The position numbers were made by a program, and so were the translations under genes. This document shows positions 1 to 64,000 of a stretch of DNA of 64,000 bases, piece after piece (positions within the stretch are counted from its first letter, which is position 1; each line of letters begins with the position of its first letter). Source of the DNA: Bacillota bacterium (lineage in GTDB: Bacteria; Bacillota; Clostridia; Acetivibrionales; DTU013); the NCBI GenBank assembly GCA_023412915.1, contig JAEZRE010000001.1, positions 23,040 to 87,039 on the forward strand. The letters run 5' to 3'. The notes beneath the pieces are model-generated. The model was not told the DNA's origin, ran no database searches, and saw only the letters and a list, made by a program, of their open reading frames with translations.

Positions 1-46
1 GGTTGGACGCGTATAAGCGCGGTTAAGCCTGTTCGGGGTTTTGCAT

Positions 47-76
47 TTGACAATGCGACGCGTCGAATGCTATAAT
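47..76 (+). promoter_or_regulatory. Candidate sigma-A promoter for rho
   Basis: TTGACA (47-52), 18-nt spacer, TATAAT (71-76). This would give a ~200-nt 5' UTR ahead of rho. Confidence 0.45.
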
Positions 77-281
77 ATTCTTTGTAATTGTGATTCATTC
101 TATTGTTTAGATTCCCTGTTTAAACTTAGAAAAAATATTTTTTCGTATAAAGCTGCGGTCGCAGTATGTCTATGATTAGAGGCCGTAGTTTGAACGGACG
201 GTCCGGATTTGTGACTCACAGATATTCATTCGGATTTCTGATTAACAAATTCATTTAATATATTTTAATAGGTGGTGGATT

Positions 282-2612
282 ATGGAAGAAGTGAACCTTA
301 CTGCGAAATCGTTGGAGGATTTGCAGTACATAGCCAAGATGATGGGCTTGAGAAGTATCAACAGTTATTCCAAGGAAGAACTAATCGAAAAAATTCATAA
401 GGCTGGAGACGGCGGCGCCAAAAAGAAGGGCGGCGACGAAACGGACAGCGCCGAAGCCGGCATTGATGAGTTGGCCGTAAAGTCTAAAAAAGGCAGGAAA
501 CCCAAAAAAGCAGAAACTGAAGAAGTTCCGGCAGCTGCAGCCGAAACTTCCGAAAATATAAAAACATCCCGCAGAACCAGAAAATCCAATGCTTCCGATG
601 CTGCTGAAAATAAAGGCGGATCGGAAAAAGCGCCTGAAGAGCAAACCGATATCGTTGAAATTAAAACAACCGACGAAGCAAAGACTGTCGAGCAACAGCC
701 GGAACAGGCCGCTGCGGCAGCGGAGGAACCCGTTGTCCTGAGAAAGTCCAAAAGGGGCAGGCCCAGCAAGACAGCCATGGAAGATAAAAAGGCGGCAAAG
801 GCCGGAGAAATAAAGGCCGAAGAAGCGAAACCAGCAGAAGAAAAGCCCACAGAAGAAAAGCCCACAGAAGAAAAGCCCGCAGGTAAAGTAACCGAAGCTG
901 CTGTTATTCCGTCCGAAGCCGCAAAACCGGTCGACGGACAGCAGCAAAACGAACCTTTGCAAAGAGAAGCGCAGCAGGAAGCCCCTGAATCGTCAAAACC
1001 GGCTGCAACAGTAAAAAATGGTACGACTGCAGGCGCTGTAAGAGAAGCAGCTGAAGGAGCCGATACAACTGCAAACAGAGGCGTTTACAAGCCAAGATAT
1101 GATAGAAACCGCGGCAGGCAATGGCAGCGGGATGAAAGGCAACCATCCTCCGAAGCGCAGGCGGAAAGGCCTGCGGCAACTCAAGTGACAGTCCAGGTAA
1201 GGCCTGAGTACGATGATACCGCAAAGCCCGATCCCAACAGACAAGAATACAGGGCCGAACCTTCCAGACAGGAATATAGGCCTGAGAATGGCAGACAGGA
1301 TACCAGACCAGATAACGGCAGATCTGAATTCCGTCAGGATTACAGACCTGAGAACGGCAACGGAAGACCGGACGAAGCTGTCAGGACTGAAGACAGGCAA
1401 ATGCAGAGGCCTTATGACCAGCAGCAGAGAAAGGAACCCTGGAACCAGCAGCAGGATAGACAAGTCCAGCAAAACGGGGCTGAAAAAATAGAAAGCGACG
1501 ATCCGGTGGAAGGTGTACTGGAAGTGCTTCCCGATGGCTACGGCTTCTTAAGGAGCGACAACTTCCTGTCGGGGACCAAGGACGTATACGTTTCCCCATC
1601 GCAGATAAGAAGATTCGGCCTCAAAACCGGAGACAAGGTAAAGGGCAAGGGCAGGATACCGAAGGAAGGCGAGAAATTCCAGGCGCTGCTTTACGTGCAG
1701 ACCGTCAACGGCGATACGCCCGATGTGGCTTCAAAGAGGATATCCTTCGAGTATTTGACGCCGATATTCCCAAATCAGCGCATAACTCTCGAAACCTCTC
1801 CGAGGGAGCTCTCGACGAGGCTGATCGACCTGATTGCGCCGATAGGCAGGGGCCAGAGAGGTATGATAGTGTCTCCGCCTAAAGCAGGTAAAACCATACT
1901 GCTTAAGAAAATAGCAAACGCCATCACTACCAATTACCCCGAGATAGAACTGATCGTGCTGCTGATCGACGAACGTCCCGAGGAAGTTACCGACATGCAG
2001 CGTTCTATTGACGGGGAAATAATTTATTCCACCTTCGACAAGGTGCCCGAGCACCATATAAAAGTTGCTGAAATGGTACTAGAGAGGGCTCAAAGGCTTG
2101 TCGAGCACAAAAAGGATGTAGTTATACTCCTTGACAGTATCACAAGGCTCGCGAGGGCATATAACCTTACGATCCCGCCCACGGGCAGAACGCTTTCAGG
2201 CGGTCTCGATCCGGGTGCGCTGCATAGCCCCAAGAGGTTCTTCGGATCGGCGCGTAATATTGAATTCGGAGGCAGCCTGACCATTATCGCCACGGCGCTG
2301 ATCGAAACGGGCAGCCGTATGGACGACGTCATTTTCGAAGAGTTCAAGGGTACGGGTAACATGGAAATCCATCTTGACAGGAAGATGTCGGAAAAACGTA
2401 TTTTCCCGGCCATCGACATCAATAAGTCCGGTACGAGGAGAGAGGACCTGCTGCTGAACCAGAAGGAAATGGAAAGCATCTGGGCCATAAGGAAGGCCAT
2501 GAGTAACCTCGGCACCTCGGACGTTACTGAAATGATACTCAACAGGCTGACCCAAACCAAGACCAATGAGGATTTCGTGAACAGCATTAACAAGTCGTTC
2601 ATTGATAAATAA
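282..2612 (+). CDS. rho: Transcription termination factor Rho with a ~360-aa low-complexity insertion
   Basis: 776-aa ORF. It has an N-terminal Rho_N-like segment ([20 protein letters not shown]), a cold-shock-like RNA-binding domain ([18 protein letters not shown]), a Walker A motif (SPPKAGKT), a RecA-type core and the C-terminal [10 protein letters not shown] motif. Confidence 0.95.
837..881 (+). repeat. Three tandem 15-nt repeats inside rho (GAAGAAAAGCCCACA x3)
   Basis: Units lie at 837-851, 852-866 and 867-881, with one mismatch in the last. They encode [15 protein letters not shown]. Confidence 0.9.
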
Positions 2613-2619
2613 AAATAAT

Positions 2620-2652
2620 AAGGGGAGTCCTTGTGGGCTCCCCTTATTTTTT
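2620..2652. terminator. Bidirectional intrinsic terminator between rho and the convergent ADH gene
   Basis: Stem AAGGGGAG (2620-2627) / CTCCCCTT (2638-2645). It is flanked by an A-run upstream and a T-run downstream. Confidence 0.75.
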
Positions 2653-2653
2653 C

Positions 2654-3730
2654 TTAGAATCTGAACGCCACCTTAAAATCTCCGTATTTCCCTGTGGCAT
2701 ATTCGAAAGCGGTTTCCCAATCCTTCAGCTCAAACATTCTGCTGACTATGCCATTCGTTTTAAGTTTGCCGTTGTCGATATTTTCTATTACAAAAGGAAA
2801 GCAATAGGGAGATAGATGAGCACCAAGCACATCCAGTTCCTTGCGGTCGCCGATAATGGACCAGTCCAGGGTGGTTGGCCCGGCGAATACGGAGAATTCC
2901 ACAAATCTGCCCAGCTTTCGGATCATCTGCATACCCTGTATTACAGAGGAGGGATGGCCGGTGGCTTCAATATAGGTATCACAGCCATAGCCGTTGGTCA
3001 GCTCCATGATGTTCCGTACCACATCGACTTTGGACGGGTTCCAGACGATATCCGCGCCGAATTCCGCGGCCTTTTCCAGACGTTTGTCCACCATATCCAG
3101 AACGATCAACTTTTTGGGGCTGCGCATACTTGCGTAGGTCGTCATACCCAGACCGAGAGTACCTGCGCCTGATAGAACGACGATATCCTCGCTGCCAATC
3201 TGCGCACGGTCCACGCAATGCTTTGAGCAGGCGTAGGGCTCGATCAGCAATGCTTTCTCCAGAGGCATGGAAATAGGTACTCTATGGATAACGGAATGCT
3301 GGACAGGAATACGGACATATTCTGCCAGGCCCCCGCAATAATCCTTAAAGAAACCGTAGATCCGGTGGGGCTGACACATCCAGTAGTGACCGTCCCTACA
3401 GAACCTGCATTCGCCACAGGGGGCAATTTGGTCGACGGCAATGCGTTCGCCCATCTTGAAGCCCTTTGTATTTTTACCGGCATAAGCGATTGTACCGACG
3501 AATTCATGGCCGGGGATAAAGGGAGGTTCCACCCAGGAAGGCTGGGTATCGTCACCCCAGAACATAGCGGCGCCATGCCGGCATTTCAGGTCACCGGCGC
3601 AGATGCCGCAGCCTTCGGTCCGGATCAGAATATCATCTGGACCGCATTCGGGGACGGGATAGTTTTCTTCAAACCGGAAATCGTCGGCGCTGTATGCAAC
3701 AAGCGCCTTCATTGTATGGGGAACGGACAT
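2654..3730 (-). CDS. Zinc-dependent alcohol/polyol dehydrogenase (MDR family, sorbitol/threonine dehydrogenase-like)
   Basis: Catalytic Zn motifs are CGICAGD and GHEFVG. The structural Zn cluster is CGECRFCRDGHYWMC, and the Rossmann motif is VLSGAGTLGLG. The start was trimmed to the ATG at 3730, which follows an AGGAGG RBS. The track ORF extends to 3763. Confidence 0.85.
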   Translation of the reverse strand: MSVPHTMKALVAYSADDFRFEENYPVPECGPDDILIRTEGCGICAGDLKCRHGAAMFWGDDTQPSWVEPPFIPGHEFVGTIAYAGKNTKGFKMGERIAVDQIAPCGECRFCRDGHYWMCQPHRIYGFFKDYCGGLAEYVRIPVQHSVIHRVPISMPLEKALLIEPYACSKHCVDRAQIGSEDIVVLSGAGTLGLGMTTYASMRSPKKLIVLDMVDKRLEKAAEFGADIVWNPSKVDVVRNIMELTNGYGCDTYIEATGHPSSVIQGMQMIRKLGRFVEFSVFAGPTTLDWSIIGDRKELDVLGAHLSPYCFPFVIENIDNGKLKTNGIVSRMFELKDWETAFEYATGKYGDFKVAFRF

Positions 3731-3752
3731 CTTGTTTCCTCCTTTACCTCTT

Positions 3753-5111
3753 TCATAATTCAATAATGCAACCGTCCTTTTTCAATTCCATGCGAAGCTC
3801 CTGAACATCAATCTCAGAGGGAAGAACTCCATGCTTATACGCTATCGCCATAGCGGTTCCTGCTGCCTGACTCACCGCCATGCAGGTAGGCATAACGCGT
3901 ATCATGGCAAAGGCATTCTGGTCGACGGAAATCGTTCTTCCGCTCATAAGAAGTCCTTCAACCGTCTCCGGTACGAGACATTCGAAAGGTATGCCAATTC
4001 CGTGCTTTACAGGCATCATGTACATGGCCTCGCTGTCGGGGCTGTGTATGTCCACGTTATACCCTGCGATTGCAACTGTATCATCAGGAATTTCAAGGTT
4101 TTTGATATTCTCCAGAGTTAGCTGCTTTTTGCCGACAATGCGCCTGCTCTCTCTTACGCCAAGAAAGGGTATTATAGAAACAAGCTGAGCGTTTTCGAAG
4201 CCGGGAATATACTTTTTCATAAACGGCACCAGTTCCTTTACCTGCTTATGGCAGAGAAATTCCGCTTTGATTACACTTTCAAAATCTGTAACGTCCGTAT
4301 CTATGGACCGTGTGACATTGACAAACGCTTCCCCGCCGATTTGCTTCGAGATGTCGATCATATTGCGTGGAATAGTATATTCTCCCGTTTTTCTTCCTTC
4401 TTTCACGATATCACTGAAGCCCATGATTGAGAAACATTTGTTGTTTACAAAAAAGTCAAGATTTTGCTCGATCCCGGGAAAAGTATCAGGTAATTTATAT
4501 GCTTCCGGGTGCTCGGCAAGATAATGAAGGAATTTGTCATAATCCACATTTCCAAGCTCAAAAGTGATTGTCGGTGGTTGCATCCCTTTTCCATCGGCGT
4601 TGCCCTTCTCATACCTTGCGCCGGCTTTATACGCGACACATGCGTCTCCGGTCGCATCTATGATGTAATCGGATTCGTAGAACATTTCTTCTCCGCGACA
4701 AAATACGCTTACGCCTTTCACTTTACCGTTATCGACCTTGACACTCTTGAGCTCTGCATAAAGAAGAACGTCAAGATTCTCCTCCTGCTCACACATTTCA
4801 AATAGAATGATGCTCATCCATGTGTTTTTTACATGTGTCATGGAGTTGAGGATCGGCGAGCGTATATGCCCGTTCGCTCCACCGACTTCAACGAGCCTGT
4901 CGATGATCTCCTGGGCAATGCCCTTTACAACGGTATTTCCTGAGCGGTCAAGGAAAGCAAGAAGCGGGAGACCCGATACCAGCAAACCGCCTATCTGTGC
5001 ATTTTTCTCAACAAGTAAAACCTTAAGCCCTTTTCTTGCTGCGGCTATAGCTGCAGGAACCCCACCGGAACCGGATCCGACTACAATCAAATCATATTTT
5101 TGCCTATACAT
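3753..5111 (-). CDS. FAD-dependent oxidoreductase, cytoplasmic, function unknown
   Basis: N-terminal dinucleotide-binding motif DLIVVGSGSGGVPAAIAAARKG, and no signal peptide. It is a paralogue of the ORF at 48984-50357. Confidence 0.75.
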   Translation of the reverse strand: MYRQKYDLIVVGSGSGGVPAAIAAARKGLKVLLVEKNAQIGGLLVSGLPLLAFLDRSGNTVVKGIAQEIIDRLVEVGGANGHIRSPILNSMTHVKNTWMSIILFEMCEQEENLDVLLYAELKSVKVDNGKVKGVSVFCRGEEMFYESDYIIDATGDACVAYKAGARYEKGNADGKGMQPPTITFELGNVDYDKFLHYLAEHPEAYKLPDTFPGIEQNLDFFVNNKCFSIMGFSDIVKEGRKTGEYTIPRNMIDISKQIGGEAFVNVTRSIDTDVTDFESVIKAEFLCHKQVKELVPFMKKYIPGFENAQLVSIIPFLGVRESRRIVGKKQLTLENIKNLEIPDDTVAIAGYNVDIHSPDSEAMYMMPVKHGIGIPFECLVPETVEGLLMSGRTISVDQNAFAMIRVMPTCMAVSQAAGTAMAIAYKHGVLPSEIDVQELRMELKKDGCIIEL

Positions 5112-5167
5112 TTTTTCTCTCCTCTTTATGTGTCGCTATTTAAGCACTTTGACTGGACACCAAATGT

Positions 5168-6013
5168 TTATTCTTTAACTGCACCTGCAGTTAAGCCGGA
5201 AATGAGCATTTTCCCGAGAAATGAAAATACAATGAGGACCGGGATGACCGCAAGAGTTGCGGCGGCTGTCAGCGGGCCCCACTCCCGGCCGAAGTACCCG
5301 ATATAGTTATATATGGATACCTGTATTGGGTATAATGTCTGGGAATTAACCAGTACCGACGATACGGTATATTCGTTCCATGCACCGATAAAGATCATAA
5401 GAGCAGCGCAAGCCAGCGTCGGCTTGCAAATGTTCGGTATGAGGGAAAAAATGATATACCATTTTGACGCACCATCCATCTGGGCCGCCTCCTCGATGGC
5501 ATAGGGCACGCCCTGCATGCCGCCCAGTACGATCCATACCGCCATCGGAATATTGTATGCGATATAAATGAGTGGAAGGGTATACCATTTGTTATTCATT
5601 CCTAAAAAGGAAAACAGCATATAGTTTGGGACCACCATCGCCGCACTCCCCATTGAAAGTGGAATTCCGCAGACAATTAAGTAGAACAGGACCTTTTTCA
5701 TTTTAAAATGGCAGCGGGTTAGCGCATAGCCCGACAGCATTGCCGAAACAACGCCGATTATCACAGAAGCCAGACTGTATAGGATGCTGTTTATTGCCGC
5801 TGCCGAAAAAGAGCCTTTGAGTACTGTGAGATAATGCTCTGTACTTGCGGTGAATCCAATGAATTTGGGCGGAAAAATCATCAGTTCACGGGCTGTTTTA
5901 AGAGAAGTGACCCCGCCCCATAAAAACGGTACGAGATTTAAAAAAAGGACCAGGAGAAATGCGACCGTACCGAGTGATATTAAAGTATATTTTGAAATAG
6001 TTCTAGATCTCAT
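5168..6013 (-). CDS. Carbohydrate ABC transporter permease (CUT1, MalG-like)
   Basis: 281 aa, multi-pass membrane protein, with an EAA-loop-like IEEAAQMDGASKW. Confidence 0.85.
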   Translation of the reverse strand: MRSRTISKYTLISLGTVAFLLVLFLNLVPFLWGGVTSLKTARELMIFPPKFIGFTASTEHYLTVLKGSFSAAAINSILYSLASVIIGVVSAMLSGYALTRCHFKMKKVLFYLIVCGIPLSMGSAAMVVPNYMLFSFLGMNNKWYTLPLIYIAYNIPMAVWIVLGGMQGVPYAIEEAAQMDGASKWYIIFSLIPNICKPTLACAALMIFIGAWNEYTVSSVLVNSQTLYPIQVSIYNYIGYFGREWGPLTAAATLAVIPVLIVFSFLGKMLISGLTAGAVKE

Positions 6014-6914
6014 ATTTCACCGCCTTAATATAAATAACCGCCAGCAGGAAATTCAACAGACACAGGATAATGGACAATGCACTGGATTCCCCGAAGTGAT
6101 AGCTCGAAAAGCTCATACGGTACACTTCGATGGCCACAACCTTTGTGGACGTGCCTGGTCCGCCTGCCAGAAGTGTAAGCGGGACGTTGAGGTTATTTAT
6201 GTTTGACAATCCGACAATAATCGCTGAAATGGTAAGGGGCGTCTTGAGAAGGGGGAATCGTATGCGCCAGAATAAATTCCACCGGTTTGCACCATCGATA
6301 AACCCTGCCTCCTCGTATTCATGAGGGATCGATTTAAGCCCTGCCAGTATCTGTACCATGACATATCCGACAACACGCCATGTCATAACGAAGATCAGCG
6401 TGTAAATGGCTATGCTTTTATCCGTTAAAAATCCGACCTTGCCGATACCGATTTGTGAAAGGAGATAATTAAGCAGGCCCGTTTCATCCTGAAATATCCA
6501 TTTCCATAGCATGGCAGCAACAATCATTGAAGTGACCCACGGAATCAGGATGATAATCTGTAAGGAATACGCCAGCCGGCTGCTCAACGCATTGATCCAT
6601 AAAGCCAGTCCGACGCCTGCTACCAGGGAGATGGCAAGACTGATCCCGGAAACGTAAAACGATCTTCCGATGGACTTTAGCACCTCTGAATCCGTAAGGA
6701 TATCGATATAGTTTGAGAACCCCAAAAATCTTGAAAACTGCATGTAGTCGTTGCGGTAAAGGCTGCAGAAGAACGCGAAACCAAGCGGAACGACCAAAAA
6801 TATGAGTACAAATAGCAGTGTGGGGGACATCAGTAAATAGGGAAATAACCTTTTAGTCCCCTCCTTGAGCAGAGAGTGTAGAAAACTATTCTTATTCTTC
6901 ATTGCCTTGACCAT
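6003..6914 (-). CDS. Carbohydrate ABC transporter permease (CUT1, MalF-like)
   Basis: 303 aa, multi-pass, with the EAA loop YEEAGFIDGANRW. It overlaps the downstream permease gene. Confidence 0.85.
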   Translation of the reverse strand: MVKAMKNKNSFLHSLLKEGTKRLFPYLLMSPTLLFVLIFLVVPLGFAFFCSLYRNDYMQFSRFLGFSNYIDILTDSEVLKSIGRSFYVSGISLAISLVAGVGLALWINALSSRLAYSLQIIILIPWVTSMIVAAMLWKWIFQDETGLLNYLLSQIGIGKVGFLTDKSIAIYTLIFVMTWRVVGYVMVQILAGLKSIPHEYEEAGFIDGANRWNLFWRIRFPLLKTPLTISAIIVGLSNINNLNVPLTLLAGGPGTSTKVVAIEVYRMSFSSYHFGESSALSIILCLLNFLLAVIYIKAVKYEI

Positions 6915-6989
6915 TGACCAGGCTCCTCCGCTTTCTTATTTTTGCGGGGAATCCTTACATAGGACTCCCCGCGCGCCTTGAAAGACATC

Positions 6990-8393
6990 TTATCGGTCTA
7001 CATTCCTATCAGTAAAGTCCTGTGCTGCTTTCTTCAAAGCATCCTCCACGCTGAGCCCGTCGTTGAACGCATAAATCATCGCATTTTGTAGATCAAGCGC
7101 GAAGCTGGTTATACCGTAGGAGCCGGAGAATACCAGCGCTGACTTGGTATAAATTTTTTGGGTCGTTGTCATCCAGGAGTTAGCCGGCGTGTTGATGAAA
7201 TCCGCGGCAGTATCAAACGTTGAATTGAGGACCGGCATCTGGTTGGCTTCCGTTACCCACATCTTATCTGCCTCGGGTGATACCAGATACTCCAGAAATC
7301 TTCCCGCTGCTTCCTTGTTCTTGCAACCGGACCAAACTGCCGTGTTCCAGGCATAAGCGTTGGCAATGGAGTTGCCCTGTCCGCTGTTCCATTCAGGATA
7401 AGCCATGAAGCCTACATAATTCGGGTCGAAGGAGGTAAGGCTCTTTACGGTGGGCACGCGCACTGATCCGCCGGATATCATTGCAAACTGCCCTGCTTCA
7501 AACATGTTGTAAACTTCTTCTGATGTTAGGGCAACGCAGCTTGGAGGCATTACCTTGTATTTATTAATCAGGTCGAGTTGGAACTGAAGGCCTGCTTTTC
7601 CAGCCTCACCGGCCCAATTATTCGGGTGGCCGTCTTTTGTAAAAATACCGCCCTCCTGGCTGAATAAAACTGTCGGAAGTACTCCGTGGGGATCGGTTAC
7701 ATCAGTACTATAACCTACGCCGTAGCCGTAAACCTGAAGCTTGTCTTCATTGACATAGGTGAGTTTTTGTGCCGCCTTCACAAGGTCGTTCCAGGTTTTT
7801 ATATCTTCCGGTTTTATGCCGAATTTATCAAACAGATCTGTTCTGTACATAATACCAAAGGTGCCGGAAAAAAGAGGGATCTCATAATGATATTTTCCGT
7901 TATAGCCTGCCCTGAACAGTTCGGTATCTATATCTGTCAGCTGTTCGGGCGTCCATTTGTCGAGGAACATGTTCTCAAGCGGTTCCATACATCCCGATGC
8001 AATTGCCTCGCCAAGATTGGCCATATTGATCATGAAAATGTCGGGAGCATTGCCCGCTGCATGTCCGGCTATGACTTTAGCGGACATTGTTGTCCATTCC
8101 TGCGTTTCAACATTTACAACAACCCCGGGGTTGTTGGCTTCAAAGCTGTCAATCAGTTTGCCAAGTACCACGGCGCGCGCGTTGGTAGACGCCAGATCAA
8201 GGAATGTCCACATGGTTAGATTTGCAGGCTCTGCAGTCTCTTCTGGTTTACCTGTTGTAGAATCGGAAGTGGAAGCTGCTGTGGGCGGTGTGGAATCCGT
8301 TGCCTGCTGTGCGGGCTCCGATGAGGAACACCCTGTGAACAAACTCATTAACATCATCAGGAGCAATACGATTGTGGTTACTTTTTTGCCCAT
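6990..8393 (-). CDS. Extracellular solute-binding lipoprotein of the sugar ABC transporter
   Basis: Signal peptide plus lipobox (LFTGC), followed by an S/T/P-rich linker. The 467-aa size is typical of family-1 SBPs. Confidence 0.85.
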   Translation of the reverse strand: MGKKVTTIVLLLMMLMSLFTGCSSSEPAQQATDSTPPTAASTSDSTTGKPEETAEPANLTMWTFLDLASTNARAVVLGKLIDSFEANNPGVVVNVETQEWTTMSAKVIAGHAAGNAPDIFMINMANLGEAIASGCMEPLENMFLDKWTPEQLTDIDTELFRAGYNGKYHYEIPLFSGTFGIMYRTDLFDKFGIKPEDIKTWNDLVKAAQKLTYVNEDKLQVYGYGVGYSTDVTDPHGVLPTVLFSQEGGIFTKDGHPNNWAGEAGKAGLQFQLDLINKYKVMPPSCVALTSEEVYNMFEAGQFAMISGGSVRVPTVKSLTSFDPNYVGFMAYPEWNSGQGNSIANAYAWNTAVWSGCKNKEAAGRFLEYLVSPEADKMWVTEANQMPVLNSTFDTAADFINTPANSWMTTTQKIYTKSALVFSGSYGITSFALDLQNAMIYAFNDGLSVEDALKKAAQDFTDRNVDR

Positions 8394-8455
8394 TTCTTTT
8401 CCTCCTAAAATGTATTTAAAGTATTACCCTCTGCGGCACTGTTGAGTTTCATAAT

Positions 8456-8469
8456 TCGTAACGTTACGA
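8456..8469. promoter_or_regulatory. LacI-family operator upstream of the SBP gene
   Basis: Perfect 14-bp palindrome TCGTAACGTTACGA with a central CG, 63 nt upstream of the SBP start codon. Confidence 0.6.
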
Positions 8470-8497
8470 TTTTGAGCAAAATAAATCGGCCTTTCTA

Positions 8498-9544
8498 TTA
8501 TTCCGATTCAGTTAGATTTTTGACAGATTTTCTTTCAACAATGTCGCACGGCAAAAGTATGCCGTCATGCTTTTTTGTAGGATTTTTGAGACGCTCGAGG
8601 ATTAGACGGCACGCTTCCCGTGACATCAAATCCTTATTCCAGTCGACGCTTGTTAGTGGAGGATTCATATAGGATGATATGACTAGATTCTCATATCCTA
8701 AAAGTGAAATATCATCCGGTATACGTATCTTTTTCTCATAAAAAAACTGGCACGCACCCGCTGCAAGAATATCAGCGCCAAATATCACTGCCGTAGGAAA
8801 TTTATCTTCCGGCAATTCGCATATTTTTTCTGCAACTTCATAACCTTGGGAATACATGAATTTGCATTCGAATAAAAGCGCCCTGTCAAATTCTATTCCG
8901 GCTTCTTCCAGACCGGCTTTGTATCCTGCAAGCTTGCGTGGATATGCATACGATACGGAATCACCACTGACGTAGGCTATTCTCCGATGCCCGTTTTTCA
9001 CAAAATATCGGACGGCCATTAATAGTGACTCTGTATAATCGTTGATTACATAATCGGTAACGTCACTGAAGGTTCCTACTGTAACAATCACATTTATTTC
9101 TTTTTTCAACAGTTTAATGAATTCGTTTTTATAAAGCGACCCGACCACCATTACTCCGTCGACACGCTTTTGTTCAATGATTTTTGGAAGCTCCGTGCTA
9201 CCTTCATCATAAACAAAGCTTTCGATCAGTAAGCCATAGCCTGTTGTTTTTATCACTTCCGCAATTTCGTTAATATAGTCTGTATAGAAAATTTCATTAT
9301 CGCTATGATAATGGTTTTTTTTTGAACTGCTTCTGTTGTAGACCATTGTAACGAGACCGATGTTTTGCTTTCTGTTTGTGACAAGCTCTCTTGCGGAAAT
9401 ATTCGGAATATACCCAAGCTCGTTTATGGAATTAAGAACTCTTTCCCGAGTGGAGGGCTTTACGCAGTCGAGTCCGTTCACAACGGCTGAAACTGTGGTA
9501 GGAGAAACCTTCGCAGCTTTTGCCACATCTTTGATCGATGCCAT
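8498..9544 (-). CDS. LacI family transcriptional regulator
   Basis: N-terminal HTH MASIKDVAKAAKVSPTTVSAVVNG followed by a periplasmic-binding-protein-like sugar-binding core. Confidence 0.9.
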   Translation of the reverse strand: MASIKDVAKAAKVSPTTVSAVVNGLDCVKPSTRERVLNSINELGYIPNISARELVTNRKQNIGLVTMVYNRSSSKKNHYHSDNEIFYTDYINEIAEVIKTTGYGLLIESFVYDEGSTELPKIIEQKRVDGVMVVGSLYKNEFIKLLKKEINVIVTVGTFSDVTDYVINDYTESLLMAVRYFVKNGHRRIAYVSGDSVSYAYPRKLAGYKAGLEEAGIEFDRALLFECKFMYSQGYEVAEKICELPEDKFPTAVIFGADILAAGACQFFYEKKIRIPDDISLLGYENLVISSYMNPPLTSVDWNKDLMSREACRLILERLKNPTKKHDGILLPCDIVERKSVKNLTESE

Positions 9545-9565
9545 TTATCCACCAGCCTTAAAAAA

Positions 9566-9593
9566 TCTTAACGTTAAGATCTTATCGTTAAGA
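9566..9593. promoter_or_regulatory. Two abutting LacI-type operators upstream of the lacI-family gene
   Basis: TCTTAACGTTAAGA (9566-9579) is a perfect palindrome. TCTTATCGTTAAGA (9580-9593) has one mismatched pair. Both share a consensus with the site at 8456. Confidence 0.55.
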
Positions 9594-9860
9594 TTAATAT
9601 ACTATGAATGTGTAAATTTGTCAATATATTATTTCGACTTGTTTTTCTAGCGCCATTTGAAGCCATTTGTTTTGCCGGACTCTGCTTTTCCGGACTATCT
9701 AATATCAAAAGTTAAATTCCAACCCCACAGAGATCAGCTATGACCATAACTTTTTCAAAGTCAGCCTTTAAAAAGGTTAAGATGTATGATGTAGTATCAC
9801 TCAAGGGGGTACACGCAAATATATTTAGGCATTTGCTTAAGATGAGTTGAAAAATAGTGC

Positions 9861-9889
9861 TTGATTACCAATGCAAGTTATGTTAGAAT
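9861..9889 (+). promoter_or_regulatory. Candidate promoter for rpmE
   Basis: TTGATT (9861-9866), 17-nt spacer, extended -10 TGtTAGAAT (9881-9889). Confidence 0.5.
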
Positions 9890-9959
9890 ATTTTTTGCCT
9901 TATTTATTTGAGCAAAATGGCACAATCTATTTTGCAGATGGGCGGAGGAGAGTGAAAAG

Positions 9960-10172
9960 ATGAAGGAAAATATCCATCCGAAATACGGAGAAGCGGTTGT
10001 AAAATGTGCTTGCGGGAATACTTTTGTGACAGGTTCCACCAAAAAGGAACTGCATGTTGAAATATGCTCAAACTGTCATCCGTTCTTTACGGGAAAACAA
10101 AAGCTTGCTGATACAGGCGGACGTGTTGAGAAGTTCAAGAAGAAATATGGTATCGTAGACGAACGCGGTTGA
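9960..10172 (+). CDS. rpmE: 50S ribosomal protein L31 (Zn-ribbon type A)
   Basis: [27 protein letters not shown] is the canonical L31 sequence, with both CxxC pairs present. Confidence 0.95.
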
Positions 10173-10207
10173 TCAATATTTGAAAAATGTATTTAAAGAT
10201 GTTACAC

Positions 10208-10242
10208 TAAAGGCTGAAGATTGATTCGGCCTTTATTTTTTT
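10208..10242 (+). terminator. Intrinsic terminator after rpmE
   Basis: Stem AAAGGC / GCCTTT followed by ATTTTTTT. Confidence 0.6.
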
Positions 10243-10393
10243 AATGGAACATGGCTAAATTGCCGGGCAGCGTAATTAAAGAAGCTTATGTGCTTGCGCA
10301 ATAAAGCCTTGCGAAGCTTTTAGCAACAGGACGGGAAGTCACCGGGGGTCTGGCCTGGCAGGCGACAGTTCTGCCGGGTTTTTGGAGGGTTGT

Positions 10394-11320
10394 ATGAAAA
10401 AAACAACGATAGGCGGGCAGGCATTATTGGAAGGTCTTCTGATGATGGGCCCTGAAAATATAGCGATAGCGGTACGCAAGCCGGATGGCGAGATAGTGCT
10501 CGATAAAAAACCGCTGCCAAAGAAAACGCCGATAACGAAGGTTCCTTTCGTCCGCGGAAGCGTGAACCTTTTCAGGCAGATGGTCGTCGGAGTGAAAGCG
10601 CTGATGTACTCCGCGGATTTTGTGGAGCTTGAGGACGAGGCGGATAAAAAGCCGTCAAAAATTGATGCGTTTATAGAAAGAACGTTCAAGGACAAGGGAA
10701 AGGATGCCGTGATCTATTTTTCCGTTATCATCGCTCTTGCGATGAGCATCGGACTGTTCATCCTTCTGCCCAATGTTCTGGCCGGTTTGGTAAACCTGAA
10801 GAAAGAAGGTTCGGGAGTCATACTGTACAATCTTTTTGAGGGCGTCATCCGTATACTGATATTTTTGGCTTACATTTATCTTGCCACTAAGTTGAACGAT
10901 ATCAAGCGCGTATGGATGTACCACGGCGCCGAGCATAAGACCATCCATTGCTACGAAAACGGCGATGAACTGACCGTTGAGAATGTCAGGAAATATTCGA
11001 CGCATCATCCGAGATGTGGTACATCGTTTCTGTTTCTTGTTATGATCGTGAGTATAATAGTGTTTTCGTTCCTGGGTTGGCATAACGCGCTGTTGAATGC
11101 TCTCCTCCGGTTGCTTATGATACCGGTCGTAGCGGGGGTGGCGTATGAAATACTACGTTTTGCCGGCAGGCATACCGACTGGCTTGTCATGAGGATCGTA
11201 AACGCACCCGGCATGCTGTTCCAGTACCTGACCACAAGAGAGCCCGACGATTCCATGATCGAGGTTGCCATAGTCGCCATGGAAAATGTTATTGTCAGGG
11301 ACGATTCGGACAAATGGTAA
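10394..11320 (+). CDS. DUF1385 (YqhQ-like) membrane protein
   Basis: MKKTTIGGQALLEGLLM.., with HGAEHK and HPRCGTSF motifs. The rpmE-DUF1385-prmC synteny is conserved. The start was trimmed to the ATG after a GGAGGG RBS; the track starts at 10382. Confidence 0.8.
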   Translation: MKKTTIGGQALLEGLLMMGPENIAIAVRKPDGEIVLDKKPLPKKTPITKVPFVRGSVNLFRQMVVGVKALMYSADFVELEDEADKKPSKIDAFIERTFKDKGKDAVIYFSVIIALAMSIGLFILLPNVLAGLVNLKKEGSGVILYNLFEGVIRILIFLAYIYLATKLNDIKRVWMYHGAEHKTIHCYENGDELTVENVRKYSTHHPRCGTSFLFLVMIVSIIVFSFLGWHNALLNALLRLLMIPVVAGVAYEILRFAGRHTDWLVMRIVNAPGMLFQYLTTREPDDSMIEVAIVAMENVIVRDDSDKW

Positions 11321-11458
11321 CAGGATGGAAGCAAGCGTGAAAGGAAGTACAAACGTGCCGGCGGGATGCTTTGAGCCGGCGGGAAGAAATATAATGGAGC
11401 GACAGAAAAAATGCCGTGAAACGGCGTTAAAAACTGCAGTAGACATTGGGAAGGCAAG

Positions 11459-12337
11459 ATGACTTACAGCGAAGCATTAAAAGCAGGCATACAAATATTG
11501 AAAGCCGTGAATAACGAGGCCCCGGCGGCAGATGCCGGGGCTCTGCTATGTGCTGCCGCCAAATGCGGCCGGGTTTTCCTGTATTCACACGGCGACAGCG
11601 TTGTGAGGGAAGAGGACCTGCAGAAGTATCTGGCTGCCCTTGAACAACGTGCGCAGGGCTATCCGTTGCAGTACCTGACGGGTACACAGGAATTCATGTC
11701 CCTACCCTTCGAGGTTGGTCCGGGAGTACTCATCCCGAGACAGGAAACAGAGCTGTTGGTTGAGACGGTGATCGACTACTGTGAAAAGAGGGCGTCATCG
11801 GAAGGTACGGCAGGCGGCAGGCCATTTCGCATCCTCGATATCGGGACGGGCTCGGGCTGTATTGCAATAAGCCTGGCGCGTTACCTTCCGGGCTGTGCGA
11901 TTATGGCGGTCGATAAAATGGAGGACGCGTTGGCGATTGCCAAAAGAAATGCCGTAAAAAACAGTGTCGACAGCCGAATCACTTTTATAAAAGGTGATTT
12001 GTTCCAAAATGTCGTAGGAGAAGCCTTCGATGTTATCGTATCCAATCCTCCGTATATACGCAGCGATGTGATTTCGGGTCTCATGCGCGAGGTCCGGGAA
12101 TACGAACCGCATACAGCTCTTGACGGTGGAACCGACGGACTTTATTTTTACAGGGAGATAACCTGCAAAGCTCACGCTTACCTTAAAAAGGGTGGGCTGC
12201 TTGCTTTCGAAATCGGGTATGATCAGGCTCTTGACGTAGTCTCGCTGATGCCTCCCTATTTTGTTAACATAAAGACTTTCCAAGATTTATCCGGCATGGA
12301 CAGAGTCGTGTCCGGTACCTGTATAAGCATGTCTTAA
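11459..12337 (+). CDS. prmC: Release-factor glutamine N5-methyltransferase
   Basis: SAM motif ILDIGTGSGCIA, catalytic NPPY (VSNPPYI) and the PLQYLTGTQEF motif. Confidence 0.9.
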   Translation: MTYSEALKAGIQILKAVNNEAPAADAGALLCAAAKCGRVFLYSHGDSVVREEDLQKYLAALEQRAQGYPLQYLTGTQEFMSLPFEVGPGVLIPRQETELLVETVIDYCEKRASSEGTAGGRPFRILDIGTGSGCIAISLARYLPGCAIMAVDKMEDALAIAKRNAVKNSVDSRITFIKGDLFQNVVGEAFDVIVSNPPYIRSDVISGLMREVREYEPHTALDGGTDGLYFYREITCKAHAYLKKGGLLAFEIGYDQALDVVSLMPPYFVNIKTFQDLSGMDRVVSGTCISMS

Positions 12338-12338
12338 A

Positions 12339-12348
12339 TTGTATACAA
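12339..12348. promoter_or_regulatory. 10-bp palindrome TTGTATACAA (distal copy)
   Basis: Perfect palindrome immediately after the prmC stop codon. An identical copy lies 94 bp downstream in the ech promoter. Confidence 0.3.
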
Positions 12349-12428
12349 AGTTCAATCCATAATTTCCTAGCCTGCTCATTTCTAGGCATTATAAGCATTT
12401 CGCATTTTAAAAAAAATAAGTTTTTGTG

Positions 12429-12457
12429 TTGATTGTATACAACAATTATAGTATTAT
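12429..12457 (+). promoter_or_regulatory. Candidate ech operon promoter with an embedded TTGTATACAA palindrome
   Basis: TTGATT (12429-12434), 17-nt spacer, TATTAT (12452-12457). The palindrome at 12433-12442 overlaps the -35 box and the spacer. Confidence 0.45.
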
Positions 12458-12489
12458 AGTGTGGTTGATTAAAAGAAAGGAGCCTGCTT

Positions 12490-14454
12490 GTGGAAACGTA
12501 TTTATTATTAGCTATAGCAATATTACTGCCTGTGCTCTGTGCGGGTCTTTGCTCAATAATCAGGGGCAGGAACGGCCGAAGCGTCATAGTGGCGGCAGCG
12601 TTGCTGGTAATGTCAGTTGTTGCGATACTGCTCGTCGGCAAGATCACGGCAGCAGGCGGCAAACTGGTGTTGGGGCTGGAATCGCCGGTCGATTTCAACC
12701 TGATCATTGAGATACTTGATATTGCTTTGATCGCTTACATTATTTATATAGGATTTTCTCTGAAGAAAATGCTTATATCCACGCTTGCAGCCATTCAGCT
12801 GATTGCGGTACTGCTCTTTGAAATATTCGGATCGGTAAAGGAACCTGAGAAGGTGTTCATGCTCGATTATCTGTCATTGATAATGGTGCTGCTGGTTTCG
12901 ATCGTCGGTCCTCTGGTGGCGGTTTTTGCGCTCGGTTACATGCACGAGCACGAAGAACACCAGCATATGAAAAAATCGAGGCAGCCGAGGTTTTTCTTCA
13001 TAATTTTCATATTCCTCGGCGCGATGAACGGACTCGTTGTAACGAACAATCTCATGTGGATGGGCTTTTTCTGGGAAGTTACGACAGTCTGCTCGTTCCT
13101 GCTGATATCGCATGACAAGACCGAAGAGGCTGTCAGAAACGGTGCAAGGGCCTTGTGGATAAACCTGGTCGGAGGTATCGCCTTTGTATTGGGTACTATC
13201 ATGATTTACAACGTAACAGGTACTCTTGCTATCGATGAGATAATCAGCGCAAAGCCGGCGGCCGCATTTGCAGGCTTATTGCCTATCGGGCTCGGTATGC
13301 TGTGCCTCGCGGGCTTCACCAAATCGGCGCAGTTCCCGTTCCAGAGCTGGCTGCTCGGCGCAATGGTAGCGCCTACGCCGGTTTCAGGCTTGCTGCATTC
13401 AAGCACAATGGTCAAGGCGGGCGTTTATCTGGTCGTCCGTTTTGCACCGGCATTTGCGGGAACCATACTCGGTACGATCGTTGCTATAGTCGGCGGCTTT
13501 ACCTTCGTGGTGGGGTCGGCGCTGGCAATCAGCCAGAGAAATGCAAAGCGCGTGCTTGCATATTCGACTATCGCAAACCTCGGACTTATTATCTGCTGTG
13601 CGGGTATAGGCACTAATATAGCGCTCGGCGCGGCAATGCTGCTTATCGTGTTCCATGCGATCTCCAAAGGATTGCTGTTCCTTTGCGTCGGTACGATCGA
13701 GCACGGAATCGGAAGCCGTGATATAGAAGATATGCAGGGCTTGATGAAAAAAATGCCGTTTACGACGGTCATCACGGTTGTCGGTATGATCTCCATGCTG
13801 CTGCCGCCTTTCGGAGTATTGATGACAAAATGGCTTTCCATTGAGGCTGCGGTTCATCTGCCTATAGTGCTTGTGCTCATTATCCTGGGCAGTGCGTTTA
13901 CGGTATTTTTCTGGGCGAAATGGATCGGTATCATACTGACCATGTCATATAAGACCAGTTTGCGGGTGGAAAAGCTTAGAGCGTCTGTAAAGACTGCGCT
14001 GACAATCCTCACGCTGTTCGTGCTCTCGGCTAGTATACTGATAGTGCCGCTGTTTAATACGTTTGTTGCTCCGCAGCTTTCGATGGATGCGCTTGGCGAT
14101 ACAACTACGCTGACAAGCGGCAACGGCGGGATATGGCTCGGTAATGGCAACGTTCTCCATATGGGAGGATTCGCGTCGATAGGCTTCTTCATAGTGTTGT
14201 TTGCGATAGTTTTGACTATACCGATCTTCATCCGCAGGACAAGGCCCGAGAAGATCAAGCCTCCGTATATGGGCGGCGAGAATGTAAATGACGACATCAG
14301 GGGTATAGAATTCATGGGCCCTGCAGATAAAGTGGAGAGCGTCATCGTTCACAATTACTATTTCAAAAACCTGCTCGGTGAGGAGAGGCTGACACTGGTT
14401 GTCAACCTGATCGCAGGAGCAATTATTCTGATAATGTTCGGGGTGGTGATATAA
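12490..14454 (+). CDS. echA: Ech hydrogenase subunit A (NuoL/M/N-type antiporter-like membrane subunit)
   Basis: 654-aa polytopic protein with the proton-pumping-subunit signature (SAQFPFQSWL, HSSTMVKAGVYL). It is the first gene of a six-gene Ech-type operon. Confidence 0.85.
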   Translation: METYLLLAIAILLPVLCAGLCSIIRGRNGRSVIVAAALLVMSVVAILLVGKITAAGGKLVLGLESPVDFNLIIEILDIALIAYIIYIGFSLKKMLISTLAAIQLIAVLLFEIFGSVKEPEKVFMLDYLSLIMVLLVSIVGPLVAVFALGYMHEHEEHQHMKKSRQPRFFFIIFIFLGAMNGLVVTNNLMWMGFFWEVTTVCSFLLISHDKTEEAVRNGARALWINLVGGIAFVLGTIMIYNVTGTLAIDEIISAKPAAAFAGLLPIGLGMLCLAGFTKSAQFPFQSWLLGAMVAPTPVSGLLHSSTMVKAGVYLVVRFAPAFAGTILGTIVAIVGGFTFVVGSALAISQRNAKRVLAYSTIANLGLIICCAGIGTNIALGAAMLLIVFHAISKGLLFLCVGTIEHGIGSRDIEDMQGLMKKMPFTTVITVVGMISMLLPPFGVLMTKWLSIEAAVHLPIVLVLIILGSAFTVFFWAKWIGIILTMSYKTSLRVEKLRASVKTALTILTLFVLSASILIVPLFNTFVAPQLSMDALGDTTTLTSGNGGIWLGNGNVLHMGGFASIGFFIVLFAIVLTIPIFIRRTRPEKIKPPYMGGENVNDDIRGIEFMGPADKVESVIVHNYYFKNLLGEERLTLVVNLIAGAIILIMFGVVI

Positions 14455-15314
14455 TGAAATATTTGCCGGAAATAATTACAGCACTGATAACAATAATCGC
14501 CGCTCCTATAATTGGCGGACTGCTGACAGGAATCGACAGGAAGCTGACCGCCCGCATGCAGAACAGGATCGGACCGCCGATACTGCAGCCGTTTTATGAT
14601 TTCATCAAACTGCTCGGCAAGGAAAAAATTACGCTGAACCAGACCCAGATGGTCTATGTACTGTGTTATCTGCTTTTTGCCATAATGTCTTTGATGATGC
14701 TGGTGTTCAAACAGGACCTGCTGATGCTGTTGTTCGTACTGACGTTTTCGAACCTCTCGCTGGTCATCGGCGCAACAAGCGTTAGATCGCCCTTCAGCAA
14801 GATCGGCGCGCAGAGGGAGATAATCCAGATGGTAGCGTACGAGCCCGTTATCCTGATGATGACGGTCGGTATCTACCTGACTACGAAAAGCTTTATGATC
14901 GAAAGTATTTTTCAGCACAATCAGCCTATGATCGCAAATCTGCCTCTGGTTTTTATTGCATTCGTGTTCGTGCTGACGATCAAGCTGAAGAAATCGCCTT
15001 TTGACTTCTCCACTTCCCATCATGGGCACCAGGAGCTGGTAAAGGGTATTACGACAGAGTTTTCGGGTCCCCAGCTTGCGTTGATCGAACTGACGGACTG
15101 GTATGACCTGGTATTGCTTTTGGGAATGATTTCACTGTTTTTCGCTAAGCCGTTATGGGTAGGAATACTAATAGCCCTCGTGTGTTATTTCCTGGAGATC
15201 GTGATAGACAATATCAGCGCCAGGGTCACTTGGAGATGGATGTTGAAAATCGTATGGCTGTTCGGCATAGGGGCTGCGTTGACCAATATCATCTGGCTCT
15301 ATGCAAGACGCTAA
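14454..15314 (+). CDS. echB: Ech hydrogenase subunit B (NuoH-like membrane subunit)
   Basis: 286-aa membrane protein with RMQNRIGPP and the SPFDF..HQE motif typical of NuoH/HycD. It overlaps the echA stop codon by 1 nt. Confidence 0.85.
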   Translation: MKYLPEIITALITIIAAPIIGGLLTGIDRKLTARMQNRIGPPILQPFYDFIKLLGKEKITLNQTQMVYVLCYLLFAIMSLMMLVFKQDLLMLLFVLTFSNLSLVIGATSVRSPFSKIGAQREIIQMVAYEPVILMMTVGIYLTTKSFMIESIFQHNQPMIANLPLVFIAFVFVLTIKLKKSPFDFSTSHHGHQELVKGITTEFSGPQLALIELTDWYDLVLLLGMISLFFAKPLWVGILIALVCYFLEIVIDNISARVTWRWMLKIVWLFGIGAALTNIIWLYARR

Positions 15315-15343
15315 TTTTGATGAGTGAAAGCTGGTGTGAATAA

Positions 15344-15826
15344 ATGGGTAATATATTTCAGAATATAATGAGTAAGTCACGTAAAAAATCGCCGTGGATC
15401 GTGCATTTCGATTGCAATAGCTGCAACGGCTGCGATATAGAGACACTTGCCTGTCTCACACCCTTGTACGATGTGGAGCGGTTCGGGATCGTGAATGTTG
15501 GAAACCCGAAGCATGCCGACGTCCTGGTGGTTACCGGGTCGGTAAACAACAGGAACGTGCGCGCGCTGAAGAACATTTACAATCAGATCCCAGAGCCGAA
15601 GGCTGTTGTAGCTGTTGGCGCCTGCGCCTGCTCCGGCGGCGTGTTCAAGGAATGCTACAACGTGTTGGGCGGGATCGACAAGGTACTGCCAGTCGACGCT
15701 TACGTACCGGGCTGCTGCCCGAGACCCGAGGCTATTATCGACGGCATCGTTATGGCTGTAGGCAAAATGGATGAAAAGGCTGCGAAAATGAAGGAAAGCC
15801 GAAACTTGGAGGCTGTGAATGATTGA
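15344..15826 (+). CDS. echC: Ech hydrogenase small subunit (NuoB-like, [4Fe-4S])
   Basis: Cys ligands are CNSCNGC, GACACSGG and PGCCPRPE. Confidence 0.9.
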   Translation: MGNIFQNIMSKSRKKSPWIVHFDCNSCNGCDIETLACLTPLYDVERFGIVNVGNPKHADVLVVTGSVNNRNVRALKNIYNQIPEPKAVVAVGACACSGGVFKECYNVLGGIDKVLPVDAYVPGCCPRPEAIIDGIVMAVGKMDEKAAKMKESRNLEAVND

Positions 15827-16205
15827 GAATGTGAAGGAAATAACCGTTCAGGAATTGCTCGGTGAAGTACAGAAGCTGCATTATGAAGGCTACAGATTTG
15901 TTACTGCAACCTGTGTCGACAATAATAACGACACGCTGGATCTGTATTATCACTTCGACCTGGATTACAAGCTGACGAACCTGAAGCTTACGATAAACAA
16001 AGGAACCGCGGTTCCGAGCATATCGAAGATCCTTTTCTGCGCGTTGCTCGTGGAGAATGAGATAAAGGAGCTTTTCGGCGTTAATATCGAAAACCTTGTT
16101 GTCGACTACGGCGGGCATCTACTGTTGTCGGACGGAGCGCCCGACAATCCGATGCTCAGACAGCAGATCACAATAGTGAAAAAGGGGGAAGATAAAAATG
16201 CCTAA
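15819..16205 (+). CDS. echD: Ech hydrogenase subunit D (NuoC/30-kDa-like)
   Basis: 128 aa with the ENEIKELFGV motif, positioned between the small and large subunit genes. Confidence 0.75.
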   Translation: MIENVKEITVQELLGEVQKLHYEGYRFVTATCVDNNNDTLDLYYHFDLDYKLTNLKLTINKGTAVPSISKILFCALLVENEIKELFGVNIENLVVDYGGHLLLSDGAPDNPMLRQQITIVKKGEDKNA

Positions 16206-17274
16206 GACGGTTATACCATTCGGACCACAGCATCCGGTACTGCCGGAACCCCTTCATCTGAAGCTGGTCATGGAGGACGAAAAGATTGTCGAGGCTATTC
16301 CTGCAATAGGATATGTACACAGGGGCCTTGAAAAGCTTACCGAATTGAAGGAATTTACACAGAACGTATATGTTGTCGAACGTATTTGCGGCATTTGCAG
16401 CTGTATGCACGCTCAGGCATACTGCCAGGGAATAGAGGAACTCATGGGCATACAGGTGCCTGACAGGGGACGTTACCTCAGAGTTATCTGGGCAGAGCTC
16501 CACAGGATACACAGTCATCTGCTGTGGCTGGGTCTTCTTGCCGATGCGTTCGGCTTTGAGAGTCTGTTCATGCAGGCATGGAGAGACAGAGAAAAGATAA
16601 TGGATATAATGGAGGAGACTGCTGGCAGCAGAGTAATAATATCGGTCAACACGATAGGCGGTACAAGGCGTGATATTTCTCCGGAACTGCTGACCAAGAC
16701 GAAGGTAATACTCGACGACGTCAAGCAGGATCTTGAGAGGCTGGAGCCGGTATTCTTCAACGATTATACAGTGAAACACAGACTTGTGGGCGTCGGAGTG
16801 CTGTCGGAGAAGGATGCGCGCAGGCTCGGTACTTGCGGACCGATGGCAAGGGCAAGCGGCATTGTGATGGACCACAGGACTACGGGCTACGCCGCATACA
16901 ATGAACTGGAATTCGAGCCCATAGTCATGAAGGACGGGGACAGCTATGCGAGAACAGTCGTCAGGCTGAAAGAAGTATATCAGTCTATCGATCTGATCAA
17001 ACAGGCTATCGACAAGCTTCCCGGCGGTGAGACAGCGGCGCCGTTCAAGGGCTTCCCGACGGGCGAAGTTATATCGAGAGTGGAGCAGCCCAGAGGCGAA
17101 GTGCTGTATTATCTCAGGGCAAACGGAACGAAAAATCTTGAAAGAATGAGAGTAAGGACTCCCACATTTGCGAACATACCGGCGCTTCTCAAGATACTCC
17201 CGGGCAGTGAGCTTGCAAATGTGCCGATACTTATTCTGACGATAGACCCCTGTATCAGCTGCACAGAGCGCTGA
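16198..17274 (+). CDS. echE: Ech hydrogenase [NiFe] large subunit (NuoD-like)
   Basis: N-terminal Ni-binding RICGICS. C-terminal DPCISCTER at the extreme C-terminus, with no cleavable extension, as in group 4 hydrogenases. Confidence 0.9.
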   Translation: MPKTVIPFGPQHPVLPEPLHLKLVMEDEKIVEAIPAIGYVHRGLEKLTELKEFTQNVYVVERICGICSCMHAQAYCQGIEELMGIQVPDRGRYLRVIWAELHRIHSHLLWLGLLADAFGFESLFMQAWRDREKIMDIMEETAGSRVIISVNTIGGTRRDISPELLTKTKVILDDVKQDLERLEPVFFNDYTVKHRLVGVGVLSEKDARRLGTCGPMARASGIVMDHRTTGYAAYNELEFEPIVMKDGDSYARTVVRLKEVYQSIDLIKQAIDKLPGGETAAPFKGFPTGEVISRVEQPRGEVLYYLRANGTKNLERMRVRTPTFANIPALLKILPGSELANVPILILTIDPCISCTER

Positions 17275-17399
17275 ACGGGTCGGCGCCGCAATAACGCGGC
17301 TGCGGGACCGGGACGTATGCGGGGGCGTACGAACCCGGATTTGTATGGCGGACAGCGCGATATATGGAGTCGGAATGTAATAGATGGAGGTAAAAAGAT

Positions 17400-17792
17400 A
17401 TGTTCGATATGATAGGCAATGTTGTTAATAACCTTGTTACGAAGCCCGCCACGCGGAAATATCCGTTTGAAAAAAGGCCTTCGTTCAACAGGACAAGAGG
17501 CCACATTGAAATCGAAATAGATAAGTGTATTTTCTGCGGGATGTGCAGCAGGAAATGCCCTTCGAACGCCCTTACGGTCAACAAGGCTGAAAAGAGCTGG
17601 GAGATAGACCCCTTCAAGTGCATAATCTGCAATGAATGCGTGGCGGTTTGCCCGAAGAAGTGCATCCTTGGCTGCGAGGACTACAATACCTCGGCACAGG
17701 TCAAGGAAAAGAGAAAATACGTGCAGCAGCCAAAGCCTGTTTCGGAGCCTGTTAAGGAACCCGATAAGGAAGAGAAGAAAATTATAGCCTAA
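17400..17792 (+). CDS. echF: Ech hydrogenase 2x[4Fe-4S] ferredoxin subunit (NuoI-like)
   Basis: Two CxxCxxCxxxCP motifs (CIFCGMCSRKCP and CIICNECVAVCP). Confidence 0.85.
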   Translation: MFDMIGNVVNNLVTKPATRKYPFEKRPSFNRTRGHIEIEIDKCIFCGMCSRKCPSNALTVNKAEKSWEIDPFKCIICNECVAVCPKKCILGCEDYNTSAQVKEKRKYVQQPKPVSEPVKEPDKEEKKIIA

Positions 17793-17805
17793 AGAGGTAT
17801 TAGTT

Positions 17806-18147
17806 GTGCATGAATATGCAGTAACCCGCAATATAGTAGATATTGCGGTAAAGGAAGCCAAGGCGGCGGGCGCCGGCAGGATCCTTGAAATAAGGCTTGT
17901 CATAGGCGACCTGTCGTCCATAATTGACGAATCGGTAAGCATGTATTTCGACATCATAAGCAAGGATACAATAGCAGAAGGTGCAAAGCTGGTTTTCAAA
18001 AGAATGCCGGCTTTGTTTTTATGCAAGTCCTGCGGAAGGGAATACGAAAAGCCCAGAAGCGGTTTCGACTGCCCGCATTGCGGCGGAGAAGGCAGGCTGA
18101 CCGACGCGGGCAGGGAATTCTTTATCGAAAGTATGGAGGTTGATTAG
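17806..18147 (+). CDS. hypA: Hydrogenase nickel-insertion protein HypA
   Basis: N-terminal MHE motif and a Zn site formed by CKSC..CPHC. Confidence 0.9.
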   Translation: MHEYAVTRNIVDIAVKEAKAAGAGRILEIRLVIGDLSSIIDESVSMYFDIISKDTIAEGAKLVFKRMPALFLCKSCGREYEKPRSGFDCPHCGGEGRLTDAGREFFIESMEVD

Positions 18148-18783
18148 ATGGAAATAAAAGTGATGCAGAACATAATGGGCGCCAATGAAAAATTGGCCGG
18201 GGAGCTGAGGACCTACCTCGACGCTCACGGTATAACTGCTATAAACGTCATGGCGTCCCCGGGCGCGGGTAAGACTTCCGTGATAATGAAGCTGATGGAG
18301 CTTTCAAAGCGCCGTTTCAGCGTTATCGAAGGAGATATAGCCTCGAGTATAGACGCGGAAAAGATCGACGGGATTGGAGTCCATGTAGTGCAGATAAATA
18401 CAGGCGGAGAGTGCCACCTGGATGCGAATATGATCAGGACGGTCATTAATGGCGACGGCGCTTTCGACAACTCCGTGCTTTTTATTGAAAACGTCGGCAA
18501 CCTTATATGCCCGTCTTCCTTCGACCTTGGAGAAAAAGTGAAACTCGTGATAGCAAGCGTTCCCGAAGGACATGACAAACCTTTCAAGTATACATCCATG
18601 TTCAGCGCGGCGGATGTTATAATACTTAATAAGATGGACCTCATGCCCTACATAAAGTTCGACAAGGAGGCCTTTTACAAAGGTATCGCGGCGGTAAACG
18701 ACAGGGCGAGGATTTTCGAAGTATCCTGCGCTACGGGCGAGGGCTTCGATGAGTTGGTAAAATGGCTCGACGGGGTTAAGTAA
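18148..18783 (+). CDS. hypB: Hydrogenase accessory GTPase HypB
   Basis: P-loop SPGAGKTS, ENVGNLICP and NKMDL motifs. There is no N-terminal His stretch. Confidence 0.9.
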   Translation: MEIKVMQNIMGANEKLAGELRTYLDAHGITAINVMASPGAGKTSVIMKLMELSKRRFSVIEGDIASSIDAEKIDGIGVHVVQINTGGECHLDANMIRTVINGDGAFDNSVLFIENVGNLICPSSFDLGEKVKLVIASVPEGHDKPFKYTSMFSAADVIILNKMDLMPYIKFDKEAFYKGIAAVNDRARIFEVSCATGEGFDELVKWLDGVK

Positions 18784-18807
18784 ATCGGGCATAAATGGAG
18801 GTCAGTT

Positions 18808-19566
18808 TTGATATTCAAGGAATTCGGGGATAAAAACAAGCCGGCCATCATTCTTCTTCACGGCGGCGGATTGTCTTGGTGGTCATTCAAACCGCAGATA
18901 GAATCGCTACAAAAGGATTATTTCATTGTAACGCCTATTATCGACGGGCATGGCGATGATTGGAACAATACTTTCATAAATATAGGTAAATCGGCGGAAC
19001 GGGTTATAGATTATATCAAAGACAATTTCAACGGGAAGGTTCACGCAATCTGCGGTCTTTCCCTCGGCGCTCAGATTGTTACGGAAATCCTGTCGCGAAG
19101 CAGCAATATTGCGGATAACGCGGTAATAGAAAGCGCTTTGGTCTATCCTTTAAAATTTGTGACCGGATTAACCGTACCGATGTACAATCTTTGTTACGGT
19201 TTGATCAAAAAAAGATGGTATGCTAAATTGCAGACCGGGACCTTGAACGTGCCCGAAGAACTATTCGAAGCCTATTATGAGGATAGTTCAAGGATGACGA
19301 AGGAATCTCTGATCAACATTACTAAAAGCAACGGGGATTACTCGATACCTCCGACGTTGGGCAAAACCACGGCGAGGACGCTGATATTGGTTGGCGAGAA
19401 GGAATTGCCCGTGATGAAGAGGTCTGCAAAGGCATTGCATGACACTATAAACGCCAGTCATTTAAAAGTCGTTAAGAATGCCGGACATGGTGAGATCAGC
19501 CTGCTTCGGACAGAAATGTATTTGGACTTGCTTAAACGCCTTTTTTCCGATTCGCTGGATAAGTAG
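18808..19566 (+). CDS. Alpha/beta-fold hydrolase
   Basis: HGGG oxyanion motif (ILLHGGGLSWW) and nucleophile elbow GLSLGA. TTG start after a GGAGG RBS. Confidence 0.7.
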   Translation: MIFKEFGDKNKPAIILLHGGGLSWWSFKPQIESLQKDYFIVTPIIDGHGDDWNNTFINIGKSAERVIDYIKDNFNGKVHAICGLSLGAQIVTEILSRSSNIADNAVIESALVYPLKFVTGLTVPMYNLCYGLIKKRWYAKLQTGTLNVPEELFEAYYEDSSRMTKESLINITKSNGDYSIPPTLGKTTARTLILVGEKELPVMKRSAKALHDTINASHLKVVKNAGHGEISLLRTEMYLDLLKRLFSDSLDK

Positions 19567-19599
19567 TAAAATGGCAGTTGAACGGCTGCCGCCGGACCG

Positions 19600-20694
19600 T
19601 CATTTTATCTCGAGCAGCGCCATCGTTACGTCGTCCTGAAGTTCGTTCACACTCTTTATCCCCGCAAAGTGAAACGCGGATTTTTTGACCTCGAGCAGAA
19701 GCTTTTTAGGCTTCAGATCGCTGTTCAGCAAAACGTCGAGCAGGCGGTCCTCCCCGAATTGTTCATTTTCCGGATTCTTCATTTCGAGTATCCCGTCGGA
19801 ATAAAGGAAAAGCTTGTCACCGGATTCCAACCTGACAGATCCGTTTTTGTAATCCGGTTTTTTCATCCAGTTGCTTATCGGTATACCGGGCATTTTAAGC
19901 AGTTCGAACTTATTCCTGCCATATACCGCCGGAATCACGTTCAATCCGGCATTTGAATAGAGCAGAGTTTTATCGTCGAGATCCAGAATTGCATAGAATA
20001 GTGAAATATATAATTCTTCGTCCAGCTTGCTCTGGTTGAACTCGGCATACAGCTCCTCGAGCGCCTTTGCAGGCGAAAGCAGTTTCTTGTTCAGCGTCGA
20101 ACGAAGAAACACCGTTAACAGTGATGCAGGAACGCCGTGTCCCGATACGTCGGCAAGGTAAAGACCCAGATGTGAGCCGTCTATGTAAAAAATATCGGCA
20201 AAATCCCCTCCAAGTGCTTCGCAGGGCATAAAAATCAAAGAATAATCCAGACGTTTGTCCGACAGGGGGCCGGGGAGCAGGCTGGCCTGCAGCTTTCGGG
20301 CCATATCAAGGTTGCCCTTCAGCTTTTTGTTTTGTTCCTGGGTCTTTTTGTACAATTGCTTTAGCTGAGTCGTTTCACGGAGCACTTCGACTGCCGCGAT
20401 AATATTCCCCTCGGCATTTCTTAACGGTGATGACATTACGGAAAAGTATCTGTCGTTAATCCGTTCTTCCTTTTCAAAGGATTTTCCCTCAAAGACAGCC
20501 TTCCTGGAGATACAGTTACTGCAGGGCCTGCTGCGGCCAAGCACTTCATAACATTTCAGGCATTCTGCATTATCGCCGACGCCCTCGGACATGGCCTTGT
20601 TCATAAACAGCACTTTATTATCGCTGTCCACGACTCTTACCCAGTCGAACATTCCGTTGACGATGTCCTCGATAAATGCCTGGTTTCTTCTCAA
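19600..20694 (-). CDS. PAS-domain PP2C (SpoIIE/RsbU-type) serine phosphatase
   Basis: The C-terminal half carries GGDFADIF..ADVSGHGVPASLL and YSDGILE motifs. The N-terminal PAS-like domain has four Cys (CLKC..CSNC). Confidence 0.8.
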   Translation of the reverse strand: MRRNQAFIEDIVNGMFDWVRVVDSDNKVLFMNKAMSEGVGDNAECLKCYEVLGRSRPCSNCISRKAVFEGKSFEKEERINDRYFSVMSSPLRNAEGNIIAAVEVLRETTQLKQLYKKTQEQNKKLKGNLDMARKLQASLLPGPLSDKRLDYSLIFMPCEALGGDFADIFYIDGSHLGLYLADVSGHGVPASLLTVFLRSTLNKKLLSPAKALEELYAEFNQSKLDEELYISLFYAILDLDDKTLLYSNAGLNVIPAVYGRNKFELLKMPGIPISNWMKKPDYKNGSVRLESGDKLFLYSDGILEMKNPENEQFGEDRLLDVLLNSDLKPKKLLLEVKKSAFHFAGIKSVNELQDDVTMALLEIK

Positions 20695-20873
20695 CGTTTC
20701 CGTACGACCACCTCCAAAATAGATGATATCAAATTAACAACGTTAAGTAAATCACCCGGTCTCATGCTGACAATGATTACAAGATATATGATATTTGGCA
20801 GTCTCATGAAACATTAGTAATAAAACTATAAACTTTGGAAATAATATATAAAAAAGGGTGATCAGGAGTTAAG

Positions 20874-21473
20874 ATGCTGATAAAGACAGCCGCCGGACAG
20901 CAATATATTAATGTAAACAGCACGACTGCGTTCCAGTGCTTCACGGACGCGCTTCATGCACATATTTCCAAGGCGCTCGGGAATGGACGCAGGTCTCTTG
21001 TCTTTGTCTGTATCGGTACCGACAGGTCCACGGGCGACAGTCTAGGTCCGCTCATAGGTCATAAAATATCCGGCCTTAAGGCGAAAGGCCTGTATGTTTA
21101 CGGCAATCTTGAAAACCCTGTCCACGCAAAAAATCTGGATGAAATAATGAAACGAATCACGAACGACTGCGACAATCCGTTTATAATAGCGATAGACGCA
21201 TGTCTCGGGAGCATGGAGCACGTTGGCTGGATCGGGATCGGCGACGGCCCTATAAAGCCAGGTTCCGGCGTAAACAAGGAGCTTGCGCCTGTCGGAGACA
21301 TGTTCGTGACGGGTATAGTCAACTTCGGAGGGTTCATGGACTTTCTGGTCCTGCAGAATACGCGCCTGCATATAGTGATGAAAATAGCCGACCTGATCGC
21401 AACCGGTATACGCTATGTCATGTGGAAGCTGGAGAAGGACGGGGAGACCGTACCTTCAGATGAGATATCCTAA
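20874..21473 (+). CDS. yyaC: Putative sporulation protein YyaC (GPR-like spore protease family)
   Basis: CIGTDRSTGDSLGPLIG and IIAIDACLG motifs are characteristic of YyaC. Confidence 0.8.
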   Translation: MLIKTAAGQQYINVNSTTAFQCFTDALHAHISKALGNGRRSLVFVCIGTDRSTGDSLGPLIGHKISGLKAKGLYVYGNLENPVHAKNLDEIMKRITNDCDNPFIIAIDACLGSMEHVGWIGIGDGPIKPGSGVNKELAPVGDMFVTGIVNFGGFMDFLVLQNTRLHIVMKIADLIATGIRYVMWKLEKDGETVPSDEIS

Positions 21474-21601
21474 ACTCCATTTATATTCTGTTTCATATCC
21501 GGAACTTATTTGTTCAGACATTTCTCAAATATTTCGTTATAATTATATAGAATGAGATTTGCGCGAGTTATCATTTCACATATAAATTTCGGAGGTATCT
21601 T

Positions 21602-22126
21602 ATGAACAGAACAGGAAAGACAATCGGAGGAATATTCATATTAATAGGTATCATGTTCCTCCTCAAAAATTTTCACATATTCGAACCCTTATGGAGCGTA
21701 TTTGATTTAGGCTTCATTTTATCAAGGTTCTGGGCGGCGATCTTCATTATACTGCCGGGTATAATGTTCCACTCGGGCTTTTTCTCCGGCAACAGAAGGA
21801 ATCCCGGATTGCTGGTGCCGGGCGGTATTTTGCTCGTAACGGGCGCAGCGCTTCAGATCGGCGCACTTTTCGGAGGCTGGAACATAATCTGGCCGGCATT
21901 TATTTTCGCACCTGCCTTTGGACTGTTTGAACTTTACTATTTCGGCAACAGGGAAAAGGGACTGCTGATACCCGTCGGTATACTTACAGGGCTTTCTGCG
22001 CTGTTCTTCCTGTCGTTTTCACTGGGCAAGCTTTTAAGCTTCAGCACGAAACCGTTCGTATTGCCGCTTATACTGATAGGAATAGGAGTCGCGGTGCTGA
22101 GCAGGGGAAAGAGTAAAAAATACTGA
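21602..22126 (+). CDS. Small polytopic membrane protein (LiaI/LiaF-TM-like), function unknown
   Basis: 174 aa, 5-6 hydrophobic helices, no recognisable catalytic motif. Confidence 0.5.
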   Translation: MNRTGKTIGGIFILIGIMFLLKNFHIFEPLWSVFDLGFILSRFWAAIFIILPGIMFHSGFFSGNRRNPGLLVPGGILLVTGAALQIGALFGGWNIIWPAFIFAPAFGLFELYYFGNREKGLLIPVGILTGLSALFFLSFSLGKLLSFSTKPFVLPLILIGIGVAVLSRGKSKKY

Positions 22127-22201
22127 AGATTATCCGTTTATCGCTCCGCTTCCGGGGGAATATAGTTATAGAAAATATTTTGGAAACGGAGATGGTATGT
22201 G

Positions 22202-22360
22202 ATGGATAAGTACGTTTGCACAGCTTGCGGTTATGTTTATGATCCTGAGGTGGGGGATCCGGATTCCGGTATCGCTCCCGGCACAAAATTCGAGGATATA
22301 CCTGAGGATTGGGTTTGCCCGGTTTGCGGAGTAGGAAAGGACATGTTCGAAAAAGAGTAA
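22202..22360 (+). CDS. rd: Rubredoxin (52 aa, below the ORF-track size cut-off)
   Basis: Translation is [52 protein letters not shown]. It has both CxxCG knuckles and a GGAGA RBS 8-10 nt upstream. Confidence 0.9.
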
Positions 22361-22378
22361 ATATTTGAAAATATGTTA

Positions 22379-22406
22379 TTGATTCAGTAATATTTTATGT
22401 TATAAT
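22379..22406 (+). promoter_or_regulatory. Candidate glnA promoter
   Basis: TTGATT (22379-22384), 16-nt spacer, TATAAT (22401-22406). Confidence 0.5.
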
Positions 22407-22435
22407 GAAGACAATAAAAACGGGCAAATCTGCTA

Positions 22436-22489
22436 TTAAGAACAAAAGCGTTCTTAAACGGGTCAAATACCAGCTTAAGACGCTTTTTT
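22436..22489 (+). promoter_or_regulatory. glnA leader with mutually exclusive antiterminator hairpin and intrinsic terminator
   Basis: Hairpin A is TTAAGAAC-AAAAGC-GTTCTTAA (22436-22457). The terminator pairs AGCGTTCTTAA (22447-22457) with TTAAGACGCT (22475-22484) and is followed by T6. The two structures share 22447-22457. Confidence 0.6.
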
Positions 22490-22514
22490 GATGTAATGCT
22501 CTGGAGGTGTTAGA

Positions 22515-23849
22515 ATGCCGAGTTACACTAAGGAAGATATCATAAGCATGGTAAACGAGCAGGACGTGCAATTCATAAGGCTGCAGTTCACCGATATATT
22601 CGGTACGCTTAAAAATGTGGCGATCACCGCGGGCCAGCTTGAGAAGGCTCTTGACAATAAATGCATGTTTGACGGCTCATCCATAGAAGGCTTTGTCAGG
22701 ATAGAAGAATCCGACATGTACTTAAGGCCCGATATCAACACTTTTGTGATATTCCCATGGAGACCGCAGACCGGTAAAGTCGCAAGGATGATATGCGACG
22801 TATACAACCCTGACGGAACGCCTTTCGCAGGCGACCCGAGATACGTACTCAAGAGGACGCTTGAAAAGGCTGAAAGGATGGGCTTCGATACGTTCAACGT
22901 GGGACCGGAATGCGAATTCTTCCTCTTCCTCACCGATGCCGAAGGTAACCCGACAACCATAACGCACGATAACGGCGGTTATTTCGATCTAGGTCCCGTG
23001 GACCTTGGAGAGAACGCTAGAAGGGATATGTGCATTGCGCTCGAAGAAATGGGCTTTGAGGTGGAGGCTTCGCATCATGAAGTCGCACCGGGACAGCACG
23101 AGATAGATTTCAAATATGCCGACGCGTTGACTTCCGCGGACGCCATACTCACCTTCAAACTGGTCGTCAAGACCATTGCGCAGAGGCACGGCCTGCACGC
23201 CACCTTCATGCCGAAACCGATATACGGTATCGCAGGCTCCGGAATGCATGCAAATACTTCACTGTTCAAAAAAGGGAAGAACATGTTCTACGATGAAAAG
23301 GATCCGCTGCAGCTTAGCCAGGATGCCTATTGGTTCATCGGAGGACTTATGAAAAACATGCGCTCGATGTCAGCCCTGACAAACCCGCTCATCAATTCCT
23401 ATAAGAGGCTTGTTGCGGGCTATGAAGCGCCTGTATATATCGCCTGGTCCGCCAGGAACAGGAGCCCGCTGATCAGAGTACCTGCAGCCCGCGGAACGGC
23501 AACGAGGCTCGAACTGAGGTGCCCGGATCCCAGCTGCAATCCTTATCTTGCACTGGCAGCCGTACTGGCAGCAGGGTTGGACGGTATAGAGAACAAGATC
23601 CAACCGCCGGCGCCCTGTAACAAGAACATATTCCATATGACCGCCGAAGAGAGGGTCGCCGACAATATTGGTGAACTGCCGGGCAGCCTTGACGAAGCGA
23701 TAGCGGAAATGAAGAACAGCAGCTTTATCAAAACGGTTCTGGGCGACCATATTTTCAGCAAGTATATCGAAGCAAAGGAAGAGGAATGCAACGAATACAA
23801 GATGAGAATCAGCAAGTGGGAGATAGACAACTACCTTATGAAATATTAG
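22515..23849 (+). CDS. glnA: Glutamine synthetase type I
   Basis: 444 aa with canonical GS-I motifs ([48 protein letters not shown]). Confidence 0.95.
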
Positions 23850-23915
23850 TTTGTAGCTCCGTTTGTTCTGATCCGCCGGCAGATAGCCGGTATTTAAGCA
23901 TCTTGGAGAGAAGTT

Positions 23916-24122
23916 ATGGCTGATAAATATTGCCTGGGCGATATAGTTGAATTCAAAAAGGACCACCCCTGTGGGAGCAAACAGTGGGAGGTTATGAGGA
24001 CCGGCGCCGATTTCCGCGTCAAATGCCTCGGCTGTGGGCATCAGGTGATGCTGCCCCGTCCCAAATTCGAAAAAAGTGTAAAAAAGATAATAAAATCAAA
24101 TCTTCCGAACCCTGAGACCTGA
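23916..24122 (+). CDS. DUF951 family small protein
   Basis: 68 aa. The GDIVEFKKDHPCGS..W.V.R.GADFRVKCLGCGH pattern is typical of DUF951. Confidence 0.7.
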   Translation: MADKYCLGDIVEFKKDHPCGSKQWEVMRTGADFRVKCLGCGHQVMLPRPKFEKSVKKIIKSNLPNPET

Positions 24123-24195
24123 CTATTTGTCAGGTCTTTTCATGTCTCTCCATTTTTCGTATGCTTTCCGGCAATGTTGAAATAATAAACATACA

Positions 24196-24239
24196 GGATG
24201 TTTAGCGCCCTTGGCGCGCGAATTTCCACTAAAACATCC
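24196..24239 (+). repeat. 44-nt structured repeat, copy 1
   Basis: GGATGTTT-A-GCGCC-CTT-GGCGC-GCGAATTTCCACTA-AAACATCC. It has an 8-bp outer stem and an inner GC hairpin. Confidence 0.8.
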
Positions 24240-24244
24240 GCCGA

Positions 24245-24288
24245 GGATGTTTAGCGCCCTCAGGGCGCGAATTTCAATTAAAACATCC
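24245..24288 (+). repeat. 44-nt structured repeat, copy 2
   Basis: GGATGTTT-A-GCGCCC-TCA-GGGCGC-GAATTTCAATTA-AAACATCC. It lies 5 nt after copy 1, and the inner stem is kept by compensatory changes. Confidence 0.8.
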
Positions 24289-24322
24289 ACAGTGGAAATT
24301 ACTAAAATATGAGGATGATAAG

Positions 24323-25546
24323 ATGTATAATGACAGGAAGATTTTTGGGAAAATATTGATAACCTCGCTTGCATGTTCGCTGGTAGTTGGTTTGCTCGTT
24401 TTCTTCGCAGCGCCGCGGTATATCTCGCTTAACGAACCCGCCGGAGACAGGCAGAGCGGTAACGCCGCGCAGCAACTGCAAGCGCCTGCAGGAAAGACCA
24501 CTTCGGGAACGGACATGGTAAAAGGACAGCAGCAAGCTTTAAACGGAGGCCCCATTCTTAACGAGCTCGGACTTGCAGCTCCGGTTAGCCAGCTGGTTGC
24601 ACAAAAAGCGACTTCCGGGGTTGTGGGGATAACGGTCGAAAGGATCACACAGGACGGCGTCTTCAATAAGGACAGGGCAACCGAGATAGGTGTCGGTTCC
24701 GGGGCCATTGTAAGCCAGGACGGCTACATTTTAACCAACAACCATGTCGCAGGCGGTAAAAGCAACAGGATAACAGTATCATTCGCCGACGGAAGAAATG
24801 AGGACGGCGAAGTGGTCTGGGCGGATCCCGTGATCGACCTTGCCGTCGTCAAGGTAAATCTTACAGGTCTCACGACTCTCAAGCTCGGCGATGCGACCAA
24901 GCTCCAGGTAGGGGAGCCTGCCGTTGCGATCGGAAATCCTCTGGGTCTCGAGTTTCAGCGATCGGTTACCTCGGGCATAGTAAGCGCTTTGAACAGGACT
25001 ATCAGCATCGATACGGACGCGGGCACCAACTACATGGAAGACCTGATACAGACGGATGCAAGCATAAATCCGGGAAACAGCGGCGGACCGCTGCTCAATT
25101 CCAAAGGCGAAGTGGTCGGCATCAATACGGTAAAGGTCGAAAGCGCTGAAGGCATGGGATTTGCGATACCTATAAACATAGCCAAGCCGATAGTTTCAAA
25201 ACTTGTCGGGACGGGAAAATTTGCGGAGCCCTATCTCGGGGTGTTCGCTTATGACCGCGCGGTGTTCCCGTATATAAACGGAGCGCCCGATGTACCGGAC
25301 GGAGTATTTATCTCGAAAGTTGACAATAACGGTCCCGCATTCAGGGCAGGGATCCGGCAGGGCTGCGTAATAAGCCAGATTGACGGAATAACGATCAATA
25401 CGATGCTGCAGTTGAGGGAATATCTTTATTCAAAGACTCCCGGAGATACGGTCAAGCTCACGCATCTGAAACAGGGCACGAATAACTGGGCTTCGGCAAC
25501 CGTTGTGCTTGGTGAAAAAACGAAGGATGGCATGATTACAAGATAA
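24323..25546 (+). CDS. htrA: HtrA/DegP-family serine protease with a PDZ domain, membrane-anchored
   Basis: N-terminal TM helix, catalytic H (LTNNHV), D and S (GNSGGPLLN), and a C-terminal PDZ domain. Confidence 0.9.
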   Translation: MYNDRKIFGKILITSLACSLVVGLLVFFAAPRYISLNEPAGDRQSGNAAQQLQAPAGKTTSGTDMVKGQQQALNGGPILNELGLAAPVSQLVAQKATSGVVGITVERITQDGVFNKDRATEIGVGSGAIVSQDGYILTNNHVAGGKSNRITVSFADGRNEDGEVVWADPVIDLAVVKVNLTGLTTLKLGDATKLQVGEPAVAIGNPLGLEFQRSVTSGIVSALNRTISIDTDAGTNYMEDLIQTDASINPGNSGGPLLNSKGEVVGINTVKVESAEGMGFAIPINIAKPIVSKLVGTGKFAEPYLGVFAYDRAVFPYINGAPDVPDGVFISKVDNNGPAFRAGIRQGCVISQIDGITINTMLQLREYLYSKTPGDTVKLTHLKQGTNNWASATVVLGEKTKDGMITR

Positions 25547-25686
25547 TTATATTTTAACGATTCCTAAAAAATCAGGCACAGAAGGTATATTTTGCTTGTC
25601 GTTCTGGCAACACTCTGGTAAGGATCCGTTTGCCGGGCAGGCGGACCGGTTGCGTTGCAAACAAACGATATGCGGGGGTTGTGCCG

Positions 25687-25974
25687 ATGGCGGATATAAT
25701 AAAAAACAGCATGAATTTCGAAAAAATGATGAAGCTTTATCTCAGGCAGGCCAGGCTTAAACTTGATGGCGATCTGACGGGGACAAGGGAAGCGATACGC
25801 CTGATAGCGGCCGAAAAAGCAAGAGATTTTGTCGAAGCGATGGATGTAGGCCTGGGCAAGGAGGAAAGGGAATTTCTCAAGATGCTGATCATTACGAGCA
25901 TGCACCAATCCTTTTGTTATGGATATGGTATCGGTAAAATAGAAGGAAATACCAAAGACAAAATATATTTGTAA
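25687..25974 (+). CDS. Hypothetical protein (95 aa)
   Basis: ATG after a G-rich RBS, with no recognisable motif. The track ORF starts at 25630. Confidence 0.35.
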   Translation: MADIIKNSMNFEKMMKLYLRQARLKLDGDLTGTREAIRLIAAEKARDFVEAMDVGLGKEEREFLKMLIITSMHQSFCYGYGIGKIEGNTKDKIYL

Positions 25975-26048
25975 GGTTATGTAAATTATAAGCGCAAGAA
26001 AGCATAAAAAAGGACAACTTAACAAAGCAATATAAGTGAATAATTTCC

Positions 26049-26077
26049 TTGACACTGCCTGAGCATGCTGATAGAAT
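26049..26077 (+). promoter_or_regulatory. Promoter of the ilv-leu leader
   Basis: TTGACA (26049-26054), 17-nt spacer, extended -10 TGaTAGAAT (26069-26077). Confidence 0.65.
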
Positions 26078-26083
26078 ATAATA

Positions 26084-26363
26084 CAATTAATTTAAAAAGG
26101 CAGCGCAATGAAGGAAAGAAGACAGCTTCCGGGTGCTCAAGAGAGCCGGTGTTTGGTGCGAACCGGTGCATAGGATCTGTGGATGACTCGTTCCGGAGCT
26201 TCATTATTGCGATATGTAAAATTGCAGTAATGACGTTGACTACGTTACAGTCAAGTACAAAAGTACTTGCCGAGGATAAGCGAAATGCTTGTCAAATCAG
26301 GGTGGTACCACGTTGGAAGTTTCCCTTCGTCCCTGCAGTAATGCAGTTGGCGAGGGGTTTTTT
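26084..26363 (+). promoter_or_regulatory. T-box riboswitch leader (probable Leu specifier CUC) with terminator
   Basis: Stem I has an AGAGAG bulge (26139-26144) and the distal loop GGTGCGA (26154-26160). The candidate specifier CUC is at 26187-26189. The T-box sequence AATCAGGGTGGTACCACG is at ~26295-26312. The terminator CCCTTCG../..CGAGGGG plus T6 is at 26323-26363. Confidence 0.85.
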
Positions 26364-26387
26364 ATACCTGTGGAAGGGGGAGATATT

Positions 26388-28016
26388 ATGAAGATCACCG
26401 GAGCCGAAGCAATTATCAAAGCGCTTGAAATGGAACATACGGAAGTCGTGTTCGGTTATCCCGGTGCCGCGATCTCTCCGTTTTATGACGCGCTGCTGGG
26501 AAGCGGCATCCGTCACATACTCACGAGACACGAGCAGGGAGCGGCCCACGCAGCAAACGGATATGCGCGTGTAACAGGGCGCGCGGGGGTTTGCGTTGCT
26601 ACCTCGGGGCCTGGCGCAACTAATCTGATAACGGGGATAGCAAACGCATATATGGACAGCATACCGATCGTAGCCATTACGGGACAGGTCTCGGTCGGCA
26701 TGATAGGCACGGATGCCTTCCAGGAAGCCGATATTACAGGGGCGACCGCCCCGTTCAGCAAACACAATTATCTTGTCAAAAGGGCGGAAGATCTTCCGAG
26801 GATCATACGCGAGGCCTTCCATATAGCGTTGACGGGCCGGCCCGGGCCTGTCGTGATAGACGTGCCTGTCGATGTTCAGACAAGTGTTATTGAGTTCAGG
26901 TATCCCGATTCGATCGATATAAAGGGTTACAAGCCCACCTACAAAGGACATCCGATGCAGGTCAGAAAGGCCGCGGCAGCTTTGGAAGAGGCTGAGCGTC
27001 CGGTAATATGCGCCGGGGGCGGCGTCATTACCGCGAACGCTTTCGAGGAATTGCGCGAACTTGCGGAAAGGCGTAACATACCTGTAACGACGACTTTGAT
27101 GGGAATAGGCTCCATACCCTCGGACCATCCTTTACATTTCGGCATGATCGGCACACACGGCAGCCGGATGGCTAATTACGCTCTGCACCACGCAGACCTT
27201 GTCCTTTTCCTGGGTGCAAGAGTCGGAGACCGCGCCGTGGGAGCGGCCAGCATGCTGGCAAACAAGGCCAGAATCATCCATATAGATATAGATCCCGCGG
27301 AAATCGGAAAAAATATAGACACGGCGATCCCTCTTGTGGGCGACGTCAGGCTGATACTGCAGGATATACTCGCACTTGTGAAACCGGGCGGCAAAAAGGA
27401 ATGGGCCGATACCATGACCGAACAGAGGCGGAATAGGCGGATGAAACCTGAATCCGTCGCGGATTCATCCTTTGTAAGCCCCAAATACCTGCTTTCGATA
27501 TTGGCAGGGTATCTGCCCGAGAATGCCATTCTGGCTACTGAAGTGGGTCAGAACCAAATCTGGGCAGCAAATAATTATGGCTTTAGCAAGCCGAAGACCT
27601 TCATCTCGTCCGGAGGACTCGGTACGATGGGTTACGGTCTGCCCGCGGCGATAGGCGCCAAGCTCGGAAGACCCGAGCTGCCGGTTATCGTAATCAGCGG
27701 CGACGGCAGTTTCCAGATGTCCGTGCAGGAACTGGGCACAATGAAACAATACGGTATTGATATTAAAATAATTCTTTTTAACAACTGCCGACTGGGCATG
27801 GTACGCGAGCTTCAGCTGTCCAAACACGGAGGCCGCTATTCGCAGGTTTGCCTGGACAGTAATCCGGACTTTGTCAGGCTGGTATCGGCGTATGGCTTCA
27901 AAGGCGAGAGGATCACCTGCGACGCTATGGTAAAACCGGCTCTTGAACGGCTGGCCTCATCGGATGGCCCTTACCTTCTGGAATGCGCTGTGGATCCCAT
28001 GGAAGCTACGCTGTAG
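26388..28016 (+). CDS. ilvB: Acetolactate synthase large subunit
   Basis: MKITGAEAIIKALE..GYPG, ThDP motif GGLGTMGYGLPAAIGA..GDGSFQM. The start was set at the ATG after the GGGGGAG RBS, because the track extension to 26289 runs through the T-box. Confidence 0.93.
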   Translation: MKITGAEAIIKALEMEHTEVVFGYPGAAISPFYDALLGSGIRHILTRHEQGAAHAANGYARVTGRAGVCVATSGPGATNLITGIANAYMDSIPIVAITGQVSVGMIGTDAFQEADITGATAPFSKHNYLVKRAEDLPRIIREAFHIALTGRPGPVVIDVPVDVQTSVIEFRYPDSIDIKGYKPTYKGHPMQVRKAAAALEEAERPVICAGGGVITANAFEELRELAERRNIPVTTTLMGIGSIPSDHPLHFGMIGTHGSRMANYALHHADLVLFLGARVGDRAVGAASMLANKARIIHIDIDPAEIGKNIDTAIPLVGDVRLILQDILALVKPGGKKEWADTMTEQRRNRRMKPESVADSSFVSPKYLLSILAGYLPENAILATEVGQNQIWAANNYGFSKPKTFISSGGLGTMGYGLPAAIGAKLGRPELPVIVISGDGSFQMSVQELGTMKQYGIDIKIILFNNCRLGMVRELQLSKHGGRYSQVCLDSNPDFVRLVSAYGFKGERITCDAMVKPALERLASSDGPYLLECAVDPMEATL

Positions 28017-28066
28017 CCGACGTATATACGTTCAGTATTAAGTGATTAAGAAAGGGGTTGGAGTAA

Positions 28067-29579
<1,513 letters not shown>

Positions 29580-29913
29580 AGGAGACAGGCTATAAAAAGG
29601 TAAGTTAAAGATTTGAGGCAAGACATGTTCCAGGTTAATTTCAATAGCATCGGAAAGCTGCCTCGGGGTCGACGCTCCCGGGCAGCGCTAGCGGCACTTT
29701 CCTCAGAAGTATTGCAGGGAGCAGGTGAAATTTACCTTCCACACGCCTTACCTCGAATAAACCTAAGTGGCTTCAGATAAGCCATAATTTACTTCAGCCG
29801 GGTGGGTTTGTAAAAAATAGACAGAGAGGCGGGTTGTGCCGCCGGATACTTACAAATATGAGGGATTGCCGGCTTTCCTTAAACCGGCGCGAGGTATAGA
29901 AGGAGGTAATCAC

Positions 29914-31458
29914 ATGGCATCGCGGATAAAGATATTTGATACGACGCTGAGAGACGGGGAGCAAACTCCCGGAGTCAGTCTGAATATACAGGAAAAACTC
30001 GAGATCGCTCGCCAGCTCGTAAGGCTGGGCGTCGACGTCATCGAGGCGGGTTTTGCCATATCGTCGCCGGGCGATTTTCTGGCAGTCAAGACTGTTGCCG
30101 AAAATGTAAAGGGAGCGACGATCGCAAGCTTGAGCCGGGCTGTCGAAAAGGACATCGACAGGGCCTGGGAAGCCGTTTCCAACGCGGAGAGCCCGCGGAT
30201 ACACACATTTATCGCTACGTCGGACATCCATATGAAATACAAGCTGAAGATGACCGAGGAAGAGGTGCTTCAAAGGGCTGTCGCAATGGTGAAGCACGCG
30301 AAGAAGTATTGCGGTGACGTCGAGTTTTCGGCGGAGGACGCAAGCCGTACAAGAACGGAATTTTTATACAGGATCGTCGAAGAGGTCATCAAAGCGGGAG
30401 CGACGGTCGTCAATATACCTGATACCGTGGGTTATGCCTACCCGGAAGAATTCGGACTCCTGATAAGAGGTATCAGGGAAAATGTGCCCAATATCGATAA
30501 AGCGGAGATAAGCGTCCATTGTCATAACGACCTTGGCCTTGCCGTCGCCAACTCTTTAGAGGCGCTCAGGAATGGCGCGGTTCAGCTGGAGTGTACCGTT
30601 AACGGTCTCGGTGAACGCGCCGGCAATGCCTCGATCGAAGAGATCATAATGGGTGTCCAGACCAGGAAGGATTTTTACGGTGAGCGGATACACAGCATAG
30701 ATACAAAACAGATATACAGGACCAGCAAGCTGGTAAGCAGCCTGACCGGCATAGACGTGCAGCCGAACAAGGCGATAGTGGGAGCAAATGCTTTTGCCCA
30801 TGAATCCGGTATTCACCAGCATGGCGTATTGGCCGAGAAAAGCACCTATGAAATAATGACGCCGGAATCCATAGGGCTTTCCCAGAACAGGATGGTGCTC
30901 GGCAAGCTTTCAGGGAAACACGCTTTCGAGGAGAGGCTGAAGGAAATGGGCTACAACCTCGATCCGGGTACGGTCGCGACGGCATTTGAAAAATTCAAGG
31001 AACTTGCCGATAAAAAGAAGGAAGTACTCGACAGGGATATAGAGGCGCTCGTTGAGGATAAAATGTCCGAGGTCAACGAGGTTTACAAGCTTGACAGCTT
31101 CCAGATCAACAGCGGCAATAAGATAATCGCGACTGCAACCGTAAGCCTCCTGAAAAACGGGGAGCTCGTGATGGAAGCGGCAACGGGCGACGGACCTGTA
31201 AATGCGGCCTTCAAGGCTGTTGAAAGGACCGTAGGGTTTGAACTGGAACTCCAGGACTACAGCCTCAAAGGCGTTACAGAGGGTACCGACGCTCTTGGCG
31301 AAGCCACGGTAAGAGTAATAAAGGATGACAGGATATATGTCGGAAGAGGCGTTAGCACCGACGTCATCGAAGCGAGTGTAAAGGCCTATATCAACGCTAT
31401 AAACAGGGTAGTCAGCGATCACGGCAAGAAAGCTTCGAACGGGAAGGAGACCATATGA
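29914..31458 (+). CDS. leuA: 2-isopropylmalate synthase
   Basis: [23 protein letters not shown] and a C-terminal LeuA dimerisation/regulatory domain. The start was set at the ATG after a GAAGGAGG RBS; the track starts at 29836. Confidence 0.9.
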
Positions 31459-33014
31459 AGAAGATTGTCGTACTCGATTCCACTTTAAGGGACGGCGCAC
31501 AGGCACAAGGCATCTCCTATACAGTGGAGGATAAGCTGAAGATAGTAAGGCGGCTCGATTCGCTGGGAGTGGATTACATCGAAGCCGGGAACCCCGGCTC
31601 AAATCCCAAGGATATTGAGTTTTTTGAGAGAGTCAGGAAAATCAAACTCGCAAACTCCAGGCTTATCGCCTTTGGAAGTACAAGAAGGGTGGGAATTCCT
31701 GTCGGAGACGACGCCAATGTAAAATCCCTCCTGGCCGCCGGCACCGAGGCTGTGGTCGTTTTTGGCAAGTCCTGGGATTTCCAGGTGACTGAAATCCTTA
31801 AAACCAGCCTTGACGAGAACCTGAAGATGATTTTCGATACGGTAAAATTCTTCAAGGACAATGGAAAAGAAGTCGTATACGATGCGGAACACTTTTTCGA
31901 CGGTTACGGCTCAAATAAGGAATATGCCATAAAGACTCTCAAGGCGGCGTCTGAAGCGGGCGCCGACAGTATTTGCCTGTGCGACACGAAGGGCGGGTAT
32001 CTGCCTATGGATATTTTCAATATCACGGCGGAGATGACAGCGCAGTTCGAGGTGCCGATTGGCATACACTGCCATAATGACAACGGGATGGCCGTGGCGG
32101 GTACGATAATGGCCGTCCAGGCAGGCGCCACGCAGGTGCAGGGAACGATAAACGGCTTCGGCGAGAGATGCGGGAATGCAAATCTCTGTACCATTATTCC
32201 TACGTTACAGCTGAAAATGGACTATAAATGCATACCCGAAGAGAATATGGCCGAAATGACTCCGGTTGCGCGCGCAGTCAGTGAGATTGCAAACGTGGTG
32301 CACGACGAAAGGGCGCCTTACGTGGGTAGGGCGGCGTTTGCGCACAAGGCCGGCATGCACGCCGACGCAGTCGTAAAAAATACGGCGGCGTATGAGATAT
32401 TCGATCCCGAGGTGGTAGGCAACGAGAGGATATTGCTGATGTCCGAGGTGGCCGGACGCAGCGCGGTTCTGAGTGCGATGAACAAGGTGGATCCGACCCT
32501 CCGGAAGGATTCTCCCGAGACCGTGAAAGTAATTGAAAAGCTGAAGGAAATGGAGCATAACGGATACCAGTACGAGGGAGCCGAGAGCTCGTTCGAGCTG
32601 ATAGTAAGAAAAGTGCTGGGCAAGTATCATCCATCCTTTGAACTGAAGGATTTCAAGGTTATAGTCAACGAACCGGCCAAGGCAAACGAATACAATTCCT
32701 CGGCTATGATAAAGGTCAAAGTCGGCGATCAGGAGGAGATAACCGCGGCAGAGGGCGACGGACCTGTAAACGCGCTCGATAATGCCGCAAGAAAGGCGCT
32801 TTCGAGATTCTACCCGAGTATACATGAAATGAAACTGACGGATTTCAAGGTTAGAGTGCTAGATTCCAATGCAGCCACAGCCGCAAGGGTTAGAGTCCTT
32901 ATAGAGTCGACGGATGGAAATGAGGTCTGGACAACGATCGGTGTTTCCACCGACATTATCGAGGCCAGCTGGAAGGCGCTTGTGGATTCCATCGAATACA
33001 AGCTCGGCTGCTGA
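31455..33014 (+). CDS. cimA: Citramalate synthase (LeuA paralogue, CimA type)
   Basis: [29 protein letters not shown] and [11 protein letters not shown]. The 519-aa length and motifs fit the CimA clade. It is translationally coupled to leuA by an ATGA overlap. Confidence 0.8.
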
Positions 33015-33087
33015 TACCCCGTTGCAATCTGCTACGCTTTTATGGTACAGTAATCTTGCCTGTCACCAAACGAAAGGTGGTATCGGA

Positions 33088-33363
33088 TTGACATTAAACG
33101 GCAAGCTCTATATAGAGGGAAGGCTGGTCAGGGAAGCTTCGTCAGACGACAACGAGGAGGCTCACAGCTTCAGGGACAAACTGGAGAAGTGTCTCATCGA
33201 CCTATGCGCCGGCATGGAGATCCCTGTTCCGCTTTGGCTTAAAAAAAACACGCGAGAACTCGCCATCTTCAGAAAAACATTTTTTACTTCGGAACAGTTC
33301 ATTGAAAAGGTCTGGTTCGATAAATTTGAAATACTCCTGCTTGGCAGCGAACTGAGAAAATAA
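33088..33363 (+). CDS. Hypothetical protein (91 aa)
   Basis: TTG start 7 nt after an AAAGGTGG RBS. The upstream part of the track ORF overlaps cimA and was discarded. Confidence 0.4.
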   Translation: MTLNGKLYIEGRLVREASSDDNEEAHSFRDKLEKCLIDLCAGMEIPVPLWLKKNTRELAIFRKTFFTSEQFIEKVWFDKFEILLLGSELRK

Positions 33364-33458
33364 TCCATTTTTTTGTTGTCTTTTGAATATTTTTGTTGTT
33401 ATAATGTAAATGTAAGTGGTTAGGCTTTATTATTACGTTAACTAATGAGAGGTATCAT

Positions 33459-35318
33459 ATGCAGAAAAGCAGAAATACCGAAAGCCGCCCAGTCAGTGAA
33501 AATAAGCTACACAATGTAAAAATTTCAGCCGAAACGGTACGCATTATAGTCTGCGCCTCTATCTATGTGTTGATGGCTGCGGTTCTACGCATTTCCGGCG
33601 AGTCTATCGGAGCTATCAACTTATTCGGCGTCATTGTGCACAATTACGTTTACAGCGGAATTATGGCTCAGATACAGGTCCTTGCTTGTGTATACCTTGT
33701 TGTGAACACCATGTACAAGGGCTATGTAGCGGCCACTCTTTTGAATATCTATGGCATCACGTTTTCCGCCGCGGGTATTGTCTTCAGCGGGACTCAGGAT
33801 CCTATCCCCGGTATAATAGCGTATATCGGCAATATGCTGATCACCACGGCCATATATAAATATAAAAACCGTCTTAACAAATCCATTTTTGAGCTGTCGC
33901 AGCAAAAGGAGGAGCTTACCTCCCTGTATGAAGAAATCTCCGTTTCACAGGATAAATTGAGCCATCAGAACGAGCAGCTTATAAAATACAACAGGATAAT
34001 GGAGGACAACGAAAAACAGCTCGAGCAAATGGCCTATTATGATACGCTGACAGGTCTGCCCAACCGTAAAATGATCATTGAGGAACTGGAAAAACAGATC
34101 AGGTCGTCGGGAAACAGCGGAGAAAATTTTGCTTTCGTCTTTATAGACCTGGATAATTTCAAGGAAATAAACGATATGCTGGGGCATTACGTCGGAGATA
34201 CAATACTGAAGGCCGTGGTAGGACGCTGTGTCCTCAGGCTCCACAAGGACGACCTTATTGGCCGTCTCGGTGGAGATGAGTTCGCTTTGATAATACGGCG
34301 CGGTCTGACCCGGGATGATATGCTATCATACGTCGGAGCGATAAAAGATTGCGTATCTGAGGCCGTAATTTACGAAACGAAGGAGATATACATTAATGCA
34401 AGCTTCGGCATATCCTTGTATCCCACAGACGGCGACAATACGGTCGATTTACTGAAATGCGCGGATATGGCCATGTATTCGGTCAAATATTCCGGCAAGA
34501 ACGGGATACGCTTTTTCTGCAAATCGATGCAGGATGCGCTTCTGAGGAGGGTACAGCTTGAAAACGGCCTTAAAGCCGCTCTCGCAAACAATGAGCTGTA
34601 TCTGGTATTTCAACCGCAATACCATTGCGAGCCGCAGGGAATAAGGGGTTTTGAAACTCTTGCAAGATGGAGGTCGGAAGAGCTTGGCGCGATCGGTCCC
34701 GCGGAATTCATACCCATAGCGGAAAAGACGGGCCTTATCATCGAGATCGGCGAATGGATACTCAGGACCGCAATGAAAAGCTTTGCTGGACTGCTGGCTT
34801 CGGGCCATCCCGAAATCGTTCTGACCGTCAATATCTCCGTAGTGCAGATAATACAGCCCTCTTTTGTCAGAATGATAAAAAGGGTTCTCGAGGAAACCGG
34901 GTTCGACGCCGGAGCGCTGGAGGTTGAAGTCACCGAATCGATACTGATAGCCCACCCTGATAAGGTCACCGACGCCCTTAACCAGCTCAAGGCCATGGGT
35001 ATCCGTATTGCGTTGGACGACTTCGGAACCGGGTACGCATCCCTGAAATATTTGCAGATATTGCCCATAGATACGCTCAAGATCGATAAATCCTTCATAG
35101 AGAAAGTCGGGATTTCCGATATGGAAAACAATATAATAAGCGCTGTGATCACGCTGGCCCATGAACAGCATATAACGGTCCTTGCAGAGGGGGTCGAGAA
35201 CCCGACGCAGCTTGATTATCTAAAGAAACTCAGGTGCGACAGTGTTCAAGGCTTTCTGCTAAGCAAGCCTCTCGAGTTCAGTCAGCTGGCCTGCCTGCCG
35301 GAACTCTCCCGGCAGTAA
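33459..35318 (+). CDS. Membrane-bound GGDEF-EAL protein (c-di-GMP turnover)
   Basis: N-terminal TM block and coiled coil, GGDEF (RLGGDEFALI), and an EAL domain (FETLARW, DDFGTGYASL, EGVE). Confidence 0.9.
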   Translation: MQKSRNTESRPVSENKLHNVKISAETVRIIVCASIYVLMAAVLRISGESIGAINLFGVIVHNYVYSGIMAQIQVLACVYLVVNTMYKGYVAATLLNIYGITFSAAGIVFSGTQDPIPGIIAYIGNMLITTAIYKYKNRLNKSIFELSQQKEELTSLYEEISVSQDKLSHQNEQLIKYNRIMEDNEKQLEQMAYYDTLTGLPNRKMIIEELEKQIRSSGNSGENFAFVFIDLDNFKEINDMLGHYVGDTILKAVVGRCVLRLHKDDLIGRLGGDEFALIIRRGLTRDDMLSYVGAIKDCVSEAVIYETKEIYINASFGISLYPTDGDNTVDLLKCADMAMYSVKYSGKNGIRFFCKSMQDALLRRVQLENGLKAALANNELYLVFQPQYHCEPQGIRGFETLARWRSEELGAIGPAEFIPIAEKTGLIIEIGEWILRTAMKSFAGLLASGHPEIVLTVNISVVQIIQPSFVRMIKRVLEETGFDAGALEVEVTESILIAHPDKVTDALNQLKAMGIRIALDDFGTGYASLKYLQILPIDTLKIDKSFIEKVGISDMENNIISAVITLAHEQHITVLAEGVENPTQLDYLKKLRCDSVQGFLLSKPLEFSQLACLPELSRQ

Positions 35319-35398
35319 TCCATTGCTGGTATATGTTATAAGTAAGCTTGAGAGAATTGCAGGATTTGTCTATATTTCCTGCAAAAATTAAAAATCTA

Positions 35399-35427
35399 TT
35401 GCATTACTAAAATCCATGTGCTAAAAT
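35399..35427 (+). promoter_or_regulatory. Strong candidate promoter in the asnA upstream region
   Basis: TTGCAT (35399-35404), 17-nt spacer, extended -10 TGcTAAAAT (35419-35427). Confidence 0.55.
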
Positions 35428-35480
35428 TAGAACAGTATGAAATATAACTTGTATACAGAGACGTATACGAAAATAGCCGG

Positions 35481-35532
35481 TAGGCATACTCGATGATGAG
35501 GATATATTTTCGAGGTATGCCTATTTATTTTT
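35481..35532 (+). terminator. Intrinsic terminator between the promoter and asnA (leader attenuator, or a distant terminator of the GGDEF-EAL gene)
   Basis: 13/14-bp stem TAGGCATACTCGA / TCGAGGTATGCCTA followed by TTTATTTTT. Confidence 0.7.
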
Positions 35533-35621
35533 GAAATTTTTGCGACAGAAGACTGCATATTAATTTATGAACTAGAATTATGTAAACATATATGTTATCG
35601 CAATAAAAGAGGTGAAAAATT

Positions 35622-36635
35622 ATGAAAGAGAAGTTGATTTTACCTTCCGATTATAAAACCAGTCTTGACATAATGGAAACCGAGGAGGCAATAAAGCTCC
35701 TGAAAGACTTCTTTGAAAACAATCTGTCAAAAGCGTTGAACCTGAGGAGAGTTTCGGCGCCTTTATTCGTGAAACCCGAGACGGGGCTCAACGATAACCT
35801 GAACGGCATTGAAAGGCCTGTGGCTTTTGACGTTAAAGGCTTCAACGGAGGTACTGTCGAGGTCGTACAATCCCTTGCCAAGTGGAAGCGTATGGCGCTG
35901 AAACGCTATGGATTCAGGGTGGGCAGGGGTTTGTGCACCGATATGTATGCCATACGCAGGGACGAAGAACTGGATAACCTGAGTTCCGTCTACGTCGACC
36001 AATGGGACTGGGAGAAGGTAATCAGAAAAGAGAATAGAGATACCGAAACCTTGTTAAAAACCGTATCCAGCATATACGATGTCTTCAAAAGGGCCGAGAG
36101 CTATATCTGCAGCGTTTATCCAAAGCTTTCGAAAATGCTCCCGGATAAGATCTTTATCATCACCGCGCAGGAGCTTGAAGACCTGTATCCGGGGCTAACG
36201 CCAAAACAGAGGGAAGAAGCGATAACGAGGGAGAAGAAAGCCGTATTCCTGATGAAGATAGGCGGGCTGCTCAAATCAGGAATAAAGCATGACGAACGGG
36301 CTCCCGACTACGACGATTGGGAGCTGAACGGAGACATAATTTTCTGGTACCCCATATTGAATAAACCATTTGAGATATCTTCCATGGGAATCAGGGTGGA
36401 TGAGTTTTCACTCGTAAAACAGCTAAAGACAGCAGGCTGTGAGGACCGTTTGAACATGAAATTCCACAGGGACCTGATCGAAGGAAAATTGCCGTATACC
36501 ATAGGCGGCGGGATCGGCCAGTCCAGATTGTTCATGTTTCTGCTGAACAAGGCTCATATCGGCGAAGTACAGGCTTCGGTGTGGCCGGAGGACGTTGTGG
36601 AGGCCTGTGCGGACGCAAATATTGCAATACTTTGA
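35622..36635 (+). CDS. asnA: Aspartate--ammonia ligase (asparagine synthetase A)
   Basis: 337 aa with AsnA-specific motifs (RVSAPLFV, LNGIERPV, QWDWEKVI, GGGIGQSRL). Confidence 0.93.
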   Translation: MKEKLILPSDYKTSLDIMETEEAIKLLKDFFENNLSKALNLRRVSAPLFVKPETGLNDNLNGIERPVAFDVKGFNGGTVEVVQSLAKWKRMALKRYGFRVGRGLCTDMYAIRRDEELDNLSSVYVDQWDWEKVIRKENRDTETLLKTVSSIYDVFKRAESYICSVYPKLSKMLPDKIFIITAQELEDLYPGLTPKQREEAITREKKAVFLMKIGGLLKSGIKHDERAPDYDDWELNGDIIFWYPILNKPFEISSMGIRVDEFSLVKQLKTAGCEDRLNMKFHRDLIEGKLPYTIGGGIGQSRLFMFLLNKAHIGEVQASVWPEDVVEACADANIAIL

Positions 36636-36709
36636 CATTTTATCGGGCGATGCATGGAACGGATGCGAGGTAATAGAAGCTATCAAACCGCATATAAATA
36701 AGATAGACT

Positions 36710-36745
36710 AAATGCATAATAAAATGTTATGCATTTTTTAATTTT
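36710..36745 (+). terminator. Intrinsic terminator after asnA
   Basis: Stem AAATGCATAA / TTATGCATTT followed by a T-rich run. Confidence 0.7.
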
Positions 36746-36753
36746 GCGGGGGT

Positions 36754-37122
36754 GTGGTTTTGGGCAGGTACAGGCTTGCTGCAATATATTTTCTGGCAAT
36801 ACTGTTTGCGCTGTCTCTGACGCAGATTTTTATTGATTCGCAAACAGGAACTTCAACACATGCCAGTACACAGGCGGTAAAAAGGACGTATACGATATTT
36901 GTCGAAATAGAGGATAAAACTTTATATCTGCTCGAAAATGGCAAATGCATAAAGGAATACAGGATAGCGTCCGGAATGTCCGGCTTGCCTTCGCCTTTGG
37001 GCTGCTGGAAGATAGTCGAAAAAGGCGACTGGGGCGAAGGCTTTGGGGGCAGATGGATGGGGCTTGACGTACCTTGGGGGACATTCGGTTTTGGAACACT
37101 GTTTAGAATCCAGGCTCTTTAA
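36754..37122 (+). pseudogene. L,D-transpeptidase (YkuD family), 5' fragment interrupted at codon 108
   Basis: Membrane anchor plus ..GLPSPLGCWKIVEKGDWGEGFGGRWMGLDVPW. After 37076 the frame runs into element DNA (GTFGFGTLFRIQAL*). The catalytic HG..SHGCIR motif is missing. Confidence 0.85.
37066..37099. other. attL (B arm - TG - P' arm)
   Basis: GACGTACCT-TG-GGGG-ACATTCGGTTTTGGAACAC. The central TG is at 37075-37076. The P' arm at 37081-37099 is an inverted repeat of 48452-48470. Confidence 0.7.
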
Positions 37123-38728
37123 ATTTATAACGTATTTCTATTTTCTTATTTTCGTAAATATCAATTCTGTCTATAAGCTTTTGTAAAAGGATTTTATCCG
37201 GTTCATCAAGTCTCAGCAATTCCATGGCGAGCTTCCTTAAGCCTTGGCCATCTTTTACCGACTCATTATGCTTCTGTTTTCTGACGGAGAGTTTCGAGAG
37301 TTTAGTATTCAGCTGCTCTCTTTCTTCATTATATTCTTTGGACAGATTGATAAAGTCCTGCTCTGCTATGACACCCTTCAGTTTGTCCTCGTAGAGATTC
37401 CTGATTATCCTTTTTATTTCGGTCAGCCGGTCGCCTGCGGCTGATATGTCGTTTTCCAATCCTGTACTGTTGTTTTTATGCAGGTGTTTTTCTGCGAGAT
37501 CAGCAAGTCTGCCTTGATCCAGCGACACCCTGGAGATTCTAATCAAATCTGAAATGACAAGAGCTTCGAGATCCTTTTCCAATACCGCATGCCTTGTACA
37601 GACCTTCTGCTTCCTATAACGCTTGTACTTAGAGCAGATAACATAGCCGTATCCCGAAGGAGTTTTTGTGTATGTCATCTTTTCTCCACAATCGGCACAA
37701 TATAAAAGACCCGAGAGTATATGAGGGTATCGCTTTTCGTATTCCACCATGCGGCCGTTGTTGTGTATCATCTGCTGTACCAGGTCAAAGGTTTCCTGGA
37801 CCACTATTGCCTCATGGGTATTCGGTACTATTACCCAAGCCTGCCTCGGCATGTTTATCAGCTTATCGACCTTGTAATTGACCTTCTGGCATCTGCGCTG
37901 TGTAATGCTCCCGCAATATGTCGGCTTGGTGAGTATATACTTTATCGTGTCACAATTCCACATGCCCAAATGCGATTTGGGATTCCTGTAATTCGTTCTA
38001 TTGCTTTTGTACACTGCGGGGCTTAAAATGTGCTCACTATTGAGAATATCCGCTATCGCGGAGTATGATTTTCCCTGAAGAAACAGGTCGAAAATCCGCC
38101 TTACGACGGCGGAGGTTTCTTCATTGATCTTTAGCTTGTGTTTGTCGTTCGGATCCTTATAATAGCCATATGGAGCGAAGGAGCCGATGAATTCGCCATT
38201 TTCCCTCTTTCTGTCGATAACCGATCTGACCTTTTTTGAAATATCCTTTGCATACCAGTCATTCATGATGGATTTGAAAGGCCCAATGTCATTTGAGGGG
38301 CAATCCCCGGCATAGGTGTCGATCCCGTCGAGAAGGGCAATAAACCGGATCTTTCGTTCGGGAAAATACTTTTCCAGATAATGCCCTGTGACAATATAAT
38401 CCCGGCCAAGCCTGCTCAAATCCTTTGTGATAACTGTGTTAATCCTTTTACTTTCAATATCCGCAAGCATTCTCTTGAAATCCGGTCTGTTAAAGTTAGT
38501 GCCGCTGTAGCCGTCGTCGGCGTATATTTCGACAAGCTTCCAGCCTTGATCGGCAACATACTTTGTCAACAGCTCTTTTTGGTTCAAGATACTTTCAGAG
38601 TTTACATTATCCTTTTCCTCGTCTTCCCTGGACAATCTTAAATAAATACCCACTCTGGAAGTTTGGCTGCCATAAAAGGATGAATAGTTTCCCGAGGCGT
38701 AAATCATCTGATTCCTACCTTTTCCCAA
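37103..38728 (-). CDS. Large serine recombinase (resolvase/invertase N-domain, recombinase domain, Zn-ribbon, coiled coil)
   Basis: Catalytic motif VGIYLRLSREDE..SESILNQ, resolvase core DLSRLGRD, Zn-ribbon CADCGEKM..C..C, and a long C-terminal coiled coil. The more likely start is the ATG at 38707 (MIYASG..), which follows an AAGGTAGGA RBS. Confidence 0.9.
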   Translation of the reverse strand: MGKGRNQMIYASGNYSSFYGSQTSRVGIYLRLSREDEEKDNVNSESILNQKELLTKYVADQGWKLVEIYADDGYSGTNFNRPDFKRMLADIESKRINTVITKDLSRLGRDYIVTGHYLEKYFPERKIRFIALLDGIDTYAGDCPSNDIGPFKSIMNDWYAKDISKKVRSVIDRKRENGEFIGSFAPYGYYKDPNDKHKLKINEETSAVVRRIFDLFLQGKSYSAIADILNSEHILSPAVYKSNRTNYRNPKSHLGMWNCDTIKYILTKPTYCGSITQRRCQKVNYKVDKLINMPRQAWVIVPNTHEAIVVQETFDLVQQMIHNNGRMVEYEKRYPHILSGLLYCADCGEKMTYTKTPSGYGYVICSKYKRYRKQKVCTRHAVLEKDLEALVISDLIRISRVSLDQGRLADLAEKHLHKNNSTGLENDISAAGDRLTEIKRIIRNLYEDKLKGVIAEQDFINLSKEYNEEREQLNTKLSKLSVRKQKHNESVKDGQGLRKLAMELLRLDEPDKILLQKLIDRIDIYENKKIEIRYKFKEPGF

Positions 38729-38854
38729 TTACTTCTCAGCTGTTTGCGTTAAAACAATCTTCAAATATTCTTCAATCAGCTCCTGAAAGGATTTGCCCTC
38801 ATCGTTGAAAATTGAAATTACGGCGACTTCCGATGTATCTTTATTCGGATGCAT
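38729..38854 (-). CDS. Small ORF (41 aa) immediately upstream of the recombinase gene
   Basis: MHPNKDTSEVAVISIFNDEGKSFQELIEEYLKIVLTQTAEK. Its stop codon abuts the recombinase RBS. It is below the track cut-off and no family was recognised. Confidence 0.3.
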   Translation of the reverse strand: MHPNKDTSEVAVISIFNDEGKSFQELIEEYLKIVLTQTAEK

Positions 38855-39013
38855 AAACAATACCTCGCTGATAATAATTATTCAGATGAAGCTTGTCTAT
38901 ATTACATTTGCATATTTTACATAAGCCGCCATAAAGCTGAATACTATCAAATCAGGGGAAGGCACTTTATTTTTTACGACTTCAATTGCAGCCGGACAAA
39001 TAAACAGTATTAA

Positions 39014-39042
39014 TTGAAAATACATATATATTAGGATACAAT
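39014..39042 (+). promoter_or_regulatory. Candidate promoter for the RR-HK-PBP operon
   Basis: TTGAAA (39014-39019), 17-nt spacer, TACAAT (39037-39042). Confidence 0.45.
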
Positions 39043-39106
39043 AGGTATTGATTGGCACGGGTCTATCTGTTTTTAAAGCCATTTTCAGGACATAGGGGGT
39101 AATTTT

Positions 39107-40792
39107 GTGTACAAGCTCCTATTGGTCGATGATGAAAACGACGTCAGAGAAGGGATTCTGCAGGAAATTGACTGGAAGGCTAATGGCTTTGAGGTCGTTG
39201 GGACAGCGGAAAACGGGAAGGAAGCCTATGACCTGGTAGAGAGGTTTGTCCCTGATATAGTTGTCACCGATATCAAAATGCCATTCATGGATGGGCTTGC
39301 CTTGACTGAACTGATCCGCCGGAGATATCCCGCCGTCTGTATCGTCATACTGACCGGCTTTGATGAATTCGAATTCGCACAGAAAGCAATCAGGCTTCAT
39401 GTAGATGAATATGTACTTAAGCCTTTTTCCTCGCAGGAACTGCTCCAGGTATTGGTAAGGATCAGACAGATGAAGGATGAGGAGGCTGCTGAAAAGAGGA
39501 ATATCCTGAAGCTCCGGGAGCTCTATAATGAAAGCCTTCCGGTGCTTAAAGCCAACTTTCTCACTCTTTTGATCACTAAAAAGCTGGAGGAAGCGGAAAT
39601 CCTTGATAAATCGTGCAAACTGGATATTGATCTATGTAAAAAAGGTTTTCTGGTGTCGGTTATCAGGCTTGATCTGATGTGGCTCAATTCGCCTGAAGAG
39701 AACCCGGTGGTCGAACAGGGAGAGGGAACCGTTGCGGAAAACCGGGATGAGGACGGGGAGCTGAACCTGTTTGCCGTTCTGAACATTGTTGAGGAGCTTG
39801 TGGAAAAACACGCTCTGGGAATTGTTTTCATCCATAACGGCGATATCGTTGTATTAAGCCTGAACGAAGCAGAGGAAAGCGAGGCGTTTATTGCTCTGAC
39901 CATTAACGCTCTGGAAGAAATCCGCTACTCTGTGGAAAAGTATCTGGGACTGTCAGTAACAGCCGGTGTGGGTACGTTCTGCGATTCTGTTACCGGTATC
40001 AGCAATTCTTACAAGGATGCGCGTCTGGCACTTGATTACAAAGTATTGCTGGGAAACAACAGGATAATATTGATCAGCGATCTCGAAGTTCGCAATGCCA
40101 AAAAGGCTGTTTTCGATGAATTGAAGGAAGATATCCTCGCCTACTGCATAAAGGTAGGTGCGTTTTCTGAAGTCACGAAACTCATAGATACGGTTTTCAA
40201 CGACCTTGCCGAAGCCGGTGCTTCCTTCAAGGAATGCCAGCTATATCTGATGGAAATCGTGACGTCTCTCTTGAAAATTGCTAAAAACTCCAACGTTGAT
40301 ATCAATTGTATCATAGATGACAGTTTCAAATTGTTCCCGGAGATCGGCCGCTTTAACAATCTGCAGGAGGCAAGGAACTGGACTCTTGGCGTCTGTAACA
40401 GAATAGCGGACATCATCGCCAGCAACAGGCAGGATAATTTCAGACAAATAGTAGCCAATGCGAAGGAGTTTACCAGAAACCATTTCCATGAGAGCGATCT
40501 TACGATCAACAAGGTATGCGGGGAGCTGCACATCAGTCCCAGTTACTTCTGTACCATATTCAAAAAAGAGACTAAATCCACCTATCTGGCTTATCTCGTT
40601 CAGCTTAGAATGGATACCGCACGGGAGCTGCTGCGGATGACCGACCTTAAATCCTTTGAGATCGCCGAACGGATAGGATTTTCCGACGCGAATTATTTCA
40701 GTAACAGCTTTAAGAAATATACGGGGTATTCTCCTTCCGAATTCAGAAATAGAAGTCGAGGTCAAAGTGTTGGGGAAAGAGCATTTTATTAA
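39107..40792 (+). CDS. Response regulator with an AraC-type HTH output (YesN-like)
   Basis: REC domain (LLLVDDE..TDIKMPFMDG..KP) and a C-terminal AraC HTH (ANYFSNSFKKYTGYSPSEFR). Confidence 0.9.
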   Translation: MYKLLLVDDENDVREGILQEIDWKANGFEVVGTAENGKEAYDLVERFVPDIVVTDIKMPFMDGLALTELIRRRYPAVCIVILTGFDEFEFAQKAIRLHVDEYVLKPFSSQELLQVLVRIRQMKDEEAAEKRNILKLRELYNESLPVLKANFLTLLITKKLEEAEILDKSCKLDIDLCKKGFLVSVIRLDLMWLNSPEENPVVEQGEGTVAENRDEDGELNLFAVLNIVEELVEKHALGIVFIHNGDIVVLSLNEAEESEAFIALTINALEEIRYSVEKYLGLSVTAGVGTFCDSVTGISNSYKDARLALDYKVLLGNNRIILISDLEVRNAKKAVFDELKEDILAYCIKVGAFSEVTKLIDTVFNDLAEAGASFKECQLYLMEIVTSLLKIAKNSNVDINCIIDDSFKLFPEIGRFNNLQEARNWTLGVCNRIADIIASNRQDNFRQIVANAKEFTRNHFHESDLTINKVCGELHISPSYFCTIFKKETKSTYLAYLVQLRMDTARELLRMTDLKSFEIAERIGFSDANYFSNSFKKYTGYSPSEFRNRSRGQSVGERAFY

Positions 40793-42566
40793 AACACTGT
40801 TAAAACCGTTCCATACGTTGTTTGAATTTCTGAGAGTCAGGAGCATACAGTTCTTCATCTCTTCCTCCATCATGCTCATTACCCTCACCGCGATGCTTTT
40901 TGTCGGACTGATGCTGTACAGCAAGTTCAATAAATCGGCGGAACAGAACGCTATCATCAGCACCAGGCAGGTGATCGACCAGGTCAATCTGAATCTGGAT
41001 TATTATCTTCGCAGCATGATGGAGATATCGGATTCTTTGAACGACCTGATCGGATATAAGCAGGATATCGATGAGAACAGGCTGATCGAGCAGATGAATG
41101 TGATCCTCGATACGAGGAAGGATATCGTTTCCCTCGGCATATTTTCCAGAGAAGGCAAGGTTGTAGTCGGCTCGCCCTCATATAAAATGAAGGACGTAAA
41201 CATCACCATACAGGATTGGTTCAGCGAACCTGTGAACGAACCCGCAAACCTTTATTTTTCTTCACCTCATGTGCAGAATATCTTCGAAAGCCGGCATAAC
41301 TGGGTGGTTTCTCTCAGCAGGGAAGTCGCCTTCTATAAAAACAATGCAAAGGAACAAGGCGTACTGCTCGTCGATATGAATTTCAGCTCTCTTGACCAGC
41401 TCTGCCAGAAGGCAAAGCTTGGTAAAAAGGGGTACATCTATCTTGTGGATTCCAGCGGAAATATCGTGTATCACCCGCAGCAGCAGCTGATCAACGCCGG
41501 ACTGAAATCGGAAAATGTGGAAGAAGTGATGAATCACATCTCCGGAATCTATTTCGATAAATTCAACGGTCAGAATCGCATGATCACGATCCAAACCGTC
41601 AATTTCTGCAGGTGGAGAATCGTTGGTATAGCCTACATGGACGAAATCGTTACAACTAAAAAGGAGATCGGTGTTTTTATCTTTTGGACCTTCCTTTTCG
41701 GCACGGTGTTTGTATTCTTCATCTCCGCCTTTCTTTCCGCAAAGATATCCCAGCCGATAAAAGCTCTTGAAAAATCCATGAAAAAGGTGGAAGAGGGCAT
41801 GCTGGACATCGACTTCGGTGTGAAGGGCGAGACGGAAGTCGCAAAACTGGCAGGTACGTATAAAATGATGCTGACCAGAATCCGGCATCTTATGGACCAG
41901 ATCGTGGTTGAGCAGGAATCCAAGCGGAACGCGGAATTTGAGGTGCTGCAATCCCAGATAAACCCCCATTTTCTTTATAACACACTGAATTCAGTGGTCC
42001 GTATGGTGGAATGCGGAAAGAAGGAGGATGCGATCACCATGATCACTTCTCTTTCCAGACTGTTCCGTATCAGTATCAGCAAAGGCAGAAACATCATCAC
42101 CATTCAGGAGGAACTGGAGCACGCCAGCCATTACCTGACCATCCAGCAGATCCGATATAAAAACAAGTTCCAGTTTGAGATAAATTCTCAGAAAGCAGTG
42201 CTGCAATGCAGAATTATCAAGCTTATTCTTCAGCCAATCATCGAAAACGCCATTTACCATGGAATTGAACATATGGTGGACGACGGGCAAATCAAGGTCA
42301 CTGCGGAGATATTCAACGGAAAGCTGCTGCTCCAGGTGTCGGATAACGGGGCGGGGATAAGGCGCGAGGTGTTGGAAAACATCCTTGCCGCGCGAATGGA
42401 AAACAAAGAGGGCAGGGGAGTAGGCGTAAAAAACGTGCATGATAGGATACAGCTTTATTATGGCAAGGAGTATGGTTTGGAATTCGAAAGCGAGGTTGAC
42501 GTCGGTACAACCGTTAAAATCTGGCTCCCTTATGTGGGAGAGCTCGCAGCCGGGGGTGCGGAATGA
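40767..42566 (+). CDS. Sensor histidine kinase (YesM/LytS-like: two TM helices, HAMP, His_kinase, HATPase)
   Basis: LQSQINPHFLYNTLNS H-box, N box IIENAIYHG, G boxes DNGAGI and GVGVKNV. Confidence 0.9.
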   Translation: MLGKEHFIKTLLKPFHTLFEFLRVRSIQFFISSSIMLITLTAMLFVGLMLYSKFNKSAEQNAIISTRQVIDQVNLNLDYYLRSMMEISDSLNDLIGYKQDIDENRLIEQMNVILDTRKDIVSLGIFSREGKVVVGSPSYKMKDVNITIQDWFSEPVNEPANLYFSSPHVQNIFESRHNWVVSLSREVAFYKNNAKEQGVLLVDMNFSSLDQLCQKAKLGKKGYIYLVDSSGNIVYHPQQQLINAGLKSENVEEVMNHISGIYFDKFNGQNRMITIQTVNFCRWRIVGIAYMDEIVTTKKEIGVFIFWTFLFGTVFVFFISAFLSAKISQPIKALEKSMKKVEEGMLDIDFGVKGETEVAKLAGTYKMMLTRIRHLMDQIVVEQESKRNAEFEVLQSQINPHFLYNTLNSVVRMVECGKKEDAITMITSLSRLFRISISKGRNIITIQEELEHASHYLTIQQIRYKNKFQFEINSQKAVLQCRIIKLILQPIIENAIYHGIEHMVDDGQIKVTAEIFNGKLLLQVSDNGAGIRREVLENILAARMENKEGRGVGVKNVHDRIQLYYGKEYGLEFESEVDVGTTVKIWLPYVGELAAGGAE

Positions 42567-43543
42567 ACAAGAAGGGAAAGCTGCTCGTCCTGTTCCTTGT
42601 TATTATGATTTTGCCCAGTATTAGCGGCTGTCAGAGGAATCTCAACCTCGAAGGCACCACAAAAAATATTGCGCTCATCGTAAGAATGAATAACGGGTAT
42701 TACTGGGGTTCCGTAAAACTGGGCGCCGATGCGGCGGCTAACGAATTCAATGTGAATGTGCGTTATACTGCTCCGGAGGACGAGGAGGATGTGGAAGGTC
42801 AGATCCGTTTAGTCAACTCGGAGCTGGATCAGAAGGTGGACGCGTTGATCCTTGCGGCAAGCGATTACAACGCGCTTGTCGAAGTGACGGAAAGAGCCGC
42901 CGGCATGCATATTCCAGTCATTATCATCGATTCGGAAGTAAATACCGACAAGATCGACAGCTATATCGCCACGGACAATAACGACGCCGGAATCAAGGCA
43001 GGCAAGCAGCTTGTCAAGCTTCTTGCAGGAAGCGAAGGGGAGAAAAAGGTAGGCATTATGAACTTCGTAAAGGGTACCAGGAATGCCGAGCAGAGGGAAG
43101 AAGGCCTGCTGAAGGCTATATCCGCCTACCCCGGCATCAAGGTAGTAGCGAAGGAATACTGTTCTTCCGATAAAAAGCTGGCGTCCGAGCTGACACAAAA
43201 GATGATCCGGGATAACAATGATATCCGCGCCATAGTTGCGTTGAACGCCATATCTTCGGAGGGGGTCGCAGAAGCGGTTTCACAGTTGGACCTGGCTGGA
43301 AAGGTGAACATCATCGCTTTTGACAGCACGCCCAATGAGATCGATTATATGGAAAAAGGCGTCATACAGGTATTGATCACTCAGAATCCGTTCAATATGG
43401 GATATCTGAGTGTGAAATACGCGGTCGACGCGATGAATGGGGTAAGCATCGGCAAGTACTATGATACGGGGTCGGAAATAATCAATAAGGACAATATGTA
43501 TCTGCCGGAAAACCAGAGGCTTCTATTCCCGTTCATTAAATAG
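42563..43543 (+). CDS. Periplasmic sugar-binding protein, probable sensor partner of the HK (three-component system)
   Basis: Lipoprotein signal (PSISGC) and a type I PBP fold (LILAASDY, IIDSEV, IIAFDSTP). It is translationally coupled to the HK gene by an ATGA overlap. Confidence 0.8.
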   Translation: MNKKGKLLVLFLVIMILPSISGCQRNLNLEGTTKNIALIVRMNNGYYWGSVKLGADAAANEFNVNVRYTAPEDEEDVEGQIRLVNSELDQKVDALILAASDYNALVEVTERAAGMHIPVIIIDSEVNTDKIDSYIATDNNDAGIKAGKQLVKLLAGSEGEKKVGIMNFVKGTRNAEQREEGLLKAISAYPGIKVVAKEYCSSDKKLASELTQKMIRDNNDIRAIVALNAISSEGVAEAVSQLDLAGKVNIIAFDSTPNEIDYMEKGVIQVLITQNPFNMGYLSVKYAVDAMNGVSIGKYYDTGSEIINKDNMYLPENQRLLFPFIK

Positions 43544-43602
43544 CATATCAGACATCGGATGTAAAATGTGGCAGAACACAAAGCAGTGCAGGAGGCGCCG
43601 AA

Positions 43603-44607
43603 ATGAGGAGAATCCTATCGGTATTTCTAATGGCGTGTTTGCTGGGTTGCGCGGCAGCCGGATGCGGAAGCGGCGCCGGACCCCGCAACGTACGAATTGG
43701 CTGTGCGATCTACAAATTTGACGACACGTTCATGACTACTGTGAGAAACTATATATCGGAGGCTGCCGTAGGGAAGGCTGAGGTGGAAATCGTAGACAGC
43801 CAGAATTCGCAGCAAATCCAGAACGACAAGATAGATCTGTTCATTGCAAAGAAGGTGAAGGCGCTGGCCATCAACCCGGTGGACCGGACGACGGCGGGCG
43901 TTATGCTTGAAAAGGCGAGGAAGGCAAATATCCCCATCGTTTTTTTCAACAAGGAACCGCTGGCTGATGACATGAAGAAATGGGACAAGGTTTTTTATGT
44001 GGGGGCCAAGGCTGAAGAATCCGGCGCTATGCAGGGAGAACTGGTGGCGAACTATTGGAAAACCCACCCGGAAGCGGACATAAACAAGGATGGCATCATG
44101 CAATATGTCATGCTGAAGGGTGAGCCTGCACATCAGGATGCGGAGCTTCGGACGAAGTATTCGGTACAGACGGTTCAGGACGCCGGCATCGAGGTGGAAA
44201 AGCTGGCGGAGGATAACGCCGACTGGGACCGGGTAAAAGGCCAGGAAAAGATGTCGGCATTTCTTGCGACAAATGGTGACAGGATTGAAGTGGTATTTTC
44301 CAACAACGATGATATGGCGCTGGGTGCGATCGAAGCGCTCAAAGCGGCGGGATATTTCAGGGACGGCAGATATATTCCGGTTGTAGGGATAGATGCAATC
44401 ACTCCGGCTCTTCAGGCGATAAAAGAAGGGACGCTTCTGGGAACGGTGTTCAACGACGGTGAAAATCAGGGCCGGGCAACCTTCAATCTCGCGCTTGCCC
44501 TGGCTCAGGGGAAACCGGCCAGCAAGGAAACCGTCGGATATGAAATCACGGATGGGAAATATATTTGGGTACCGTACAAAAAAGTAACGAGGAACGATAT
44601 TCAGTAG
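43603..44607 (+). CDS. mglB: Galactose/glucose (methyl-galactoside) ABC transporter substrate-binding lipoprotein, copy 1
   Basis: Lipobox LLGCAAAGC. IGCAIYKFDDTFMTTVRN..VFFNKEP..YYVGA..LKGEPAHQDAELR aligns along its whole length with E. coli MglB. Confidence 0.85.
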   Translation: MRRILSVFLMACLLGCAAAGCGSGAGPRNVRIGCAIYKFDDTFMTTVRNYISEAAVGKAEVEIVDSQNSQQIQNDKIDLFIAKKVKALAINPVDRTTAGVMLEKARKANIPIVFFNKEPLADDMKKWDKVFYVGAKAEESGAMQGELVANYWKTHPEADINKDGIMQYVMLKGEPAHQDAELRTKYSVQTVQDAGIEVEKLAEDNADWDRVKGQEKMSAFLATNGDRIEVVFSNNDDMALGAIEALKAAGYFRDGRYIPVVGIDAITPALQAIKEGTLLGTVFNDGENQGRATFNLALALAQGKPASKETVGYEITDGKYIWVPYKKVTRNDIQ

Positions 44608-44709
44608 GATTTTCAAGATCATCTCGCAGGATTTTATATTCTACATCCCGCAAACCTGAGATATTATGAAAGCACCCCGGTACTATAATAAATTTTGGAG
44701 GTGCTTTCT

Positions 44710-45723
44710 GTGAAAAAGTTCGTTTCCTTTCTTCTTGTAGCACTATTGATGGTAAGCATGTGCGCGGCCTGCACACCGGCAGACGGCGGGAAACCTTCCA
44801 TCGGCGTAACCATTTACAAATTCGACGACACATTCATGACTTCCGTACGTAACACAATCGCAGCGGAGGGGAAAGACCAGGCAAACGTTGAAATCGCTGA
44901 CTGTCAGAATTCCCAGCCGACCTGTAATGACAAGGTTGACATGTTTATTACCAAGAAGGTAAAATCTCTTGCCATCAACATGGTCGACCGTACCGCATCA
45001 GGCGTTATTATCGACAAAGCCAAGGCCAAGAACATTCCGGTCGTGTTCTTCAACCGGCAGCCGTTGGAAGAAGACATGGCAAAATGGGATAAGGTTTATT
45101 ATGTAGGCGCCCATGCCGAAGAATCAGGAGTCATGGAAGGCCAGATGCTGGTCGACTATTGGAAGGCACACAAGGAGATGGATGTAAACGGGGATGGCGT
45201 GATGCAGTATGTTATGATCAAGGGCGAACCCGGACATCAGGATTCTGAAGCACGTGCCAAATATTCTGTCGAGACCATAGAAAAAGCTGGGATCAAGACG
45301 GAAAAACTGGCTGAAGACAATGCAAACTGGGATCGTGTAAAGGGTCAGGAAAAGATGGCTGCATTCCTTACCGCCAACAGCGGTAAAATCGAAGCTGTTA
45401 TCGCCTGCAACGACGATATGGCCCTCGGCGCCATCGAAGCCTTGAAGGCTGCAGGTTACTTCACCGGCGACAAATACATGCCTGTGGTAGGTGTTGACGC
45501 CACAGCTCCCGGCCTCGCGGCAATCAAAGACGGCACGCTCCTTGGAACGGCCTATAATGACGGTATAAACCAGGGTAAAGCAACATATAAGATAGCATAC
45601 CTTCTTGCCAAAGGCGAAAAGCTTACCAAGGAGAATGTAGGGTATGACATAGTGGACGGCAAGTATGTCTGGGTACCGTATAAGGGTATTACAAAGGCAA
45701 ACATGAGTGAAGTTCCGCAATAA
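44710..45723 (+). CDS. mglB: Galactose/glucose ABC transporter substrate-binding lipoprotein, copy 2
   Basis: GTG start after a GGAGG RBS, and lipobox SMCAAC. IGVTIYKFDDTFMTSVRN..VFFNRQP..IKGEPGHQDSEAR is a tandem paralogue of the preceding gene. Confidence 0.85.
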   Translation: MKKFVSFLLVALLMVSMCAACTPADGGKPSIGVTIYKFDDTFMTSVRNTIAAEGKDQANVEIADCQNSQPTCNDKVDMFITKKVKSLAINMVDRTASGVIIDKAKAKNIPVVFFNRQPLEEDMAKWDKVYYVGAHAEESGVMEGQMLVDYWKAHKEMDVNGDGVMQYVMIKGEPGHQDSEARAKYSVETIEKAGIKTEKLAEDNANWDRVKGQEKMAAFLTANSGKIEAVIACNDDMALGAIEALKAAGYFTGDKYMPVVGVDATAPGLAAIKDGTLLGTAYNDGINQGKATYKIAYLLAKGEKLTKENVGYDIVDGKYVWVPYKGITKANMSEVPQ

Positions 45724-45773
45724 GAAGCAACAGTCCGGAATCAGAATCCGGTAGCATTTTTGGATAAATCCAT

Positions 45774-45804
45774 GGGGGGTTTTATACCCCCCGGGATTTC
45801 TTTT
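45774..45804 (+). terminator. Intercistronic stem-loop / partial terminator after the binding-protein genes
   Basis: GGGGGG-TTTTATA-CCCCCC followed by GGGATTTCTTTT. Confidence 0.45.
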
Positions 45805-45839
45805 ATGACTGAATAAGAGTAGAACACAGGGGGAGCAAG

Positions 45840-47357
45840 ATGGATGAAAATGAGTTTATTTTGGAAATGAATCATATTTCTAAGGAATTTCCCGGTGTGA
45901 AAGCTCTCAATGACGTAACTGTCAAACTCCGCGCAGGCACGGTTCATGCACTGATGGGCGAAAATGGAGCTGGGAAATCGACACTGATGAAATGTCTTTT
46001 TGGCATCTACATCCAGGATTCAGGCGAAATCATTCTGGATGGGAAAAAGATGGAGATCAATGATTCCAAAACTGCGCTGAAGCTTGGGATTTCCATGATT
46101 CATCAGGAGCTTCAGTCCATACCGTACCGCAGCGTTATGGAAAACATATGGCTGGGACGGTTTCCTCTGAAAAGATTTGGCCCGATCAAACTGGTTAATC
46201 ACAAAAAAATGTACAATGATACGGAAAAGTTACTTAAGGACCTCAACATGGATATCGATCCTGCAGCCATTGTCAACAAGCTTTCCGTTTCAAAGGTACA
46301 GTCAATGGAGATTGCAAAGGCGACATCCATGAATGCAAAGGTCATTATCATGGACGAACCGACCTCCTCTCTGACGGAGAATGAAGTCGAACATTTGTTT
46401 AGAATCATACGCGATTTGAAAAGACAAGGCGTCGCGATTATTTACATATCGCATAAAATTGAAGAAATCCTGCAGATCTCGGATGAGGTAACGATAATGC
46501 GGGATGGAATGTGCGTCGGGACATGGCCGTCCTCGGAGCTGACAATGGACTTGATCATTTCCAGAATGGTAGGGCGTGACCTGATTCACAGATTTCCAGA
46601 GCGTTCGAATATACCGTCGGATGTCGTGCTGAAGGTGGAAAATCTGACCTCCCCTTATCCGAAGTGCTTCAGGGATGTTTCCTTCGACCTGCGCAGAGGG
46701 GAGATACTTGGCGTCGGAGGACTGGTTGGAGCTCAAAGAACGGAGCTGATAGAGGCGATCTTCGGACTCAGGAGCATTGAGTCCGGGAGGATTCTGCTAA
46801 ACGGCCGGGAGGTTAAAATCAAATCGCCGCTGGAGGCTATCAAGATGAAAATAGCTCTGCTGACCGAGGAACGCAGGGCCAGCGGTATTTTCCCACTGCT
46901 TTCCGTACTGGAGAATACGGTCATCGCGAACCTGGCAGGTTATGTGAAACGGCTGTTTCTGCTCGATGACAGGGGAAGACTGGCCGACACGCTGAAAAGC
47001 ATAGAAATGCTCCGTATAAAAACTCCCTCCTTCAAGGCGCTTATCAAGGATTTGTCCGGCGGTAACCAGCAAAAGGTCCTCTTTGCCAGATGGTTGCTGA
47101 CCCAACCGGATATATTGCTGCTTGACGAGCCGACACGCGGAATCGATGTCGGGGCGAAGTTTGAAATCTATACGATTATCGCTAATCTGGCCATGCAAGG
47201 CAAGAGCATTATAATGATCTCTTCTGAAATGCCTGAATTGCTCGGCATGTCGGATAGGATCATGGTTATGTGTGAAGGAAGGCTCTCTGGAGTTGTAAAC
47301 GGAAAGGAAACTAGCCAGGAAGAGATCATGCAGCTTGCGAGTCAATTTATGGCATAG
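45840..47357 (+). CDS. mglA: Sugar ABC transporter ATPase with duplicated ABC domains (MglA-like)
   Basis: Two nucleotide-binding domains: GENGAGKST / LSVSKVQ in the first, and LSGGNQQK / LLLDEPTRGID in the second. Confidence 0.9.
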   Translation: MDENEFILEMNHISKEFPGVKALNDVTVKLRAGTVHALMGENGAGKSTLMKCLFGIYIQDSGEIILDGKKMEINDSKTALKLGISMIHQELQSIPYRSVMENIWLGRFPLKRFGPIKLVNHKKMYNDTEKLLKDLNMDIDPAAIVNKLSVSKVQSMEIAKATSMNAKVIIMDEPTSSLTENEVEHLFRIIRDLKRQGVAIIYISHKIEEILQISDEVTIMRDGMCVGTWPSSELTMDLIISRMVGRDLIHRFPERSNIPSDVVLKVENLTSPYPKCFRDVSFDLRRGEILGVGGLVGAQRTELIEAIFGLRSIESGRILLNGREVKIKSPLEAIKMKIALLTEERRASGIFPLLSVLENTVIANLAGYVKRLFLLDDRGRLADTLKSIEMLRIKTPSFKALIKDLSGGNQQKVLFARWLLTQPDILLLDEPTRGIDVGAKFEIYTIIANLAMQGKSIIMISSEMPELLGMSDRIMVMCEGRLSGVVNGKETSQEEIMQLASQFMA

Positions 47358-47376
47358 GAAAGGTAGGAATCACGCA

Positions 47377-48393
47377 ATGGACGATTTAAGAACGATGAAT
47401 GGTTCCAAAAGATTAATAGAGTTAATAAAACAAAACGCGATATTTGTGAGTCTTGTAGTACTGGTCCTGATCATCATAGCGGTAAATCCGGCTTTCTTGA
47501 GTTTTACGGTCCTGCGTGACATCCTGATCCAGGTATCGACAAGAATCATTATCGCGCTGGGCGCCGCAATCGTTTTAATCACGGCGGGATGCGATCTTTC
47601 AGCCGGACGTATGGTGGGAATCGCCGCGGTATTATCAGGGTCTCTTCTTCAGACACAGGAATATGCCAGAAGGTTTTATCCGAATATGCAGGACCTGCCT
47701 ATATGGCTTCCGATTGTGATCGGTATCGTAGCGTGTTTGCTTTTTGGCCTTCTGAACGGTTTTTTTGTATCCCGGTTCAGTGTCCCTCCATTTATAGCTA
47801 CTTTGGCGACCACCTGTATTCTTTACGGTGCAAATTCACTGTATGTCAGCATCAAACCGAACGAATCCCAACCAATTGCCGGGTATCGTCCCGATTTTAC
47901 CTTTTTGGGGTCCGGGTATGTTTTGGGTATTCCCGTCATCATCATGATTGCTGTTGCCGTCACCCTGATAACATGGGTGCTGCTTAACAAGACCAGGTTT
48001 GGAAAGAATATTTATGCAGTAGGCGGTAACGTCACCGCTGCCAAGGTATCGGGAATCAATGTGAATCGTACCTTACTGGGTGTATATGCATATGCCGGAG
48101 CACTTTATGGACTTGCCGGCGTTTTGGAATCCGCGAGGACCGGAGGAGCGAACAACAACTACGGTGTGGGCTATGAACTGGATGCCATTGCGGCTTCTGT
48201 CGTAGGCGGAGTTTCTCTGATGGGAGGCATCGGCACTGTTCCGGGTATTATAATCGGTGTTCTGATCTTCGGCGTATTGAATTACGGCTTGACCTTTGTA
48301 GGAATGAATCCATATTGGCAGCAGATCATCAAGGGCGCAATCATTGTTGTTGCTGTTGCATTTGATATACGGAAGTATCTTACGAAAAAATAA
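47377..48393 (+). CDS. mglC: Sugar ABC transporter permease (MglC/RbsC family)
   Basis: Polytopic protein with GGIDLSAGR-like TAGCDLSAGRMVG and AVGGNVTAAKVSGINV motifs. The start was set at the ATG at 47377, after an AAAGGTAGGA RBS. Confidence 0.88.
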   Translation: MDDLRTMNGSKRLIELIKQNAIFVSLVVLVLIIIAVNPAFLSFTVLRDILIQVSTRIIIALGAAIVLITAGCDLSAGRMVGIAAVLSGSLLQTQEYARRFYPNMQDLPIWLPIVIGIVACLLFGLLNGFFVSRFSVPPFIATLATTCILYGANSLYVSIKPNESQPIAGYRPDFTFLGSGYVLGIPVIIMIAVAVTLITWVLLNKTRFGKNIYAVGGNVTAAKVSGINVNRTLLGVYAYAGALYGLAGVLESARTGGANNNYGVGYELDAIAASVVGGVSLMGGIGTVPGIIIGVLIFGVLNYGLTFVGMNPYWQQIIKGAIIVVAVAFDIRKYLTKK

Positions 48394-48451
48394 AGCGGAG
48401 CTGCGCCGGGATCCGGTAATTAGTATGAGCCGGTGGTCTCCGTTTTCGGGC

Positions 48452-48483
48452 GTGTTCCAAAACGGTATGCAGGGTGGGGTACC
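48452..48483. other. attR (P arm - TG - B' arm)
   Basis: GTGTTCCAAAACGGTATGC-AGGG-TG-GGGTACC, with the central TG at 48475-48476. Confidence 0.7.
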
Positions 48484-48861
48484 TACGGTATCCATGGTAC
48501 GCTTGCCGACGGCTCGATAGGCTCGGCATCGAGCCACGGCTGCATACGGATGTTCAACGAAGATGTGGCCGAGCTCTACAACCTTGTGCCCATAGGAACG
48601 GAGGTTGTCATTGTAAACGGACAGTTCGGGCCTTTTGGCAGGGGTTTTTCAGAGATAAATCCGGGCGATCGGGGCTCTGACGTATATGCCATACAGCAGA
48701 GGCTCAGGCAGCTGGGATATTATAGCGGTCCGTTCGACGGAATATATGAGGATGACCTTAAAAAGGCGCTGCACAAATTCCAGAGAGCCAATGGGCTGAA
48801 AGCGCAGAACACGATCACATACGAATGCTGGCTGAAGATGGATTTCAAGGAGTTTGAGTAA
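48475..48861 (+). pseudogene. L,D-transpeptidase (YkuD family), 3' fragment with the catalytic motif and a peptidoglycan-binding domain
   Basis: [28 protein letters not shown] (catalytic His/Cys) followed by a PG_binding_1-like repeat ([28 protein letters not shown]). It is in frame with the 5' fragment when joined at the TG. The track's GTG at 48433 lies in element DNA and has no RBS. Confidence 0.85.
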
Positions 48862-48922
48862 GGCTCGGGCGGTCCAGGCAGATATAGGTATCCGCCTGGA
48901 TACCTTCTATCTGTCTGAACCG

Positions 48923-48941
48923 CCTGTCCCCGACAGGTTTT
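48923..48941. terminator. Short terminator hairpin between the convergent ldt and FAD-oxidoreductase genes
   Basis: CCTGTC-CCC-GACAGG followed by TTTT. A longer imperfect hairpin lies just upstream at 48884-48918. Confidence 0.45.
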
Positions 48942-48983
48942 ATAATACATGATCAATATATTATAAAGCCTTGTCCGTAACAA

Positions 48984-50357
48984 TTATTCAAGACATACGT
49001 TTTGCTCACGCAACGTTTTGCGGAGCTCCGAAACATCGATTTCCCGTACGCTTACGCTCGCTTTTGCCGCGAGAGCCGCAGCCGTGCCGACAGCCTGGCC
49101 CTGAGCCATACAGGAACCTGTATTTCTTGTCGACATGTGGGCTTCCCAGGTTGAAGTGATCAAGCGGCCAGCTACAAGCATGCCATCCAGTCCCTTTGGT
49201 ATGAATGCGCGGTACGGAATGCCGTAATATCCGGCATCCTTTATCATGATCCTCGGAGCACAGTCGTGGAATCCGTAGAGCATGACTTCATCGTCGAATC
49301 TGGCACAGTTGACAATCTCGTCAAGCGTCATTTCATGCTCACATTCAATTATTCTGGTAAGACGTACGCCTACGGATATCGGAGTCCAGTTGACATAAGC
49401 GTGCTCAAAACCCGGAACGTGCTTGATAAGCATGGCTGCAAGCTTCATAGCCTGCCTGCGTATTTTGATCTCCGCGTTTGACAGCTCGACCGTATTTGTC
49501 GTATCGACGCTTCGCAAATTGCAGGAGTTGATGTACGTGAAATTATTCTCATGCAGTGCAAATCCCAGCGGGCCCCACATGCCGTTAGATTCCATGAACT
49601 CTTTGAAAACCGGAAGCTTCTTCAGTTCAAATCCGAGGCGAATTATATCGTCGACCTCACTGCCCTTGTTTCCGCGGATCAGCTGGTTAATCATGCCGTT
49701 TTCCTCTAGGAATCTGACGAGTTTCGGCATATCGACGTTGCACATCCCAAAAGGAAAACCTACGTTGGTCTTGTCATGACGTTTTACAAAGCTCGCTCCC
49801 GCATATGCGGCAACATCGCCGTCGCCCGTCGTATCGATGACCGTTTTTGCCAGGATGGCTTCGCGGCCTGATTTGCCTTCGATAATGATGCCTTTGACAA
49901 TATTGCCTTCTTTTATCGCGTCAACGACCATTACGTGGAGAAGTACCTGGACTCCAGCCTCCTCCAGCATCTGAAAGATTACGTCCTTGAATATCTCCCA
50001 GTCGATAAGGGTTATTCTTGAATCATAGCTGCCGCCCTTATCCTGTTCAAGATGTCCCAGACAGCCGCCGTTTGCGATCATACGATCGACGATCTCCTCG
50101 GGGATACCTTTGATCACTTGCTTTTCCTTAGCTCCCGGGAATGCTTTGTAAAGATTGAAGAAGCTGTGAATCGGTCCTGCGCCGTTAATAAGCGTACCGC
50201 CTAAAAAGCCGAAACGATCGGCAAGTATGGTACGAGCCCCGTTTCTGGCGGCAGCTATGGCCGCAACTACGCCCGCTGTACCGCCGCCGGCGATTACGAC
50301 GTCGCATTCGTAATTGACCGGCGTTTTTCTATTTTCAATAATAAACTTATCGCCCAT
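48984..50357 (-). CDS. FAD-dependent oxidoreductase, cytoplasmic (paralogue of 3753-5111)
   Basis: CDVVIAGGGTAGVVAAIAAARNG. It shares the blocks IDTTGDGDVAAYAGA, VPGFEHA and a C-terminal GR..S.......R....CMAQGQAVGTAAA with its paralogue. Confidence 0.75.
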   Translation of the reverse strand: MGDKFIIENRKTPVNYECDVVIAGGGTAGVVAAIAAARNGARTILADRFGFLGGTLINGAGPIHSFFNLYKAFPGAKEKQVIKGIPEEIVDRMIANGGCLGHLEQDKGGSYDSRITLIDWEIFKDVIFQMLEEAGVQVLLHVMVVDAIKEGNIVKGIIIEGKSGREAILAKTVIDTTGDGDVAAYAGASFVKRHDKTNVGFPFGMCNVDMPKLVRFLEENGMINQLIRGNKGSEVDDIIRLGFELKKLPVFKEFMESNGMWGPLGFALHENNFTYINSCNLRSVDTTNTVELSNAEIKIRRQAMKLAAMLIKHVPGFEHAYVNWTPISVGVRLTRIIECEHEMTLDEIVNCARFDDEVMLYGFHDCAPRIMIKDAGYYGIPYRAFIPKGLDGMLVAGRLITSTWEAHMSTRNTGSCMAQGQAVGTAAALAAKASVSVREIDVSELRKTLREQNVCLE

Positions 50358-50441
50358 AATATAACCTCCCTGAGCTAAAGAGGACTAGTCCCGATATATT
50401 TCTTTGACCTCTGCCCCCGACATATGATTTTATTAATCTTA

Positions 50442-51911
50442 TCATTGAAGCAATCTGTTTCTAAGTATCTCCATGTATGGGTTGTTAATATTACAGTTGT
50501 CAAGTGAAAAGGATTTCATTATCCTTATGATATCATCGTCGCTGCAATCAATGAACTTTGCGGCATATTCGGGCTGCAGCACGCCTGCTGCAAAGCCTGT
50601 CAGCAATGCATAGCCCATACACTTCTGGAAGGTTCCGAAGGTGTAGTTGGGAGCTTCGTCGAGCAAGGACATCATATACTTTGTAAAATCCCTGGTCACC
50701 GCTTTGCCGGGACACTCGCTGCGCCAGGCCGTGAAGTTTTCGGCTCCAAGAAGGCCTTTCAGCCGCTGGACAGCAGCCACACGCTGCATATATTCGCTTT
50801 CGGGATCCAGAGTGACCCAGCCCATGGTGCCGCAATCCTTGAAAGTCCATGTGGTCCAGTTCAGCCCAAGCTCGTTCATAGCTCCAAGCTGGTCGTTCAT
50901 AGAGGCAAGGCGGTATTTGTTATCTTCCTCGCCAGTGCAGTACTGTGAACCGAATTCGCCGACCCAAAGCGGGACCTGATATTTTTCTGAGAACTGCCAG
51001 CCCTCGGACTCCTTTATGTGCTTTATCTGCTGCGCATAGTCCCAATAGCAGCTTTCCTCTATACGGTCGTTATGAAGCATCGCGTAATGGCCGGGATACT
51101 CCCCGGGCCCGAAGCTCGATACGATGTAGTCGTGTGACGAATATACGAGGTTATCCGCAAAAGGCGCTTCCATCCCTGCAAAATTGTGACCGTACGAATC
51201 GCCCTCGATAAAAATGATATGCTTGGGATCTATTTCCCTGATTCTATCCACAGCGGTATGGATTACGCGGTTGAATCTTTCATAATCAGAGTGGAAATTC
51301 TCATACATGTTGAAGGGGTAGTCGCCCGAGCGAGCATTTGAACTGGGCTCATTCAACAGCTCATAGCCTGCCACTGCGGGACAGTCCCTGAAACGGCGTG
51401 CGATTTCCTGCAGCAGAGCAAAATAGCGTTTCTGGTAGCAGGCGTCGCGCCAGAACAGTGAGACACCGCGGTCATTATCGCTGTGCCAGTGTGAATTCTG
51501 CCAGCCCTGGACGGCATGCATATCGAGTATCACATATACTCCGTATTTTTCACAGACATCCACAATGCTTTTCAGTAATTCAAAGCCTTCTTCCTTATAT
51601 TCGAAAGGATGTTCATCGTCCTCAAAATGGCGGTAGTTCAAGGCAAGGCGAACACAGGTCGCACCCTGCTCCTTTATGAAACGTATATCGTCTTCGGCAA
51701 GGAAATTTGCGAGCATTTCGTTAAAAAACAGTTTGGCCTTGTCTTCGCCGAGTTTTTGGGCAACTTGTTCACGCAGCGAAATCTCTGTGCCGGGAAAACC
51801 ATTGATAAAGTTCTCCATATTCATCCATCCGCCCACGCAGGTTCCGCGCAGAAACACCTGCCTGCCGGATTCCGTCAGTATCTGTTTGCCTTGTGTATGA
51901 AGATATTCCAT
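50442..51911 (-). CDS. Glycoside hydrolase family 5, intracellular
   Basis: Acid/base motif GYELLNEPS, nucleophile motif PLWVGEFG, no signal peptide, 489 aa. Confidence 0.8.
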   Translation of the reverse strand: MEYLHTQGKQILTESGRQVFLRGTCVGGWMNMENFINGFPGTEISLREQVAQKLGEDKAKLFFNEMLANFLAEDDIRFIKEQGATCVRLALNYRHFEDDEHPFEYKEEGFELLKSIVDVCEKYGVYVILDMHAVQGWQNSHWHSDNDRGVSLFWRDACYQKRYFALLQEIARRFRDCPAVAGYELLNEPSSNARSGDYPFNMYENFHSDYERFNRVIHTAVDRIREIDPKHIIFIEGDSYGHNFAGMEAPFADNLVYSSHDYIVSSFGPGEYPGHYAMLHNDRIEESCYWDYAQQIKHIKESEGWQFSEKYQVPLWVGEFGSQYCTGEEDNKYRLASMNDQLGAMNELGLNWTTWTFKDCGTMGWVTLDPESEYMQRVAAVQRLKGLLGAENFTAWRSECPGKAVTRDFTKYMMSLLDEAPNYTFGTFQKCMGYALLTGFAAGVLQPEYAAKFIDCSDDDIIRIMKSFSLDNCNINNPYMEILRNRLLQ

Positions 51912-52166
51912 AGTAATTATCTTCCTTTCATGCGTTTTTTTGTCCGAGCTTTCTGATAATTTCTTATAACCGTAAAAACCGTCAATAACGTGATACTAGC
52001 ACAAATACCGTAGTTTTTAAATATGGTTTTTTGTCAACATTTTTACCTCTCTTATGAAATGTCGAATTTAATTAACAAATATGTTGATACTTTTTAGTAC
52101 TAGGCGGACGATTTATGCATGAATATAATTTTATTCGAAATAAAAAATTTGCGGGGGGTTACATTA

Positions 52167-53591
52167 ATGAAAAAGATTAAAGCTCTGAGTTTGATCTTGA
52201 GTATGTTTATGCTGGTATCCGTTGCGGCATGTTCGAACTCAGGAACATCGGACGGGGAAGCCTCGGCTTCAACAGCGGCCACAGCAGCCGGAACTACGGG
52301 AGGTTCCGCGGCGGCGCCTGCTGTTGATACCATTAACATGTGGTCGAACGATACGCATGACCAATCCGTCTACAACAAGGTAATTGAAGACTTCAACAAC
52401 ACAACCGGCAAGGAAAAAGGAATCGTCGTAAATTACACGGTATACGGAAGCGACTACTACAATGCTCTCGATGTAGCCGTCACCGCAGGTGAAGGCCCGG
52501 ATATCTTCAAATCCAACAAGGTCGGCAAGTATTCCGAGGCAGGCTATATTATGCCCTGGGAGGATATCCCGGCTCTGAAGACCTTTGTTGACAGGTTTGC
52601 CAGCTATAATGCTCCGGGATACGGTGTGTTCGGCGGAAAAACTTACGCTGTTCCGATCCGTGTCACGAATTACGGTCTCGCATTGAATATGGACATATTC
52701 AAAAAGAATAACCTTAAGGAACCGACAACCTGGGATGAGATGAGAGAGGCCGCAAAGGTTATCACCAAGAACGGTAAAGGTCAGATATACGGTTACGATC
52801 TGGCAATGGGTTACGGCAGCTACAATTACTTCTATGTAAATCTTCCGAGTGCCGCAACTACCGGTGACGAGTATTTCAACCACACAACCGGAAAATACAA
52901 TTTCGTGGCGCTTGAAGGCTTCTTCAATCATTTGCGCGACATTATAAAAGACGGCAGCATGTTCCCGGGCTTCGAAACAATGGATGGGGACACGGCAAGA
53001 GCGCAGTTCTCGGCAGGTAACATCGGTATGGTCGGCGTAATGTCTTCGGACGTCGCTACCTTCAAAAATCAATTCCCTTGCAATTTCGAATGGAAAGTCA
53101 TACCGTACCCTGTTAAGGACGCAAGCCAGCATTACAAGTACCCGACCGGCGTTTCACTGTCTTACGTGATCAGCTCGGACGTCGCTAAAAAAGGTGTCCA
53201 GGATAAGGTTGCCGATTTCCTGAACGTTCTCTATTCTGATCAGACCTTTGTCGATACCTATCAAAACCAGTTCGATATCTCGATCCTCGGTGATGAGATC
53301 ACAAGCAAGGCCTCTGTCGATAAACTCGATCCGAACTGGATAACCTTCTCGGATATGGATATATTCGCGATAAAGAAGCCTAATCCCGACAGTGACCTCA
53401 GCGTAGAAGGCGAGTCGTTCCAGGATGTGTACAACAAGATAATCACAGGCATGGTGGATGCAAAAACTGCGCTTGCGGATCTTGATAAACGTTACAACGC
53501 AGCCCTCGACACTGCGGTAAAAGACGGCAAGGTAAAGATTGACGATTATATCGACAAAAATATAAGCGAAAAGATGGCTTGGAAGAAATAA
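52167..53591 (+). CDS. Extracellular solute-binding lipoprotein (CUT1 sugar ABC)
   Basis: MKKIKALSLILSMFMLVSVAACSNS lipobox. The start was trimmed from the track's 52119. Confidence 0.85.
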   Translation: MKKIKALSLILSMFMLVSVAACSNSGTSDGEASASTAATAAGTTGGSAAAPAVDTINMWSNDTHDQSVYNKVIEDFNNTTGKEKGIVVNYTVYGSDYYNALDVAVTAGEGPDIFKSNKVGKYSEAGYIMPWEDIPALKTFVDRFASYNAPGYGVFGGKTYAVPIRVTNYGLALNMDIFKKNNLKEPTTWDEMREAAKVITKNGKGQIYGYDLAMGYGSYNYFYVNLPSAATTGDEYFNHTTGKYNFVALEGFFNHLRDIIKDGSMFPGFETMDGDTARAQFSAGNIGMVGVMSSDVATFKNQFPCNFEWKVIPYPVKDASQHYKYPTGVSLSYVISSDVAKKGVQDKVADFLNVLYSDQTFVDTYQNQFDISILGDEITSKASVDKLDPNWITFSDMDIFAIKKPNPDSDLSVEGESFQDVYNKIITGMVDAKTALADLDKRYNAALDTAVKDGKVKIDDYIDKNISEKMAWKK

Positions 53592-53627
53592 ACGTCTGGT
53601 TTAAAACGTAAAGTCGAATTCAGCAGT

Positions 53628-53672
53628 GCCTCTAAATCAAAGAACTCCAAATATAGTCCGTGATTTAGAGGC
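53628..53672 (+). other. Intercistronic 12-bp stem-loop between the SBP and permease genes
   Basis: GCCTCTAAATCA (53628-53639) pairs with TGATTTAGAGGC (53661-53672). The T tract is weak, so this is more likely an mRNA-stabilising or attenuating hairpin than a full terminator. Confidence 0.5.
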
Positions 53673-53719
53673 ATTTGCTCTTATTCGTCCCGATTTCTCA
53701 ATAAAAAGGCGGTGTTCTT

Positions 53720-54643
53720 ATGAAAAAAGGGAAAAATGCTCTGAGCGTAGTCACATCGGACAGGATACAGGAAGTTTTGATGATATCCCCGATGTTTATA
53801 GGGTTTTTGCTTTTTTCGATTTATCCCATCATATGGGTTTTAAGATGGGCATTCTTCAAATATAACGGGTATTCGACCCCTGTTTTTATAGGCTTTGACA
53901 ACTTTGTAAGGGCATTCGCGCGGGACCCCTCATACTGGAGCGCGCTCGGGAACACCTTTATCATAGCGGGACTCAAAATGGTGGTTGAGATACCGTTGGC
54001 CCTGATTCTGGCGGTATTTTTAAACAACAAGGTCAGATTCAGCTCCGCCTTCCGTGTCGTATACTTCCTGCCCTCCGTATTCAGCATAGCTGTCGTGGGG
54101 TTGATTTTCTCGATAATGTTCAGCTCCTATAACGGCATTATCAACGCGGTTTTGCGGCAATTCAACCTGACAGCCACGAATATAGGCTGGTTCAGCGATA
54201 AATGGCATGCCCTTTTTGTAATTATTCTGGTTTCGCTTTGGACTACCTTCGGCTTGAATATGATTTACTTCCTGACCGGACTGCAGAACATTCCGGCGGC
54301 GATGTACGAAAGCGCGTCAATCGACGGCGCAAGTGAAACCCAGATGTTTTTTCACATCACCATCCCGCTTGTAGCACCCGTACTGCAGCTTGTCATCATG
54401 CTCAGCGTTCTGGGTACGCTTAAAATGACGGATTTGATACTGGTCCTGACCAACGGTGCGCCCGGCGGCTCGACCGAAGTTGTAATGACTGATATTTTCA
54501 AGTACTTCTTCTCATACGGAGACAACGCGGCGAGAGATGTACAGTATGGATATGCCTCTGCTCTTGCCGTTATCACAGCCATAATTCTGTGTATTGTAAC
54601 GGTCATTTATCTGAGGGCCTCCAGAAAAATGCAGGAAGTATAA
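53720..54643 (+). CDS. Sugar ABC transporter permease (MalF-like)
   Basis: 307 aa, six TM helices, EAA loop YESASIDGASETQ. Confidence 0.85.
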   Translation: MKKGKNALSVVTSDRIQEVLMISPMFIGFLLFSIYPIIWVLRWAFFKYNGYSTPVFIGFDNFVRAFARDPSYWSALGNTFIIAGLKMVVEIPLALILAVFLNNKVRFSSAFRVVYFLPSVFSIAVVGLIFSIMFSSYNGIINAVLRQFNLTATNIGWFSDKWHALFVIILVSLWTTFGLNMIYFLTGLQNIPAAMYESASIDGASETQMFFHITIPLVAPVLQLVIMLSVLGTLKMTDLILVLTNGAPGGSTEVVMTDIFKYFFSYGDNAARDVQYGYASALAVITAIILCIVTVIYLRASRKMQEV

Positions 54644-54664
54644 AGACGAAAGGGGAAAAGCGAA

Positions 54665-55513
54665 GTGAAAATTACGGGCAGAGCCATAGCAAGGGTTGCC
54701 ATCTATCTGTTGCTGTTAATAATAACGATTTTTGCGGTTTTTCCGATCATATATATATTGCTGAGTTCTTTCAAGTCTACTCAGGAAATACTTGTGGGCG
54801 GCACAAAGCTTATACCGACGCAGTGGCATTTCGACAATTATGCTAAGGCATGGAATCTTGCCAATTTCGGCAGACTGACTTTCAACAGCATTTTTTATGC
54901 GTTTTTTATAGTAATCGGTTCAATAGCCGCTTCGATAACCTCCGGCTATGTATTTTCCAGAGGCAGGACCAAGGTAACGAAGTTAATTTACAGAATGGTG
55001 CTTGCTTCATTGTTCGTATCGATAGGAACGCTTGCCTTATATCCGCAGCTGAGCCTCGCAAAGGTCTTCGGTCTGAGCGGATCCCTTTGGGGACCTATCA
55101 TTATCAGGGTGTTTGGAATGAATGCAACCGAGGTTTTTATCGCGACCGGCAATATCAACCAGATACCCAAGGAAATAGATGAGGCTGCTAAAATCGACGG
55201 ATGCAATTTTTTCAGGATATTCTGGCAGATCATTTTCCCGCTGTGCAAGCCTCTTATTGCCACTGTCGGTTTGATTTCCTTCCGTACGGCCTGGAGCGAC
55301 TACCTGCTTCCGTACGTGTTCACGATATCCAAAAAATCGATGTGGCCTCTGGTTGTCGGCGTCGTCAGCCTTAAGTCGAACGGCGAGGCCGTGTCGCAGT
55401 GGAGCCTGATGCTTGCAGGAATAAGCATATCGATCCTGCCGATGATGATAATTTATCTCCTGCTCAACCGTTACTTTATTGCCGGACTAACGGAAGGGTC
55501 GGTAAAAGGCTGA
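54665..55513 (+). CDS. Sugar ABC transporter permease (MalG-like)
   Basis: 282 aa, EAA loop IDEAAKIDGCNFF, GTG start after an AAAGGGGA RBS. Confidence 0.85.
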   Translation: MKITGRAIARVAIYLLLLIITIFAVFPIIYILLSSFKSTQEILVGGTKLIPTQWHFDNYAKAWNLANFGRLTFNSIFYAFFIVIGSIAASITSGYVFSRGRTKVTKLIYRMVLASLFVSIGTLALYPQLSLAKVFGLSGSLWGPIIIRVFGMNATEVFIATGNINQIPKEIDEAAKIDGCNFFRIFWQIIFPLCKPLIATVGLISFRTAWSDYLLPYVFTISKKSMWPLVVGVVSLKSNGEAVSQWSLMLAGISISILPMMIIYLLLNRYFIAGLTEGSVKG

Positions 55514-55712
55514 AGCTACAACTATTTACGCATAATTCCGGTTTAACCGCGATCTGACCGTTGTTGAAGGCTAAAGCTGACGCTTTGCTGTGATCATCGG
55601 TCTTTTTGCCATTGTAATATTTACCGGGCCAGGGTTTATGGATTTATCCTAGTTATCGGTTTATAATTAAAACAATGTTTTCAGGCGCAGACCGCCTGGT
55701 GTTAAGGAACCG

Positions 55713-57287
55713 GTGCAGCAGATGTTTTATACGATTGGCTTGCTGATGTTGTTTTCGCTGATTCTCATAATATTCGACCACAAGGACCGCTATTGCTACC
55801 TTTTCGTAATGATGGCCCTCGGGGCCACGATTGCCTTTTTTTCGATAATATTGCACATCAATATGTTCGGAAGCTACTATTATTACAACAATGACTTTTT
55901 CTACAAGCTCGATTACAATATATACAAGCTTATAACCGAAAATGTAAAAATCCCGATATCGATGAATATCAGGCTCATGAATGCCGGCGTAGCTTTGTAT
56001 CTATTTGCGATGCCCATATTCTATATGGAATTCAGTAAAAGCGCTTTTCGCAGGATCAAATTCAAAATGCTCAACAGAGTATCCGGCTACGCCCTGTTTA
56101 TAATACCGGTCCTGTCCATGTTGATTTACGATCCGAGAGTCTCGACAAGGGCTTATATAAAATATCATCAAAGCGGAAACAAAGAGTTTTTCTTTAACGC
56201 TATAAGCGCTGCCAATACGGTTTACAAGCTGCTAGTCCTGTTTGCCATGCTCCTCCCAATTGCGGTCCTGTTTATTTATACTTCCAAAACCAAGATATTG
56301 TACATGAAAAAAAGGATAGCGCTGCTGGCCTCGGGACTGTTTCTGTTCGATGCGATATTCTATATGTTCTTTTACGTAGGCCCTTTCAGCGTATCTGTAG
56401 CCAAAGTAAGCAGAAGCGGGTTCTGGATATTTGAAAATTTCCAGATCAAAACCTACAGCCTGTATTTTGTAGCGCCCCTGTTCGCATTCTTCATCATATC
56501 CATATGTATGTTCATTCTGCTGAGCTTCAGGATGGATGTTTCGGCAACGCCTTTCTTCGGGAGAAAGCTCCAGAAAAACTTCAACCTTATGAACGACATC
56601 CTGAGTGAAACCTTGCATTCACAAAAAAATCTGCTGTTTGCCTTTCAGATACTGGCCAATAAAATAGATGAAAAAGTCGGAGGCGATAAGGGAAAAGATG
56701 AAATAGACAGGCTGAAGGCCTTGACCGACAACTCGCTGCGCGATACGGCGGCAATGCTCGACAGCCTGCGTGAAATCAGGTACCACTATATTAACAATAG
56801 CATCGTGGGCATAGTTGACGAAGCGGTATCACAGATCTCAGTACCCGATAATATTGCGATCGAATGGGAGGCAGGCGCTTACAAGGGCCAAAAGCTGAAC
56901 GGCATGTTCGACAGGTATCATTTAAGCAAAGCGTTCGTCAATGTTATAAATAACTCGATAGAGGCTATTGATAAATCGGGCAGGCCGAGTGGAAGAATAA
57001 CTGTCGAGATAACTTATATTTTCAATTGGATTGTTGTTTCGATCACGGACAATGGAACAGGAATAAAAAGGTCCGCAAAAAACAAAATATTTACTCCGCA
57101 TTATTCCAGCAAAAGTGGCAAGTTCAACTGGGGGTTGGGTCTGTCTTATACTTACAGGGTAGTAAAAGCGCACCTCGGGCAGATTAAGATAGACAGCAGG
57201 TTCGGCAAATATACGTCTGTACTTATTATGCTGCCGTTGAGCAAAGGAGGAAAAGATGGCCAGGATAAAACTGATCATTGCGGATGA
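55713..57287 (+). CDS. Polytopic sensor histidine kinase (GHKL ATPase domain)
   Basis: ~7 N-terminal TM helices, then a candidate H-box (SETLHSQKNLL), an N box (NVINNSIEA), and G boxes (DNGTGI, WGLGLSY). The exact start is uncertain. Confidence 0.7.
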   Translation: MQQMFYTIGLLMLFSLILIIFDHKDRYCYLFVMMALGATIAFFSIILHINMFGSYYYYNNDFFYKLDYNIYKLITENVKIPISMNIRLMNAGVALYLFAMPIFYMEFSKSAFRRIKFKMLNRVSGYALFIIPVLSMLIYDPRVSTRAYIKYHQSGNKEFFFNAISAANTVYKLLVLFAMLLPIAVLFIYTSKTKILYMKKRIALLASGLFLFDAIFYMFFYVGPFSVSVAKVSRSGFWIFENFQIKTYSLYFVAPLFAFFIISICMFILLSFRMDVSATPFFGRKLQKNFNLMNDILSETLHSQKNLLFAFQILANKIDEKVGGDKGKDEIDRLKALTDNSLRDTAAMLDSLREIRYHYINNSIVGIVDEAVSQISVPDNIAIEWEAGAYKGQKLNGMFDRYHLSKAFVNVINNSIEAIDKSGRPSGRITVEITYIFNWIVVSITDNGTGIKRSAKNKIFTPHYSSKSGKFNWGLGLSYTYRVVKAHLGQIKIDSRFGKYTSVLIMLPLSKGGKDGQDKTDHCG

Positions 57288-57930
57288 TAACGAGGAAATA
57301 AGGAATCATCTGTGCGAAATGATTGTAAAGGAAGCTGATGATATCGATGTTATCGGTCTTGCAAAAAGCGGACGCGAATCGATTGAACTGACCAGGGAGC
57401 TCGTGCCGGACGTAGTTCTTATGGACGTGCAGATGGAGACCCGCACAGCCGGTATAGAAGCCATAGAACAGATAAACGGAATCTATCCCGGAGTAAAGTG
57501 TATAATGCTGACCATACATGAAAATGAAGAATACATGTTCAGAGCCTATATGGCCGGCGCTGTCGATTATATAGTAAAAACCGACCCGACCGAGAAAATA
57601 ATTAAATCCATCCACGATGTAATTGATAACAGGCTGCTGCTGCGCCCGGAGGTTGCACATAAAATCATCAGGGAATACCACCGTATCAAGGAAACGCATG
57701 TGCGGATGAGGGAAACTCTGCAGGTGATGATGATGATAAGCACAACGGAGTATGAGATACTGCAGATGGTCTATAACGGGTATACCTATAAGAATATCGC
57801 CGAAAAGAGATATGTCGAGGAAACAACGATCAGGTCACAGGTAAACCATATACTGAAAAAGTTCGGCAAGAAAAGGATGAAGGATGTTATCGAGCTATTA
57901 CAAGAGTTGAAAATCTTCGATAAGGACTGA
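57256..57930 (+). CDS. Response regulator, NarL/LuxR (GerE) family
   Basis: REC domain (IIADDN..LMDVQM..KT) and a C-terminal LuxR HTH (TEYEILQMVYNGYTYKNIAEKRYVEETTIRSQVNHILKK). It overlaps the HK gene by 32 nt. Confidence 0.88.
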   Translation: MARIKLIIADDNEEIRNHLCEMIVKEADDIDVIGLAKSGRESIELTRELVPDVVLMDVQMETRTAGIEAIEQINGIYPGVKCIMLTIHENEEYMFRAYMAGAVDYIVKTDPTEKIIKSIHDVIDNRLLLRPEVAHKIIREYHRIKETHVRMRETLQVMMMISTTEYEILQMVYNGYTYKNIAEKRYVEETTIRSQVNHILKKFGKKRMKDVIELLQELKIFDKD

Positions 57931-58025
57931 TACAGGCATGGGCTCTCGTGCGATAATAAATAACCGGCGGTATGACTGTCGGTCATCCGCCGGTATAGTA
58001 CCTCAGACTGCTTCAAAAACTTGAA

Positions 58026-58958
58026 CTACTTCAAAAACTCCAGCGTCGCTTTCTCTATTCCCTTTGCGTCTAGGCCATAGTAAGCGAGCAGCTCGTCGTA
58101 CGGGCCTGAGCTTGCATAGGTTTTGGGTATCCCCAGACGCTTTACTCTTACGGGATATTTTGAACTGCATACCTCGGAAACCAGAGTTCCCAGGCCACCG
58201 TCCGCGTAATGCTCTTCAACGGTGAGGATGCCTTTTGTTTTCATCGCCGATTCGACGACCAGTTCCTCGTCGATAGGGCAAACTGTCGGCATACCAACCA
58301 GACGGACTGAGACGCCCTGTTTTGTGAGGTTGTCGGCAGCTTCTATCGCAGCCTTTGTGGTTGAACCTGTGGATATTATGGTTGCGTCGGTGCCTTCCCT
58401 TATGATGCGGCCCTTGCCGATTACGAAGGGCTGTTCATCGAACAGTACCGGGATCTTCGGATTGCCTATACGCATATAGACCGGCCCCTCATGCTCCATC
58501 ATGGCTTTAACCGCCGTCTTTATCTCTGTCGGGTCCTGCGGCGCCAGAACTACAACGCCCGGGATCATCCTTATGATGGCAAAATCCTCGAGGGAATGGT
58601 GGGTCGCGCCAAGGTCGGAATAGGATATGCCGCAGTTGCGGCCTACGACCTTGACATTCTGCTTCATATAGCCCAGATCGTTCCTGAACATTTCAAAGGG
58701 TCTCGAGGTTACAAAAGGAGCGATAGCGCAGAATACGGGTATCCTGCCCGTTGTTGCAAGACCCGAGGCAACGCCTATAACTCCCTGCTCCATGATTCCG
58801 CACTCAAAGTACCTTCCGGGATACTTTTTTACAAAATCTCCGAAGCCGGAGCTTTTCCCGCTGTCTGCGGAAAGAACGACTATTTTTTCATTCTCCCCGG
58901 CAAGCTCTGTTACCGCTTTACCGAATTCTTTCCTTGGATCAAGATATTCTCCGATCAT
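58026..58958 (-). CDS. Transketolase, C-terminal (pyrimidine-binding) subunit
   Basis: 310 aa with SADSGKSSG and ECGIMEQGVIGVASGLA, typical of split transketolase subunit B. Confidence 0.88.
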   Translation of the reverse strand: MIGEYLDPRKEFGKAVTELAGENEKIVVLSADSGKSSGFGDFVKKYPGRYFECGIMEQGVIGVASGLATTGRIPVFCAIAPFVTSRPFEMFRNDLGYMKQNVKVVGRNCGISYSDLGATHHSLEDFAIIRMIPGVVVLAPQDPTEIKTAVKAMMEHEGPVYMRIGNPKIPVLFDEQPFVIGKGRIIREGTDATIISTGSTTKAAIEAADNLTKQGVSVRLVGMPTVCPIDEELVVESAMKTKGILTVEEHYADGGLGTLVSEVCSSKYPVRVKRLGIPKTYASSGPYDELLAYYGLDAKGIEKATLEFLK

Positions 58959-59818
58959 CTATTTTCACCTGATTTCTGCTCCAGAGCCAGAGTTTTGTTT
59001 TTGATTTCCTTTTCGGCCGCTTCAGCTTCCTCTTTGGAAGGGCTCCAATAATGGAAGGCAGCATCGCCTTCACCCTCGGACAATCCCTTGCACTTGACAG
59101 TGTGGGCGATTATTGCCGTAGGCTTGCCCTTTTCCAGAGGTATCGAATCGAGAGTTTCGACTATTTCCTGCATACTGTTGCCGTCTATATTCCTTACAGC
59201 CCAGCCGAAAGCTTTGAAGCGCTCGTCTATAGGCGTCATGTTCATGACGTCCTCCACTTTTCCGCTGATCTGAAGACCGTTATTATCAACAAATAAGATT
59301 ATATTGTCAAGATGATAATGGGATGCCACGGAAGCCGCCTCCCAGTTGGAGCCTTCCGGCAGCTCGCCGTCTCCCATCACGACAAATATCTTTGCATCCG
59401 GATTCTTATCCCTTACACCGAGCGCCATACCGCAAGCTATTGATAAACCGTGTCCCAGAGCGCCTGTGTTGGCTTCCACTCCAGGCAGCTTGTGCATGTC
59501 CGGATGTCCCGGGATTTTGGAATGCAGGCTTCCGTAGGTATCCAATACCTCCTTGGGGAAATAACCCCTTTCAGCAAGCACTGCGTATTGAGCCAGACAT
59601 TTGTGGCCGGCCGACAAAATAAAACGGTCTCTGTCCTCTTTTTTGGGGTTCGCGGGATCGACATTCATCGAGTGGAAGTAAACTGCCGTTACTATATCCA
59701 GACAGGAGAGCGCCCCGCCGATGTGACCGTGTTCACTGGCCTTGATCATTCGTATGACATTTTCGCGGCATTTTGAAGCCGTCAGTTCCAAAGAAGCTAT
59801 TTCATTCAAATCTGTCAT
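58955..59818 (-). CDS. Transketolase, N-terminal (ThDP-binding) subunit
   Basis: 287 aa with GHIGGALS, SAGHK and the GDGELPEGSNWEA ThDP motif. It overlaps the subunit B gene by 4 nt. Confidence 0.88.
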   Translation of the reverse strand: MTDLNEIASLELTASKCRENVIRMIKASEHGHIGGALSCLDIVTAVYFHSMNVDPANPKKEDRDRFILSAGHKCLAQYAVLAERGYFPKEVLDTYGSLHSKIPGHPDMHKLPGVEANTGALGHGLSIACGMALGVRDKNPDAKIFVVMGDGELPEGSNWEAASVASHYHLDNIILFVDNNGLQISGKVEDVMNMTPIDERFKAFGWAVRNIDGNSMQEIVETLDSIPLEKGKPTAIIAHTVKCKGLSEGEGDAAFHYWSPSKEEAEAAEKEIKNKTLALEQKSGENR

Positions 59819-60258
59819 CAGATCTCACCTTTTTCATAAGAGACTATTCTGTCTACTTTCGATTTAGACCTCGAATTCGGATCGTAGGTCAACCCGAGAT
59901 ATTCCTTTACAAAGCATTTGGCCGATTCTATCCCCGTAACCTGTGCGCCCATTGTTATAATATTGGCGTTATTGCTAAGCTGAGCCCTCTGCGCCTGGTA
60001 CACATCGGTGACCAGAGCCGCGTAGGCACCTTTGACCTTGTTGGCCGCGATACATACGCCGATGCCTGTTCCGCAGATCAGAACGCCCCTGTCGCATTTG
60101 CCTGCGGCAACTTCGGTTGCTACTTTTATTGCCGTGTTTGCGTAGATGGGGTCGTCGCTGCCGTAATCCACGCATTCGTGTCCCAGCGATTCGATATAAG
60201 GGATCAATGCCTTCTTAAAATCTGTTGCGTTGGGATCGCATCCGATTGCTATTTTCAT
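59818..60258 (-). CDS. rpiB: RpiB/LacA/LacB-family sugar-phosphate isomerase
   Basis: MKIAIGCD..GVLICGTGIGVCIAANKVKG. 146 aa. Confidence 0.85.
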   Translation of the reverse strand: MKIAIGCDPNATDFKKALIPYIESLGHECVDYGSDDPIYANTAIKVATEVAAGKCDRGVLICGTGIGVCIAANKVKGAYAALVTDVYQAQRAQLSNNANIITMGAQVTGIESAKCFVKEYLGLTYDPNSRSKSKVDRIVSYEKGEI

Positions 60259-60301
60259 ATCATTACCTCCATTTTTATAATATCCGGCTTGGATTTCAAC
60301 T

Positions 60302-60343
60302 TGTATATACCTGTATAATATAATATGGCTGTTAATTTGTCAA
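60302..60343 (-). promoter_or_regulatory. Candidate rpiB-tkt promoter with a downstream operator-like palindrome
   Basis: On the minus strand: TTGACA (60343-60338), 17-nt spacer, TATTAT (60320-60315), 3 nt, then GGTATATACA (60311-60302). The last element matches TGTATATACA at 9 of 10 positions. Confidence 0.5.
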
Positions 60344-60435
60344 TCTCATACTGTGAGTTGTTGATGGCGGCATGTCAAAAAGTGAAACAAAAGAACCGTC
60401 CCTGCGTTTCCGTCCCTGCGGTTCTGTTAATCATC

Positions 60436-60479
60436 TTGACTGCGGATAAGGCCGATGCTAGAATAATGCTGTATATACA
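60436..60479 (+). promoter_or_regulatory. Candidate promoter of the hexokinase-like/dhaKL operon with a TGTATATACA operator
   Basis: TTGACT (60436-60441), 17-nt spacer, TGcTAGAAT (60456-60464), 5 nt, then the perfect palindrome TGTATATACA (60470-60479). Confidence 0.55.
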
Positions 60480-60573
60480 GGTAAGTACAGTGGTATATAG
60501 TTATAATTTCTGTAATAATAAGTTATTATAAGCTTAAAGACTGAAAAAATATACAGTTTATTTGTTCCAAGCA

Positions 60574-60618
60574 GGATGTTTGGCGCCCTTGCGGCGCGAA
60601 TTACCGCTGAAAACATCC
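60574..60618 (+). repeat. 44/45-nt structured repeat, copy 3
   Basis: GGATGTTT-G-GCGCC-CTTGC-GGCGC-GAATTACCGCTG-AAAACATCC. It ends 16 nt before the start codon at 60635. Confidence 0.8.
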
Positions 60619-60634
60619 ATAAAGGAGAGACCGT

Positions 60635-61975
60635 ATGGAAAAGACGCTTCTTCAAAGGCTTGACAACGATATGGACGCGGAGCTGGCCAGACTCATAGGG
60701 TTATTCAAGGAGAATAAGGCGCCCGTCTTCAATTCGTATATGAAGGAACACTTCAGGATCGCCAAAAGCAAGCCCGACGCATTTGCAAACCACCCGCCCG
60801 TATTGGCGATCTCGCTGGGCGGAACCAATCTCAAGCTTATGATTGCGGGCATGAAAAACGGCACTATGATGGTCGAACATGTCAGGGCGACACAGATCCC
60901 CGCACATCCTGTTGAATTCACCGAATTTTTTGACGAGATTCTGGTGCGCGACGAGTATATAAAAAATTATCTAAGCAGAAGTGAAAACACTTTTGTAGGT
61001 TTCTCCTTCCCGATGGCGATCTTCGACGGCGTGCCCTTTCACCCCACAAAGGTCCCCAATTTAAAGGGAGTCATCGTGCGGGACATGAAAGACCTGAACC
61101 AGGATTTCAATTTCGGGAAAAATTTCGATATTTACCTGAAAGACCGCGGCTTCCACCCGGTCGAGCTGTTTTACCAGTCCGACGGCATAATAGCGCACCA
61201 CGGCGCAGTAGCGCTGTGCGATACGGAGCTCGAAGACAGCACTACGCTGATCATCTGCGGAACGGGTATGGCGACCGGCGACGAGGAAAATTACATCCAG
61301 CTGGGCATAGCAGAAATAACAGATAATGACGAAGAAATATATCCCGCCTCTGAAACGGAGAATCACCAGTACCAATATGCCATGGCGGGCAAGGGGCTGT
61401 TCGGATTGATGAGAAGATGCATCGGGATCGCGGCTGAAGAGCCCGGAGCACACCTTGCAGGGCACGATCTGAGCGAGTTTTTTACGGACTCGCAGGGCTC
61501 AAAGACTACCGTGCAAATATGGGAAAGCAGCCTTGCAGGCGGTGTGCCGGAGGATGAGGCCAAAACGATAGCGGACAGGGTCGGTCCCGAAGCCTACGCC
61601 GAGCTGCAGCAGATAGCGGGAAAAATCGTGGAAAGGGTCATTGGTTCGATCGCGAACAGTGTTGTTTCAACGATCGTAAAGATGGGCCCTGCCGTGAATA
61701 AAAAAGGCCATCTGGTATTTTTCGAGGGTAGTGTCGTGAACAATAGAAATATACTGCCGAGGGTAAAGGCCGAAATCGTCCGGAGGATCAATAATGCCGG
61801 GCTGTACAGCCGCATGGGGGTACCACAGCCCATACTACCCGATATGGAGAGGACACTGAAGCCTTTGAGAGCCTGCGGCGGGCTTCCCGAAGCATTGCTG
61901 GCAGACGTTGATATAACGCTCATAGGAGCGGCGTCATCGGTCATGGCGGAAACCTGCTTGAGGAAACAGGGATAA
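60635..61975 (+). CDS. Hexokinase-family (ASKHA fold) sugar kinase-like protein
   Basis: Phosphate-1 motif LAISLGGTNLKL, ICGTGMATG, and C-terminal FFEGSVV and LIGAASS blocks. These parallel the hexokinase DLGGTNFR / GTGxN / DGSV / GAA motifs. Confidence 0.55.
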   Translation: MEKTLLQRLDNDMDAELARLIGLFKENKAPVFNSYMKEHFRIAKSKPDAFANHPPVLAISLGGTNLKLMIAGMKNGTMMVEHVRATQIPAHPVEFTEFFDEILVRDEYIKNYLSRSENTFVGFSFPMAIFDGVPFHPTKVPNLKGVIVRDMKDLNQDFNFGKNFDIYLKDRGFHPVELFYQSDGIIAHHGAVALCDTELEDSTTLIICGTGMATGDEENYIQLGIAEITDNDEEIYPASETENHQYQYAMAGKGLFGLMRRCIGIAAEEPGAHLAGHDLSEFFTDSQGSKTTVQIWESSLAGGVPEDEAKTIADRVGPEAYAELQQIAGKIVERVIGSIANSVVSTIVKMGPAVNKKGHLVFFEGSVVNNRNILPRVKAEIVRRINNAGLYSRMGVPQPILPDMERTLKPLRACGGLPEALLADVDITLIGAASSVMAETCLRKQG

Positions 61976-62102
61976 ATGAAGGAAAGCGCCAAAACTGCGC
62001 ACCGGTATGACGATGCCAGGGCTGACGGCAGCCGGCAGTGGCGTCGGTATTGAATATATTGAATATAAAGCTGTAAAAAAAATACGATAAGCGGGTGACG
62101 AT

Positions 62103-63101
62103 ATGAAAAAGATTCTGAATAGTAATGAAAGTTTTGTGGACGAAAGTCTGGAAGGTATCCTGACGGCGCACGGAGATATGCTGAAGGCTTGCGGCACCGA
62201 TATAAGGGCCGTATTCAGGGCGGACGCCCCCGTGAAAAACAAGGTTGCCATAGTAACCGGAGGCGGCTACGGCCACCTGCCCGTTTTTCTGGGGTATGTG
62301 GGCAAAGGCCTTGCGGATGGCGTTGCAGTCGGAAATGTATTCACTTCTCCGAGCTGCGATACGATAATAAACGTCACCAAAGAGGTCGACGGCGGAAAAG
62401 GTGTGCTTTATCTGTTTGGGAACTATGTGGGTGACGGCATGAATTTCGATATGGCCGGAGAGATCGTAGGGCTTGACGGCATAGAGACGAGGATCGTCAA
62501 GGTTTCGGACGATATAGCTTCTGCGCCGCGTGAAAGCTGGCAGCAAAGGCGCGGTGTGGCGGGGCTGTTTTTCGTATATAAGACGGCAGGCGCAAAAGCC
62601 GAACAGCTTGCCGACCTCGCAGAAGTGCAGAGAATTGCTGAGAAAACCGCGGAACGCACCGCGACGATGGGCATAGCCATGTCCTCCTGCTGGGTGCCGG
62701 GGGCGGGGAGGCCGATATTCGAGATAAGCGAGGAAGACATAGAGGTAGGTATGGGGATCCACGGGGAGCCGGGGGTAGAACGCATCAAGCTGGAGACCTC
62801 GAAAGAAATTGCACAGAGGATTGTCCCGAAGCTCGTCGAAGACCTGGGGCTAAGCGACAAGTCCAGGGTTTCGGTGCTTGTCAACGGTCTGGGCTCCACG
62901 ACCCGTGAAGAGCTCTATATCCTGTACAAGGATGTCGATCAACTGCTAAAAAGCTTCGGAGTCAAGACGGTGAAGGTTTTCGTAGGCGAGTACGCCACGT
63001 CGCTGGAGATGGCGGGAGCCTCGGTCTCCATACTGGAGCTTGACGATGAATTGGCCGGGCTTATGGAAGCGCCGGCATGTTCGCCGTTTATCAAATTATA
63101 G
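62103..63101 (+). CDS. dhaK: Dihydroxyacetone-kinase family, substrate-binding subunit DhaK
   Basis: Dak1 domain with TGGGYGHLP (a variant of GGGSGHEP), GNVFTSP, and the hemiaminal His in MGIHGEPG. Confidence 0.85.
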   Translation: MKKILNSNESFVDESLEGILTAHGDMLKACGTDIRAVFRADAPVKNKVAIVTGGGYGHLPVFLGYVGKGLADGVAVGNVFTSPSCDTIINVTKEVDGGKGVLYLFGNYVGDGMNFDMAGEIVGLDGIETRIVKVSDDIASAPRESWQQRRGVAGLFFVYKTAGAKAEQLADLAEVQRIAEKTAERTATMGIAMSSCWVPGAGRPIFEISEEDIEVGMGIHGEPGVERIKLETSKEIAQRIVPKLVEDLGLSDKSRVSVLVNGLGSTTREELYILYKDVDQLLKSFGVKTVKVFVGEYATSLEMAGASVSILELDDELAGLMEAPACSPFIKL

Positions 63102-63104
63102 GGA

Positions 63105-63740
63105 GTGGGTAAAGTGGCTATAGGAATAGATAAAGTTATCGGGATCTTATTGAAATCGGCGGATATAATAACCGCATCAAAGGATCAGCTTGAACAGCTC
63201 GACAGTGCCTCGGGCGACGGGGATCTCGGGATCTCCATGAAAAGAGGGGCGGACGCTATAAAAGCCGTTTTGTCCGCGTCAGCTGGAGAAAGCGATATAG
63301 GAAACCTTCTGATAAAATGCGCGATGGCTTTCAACAAGGAAGCTCCCTCAACGCTGGGAACGCTGCTGTCCTCCGCGTTACTGGCGGCGGGGAAGGAAAC
63401 CAAAGGCAGGAGCGAGCTATCTGAAGGCGACGTTGTCAAACTGGCGGGGATAATGACAAAAAGTATAATGGATCGCGGCAAGGCGGCTCTTGGAGATAAA
63501 ACCATACTTGACGCCATGATCCCGATGAGCGAGGCTATGAGCAGCAGCTTTGAACAGGGCAAAAGCCTGGCCGAAGCTGTCAAGGCCGCTGCGGCGGCTG
63601 CTGCTGCAGGAGCGGAAGCTACGAAGGAGCTTGTTGCAAAGGCAGGCAGGGCCAAATGGATTGGAGAGCGCACGAACGGCTTTCTTGACGGCGGCGCGGT
63701 GCTGTGCTCTATTGTTATCAATCACCTGGCAATGGGATAA
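63105..63740 (+). CDS. dhaL: Dihydroxyacetone-kinase family, nucleotide-binding subunit DhaL
   Basis: Dak2 domain with LDSASGDGDLGISM, and DKTILDA. The start is ambiguous (GTG at 63105 or 63114). Confidence 0.85.
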   Translation: MGKVAIGIDKVIGILLKSADIITASKDQLEQLDSASGDGDLGISMKRGADAIKAVLSASAGESDIGNLLIKCAMAFNKEAPSTLGTLLSSALLAAGKETKGRSELSEGDVVKLAGIMTKSIMDRGKAALGDKTILDAMIPMSEAMSSSFEQGKSLAEAVKAAAAAAAAGAEATKELVAKAGRAKWIGERTNGFLDGGAVLCSIVINHLAMG

Positions 63741-63821
63741 AAGCGTGGAATATAGTGAAAATTACTGCGCCGCATAATGAAGTAGCTTATGTGCCGGCGC
63801 AATAGCCTGTTTGTTCAAAAG

Positions 63822-63850
63822 TTGCAAGCGCTTGAAGCGCTTGCAATTTT
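63822..63850 (+). terminator. Intrinsic terminator after dhaL
   Basis: Perfect 11-bp stem TTGCAAGCGCT-TGA-AGCGCTTGCAA followed by TTTT. Confidence 0.75.
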
Positions 63851-63861
63851 CATATAGTTGG

Positions 63862-63903
63862 TTGACAGCAGTGTCGATATAGAGTATTATACTTGTATAT
63901 ACA
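63862..63903 (+). promoter_or_regulatory. Promoter with a TGTATATACA operator, driving a transcript that leaves the window
   Basis: TTGACA (63862-63867), 17-nt spacer, TATTAT (63885-63890), 3 nt, then TGTATATACA (63894-63903). Confidence 0.55.
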
Positions 63904-64000
63904 GCTTTAGTCAGGTTAAGACAAATAGCAGGTAAAAGCTTTCAACTGAACCGATTGTAAAAAGGCAAGCCTGTGATCCCGGGATCATGCAACGTTCCTT

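Follow-up and report, generated by a model that had tools for sequence, protein, structure and literature searches.

A family of small hairpin repeats positioned directly upstream of Shine-Dalgarno sequences in one family of Acetivibrionales

On balance, we lean towards the view that the hairpins described here are small, structured repeats dispersed through the genome, a family peculiar to one lineage that is constrained as RNA and acts in mRNA leaders. The best reading of the data is a duplicative hairpin module, resembling the MIRU and REP elements, which resides in the leaders of mRNAs. The family was recognised in a stretch of 64,000 nucleotides (the window) that lies in contig C18 of the source genome, G000 (3.8 Mb, 24 contigs, 88% complete). 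Copies were identified with a covariance model, R1, built from 44 distinct copies, and were compared with those in two genomes of the same genus, G001 and G003.

A pattern search of the window for GGATGTTT-N(20-40)-AAACATCC returned exactly three matches, all on the + strand and all of the form GGATGTTT-N28/29-AAACATCC, against an expectation of 0 from 100 shuffles. These are the copies at 24196-24239, 24245-24288 and 60574-60618 that a first-pass annotation of the window had listed, and its account of the inner GC hairpins, of the GCGAATT segment and of the distances to the start codons (34 nt to the ATG at 24323 and 16 nt to the ATG at 60635) proved accurate. The elements and genes at the two loci are:

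24196..24239, + strand: repeat copy 1, by pattern match and R1 match (G000:C18:47234-47279, 56.6 bits); outer stem GGATGTTT/AAACATCC, bulged A, inner hairpin GCGCC-CTT-GGCGC, 3′ internal loop GCGAATTTCCACTA
24240..24244, + strand: spacer of 5 nt between the tandem copies, GCCGA, read from the sequence
24245..24288, + strand: repeat copy 2, by pattern match and R1 match (69.8 bits); inner hairpin GCGCCC-TCA-GGGCGC
24291..24300, + strand: AGTGGAAATT, exact complement of 24221-24230, read from the sequence; local to the htrA leader and outside the repeat family
24311..24315, + strand: Shine-Dalgarno sequence GAGGA of the htrA-like gene, read from the sequence
24323..25546, + strand: gene for an HtrA-like serine protease of 407 aa, 3′ of copies 1 and 2, by open reading frame and Pfam
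60436..60464, + strand: sigma-70-like promoter TTGACT-17-(TG)TAGAAT, about 110 nt 5′ of copy 3, a consensus match only
60574..60618, + strand: repeat copy 3, by pattern match, R1 match (54.9 bits) and folding; inner hairpin GCGCC-CTTGC-GGCGC
60621..60627, + strand: Shine-Dalgarno sequence AAAGGAG, starting 3 nt past copy 3, an arrangement typical of the repeat family
60635..61975, + strand: uncharacterised open reading frame of 446 aa, 3′ of copy 3, with faint ASKHA/hexokinase-like signals only

For copy 2 the proposed structure is the minimum-energy fold (−16.8 kcal/mol, z = −4.3), and copy 1 has a folding energy of −14.6 kcal/mol. An intrinsic terminator, that is a GC-rich hairpin with a U-tract, was ruled out at both window loci, where the hairpin is followed by AAAGGAGG and a terminator-like site is not found. 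Compensatory change had been claimed for the inner hairpins of the three copies. In the window these stems are constant (GCGCC/GGCGC, with just one extra C-G pair in copy 2), and the compensatory change that does occur lies in the outer stem and is visible only genome-wide. The complementarity reported between AATTTCCACT (24221-24230) and AGTGGAAATT (24291-24300) is exact; the larger alternative helix that it was thought to form around copy 2 is missing from the minimum-energy fold, and the 10-bp helix has no family-wide counterpart, with 7 of the 10 bp retained in three congeners, which keep only GGAAATT or GGATATT at the complement site.

Pfam bore out the HtrA-like label (Trypsin_2, 6.5e-36; PDZ_2, 2.1e-12). 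The hexokinase-like label given to the 446-aa product found no confirmation, as Hexokinase_1 (E = 0.19) is under the cut-off, and so is BcrAD_BadFG (E = 0.003), leaving 0 Pfam domains above threshold; the product of 60635-61975 may be a divergent protein of the ASKHA fold. The repeat had not been recognised as a named RNA family, and Rfam agrees. Only a T-box at 26099-26337 reached the gathering score in the window, the repeats overlap nothing better than E = 1, and a literature search for the motif string found no searchable paper that contains it. The T-box leader (+ strand, 98.3 bits) lies 5′ of a 575-aa open reading frame starting at 26289 and is unrelated to the repeat. Ahead of the htrA leader we also observed a conserved TTTT(C)CGTATG ... 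AATAATAA (window positions 24140-24195; approximately 2385-2440 in L028-L030), which is present whether a genome carries the repeat or not and is probably the htrA promoter or operator. A simple sigma-70 scan misses it.

Across G000 we found 60 R1 matches in 34 clusters. Four clusters sit at contig ends (C1:38-128, C9:31-121, C5:3-186 and C15:213495-213585) and are arrays of near-identical units. Flanking sequences in the sister genomes join the start of C1 to the start of C9 (a pepT-like gene, at least 4 units) and the start of C5 to the end of C15 (fabG, at least 6 units), so that the contig-end clusters pair up and 32 loci remain. The element is 42-46 nt long and occurs as a single copy or as a tandem array, with between 2 and at least 6 copies per array. 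The unit length comes to 47-50 nt, and purine-rich spacers of 5-6 nt separate the copies, for example AAAGA or AAGGA at loci other than htrA. A CRISPR array, with its unique spacers of ~26-72 nt, was rejected on the length and purine-rich composition of these spacers.

The position of the repeat follows a simple rule. At 31 of the 32 G000 loci a start codon on the same strand follows the last copy by 1-33 nt, usually 12-19 nt, and a GGAGG-type Shine-Dalgarno sequence begins 3-7 nt past the outer stem. The two congeners obey the rule at 66 of 71 loci, and the five exceptions are contig-end cuts, the spoIVB case described below, or loci where a degenerate copy follows. The rule also holds in other genera and, judged by eye, at 25 copies from 26 metagenome stretches. 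Among more than 250 copies from G000, the two congeners and the metagenome stretches none was antisense. The flanks are purine-rich and resemble Shine-Dalgarno sequences (A-R-G-N-A on the left, A-A-R-G-G-R-G-G on the right), and about ten loci fill the entire intercistronic spacer from the upstream stop codon to the next Shine-Dalgarno sequence. The sole rule-breaker in G000 (G000:C5:120047-120138, − strand) consists of two copies and a truncated third right after the spoIVB stop codon, ~300 nt ahead of spo0A and with no adjoining Shine-Dalgarno sequence; the same layout is found in G001 (L149) and G003 (L205).

In the fold, an outer stem of 8 bp that covaries is joined by a bulged A to a GC-rich inner hairpin whose apical loop is free, and the 3′ side has a conserved internal loop of 12 nt, G-R-A-U-U-U/A-C-N-N-N-U-A. 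Within the G000 copies the inner stem is almost invariant. Two pairs of the outer stem vary there, pair 3/46 (GC 23, AU 12, UA 3, GU 3) and pair 5/44 (UA 35, CG 6, UG 3). Among 125 distinct copies from relatives 98% of the cells are paired and double changes occur in 8 of 13 pairs, counts that kinship inflates since orthologous copies are non-independent. None of 500 shuffles reached the observed pairing, and slid registers likewise fell far below it. In a distant genus the inner stem also shows a compensatory change (GCGCU/AGCGC), and the porD-porA spacer carries three paired variants in three genera, GAAUG/CAUUC, GGAUG/CAUCC and GGACG/CGUCC.

The two types of stem mismatch are unevenly represented. 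Read on the sense strand, 219 copies (169 distinct) contain 74 G·U and 17 A·C mismatches, and at the two covarying pairs the ratio is 46 of the G·U type to 1 of the A·C type (GU 40 vs AC 0 and CA 1; UG 6 vs CA 0). A C-to-T excess is absent at unpaired G and C positions, and the preference for G·U over A·C is therefore not due to mutation bias. The strand bias points to pairing in the sense RNA. Recognition of a hairpin in one DNA strand could also give an excess of G·T over A·C, and we consider pairing in one specific DNA strand the less likely source.

Conservation outside the stems falls on the bulged A and on G26, A28, U29, U30, C32, U36 and A37 of the internal loop, and the apical loop is unconstrained in sequence and 3-8 nt long. 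Orthologous copies in G000 and G001 were compared with four-fold degenerate sites from the downstream genes. The whole element (last copy) is 91% identical, against 73% at the four-fold degenerate sites; by part, identity is 96.7% in the outer stem, 94.8% in the inner stem, 88.4% in the internal loop and 68% in the apical loop. That the apical loop is close to neutral argues against wholesale gene conversion and for position-specific purifying selection. Once in place, the stems and the internal loop are held by purifying selection on the sense RNA. The first-pass annotation had proposed a functional RNA or a REP/MITE-like element, and had taken random orientation without covariation as the sign of a simple REP. 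Sense orientation is seen at 31 of the 32 loci in G000 and at 66 of the 71 in the two congeners, and the copies covary; constraint at the RNA level and the dispersed nature of the repeat are thereby supported, and a gene-specific regulator, a simple REP and the larger alternative helix are not.

R1 matches were found in 19 of 24 genomes of the same Acetivibrionales family, in 12 of the 15 genera sampled, with 42-69 matches per genome within the genus and 1-25 elsewhere in the family; the three genera lacking a match are g7, g8 and g15. The 15 sister families sampled gave no R1 match, save one marginal. Certain positions are occupied in several genera. Six genera have the repeat in the rplN-rplX spacer and three have it at porD-porA; at glgC, rplT and gatB it is present in two genera per site. 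Nearer to the source, 26 of 31 G000 loci are common to G001 and 12 to G003, and each genome has private loci. The htrA site is filled within the genus only, where it is bordered on both sides by ACA or ACAA, and distant HtrA loci are empty. Ten further comparisons of filled with empty sites place the insertion between the upstream stop codon or leader and the GGAGG core, and some of the filled sites carry purine duplications of 2-4 nt (GGG, AAG[GA], GAAG). Copy number at the same gene varies across species, for example at least 6 against 1 at fabG.

Copies are also lost. Decayed or internally deleted remnants are present at five G000 loci (C15:39231, C20:11054, C7:205411, C22:47528 and C6:37001), in one example as GGATGTTTAGCG joined directly onto TAGGAGGG. 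The orthologues of these five genes have intact copies in G001 or G003, showing that some copies are dispensable. We also observed a divergent subfamily, AGTATGTTGAGTGCG...GCACGAATTACCTTTACAACATACA, at L114, L117, L119, L123, L128, L132 and L133 (genomes G005 and G014), with compensatory changes in both stems and often away from a Shine-Dalgarno sequence. In G014 this subfamily lies inside a larger repeat of 65-68 nt whose flanks are rich in GC (gcgagcag...gcgaagcgg). The subfamily may represent a relative that is older or was mobilised in a different way.

This turnover raises the question of whether the repeat is purely selfish or neutral mobile DNA of the MITE/REP kind, inserted by an enzyme beside Shine-Dalgarno-like purine tracts, with the hairpin used as single-stranded DNA and the RNA having no role. 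We regard this as unlikely, though it keeps a real share of probability. The ends of the unit are perfect 8-bp terminal inverted repeats (GGATGTTT/AAACATCC), and the filled and empty sites in close genomes, the short purine duplications at some of them and the decayed remnants are all as expected of such an element. Stem-variant subfamilies are scattered over the loci, with GAATG/CATTC at 8 of them, and the arrays act like variable-number tandem repeats that break the assembly. However, symmetric terminal repeats predict both orientations and only one is seen, which means that ordinary transposition fits poorly. Covariation of the outer stem through G·U intermediates is not expected of transposase-binding ends, and the contrast between orthologous stems and internal loop (88-97% identity) and an apical loop evolving at the neutral rate also speaks against an RNA without a role.

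No mobilising enzyme could be connected to the repeat. The Y1 transposase (PF01797) is absent from G000 (88% complete) and from G003; in genus g7 it occurs in 11 of 12 genomes, and both g7 genomes that were scanned for the repeat lack the repeat. No R1 match was found near any of the ten Y1 loci examined. A REP/RAYT or IS200-derived element was rejected on this absence of either a phyletic or a physical tie. Separated left and right ends, the configuration of an autonomous parent insertion sequence, were not found in G000, and viral contigs gave no match to the repeat. Flank similarity within loci was not significantly above that between loci (permutation p = 0.07), and a locus-specific target-site duplication is thus not significantly supported. 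We infer instead that the unit would insert, in a single orientation, into a purine-rich stretch just 5′ of a Shine-Dalgarno sequence, and would then be gained or lost locally as a tandem repeat. The purine-rich, Shine-Dalgarno-like flanks on both sides suggest copying anchored on short homology, and such copying would explain the position, the orientation and the absence of an enzyme.

A site acting at the level of DNA, such as an operator or a palindrome bound as double-stranded DNA by a nucleoid protein, is very improbable. The inverted repeat GGATGTTT...AAACATCC has the form of such a site and some copies are near promoters, as in the htrA leader. Against this, a change in one half-site is accompanied by a change in the other, with G·U intermediates confined to a single strand, the apical loop of 3-8 nt alters the spacing between the half-sites, the orientation relative to the gene is strict, and many copies lie inside operons or at least 100 nt past promoters, after riboswitch terminators.

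The genes downstream are unrelated housekeeping genes, ~30 in all. They include rplX (L24), rplJ (L10), secA, pheS, aspS, and the genes for a PPi-PFK and an [FeFe] hydrogenase, together with vorB/porA, glgC, asd, trpB, leuC, holB, OadA, SpoVAE and htrA. One two-copy array (G000:C5:192342-192438, + strand) is followed by an open reading frame of 554 aa in which phosphopentomutase and cytidine deaminase are fused. At four loci the repeat lies between a known leader and the Shine-Dalgarno sequence, the leaders being a T-box (trpB and pheS), a lysine riboswitch (asd) and the L10 leader (rplJ). Since it coexists with these leaders, the repeat is not a gene-specific riboswitch; the unrelated genes and the existing leaders argue for a generic unit on mRNAs that already have regulators of their own. 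A gene-specific cis-regulatory RNA (a riboswitch, a thermosensor or a switch that sequesters the Shine-Dalgarno sequence, with the alternative helix as its expression platform) is thus extremely improbable: its place beside the ribosome-binding site in 5′ leaders, the anti-Shine-Dalgarno-like UUCCUYU in the internal loop of about two-thirds of the copies and the 10-bp complement at the htrA locus are set against a copy number of 1 to at least 6 that differs between species at the same gene, loop-to-flank complementarity no better than in shuffled or cross-locus controls, an alternative helix without covariation and no match in Rfam.

Several specific RNA mechanisms were also rejected. An alternative helix P1′, in which the 5′ arm pairs with GRAUUUCC, is part of the minimum-energy fold of copy 1, yet it shows no covariation and half of its outer cells are unpaired. 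For an anti-Shine-Dalgarno switch or an RNA thermometer, the duplex between the internal loop and the downstream flank (−4.78 kcal/mol) was compared with cross-locus pairs (−5.13 kcal/mol) and shuffles (−4.55 kcal/mol) and does not stand out. Between the internal loop and its own upstream flank there is a weak excess (−3.94 vs −3.63 kcal/mol), which is confounded by orthologues. The element does not raise the predicted accessibility of the Shine-Dalgarno sequence, as an insulator that frees it would; the predicted unpaired probability is 0.476 in the native sequence, 0.496 with the element shuffled (not significant) and 0.554 with it deleted (p = 0.005). A conserved leader peptide was discarded, as the frame differs from copy to copy with the length of the apical loop, and CsrA-type GGA sites were discarded because the GGA takes part in pairing and can be replaced by GAA or GUA. 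Mimicry of the 16S rRNA 3′ end (GGAU..CCUC) is speculation from a partial resemblance, the rRNA being unassembled in G000.

By sequence and by defining features the repeat belongs to none of the MIRU, REP/BIME, Neisseria REP2 or TAACTGA families, but it shares traits with each. MIRUs are units of 40-100 bp present in ~40-50 copies per genome (Supply et al. 1997, in the summary given by PMC3184786). As that summary has it, they too are direct tandem units in operon spacers, co-transcribed and oriented with the genes; they contain internal inverted repeats rich in GC, short direct repeats accompany their filled and empty sites, and their copy number varies between strains. The present repeat likewise lies in operon spacers as tandem units that share one orientation and vary in number. 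The same summary describes small reading frames in MIRUs that overlap the neighbouring genes; the repeat here has none, and its apical loop of 3-8 nt means that no reading frame is kept. The two also differ in sequence and in phylum, and the present repeat is tied to the Shine-Dalgarno sequence and shows covariation of the RNA type.

The REP/BIME elements of Enterobacteria and Pseudomonas, associated with RAYT, are short imperfect palindromes in tens to hundreds of copies that are transcribed within operons, with stems kept by compensatory change. They are known to stabilise upstream mRNA segments. Our repeat is similarly a palindrome-containing unit, 42-46 nt long, with 60 extragenic copies. 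However, it has the head A-GGATG in place of GTAG and no associated Y1/RAYT gene, its arrays run head-to-tail whereas REP clusters alternate, and it lies in a single orientation 5′ of genes whereas REPs are mostly 3′. An integron attC site was rejected, with core sites in the wrong order and associated genes of the housekeeping kind.

Neisseria REP2 and the Borrelia IR are dispersed directly 5′ of genes, contain internal stem-loops and are closely linked to the ribosome-binding site (PMC3184786). In contrast to these, the genes studied here have their promoter at another place or carry the element within an operon. The hairpin precedes the Shine-Dalgarno sequence, and its units are arranged in tandem. 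The TAACTGA heptamers are direct repeats of Beggiatoaceae, Cyanobacteria and Bacteroidetes (MacGregor 2015, PMC4679880). They too occur in tandem a few nt 5′ of the start codons of many unrelated genes, including ribosomal protein genes, and a post-transcriptional regulator is suspected (PMC4679880). They are unstructured units of 7 nt (PMC4679880), unlike the 44-nt hairpins before strong GGAGG sites found here.

Codon adaptation of the downstream genes, measured with the ribosomal-protein cluster as reference, is above that of the genome (median ~80th percentile, Mann-Whitney p = 1e-4). This bias is ambiguous, since its cause could be insertion into highly transcribed DNA and not a function. 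Within the preferred reading of a hairpin module in mRNA leaders, we tentatively suggest, as a possibility short of an even chance, that it is a generic module for highly expressed genes and not a ligand-binding or gene-specific switch. The repeat is predicted to be co-transcribed with the downstream gene and to fold in the mRNA. A stable hairpin beside the ribosome-binding site, or pairs of hairpins around an A-rich single-stranded spacer, might then define processing sites, and the hairpins might block exonucleases at the termini of mRNA segments. The abundance of the downstream cistron would thereby be uncoupled from the upstream part of the transcript.

Hairpins that lie 5′ of a ribosome-binding site or between cistrons set the stability of mRNA segments in Firmicutes, as in the stem-loop leaders of aprE and ermC, the processing of cggR-gapA and the selective RNA processing of Ruminiclostridium. 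By analogy, these stabilisers could serve as a working model for the function of the repeat. They differ in being unique, locus-specific structures, whereas the present hairpins are a repeat family. The main alternative within the module reading would be an RNA-binding factor, specific to the bacterial family, that has the conserved internal loop as its target. Both processing with end protection and a site for a factor agree with the position rule, the A-rich spacers, the intercistronic sites, the bias towards high expression and the conserved loop.

A more far-reaching version would make the hairpin the site of a dedicated trans-acting factor, an RNA-binding protein or endoribonuclease specific to the bacterial family, which would read G-R-A-U-U-U/A-C...U-A, and the hairpin would define a post-transcriptional regulon. 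We consider it rather unlikely. Such a regulon would comprise ~30-45 highly expressed genes, among them ribosomal protein operons, aminoacyl-tRNA synthetases, glycolysis, the hydrogenase and secA. The repeat would be a self-spreading RNA module, and the response of a gene would be tuned by the number of copies it carries.

Bacteria commonly carry small dispersed repeats. Few of these are tied so strictly to one place in the mRNA, and this one is found inside ribosomal-protein operons and after riboswitches with clear signs of selection on its RNA fold. The covariance model R1 allows the family to be annotated. Its arrays break short-read assemblies and, as they vary in copy number among close relatives, could serve as typing loci. 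If copying anchored on Shine-Dalgarno sequences is true, the repeat colonises translation-initiation regions without a transposase. If the hairpins are functional, they would represent a portable expression module serving the most highly expressed genes throughout one family of cellulolytic-type Clostridia, and would be relevant to the engineering of expression in these bacteria.

Follow-up and report, generated by a model that had tools for sequence, protein, structure and literature searches.

An element encoding a large serine recombinase interrupts an L,D-transpeptidase gene in a Clostridium-like bacterium

Organization of the locus

The window, meaning the whole 64,000-nucleotide stretch of Bacillota DNA that was analyzed, is derived from a metagenome assembly and contains an L,D-transpeptidase (LDT) gene of a Clostridium-like spore former, interrupted by an 11,400-bp element encoding a large serine recombinase (LSR). 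The features, in window coordinates, are as follows.

36754..37076, + strand: LDT 5' half, running from an N-terminal membrane anchor through the initial ~60% of the YkuD domain and ending ...GLDVPW
37050..37100, no strand: attL, crossover TG 37075-37076, element-side arm GGGGACATTCGGTTTTGGAACAC, inverted repeat 37082-37099
37103..38728, - strand: LSR, 541 aa, or 534 aa if the alternative start of the database entries is used, with Resolvase, Recombinase, and Zn_ribbon_recom domains
38729..38854, - strand: conserved 41-aa acidic ORF (MHPNKDTSEVAVISIFNDEGKSFQELIEEYLKIVLTQTAEK), directly upstream of the LSR gene
38871..38899, - strand: sigma-70-like promoter match TAGACA-17-TATTAT, 10/12 positions, a consensus match only
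39107..40792, + strand: AraC-type response regulator, cargo part 1 (39107..43543)
40767..42566, + strand: Cache/HAMP/His_kinase sensor kinase, cargo part 1
42563..43543, + strand: sugar-binding-protein-like sensor, cargo part 1
43603..44607 and 44695..45723, + strand: two MglB-like binding proteins, cargo part 2 (43603..48393)
45840..47357, + strand: MglA of an Mgl-type galactose/glucose ABC transporter, cargo part 2
47335..48393, + strand: MglC of the same type of transporter, cargo part 2
48450..48500, no strand: attR, crossover TG 48475-48476, element-side arm GTGTTCCAAAACGGTATGCAGGG, inverted repeat 48452-48469
48477..48861, + strand: LDT 3' half, GTYGIHGT...SHGCIRM (catalytic His and Cys) and PG_binding_1
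48922..48946, + strand: terminator-like hairpin with a T-run, 3' of the LDT stop codon

The left-half ORF (36754..37122, + strand) reads ...GEGFGGRWMGLDVPW followed by 14 codons of element sequence and a stop, and translation of LDT probably begins at the TTG at 36760. The right-half ORF (48433..48861, + strand) includes WGTYGIHGT...SHGCIRM and the peptidoglycan-binding domain. TGGGG is present at 37075 and again at 48475, a distance of exactly 11,400 bp, and the Trp codon of the conserved VPWG motif is cut at its TG (37075/76 and 48475/76). Joining the halves at TGGGG yields a 708-nt, 235-aa ORF with no frameshift that matches positions 2 to 146 of the 146-position YkuD profile in Pfam (E 1e-20) as well as PG_binding_1 (E 6e-14). 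The catalytic His...Ser-x-Gly-Cys-x-Arg motif of the YkuD family, here YGIHGT...SHGCIRM, is found only in the joined LDT, whose closest solved structure is Bacillus subtilis YkuD (E 2e-17). Hundreds of intact proteins of 233 to 236 aa align with the joined ORF over 99 to 100% of its length, the best at 87% identity, and VPWG.YGIHGT is invariant across 11 aligned sequences. The split locus and the 87%-identical intact locus also have the same upstream synteny (ilvBNC-leuA-leuA-small ORF), and dN/dS values against the intact orthologue are 0.086 and 0.078 for the 5' and 3' halves, respectively. We note that recent insertion alone could explain these low values.

The 3' half has neither a ribosome-binding site of its own nor a start codon in a sensible context, and the integrated element leaves only a catalytically dead N-terminal LDT stub to be made. 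The excised form was not found, in that no intact LDT of >87% identity is present in the protein collection, and thus no empty site is known for the host species. These data bear out several claims of the initial annotation: the coordinates, sequence, and halves of the gene with its TGGGG pair, the in-frame 235-aa product with a full YkuD profile and PG_binding_1, and the confinement of the catalytic motif to a 3' half that lacks its own ribosome-binding site. Its reading of the two ORFs as one enzyme likewise agrees with the end-to-end alignment to intact YkuD-family proteins and with the uninterrupted syntenic orthologue.

Five contigs matched the locus, of which two loci were compared and the other three were grouped as similar places. 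The junctions are identical in the two loci compared, which come from different samples (ERZ27268923 and SRR13358422); both are 100% identical to the window and do not represent independent strains.

Recombinase and attachment sites

The LSR has three Pfam domains (PF00239, PF07508, and PF13408), matches the PHROG 95 integrase (E 5e-106), and conserves the catalytic motif YLRLSRED, with R31 and S33 invariant in 26 aligned sequences. The best-scoring named NCBIfam models are CcrB and XisF, both far below their family cutoffs. As initially annotated, the 541-aa LSR lies at the element edge. Its stop codon is 26 nt from the crossover, and seven related elements have the same layout.

The small-ORF family accompanies all 45 LSRs with 40 to 55% identity to that of the window and is present in 132 of the 233 LSR loci overall; it has no match in Pfam, PHROG, or NCBIfam. 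Because it is placed like skr upstream of spoIVCA (PMC6957869), the small ORF is a candidate recombination directionality factor, although it may not be one. It also accompanies the LSRs of ordinary mobile elements. The sigma-70-like promoter match sits upstream of the small ORF-LSR operon, before which no clear sigma-E or sigma-K promoter was seen, the motifs read by eye being ambiguous.

The rebuilt attP is a palindrome with 12-bp perfect inverted arms centered between the T and the G of the crossover, and attB is quasi-palindromic around the same TG. Comparison with three related elements (L090, L253, and L257) pins the crossover to the TG, since their attP and attB sites have just those two bases in common; with the crossover fixed to one dinucleotide, the sites behave as LSR sites. 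A phage fragment with terminase genes (L173) carries an intact, unintegrated attP with the same arms, including the attL element-side arm of the window, and a CCCCTGGGG core. LSR-mediated insertion placed the 11.4-kb element at the TG within the VPWG Trp codon of a YkuD-type LDT gene, and recombination of attL with attR at this TG would free an 11.4-kb circle and rebuild the intact 235-aa LDT gene.

Cargo of the element

Apart from the LSR and the small ORF, the element encodes only a two-component system, binding proteins, and an ABC transporter; the regulator and kinase genes are divergent from the LSR operon. MglC scores 415 bits, over its cutoff of 386, whereas MglA (715 bits versus 828) and the two MglB proteins (350 and 338 bits versus 420) are best hits to their models yet fall below the cutoffs. 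The composition of the element is like that of the host. Domain and profile searches identified no phage structural, packaging, lysis, or lysogeny genes among the element ORFs, and no relaxase, coupling protein, or type IV secretion domains in any of them. A prophage or defective prophage identity was rejected on the lack of phage genes, and the lack of transfer domains does not accord with an integrative conjugative or mobilizable element. The initial annotation was thus correct that phage and conjugation genes are lacking, but not that this distinguishes the element from the known examples, as the gerE element gin also has no phage genes (PMC5595907) and skin elements have only the recombinase in common (bioRxiv 10.1101/2022.02.25.481979).

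Related elements at the same and other targets

The same LDT codon is split by at least seven other LSR elements, those of six of the seven close LSR relatives examined and of one further LSR from a genome scan (lineages L087, L089 of Alkaliphilus transvaalensis, L090, L253, L255, L257, and L008; 48 to 56% identity). These seven elements occur in both orientations with different cargo in each, and one of them, L257, is complete at 3,633 bp, with an LDT that rejoins in frame to 255 aa. All visible LDT halves in the eight lineages are without stops. Sister LSRs at 42 to 45% identity split cotJC, cotJB, PdaB-like deacetylase, and SpoIID-like genes. These sequence comparisons support the reading of one gene split by an LSR element, and the LSR, small ORF, and att sites form a portable unit carried by phages and by other elements with unrelated cargo. 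The literature searched does not report LDT as a target of such elements, and we consider it a new target gene for a known kind of element.

Sporulation and the role of excision

The host is likely an endospore former, as judged from a YyaC equivalog encoded in the 64-kb window (TIGR02841, 209 bits versus a cutoff of 85). The initial annotation had listed yyaC together with a SpoIIE-type phosphatase, but the latter is a generic PP2C-domain protein. One of the carriers, A. transvaalensis, is a spore former. B. subtilis ykuD belongs to the sigma-K regulon (PMC517825), consistent with its earlier description as sporulation expressed, and Clostridium difficile, in which the spore cortex is 3-3 cross-linked, has ldtCd3 in the sigma-E regulon (PMC3789822, PMC11986978). 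The architectures differ, however, with a membrane anchor, YkuD, and PG_binding_1 in the window LDT and LysM and YkuD in B. subtilis YkuD, and a mother-cell-type (CATA-type) -10 box (CATATAAAT or CATAAAATA) is present upstream in only three of the five lineages examined.

On balance, we favor classing the window element with the sporulation gene-intervening elements, as one that integrates site-specifically. Excision would require the LSR and a directionality factor, for which the 41-aa acidic ORF is the best candidate, and would take place during sporulation, in the mother cell as it undergoes terminal differentiation; LDT would be made only there, after excision, with the spore germ line retaining the element and its sugar-uptake cargo. 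We infer both mother-cell excision and mother-cell LDT expression. The likeness to skin and SPbeta suggested in the initial annotation is strengthened by the sister LSRs that split cotJB, cotJC, PdaB-like, and SpoIID-like genes. More tentatively, a single LSR/small-ORF unit may have spread over at least five spore-envelope genes of Clostridia (the window LDT, cotJB, cotJC, the PdaB-like deacetylase, and the SpoIID-like gene), in phages and phage-free cassettes.

Alternatively, an LSR island, mobile or once mobile, could simply have knocked out a dispensable LDT gene, using the conserved quasi-palindromic VPWG-coding stretch as attB, with excision serving element transfer or loss and not host development. 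Negative lysogenic conversion at hlb and geh in staphylococci offers a comparison. We consider this less likely, but several observations point toward it: one relative (L173) is a bona fide phage whose attP is free, the elements have unrelated cargo, the LSR/small-ORF unit is common in mobile elements of gut Clostridia (132 of 233 loci), the promoter match is sigma-70-like, and neither an empty site nor a clear sporulation promoter was found; moreover, the YkuD-type LDTs of C. difficile are dispensable (PMC11986978). However, the nearest LSR lineages target cotJB, cotJC, PdaB-like, and SpoIID-like genes, and such enrichment for spore-envelope genes, which sequence preference alone does not readily explain, counts against plain inactivation. 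So do the agreement with experimentally proven cases (PMC5595907, PMC6957869), the intactness of every visible LDT half in eight lineages, the host-like composition of the element, and its failure to supply a replacement LDT 3' end.

A vegetative or stress-responsive switch in the style of active lysogeny is improbable. Its trigger would lie outside sporulation, for instance envelope stress or sugar availability detected through the kinase system of the cargo, and would produce an LDT-positive, Mgl-negative subpopulation. The cargo does include a sensor kinase and a regulator of its own, encoded divergently to the LSR operon, and both SPbeta and the yabG element yin excise beyond strict sporulation control (PMC4191935, PMC10747680), but nothing links the cargo regulator to the LSR promoter, the targets of the sister LSRs suggest sporulation, and the element has no replication genes, such that dividing cells would lose it for good on excision. 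An assembly chimera, or remnants of two different LDT paralogues flanking an island by chance, is extremely improbable even though the window derives from a metagenome assembly, given the same junctions in assemblies of separate samples, one intact syntenic orthologue equally diverged from both halves, an exact and in-frame join, an att palindrome located precisely at the element ends, and the same architecture in seven other lineages.

Implications

If excision is developmental, then LDT joins sigK, spsM, spoVFB, spoVR, gerE, kamA, and yabG as sporulation genes controlled by rearrangement, and the phenomenon extends into environmental, cellulolytic-type Clostridia. It would also suggest this LDT family as a mother-cell enzyme, with a bearing on the 3-3 cross-linked clostridial spore cortex. 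Were the spread of the LSR/small-ORF unit confirmed, genome editing by recombinase in the mother cell would be a widespread and modular layer of late-sporulation control in Clostridia, in which arbitrary cargo, in the window element a complete regulon for sensing and taking up sugar, rides in the germ line without cost to spore formation. As a toolkit, the elements supply a set of related serine integrases for which the 2-bp crossover is known and attB/attP pairs occur naturally, together with the 41-aa ORF as a candidate directionality factor. They also draw attention to one reason why LDT and cotJ genes recurrently appear as "truncated" in genome annotations.

Comparison with known systems

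We compared the window element with the sporulation gene-intervening elements skin, SPbeta, vfbin, vrin, gin, yin, and phi3T. For skin in sigK (B. subtilis SpoIVCA/Skr; C. difficile CD1231/CD1234), precise excision similarly restores the frame, skr is immediately upstream of the recombinase as is the small ORF here (PMC6957869), and, as in the window element group, orientation varies among relatives and, recombinase aside, there is no common cargo (bioRxiv 10.1101/2022.02.25.481979). The skin target is a sigma factor and its cargo is phage remnants, in contrast to a cell-wall enzyme and a sugar-uptake regulon here, and no close sequence relationship of the window LSR to SpoIVCA was established. 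The gin element in gerE (Bacillus cereus ATCC 10987; GirC/GirX) is likewise non-phage, with an LSR, a small accessory factor (a candidate only in the window element), and att sites that form an imperfect inverted repeat around a short common core (PMC5595907); it is 28.6 kb with three recombinases and experimentally proven sporulation excision, whereas the window element has one recombinase and a different target, and is described from sequence only. SPbeta in spsM and phi3T in kamA of B. subtilis have a portable attL-int-rdf-attR LSR unit like that here, in which the small ORF would be the rdf, and reconstitute the target gene on excision (PMC4191935, PMC6957869), where we predict an in-frame join for LDT. 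There are active phage relatives in both cases (L173 here), but SPbeta and phi3T are full, inducible prophages whose rdf is expressed from stress and sigma-E/K promoters, and the window element is without phage genes.

More distantly, SCCmec-type cassettes (CcrAB/CcrC) also consist of recombinase and cargo with no transfer or phage genes, although the window LSR scores only 122 bits against a Ccr family cutoff of 900, and SCC uses the 3' end of rlmH as its insertion site, leaves that gene intact, and needs no directionality factor, whereas the window element splits LDT. The heterocyst fdxN element is in cyanobacteria and involves different genes, and membership of the window LSR in the XisF family was rejected (122 bits versus a cutoff of 375), but the fdxN element provides a parallel in which an LSR carries out developmental excision from a gene that only terminally differentiated cells need.

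A split L,D-transpeptidase gene

A YkuD-type L,D-transpeptidase (LDT) gene is almost certainly split here by a large serine recombinase (LSR) element, and excision would rejoin it in frame. The features concerned are as follows.

36754..37122, + strand: ORF with the LDT 5' half (membrane-anchored N-terminus and first part of the YkuD domain, ending ...GEGFGGRWMGLDVPW), followed by 14 codons of unrelated sequence
37103..38728, - strand: LSR of 541 aa with Resolvase, Recombinase, and Zn-ribbon domains and catalytic Ser33 (databases call it with a 534-aa start)
38729..38854, - strand: acidic 41-aa ORF directly upstream of the LSR gene
48433..48861, + strand: ORF with the LDT 3' half (WGTYGIHGT...SHGCIRM) and the C-terminal peptidoglycan-binding domain

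The sequence TGGGG occurs at 37075 and 48475, exactly 11,400 bp apart, and the halves beginning at 36754 and 48475 do join in frame there, as the initial annotation proposed, giving a 708-nt ORF of 235 aa that matches Pfam YkuD (positions 2-146 of 146; E 1e-20) and PG_binding_1; its closest solved structure is Bacillus subtilis YkuD. A search of 5.8 billion proteins returned hundreds of intact 233- to 236-aa relatives that cover 99 to 100% of the joined ORF, so that it aligns end to end with uninterrupted enzymes (top identity, 87%), and VPWG.YGIHGT is invariant across an 11-sequence LDT alignment. Upstream of the intact 87%-identical LDT, which belongs to another species, lie ilvB-ilvN-ilvC-leuA-leuA and a small ORF, and the window's contig has the same order 5' of its split gene. 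Because of this shared gene order the two fragments are halves of one orthologue. We considered and rejected an assembly chimera and remnants of two different genes. The collections searched hold no excised form or empty site from the window's species, the best intact LDT being that 87%-identical one, and contigs sharing the exact AsnA neighbor protein, among them those from samples ERZ27268923 and SRR13358422, are all identical to the window, carry the element, and have no empty site.

Measured against the intact orthologue, the N-half has a dN/dS of 0.086 and the C-half one of 0.078 (dS ~0.8), and the visible LDT halves are stop-free in all eight lineages. The low ratios are compatible with continued selection on the halves; a recent insertion would give the same picture.

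Attachment sites and crossover point

The predicted junctions are GACGTACCTTGGGGTACCTACGG for the rebuilt target (attB) and GGTATGCAGGGTGGGGGACATTCGG for the circle (attP). The rebuilt attP, GTGTTCCAAAAC-GGTATGCAGGG-TG-GGGGACATTCG-GTTTTGGAACAC, has perfect 12-bp inverted arms centered exactly between the T and G of TGGGG, and the rebuilt attB, GTACCT-TG-GGGTAC, is a quasi-palindrome around the same TG. In the related elements at L090 and L253, attP/attB identity is reduced to TG alone (...CCCTG|CCCTACG), as it is in the Acetivibrio sp. element at L257 (attB GTCCCC-TG-GGGGCA versus attP GCAGGG-TG-CCCTAC). L257 holds a complete element of 3,633 bp, the removal of which would give a 255-aa in-frame LDT (...GLNVPWGQYGIHGT...SHGCIRM), and its attP is likewise symmetric about T|G. 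Serine integrases cut at the central dinucleotide. Since attP and attB of these relatives share TG alone, the crossover point is the TG of the Trp codon. Elements occur in two orientations, and, read along the recombinase gene, the attP center is TG in one and CA in the other.

Element content and related elements

Other genes of the element code for an AraC-type response regulator, a Cache/HAMP histidine kinase, a binding-protein-like sensor, two MglB-like binding proteins, MglA, and MglC. The GC content is that of the flanks, and base composition gives no contrast. The MglB-like genes (43603-45723) lie in tandem, 1,104 bp apart, and the repeat segments between them (families D1 and D3) share 74 to 81% DNA identity, which indicates an old tandem duplication.

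Among seven close LSR homologues (50 to 56% identity) whose surroundings we examined, six have a split LDT adjoining the recombinase gene.

P0121 (L087/L088): LDT N-half on the opposite strand, as in the window
P0124 (L089, Alkaliphilus transvaalensis isolate genome, JHYF01000014): LSR then LDT C-half, same strand
P0126 (L255): LDT N-half ...NVPWG running into TLDLEHI of the element and then a stop
P0127 (L090-L092): LDT N-half, with upstream synteny as in the window
P0128 (L253): LDT N-half, with upstream synteny as in the window
P0137 (L257-L259, Acetivibrio sp.): both LDT halves visible

The remaining homologue (P0151) lies within a different recombinase gene. Among the matches listed in LSR-profile scans of GTDB, metagenomes, and IMG/VR, most are distant LSRs of 35 to 45% identity and only two loci are directly informative: the IMG/VR fragment L173 and, from GTDB, L008, in which an LDT C-half begins 25 bp past the stop of an LSR with 48% identity. 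The cargo differs in every LDT-splitting element: L089 has Prim-Pol, HNH, McrBC-like proteins, and a methyltransferase, L091 ankyrin and LRR proteins, L255 RsgI with an ABC exporter, and L257 a single AAA_14/DUF4143 ATPase.

At L254:10001-12790 (GCA_942493145.1, OW818679.1) the arrangement is nested: an LSR with 50% identity to that of the window lies inside another recombinase gene and is followed by a 349-aa remnant without a catalytic domain; the pair adjoins spoIVA, and the genome retains an intact LDT (P0108).

Phage link and sister recombinases

L173 is a phage fragment with large and small terminase genes. Its LSR (50% identity) and small ORF are accompanied, immediately past the stop of the LSR gene, by an unintegrated attP, GTGTTCCAAAAC-TTATATCCCC-TG-GGGTGGTTAGT-GTTTGGAACAC. 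Because the arms of this site are nearly the same as those of the window and its core fits the LDT site, we infer that the LSR/small-ORF/att module came from a phage and has been mobile. No LSR more than 37% identical to the window's was found in annotated phages or plasmids.

Sister LSRs at 42 to 45% identity adjoin fragments of spore-envelope genes. In other Clostridia the cotJC gene is cut at GGPDGEL, with the N-fragment at L007 (5551-5710; Mn_catalase positions 1-38) and the C-fragment at L011 (9955-10580), and cotJB is interrupted close to its 3' end, with the N side at L031 (11599-12220), beside CotJA, and the C side at L022 (4933-5630) and L099 (3692-4380), reading ...NQGWPWEGG and then cotJC. 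C-terminal parts of PdaB-like sporulation deacetylases (TIGR02764 positions 13-191) adjoin LSRs at L093 (3316-3960) and L015 (6248-6860), and the LSR at L012 (11530-12290) adjoins a SpoIID-domain C-terminus fused to a CwlD-like amidase. In a rough neighbor-joining tree most LDT-targeting LSRs group together, with L254 and L173 inside the group and L008 just outside, and the cotJ and pdaB targeters form neighboring groups. The part of the literature on cotJC and intervening recombinases that we covered deals with sigK elements only and yielded no report of cotJB or cotJC as a split target. Downstream of the L022 LSR (5010-5100), the cotJC frame is shifted by 1 nt at the GGPDGE codons, reading ...QYGRT and then a stop, with GGPDGEIE in the neighboring frame; either an assembly error or genuine decay could account for this.

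A candidate directionality factor

The 41-aa ORF, with the motif ...GKSFQELIEE..., belongs to a family of 35- to 60-aa ORFs immediately upstream of the LSR, present in every locus at 40 to 55% LSR identity and in 132 of the 233 fetched loci overall; in gut Clostridia its core reads ...VVHC.Y....KSL.ELLEESFRLYL..., and searches of Pfam, PHROGs, and NCBIfam gave nothing for the family. Skr, the skin directionality factor of B. subtilis, is encoded by a 64-aa ORF that lies just 5' of spoIVCA and overlaps it (PMC6957869), and intervening elements with a known directionality factor have a small, acidic one (PMC10747680). By analogy of position and character, we propose the small ORF as a candidate directionality factor.

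A hairpin with a conserved terminal AGGTAGTTATC separates the small ORF from the start of the LSR gene in nine loci (e.g., L087:1810-1869, L089 ~9900-9990, L255 ~9000-9060, L008 ~1180-1260, and L173:4219-4295); the window lacks it. It could be an operator or attenuator, and Rfam gave only spurious miRNA matches and no family. A 17-bp perfect inverted copy just beyond attP at L173:5942-5958 brackets the LSR-attP module.

Promoters and gene neighborhood

A sigma-70 scan gave a single sigma-70-like match as the sole promoter match upstream of the small ORF-LSR operon. CATA-type -10 boxes lie upstream of the LDT in three of five lineages and also upstream of relatives' small ORFs, with poorly fitting -35 spacing; sigma-E/K- or sigma-F/G-like boxes read by eye upstream of the LDT and small ORFs are inconsistent in spacing and are not relied on. 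Between the conserved CATATAAAT box and the LDT start codon, at 36709-36745, there is a hairpin, AT-rich and accompanied by a T-run (AAATGCATAA...TTATGCATTT), that is absent from the leader of the intact orthologue (L001) and may be the asnA terminator or an LDT transcription attenuator.

The LDT locus of the window is flanked on either side by genes that are extra relative to L001 (33459-36635 and 48984-58000): a GGDEF-EAL protein and AsnA upstream, and ~9 kb downstream including a 457-aa FAD-binding-type oxidoreductase, predicted by sequence reading, and several ORFs, past which two ORFs (310 and 287 aa) fit the L001 transketolase pair in size. The LDT neighborhood varies independently of the element.

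Sporulation and known intervening elements

The B. subtilis ykuD gene is in the sigma-K regulon (PMC517825), and ldtCd3 of Clostridioides difficile is in the sigma-E regulon and spore associated, in a species with an exclusively 3-3 cross-linked spore cortex (PMC3789822, PMC11986978). As to the sporulation genes initially assigned to the window, a YyaC equivalog is indeed encoded, and the presumed SpoIIE-type phosphatase is only a generic PP2C-domain protein. We lean, with modest confidence, toward developmentally programmed excision of the element in the mother cell. The main rival, plain insertional inactivation of the LDT by a site-specific mobile island, is possible but less likely.

Programmed excision has precedents in the published intervened genes sigK, spsM, spoVFB, spoVR, gerE, kamA, and yabG (PMC5595907, PMC6957869, PMC10747680), and we found no report linking ykuD to a serine recombinase in the literature searched. 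The element was first described as unlike known examples in lacking phage and conjugation genes; no phage, replication, or conjugation genes are present between the LDT halves, but the claimed distinction is overstated, as non-phage intervening elements such as gin are known. Skin elements likewise vary in orientation and have the recombinase alone in common (bioRxiv 10.1101/2022.02.25.481979), as the LDT-splitting elements also vary. Since both gin and the variable skin elements are known, the kind of element is already familiar, and what is new is the LDT as the target gene and the unusual cargo.

Follow-up and report, generated by a model that had tools for sequence, protein, structure and literature searches.

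A probable large serine recombinase element, with an apparent TG crossover, inside an L,D-transpeptidase gene of a spore-forming Bacillota bacterium

The 64,000-nucleotide stretch of DNA that was analysed, from a bacterium of the class Clostridia (the window) contains a YkuD-type L,D-transpeptidase gene in two pieces, and the DNA at 37077-48476 that separates them is very probably a mobile element of about 11.4 kb that entered the coding sequence by recombination of attP with attB, catalysed by a large serine recombinase (LSR), with the crossover at the dinucleotide TG. This is the best explanation of the following features of the sequence.

36670-36700, + strand: conserved promoter-like boxes ahead of the transpeptidase gene (GTAATAGAAG and GCATATAAATA, separated by 10 nt)
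36754-37076, + strand: transpeptidase 5′ fragment (codons 1-107 and the TG of a Trp codon; Pfam YkuD profile positions 2-61)
37075-37079, no strand: TGGGG core of attL (inferred crossover dinucleotide TG at 37075-37076)
37077-37099, no strand: attP right arm (P′), 23 nt, with a distal motif TTGGAACAC at arm positions 15-23
37103-38728, - strand: large serine recombinase gene adjoining attL (likely start ATG at 38707, after AAGGTAGGA; 534 amino acids)
38729-38854, - strand: 41-codon acidic orf abutting the recombinase start, a candidate directionality factor
39107-48393, + strand: cargo, comprising an AraC-type response regulator, a histidine kinase, three sugar-binding proteins, an ABC ATPase and a permease (Pfam)
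48452-48474, no strand: attP left arm (P), 23 nt, beginning GTGTTCCAAAAC
48475-48479, no strand: TGGGG core of attR (inferred crossover dinucleotide TG at 48475-48476)
48477-48861, + strand: transpeptidase 3′ fragment (catalytic GIHGT...SHGCIRM and PG_binding_1; Pfam YkuD profile positions 88-146)

A genome of the same genus (G001) possesses an intact, syntenic transpeptidase gene that represents the empty site, and homology to it breaks at window positions 37075-37089 and 48475-48489, which is to say at the TGGGG core; this pentanucleotide is exactly the block of identity between attL and attR, with mismatches flanking it on both sides. The 5′ fragment of the gene is collinear with intact orthologues in G001-G003, and when 36754-37079 is joined in silico to 48480-48861, the product is an uninterrupted in-frame orf of 235 amino acids with YkuD and PG_binding_1 domains. 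The attB left half-site is the last ~22 nt of the 5′ fragment and the right half-site is the first ~22 nt of the 3′ fragment. In other genomes the gene is split at the same Pro-Trp-Gly codons by no fewer than 15 related elements, whose recombinases beside the junction are 46-53% identical, and the cargo is different in every related element. Paralogous YkuD genes are also present in the genome.

The gene adjoining attL is a complete large serine recombinase, with matches to the Pfam families Resolvase (PF00239, 2.9e-22), Recombinase (PF07508, 1e-21) and Zn_ribbon_recom (PF13408, 1.1e-14). Residues Y29, R31, S33 and R34, which include the catalytic Arg-x-Ser-Arg, are invariant in an alignment of 15 family members. 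The best sequence matches in the PDB are the catalytic domains of TnpX and TP901-1, while an AlphaFold model, in which zinc-ribbon strands at residues 342-383 are followed by a long helical hairpin (421-450 and 456-506), has its best full-length Foldseek matches with the integrases of SPbeta, PhiC31, Bxb1 and Listeria (9dxh, 9tep, 9iu2 and 4kis; E 2e-23 for 9dxh). Several homologues possess a DUF4368 region. Other recombinase genes are located near pdaB and spoIVA in the source genome, in which pdaB is intact.

The preliminary description had placed element-side arms at attL (ACATTCGGTTTTGGAACAC, 37081-37099) and attR (GTGTTCCAAAACGGTATGC, 48452-48470), and their sequences and coordinates were confirmed, as was their arrangement as inverted repeats that match at 16 of 19 positions with the outer 12 perfect; an independent repeat search also lists the pair (I19). 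The further claim that each arm extends 23 nt from a TG (37075-37076 and 48475-48476) was likewise borne out. The rebuilt attP (23-TG-23) is dyad-symmetric about that dinucleotide, with 16 of 23 positions matching (binomial tail P(>=16 of 23) = 8.8e-6) and only 8 at the next best centre within ~7 bp. The symmetry that had been attributed to attB stands only in part: GTACC and GGTAC do lie one base from TG on either side, but only the inner 5-8 bp are symmetric, and this short symmetry is dictated by the codons for Val-Pro-Trp-Gly-Thr. With 16-nt arms about TG, attB matches at 8 of 16 positions (P = 0.027, weak taken alone), and the TA inside GGTACC is a better centre of symmetry than TG; with arms of 23 nt, TG does not stand alone as the best centre.

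The proposed layout of a larger attP with distal motifs and a smaller attB holds across the recombinase family. The inner 8 bp are similar in all four half-site classes (GGGtACAT-like). In each of four tests, a weight matrix built from attP positions 11/12-22/23, which hold the distal motif, fitted attB best when moved inward by 5 or 6 bp (-6 and -5 with 17-type arms, -5 and -5 with 16-type arms), although this zinc-ribbon motif matches the left half-site of attB weakly, with scores below zero. The distal motif is thus ~5 bp closer to the centre in attB than in attP, in agreement with the model for the Listeria integrase (PMC3783163).

Assignment of the crossover to TG is favoured by a comparison, rather than by experiment, of six related elements of which both ends are known, namely the window element and five relatives. 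Their blocks of identity between attL and attR are TGGGG, CCCTGGGG, TG, CCTGGGG, TGG and CCCTGGGG, and only TG is common to all. TG is also the centre of the attP dyad in all six complete elements, with 14-19 of 23 positions matching and at most 11 at the next best centre, and where arm lengths differ among the related elements by 1-2 bp (21, 22 or 23 nt), they do so symmetrically about TG in every case. Within the window element alone, the identity of TGGGG permits four 2-bp crossovers, so that the choice of TG rests on symmetry and on homologues that are 46-53% identical. The preliminary description had pointed out that TG is non-palindromic, as directionality demands; this is true, but it does not discriminate, because the three GG steps of the core are non-palindromic too. 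All four dinucleotides are the same in attL and attR, and sequence identity alone cannot choose between them. It is nevertheless improbable that the window recombinase crosses over at one of the GG steps: a shift of the centre by 1 or 2 bp leaves at most 8 of 23 attP positions matching, down from 16, the shared core is TG alone in the G037 relative and TGG in the G032 relative, and the inner motif GGGtAC.T comes into register across the four half-site classes only if positions are numbered from TG. Elements of the family were found in either orientation relative to the gene, and even sister recombinases differ in this respect (G023 versus L034); the TG of the gene does not change, which accords with polarity being set by the dinucleotide alone.

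Integration is predicted to proceed by recombination of a pseudo-palindromic attP of ~50 bp on the element with attB inside the transpeptidase coding sequence. The 2-bp staggered cut and strand exchange would take place at TG, with which an invariant Trp codon within the motif V-P-W-G-x-Y-G-I-H-G-T begins, and the orientation of insertion would be fixed by the non-palindromic TG alone. The recombinase domain would bind the inner ~8 bp of each half-site (GGGtACAT-like), and the zinc-ribbon domain would bind the distal TTGGAACAC-like motif, which is placed 15-23 bp from the centre of attP and, in attB, ~5 bp nearer to it. The reverse reaction between attL and attR would require a directionality factor and would excise the element precisely, restoring the 235-amino-acid gene.

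A candidate for the directionality factor is the 41-codon orf. Homologues of it, judged by position and sequence, are found just upstream of the recombinase in ~40 of 88 loci of the family, those of sigK type included, and share the motif F/Y-x3-G-K-S/T-L/F-x-E-L; no family match was found in Pfam or NCBIfam. The small orf and the recombinase gene are preceded by a sigma-70-like promoter (TAGACA-17-TATTAT, score 10/12), and no clear sporulation-type box was found upstream of them.

The location of the related recombinases suggests a connection with sporulation. Of the 80 recombinases most closely related to that of the window, 23 abut sigK, 12 cotJABC, five a PdaB-type deacetylase gene and five the same transpeptidase gene; when SafA-like LysM proteins are included with these genes, at least 48 of the 80 are accounted for. 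Relatives that abut sigK (NCBIfam SigK, 6e-73), cotJA/B/C (Pfam) and pdaB (TIGR02764, 1e-51) are 37-48% identical. The window recombinase falls in a clade that targets the transpeptidase, cotJ and pdaB genes (SH-aLRT 92), and the sigK-type recombinases form a separate clade, only 37-41% identical to it. A single origin of the transpeptidase-targeting recombinases was not resolved by a quick tree (five changes, of which at least two are forced).

The promoter-like boxes of the transpeptidase gene point in the same direction. Across genera, 10 of 11 orthologues retain the GCATATAAATA box in their upstream regions, with a TATT/ATA element upstream of it, and the box resembles the sigma-E/K consensus of Clostridioides difficile (PMC3789822); in the same genome a CATATA-type -10 box also precedes yabP, spoIIID, spoIVA, sigK and pdaB. 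As read from its sequence, the promoter appears to be of the mother-cell type and may be recognized by sigma-E or sigma-K, and its -10 box fits either, but the -35 box and spacing are ambiguous as to the exact sigma factor. A genome-wide search for GCATATAAATA with one mismatch allowed gave 58 matches with a downstream orf, including yabP, spoIIID and many unrelated genes, a result that is suggestive and does not define a regulon. The host is an endospore former: SpoIVA was found, SpoIIID and YabP were recognized by orf reading, and homologues of SigK, CotJB/C, PdaB and GPR were found by tblastn. Co-occurrence of the element with sporulation does not discriminate, SpoIVA being present in 39 of 41 relatives.

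Since its relatives abut sporulation genes and the transpeptidase gene has a box of the mother-cell type, the element is probably a sporulation "intervening element" of the skin/gin type, and it may be excised when the cell sporulates, thereby restoring the transpeptidase gene. A fuller proposal, about equally apt to prove right or wrong, is that it is an undescribed intervening element that is silent in the germ line and that the LSR removes in the mother cell alone (the 41-amino-acid product perhaps serving as a GirX-like factor), so as to rebuild a mother-cell transpeptidase for spore-wall maturation, and that one recombinase family acts in this way on sigK, cotJABC, pdaB, SafA-like LysM and transpeptidase genes, always at codons for invariant residues. 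When metagenome contigs were searched with one degenerate pattern representing attB, attP, attL and attR of the source species, no attB or attP junctions of the same species were found, the matches being unrelated genes and one foreign intact transpeptidase gene.

It is possible, though somewhat doubtful, that the sites are real but belong to an ordinary integrative island that disrupts a dispensable transpeptidase gene, with neither developmental excision nor any link to sporulation. The cargo is a self-contained module for sugar sensing and uptake that could be selected on its own, the paralogous YkuD genes are in keeping with dispensability, and the sigma-70-like promoter before the small orf and recombinase, where no clear sporulation-type box stands, is as expected of an island. 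So is genome G007, in which a 5′ transpeptidase fragment and att arm are present and in which neither a close recombinase nor the 3′ fragment was found. Against an ordinary island, the gene halves are undecayed in six independent lineages, with the catalytic S-x-G-C-[IV]-R retained in all six rebuilt orfs, and one related element is 3.6 kb long without any transfer genes; the abundance of sigK, cotJABC, PdaB-type, SafA-like and transpeptidase genes beside the closest relatives, and the conserved CATATA-type box shared with spoIVA, spoIIID, yabP, sigK and pdaB, likewise favour an intervening element. Origin as a decayed prophage, a skin-like remnant with an integrase of phage type, was also considered, given that the skin, SPbeta, vfbin and vrin intervening elements come from prophages (PMC4191935) and that the SPbeta integrase is the best structural match. 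This origin is highly improbable and was rejected: no phage gene was found by Pfam in the 11.4 kb, the recombinase shares only 36% identity with its best match in 50,697 phage records, against 38-56% with non-phage chromosomal relatives, and the cargo is non-phage in related elements as well.

The insertion adds the peptidoglycan L,D-transpeptidase gene to the candidates for rebuilding by DNA excision, along with the cotJ operon and the PdaB-type deacetylase, and many such cases in uncultured Clostridia are due to one recombinase family. Within the family, at least 15 diverged integrases form a natural series that acts on the same small attB, fixed by invariant Pro-Trp-Gly codons, with attP arms that differ. 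This series is material for understanding how zinc-ribbon and recombinase domains read DNA and a possible source of new integrase/att pairs for engineering. The advance is incremental, because the principle has been known since skin and sigK, and the reading of att sites from junctions is routine.

The closest parallels are among sporulation elements. In the skinCd element of C. difficile, the LSR CD1231 alone integrates, and excision needs the 72-amino-acid acidic recombination directionality factor (RDF) CD1234 (PMC5025042). Like skinCd, the window element is an LSR element that interrupts coding sequence in a spore former, with junctions that form an imperfect inverted repeat of ~22 bp around a short shared core, and its recombinase has 23 of its 80 closest relatives at a sigK 3′ fragment. 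In contrast to skinCd, it lies in an L,D-transpeptidase gene rather than sigK and carries a sugar uptake module, with a candidate directionality factor and predicted mother-cell control. The gin element in gerE of Bacillus cereus ATCC10987 encodes GirC and the 42-amino-acid GirX, of proven directionality activity (PMC5595907); it too is a non-phage intervening element with an LSR, and its very small, often unannotated directionality factor may be compared with the conserved 41-amino-acid candidate, for which no sequence relationship to GirX was established. Three recombinases are encoded by gin, however, and its shared core is 9 bp long, with no symmetric attB noted. In Bacillus subtilis, LSR-mediated excision of SPbeta from spsM by SprA/SprB rebuilds a mother-cell gene (PMC5499854). 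In structure, the model of the window recombinase comes closest to SprA (PDB 9dxh; Foldseek E 2e-23), at ~20% sequence identity; SPbeta, unlike the window element, is an active phage of 134 kb.

Other parallels concern the recombinase and its sites. The A118/LI integrase of Listeria recognizes a pseudo-palindromic attP with 25-bp half-sites, in which an inner region bound by the recombinase domain is common to attP and attB (PMC3783163; PDB 4kis) and a distal zinc-ribbon motif occupies positions 16-24 in attP and lies ~5 bp closer in attB, polarity being set by the non-palindromic central dinucleotide (PMC3783163). The window family matches this architecture, with domain-to-motif contacts that are predicted here, but differs in protein family (with a TnpX-like N-terminal domain), in motifs and in target gene. 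Among solved structures, the catalytic domain is closest in sequence to that of TnpX from Tn4451 of Clostridium perfringens (PDB 2mhc, E 1.6e-27), and the DUF4368 region of TnpX is the one present in several homologues of the window recombinase. TnpX excises and inserts its transposon at GA dinucleotides at many sites, whereas the window family is specific to one codon triplet of one gene.

When positions 36754-37079 of the window are joined to 48480-48861, the result is an uninterrupted protein of 235 amino acids with a membrane anchor, a YkuD L,D-transpeptidase domain (GIHGT...SHGCIRM) and a PG_binding_1 domain. The gene is intact in three genomes of the same genus, with 87-88% protein identity. 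In one of these (G001), both flanks are syntenic with the window, and DNA homology jumps from 36741-37089 to 48475-48895, with a 15-nt overlap that contains the core TGGGG. By these comparisons, the intervening 11.4 kb is evidently an insertion in the transpeptidase gene. Its main features are as follows.

37103-38728, minus strand: 541-aa recombinase orf, adjoining attL
38729-38854, minus strand: 41-codon orf, adjoining the same end, upstream of the recombinase gene
Plus strand: cargo genes for a response regulator, a histidine kinase, three sugar-binding proteins, an ABC ATPase and a permease

The 541-aa orf has all three Pfam domains of large serine recombinases and retains the catalytic Arg-x-Ser-Arg, a motif without variation across 15 aligned family members. 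Its predicted structure (mean pLDDT 75) would consist of a resolvase-like domain, a long E-helix, a recombinase domain, a zinc ribbon and a helical hairpin of 30+50 residues; with this model, Foldseek retrieved the integrases of SPbeta (E 2e-23), PhiC31, Bxb1 and Listeria. Among solved structures, the domain closest in sequence is that of TnpX; the nearest database relative is only 56% identical, and the nearest phage-borne relative is 36% identical. The recombinase gene and the small orf seem to have a sigma-70-like promoter. Upstream of the cargo response regulator gene by about 70-80 nt (39020-39045, plus strand) is a ACATATATAT box preceded 17 nt earlier by AC; by eye, this box resembles the mother-cell-type -10 boxes found elsewhere in the same genome.

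Both junctions were reread, and every sequence and coordinate in the preliminary description was correct. At attL, host sequence ending in GGGGCTTGACGTACCT passes through TGGGG (37075-37079) into GACATTCGGTTTTGGAACAC; at attR, GTGTTCCAAAACGGTATGCAGGG passes through TGGGG (48475-48479) into TACCTACGGTATCCATGG. Because the bases flanking TGGGG differ between the two junctions, the core common to both measures exactly 5 bp. As had been described, the element-side arms form inverted repeats, matching at 16 of 19 positions with the outer 12 perfect, and a repeat search lists the same pair (I19). The proposed centring of the attP dyad on TG was likewise borne out in the rebuilt attP: TG is the best centre, with 16 of 23 matches per arm (binomial tail 8.8e-6), and the next-best centre within about 7 bp has 8 matches. 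The distal motif of the attP arms is TTGGAACAC.

When the rejoined protein was compared with 40 related genomes, the same gene was found split at residues ~104-112 in many of them, with recombinases 46-53% identical to that of the window located next to the 5′ part of the gene and convergent with it, as in the window. Six further cases came from scanning species-representative genomes with a recombinase alignment, so that at least 15 elements in 15 genomes share the transpeptidase site. Their sizes are diverse (3.6, 8.4, 11.4, 14.3 and ~65 kb), and their cargo is unrelated from element to element. Six elements have both ends known, and their blocks of identity between attL and attR are TGGGG, CCCTGGGG, TG, CCTGGGG, TGG and CCCTGGGG, to all of which only TG is common. 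The attP symmetry peaks at TG in all six (14-19 of 23 matches; runner-up at most 11), and where an arm is 21 or 22 nt long instead of 23, both arms are shorter together. A serine recombinase requires identity across its 2-bp overlap; therefore, in the element of genome G037, which shares TG alone, the crossover has no alternative to TG. By homology and symmetry, the crossover of the window element presumably lies at TG as well.

Two of the related loci are unusual. The same gene is split by ~65 kb at G034:C24:114611-180208 (L020, L021), between att arms of the usual kind (19 of 23 dyad matches), and a recombinase gene (46% identity; 135982-137532) is located ~42 kb inside the element rather than at a junction; the element may be composite or nested. 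At G007:C9:160223-160620 (L025) the transpeptidase gene is represented only by its 5′ fragment, next to an attP-type arm, and neither a close recombinase nor a 3′ fragment was found in this 93%-complete genome; the fragment may be a decayed copy or border an assembly gap.

Four loci (L030, L034, L039, L041) have the recombinase gene followed by the att arm, TG and a 3′ gene fragment on the same strand, an orientation opposite to that of the window-type elements. Opposite orientations occur even in sister recombinases (genome G023 and locus L034; support 100), and the TG of the gene is constant in either orientation, as would be expected if both arms functioned alike and only the central dinucleotide determined direction.

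Half-sites were aligned outward from TG. The attP half-site consensus (n=21) is gGGtAcAT....tTt.G.Aaca, and those of attB are GGG.A..TAcGG.ATcCAtGG.AC on the right and GGGtACgTTaAgcCCcATCCA on the left. The inner 8 bp are alike in all four half-site classes, a pattern that fits binding of the recombinase domain to attP and attB in one common register. In attP, the distal motif corresponds to the positions (16-24 as numbered in PMC3783163) that the zinc-ribbon domain contacts in the structure of the Listeria integrase with attP. When a weight matrix of this motif was applied to attB half-sites, the best fit was 5 or 6 bp further inward in four of four tests, the fit to the left half-site being weak; such an inward shift is the rule put forward for the Listeria integrase (PMC3783163). 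The attB symmetry noted in the preliminary description (GTACC/GGTAC) is real and conserved but does not extend further, and it is dictated by the codons GTN CCN TGG GGN ACN (Val-Pro-Trp-Gly-Thr).

The catalytic motif and an intact reading frame are kept in all six rebuilt transpeptidase genes. Upstream of the gene, a GCATATAAATA box preceded at 16-17 nt by a TATT/ATA element is conserved in 10 of 11 orthologues from different genera, unlike the intergenic DNA around it; a CATATA-type box is also found upstream of spoIVA, spoIIID, yabP, sigK and pdaB in the window's genome. In C. difficile, sigma-E and sigma-K share a -10 box of this type (for example, CATATAAT) with ATA or AC at -35, and CD3007, an L,D-transpeptidase gene, is listed among sigma-K-dependent envelope genes (PMC3789822). 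Between the promoter-like box and the start codon (36711-36740), a hairpin with a 12-bp stem is followed by six T (AAATGCATAATAAAATGTTATGCATTTTTT); the 61-nt stretch 36700-36760 has a minimum free energy of -10.8 kcal/mol (z = -1.96), and the hairpin also occurs in five orthologous leaders (L005, L006, L008, L013, L016). It could be a terminator in the leader or a palindromic operator.

For the 80 closest relatives of the recombinase (L027-L106), the sequence directly adjoining the 3′ end was classified.

Genes adjoining the 80 closest recombinase relatives, with the family-search evidence for one representative flank per class
sigK fragment: 23 loci; NCBIfam SigK, 6e-73 (on the 5′ fragment)
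cotJA, cotJB or cotJC: 12 loci; Pfam CotJA 1.5e-12, CotJB 1.4e-27, Mn_catalase 8e-44
PdaB-type sporulation deacetylase: 5 loci; TIGR02764, 1e-51
Window-type transpeptidase: 5 loci; tblastn with the window's rejoined protein
SafA-like LysM protein: 2 loci; TIGR02899 (SafA/ExsA LysM domain), 6.9e-19
SleB-like PG-binding protein: 1 locus (L053); TIGR02869 (SleB, N-terminal part), 5e-15
SWIM zinc-finger protein: 3 loci; Pfam SWIM, 3.9e-4
No class: 29 loci, including L040 (adjoins a collagen-like repeat protein) and L036 (a sixth transpeptidase case, farther from the recombinase)

Judging from these flanks, the family mostly adjoins sporulation genes. At the sigK loci, 22 recombinases are at the 3′ fragment (...SRIEKKAL), usually 34 nt past the recombinase stop, and one is at the 5′ fragment. 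A quick maximum-likelihood tree shows strong clustering of targets (21 changes versus 49 when shuffled). In it, the window recombinase belongs to a clade whose members target transpeptidase, cotJ or pdaB genes; the sigK (skin-type) group is part of the neighbouring clade.

Other recombinase genes were also observed. Three genomes, from different families, have a second large serine recombinase gene (31-34% identity to that of the window) at 1.1-1.4 kb upstream of spoIVA; this points to conservation of its chromosomal position or to an insertion site in common.

G000:C19:261564-263129 (the window's own genome, on another contig)
G007:C81:12203-13495
G036:C311:446-1816

A third in the window's genome (G000:C7:92607-94247) is 1.3 kb from an intact PdaB-type deacetylase gene (C7:95553-96323).

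The host possesses SpoIVA, SpoIIID, YabP, SigK, CotJ and GPR. Taken together, the targets of the family, the tree, the spore genes of the host, the intact rebuilt genes and the promoter boxes make a skin- or gin-type life style, with excision during sporulation, a likely one for the window element, at a roughly even chance. Caution is called for by a metagenome scan that did not find an empty or circular form from the same species, by the sigma-70-like promoter that the recombinase gene and the small orf seem to have, and by the possibly decayed copy in G007. The 41-aa acidic orf is a candidate directionality factor by analogy with GirX, the proven 42-aa directionality factor of gin (PMC5595907), which is similar in size. 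It matches no family in Pfam or NCBIfam, and it is kept upstream of the recombinase across the family, sigK-type members included: small acidic orfs with the motif F/Y-x3-G-K-S/T-L/F-x-E-L-hydrophobic are present just upstream of the recombinase gene at L017-L019 and at about 36 of L027-L106.

The preliminary observation was correct and its interpretation is supported, and the extension to the family level is useful. Non-exhaustive literature searches (full-text for cotJC and pdaB) found no paper describing cotJC, pdaB or a transpeptidase as a target of intervening elements. The att sites follow the logic common to all large serine integrases, for which the derivation of attP and attB from junctions is routine, and the life style of the element would match those of skin, SPbeta, vfbin, vrin and gin (PMC4191935, PMC5025042, PMC5595907).
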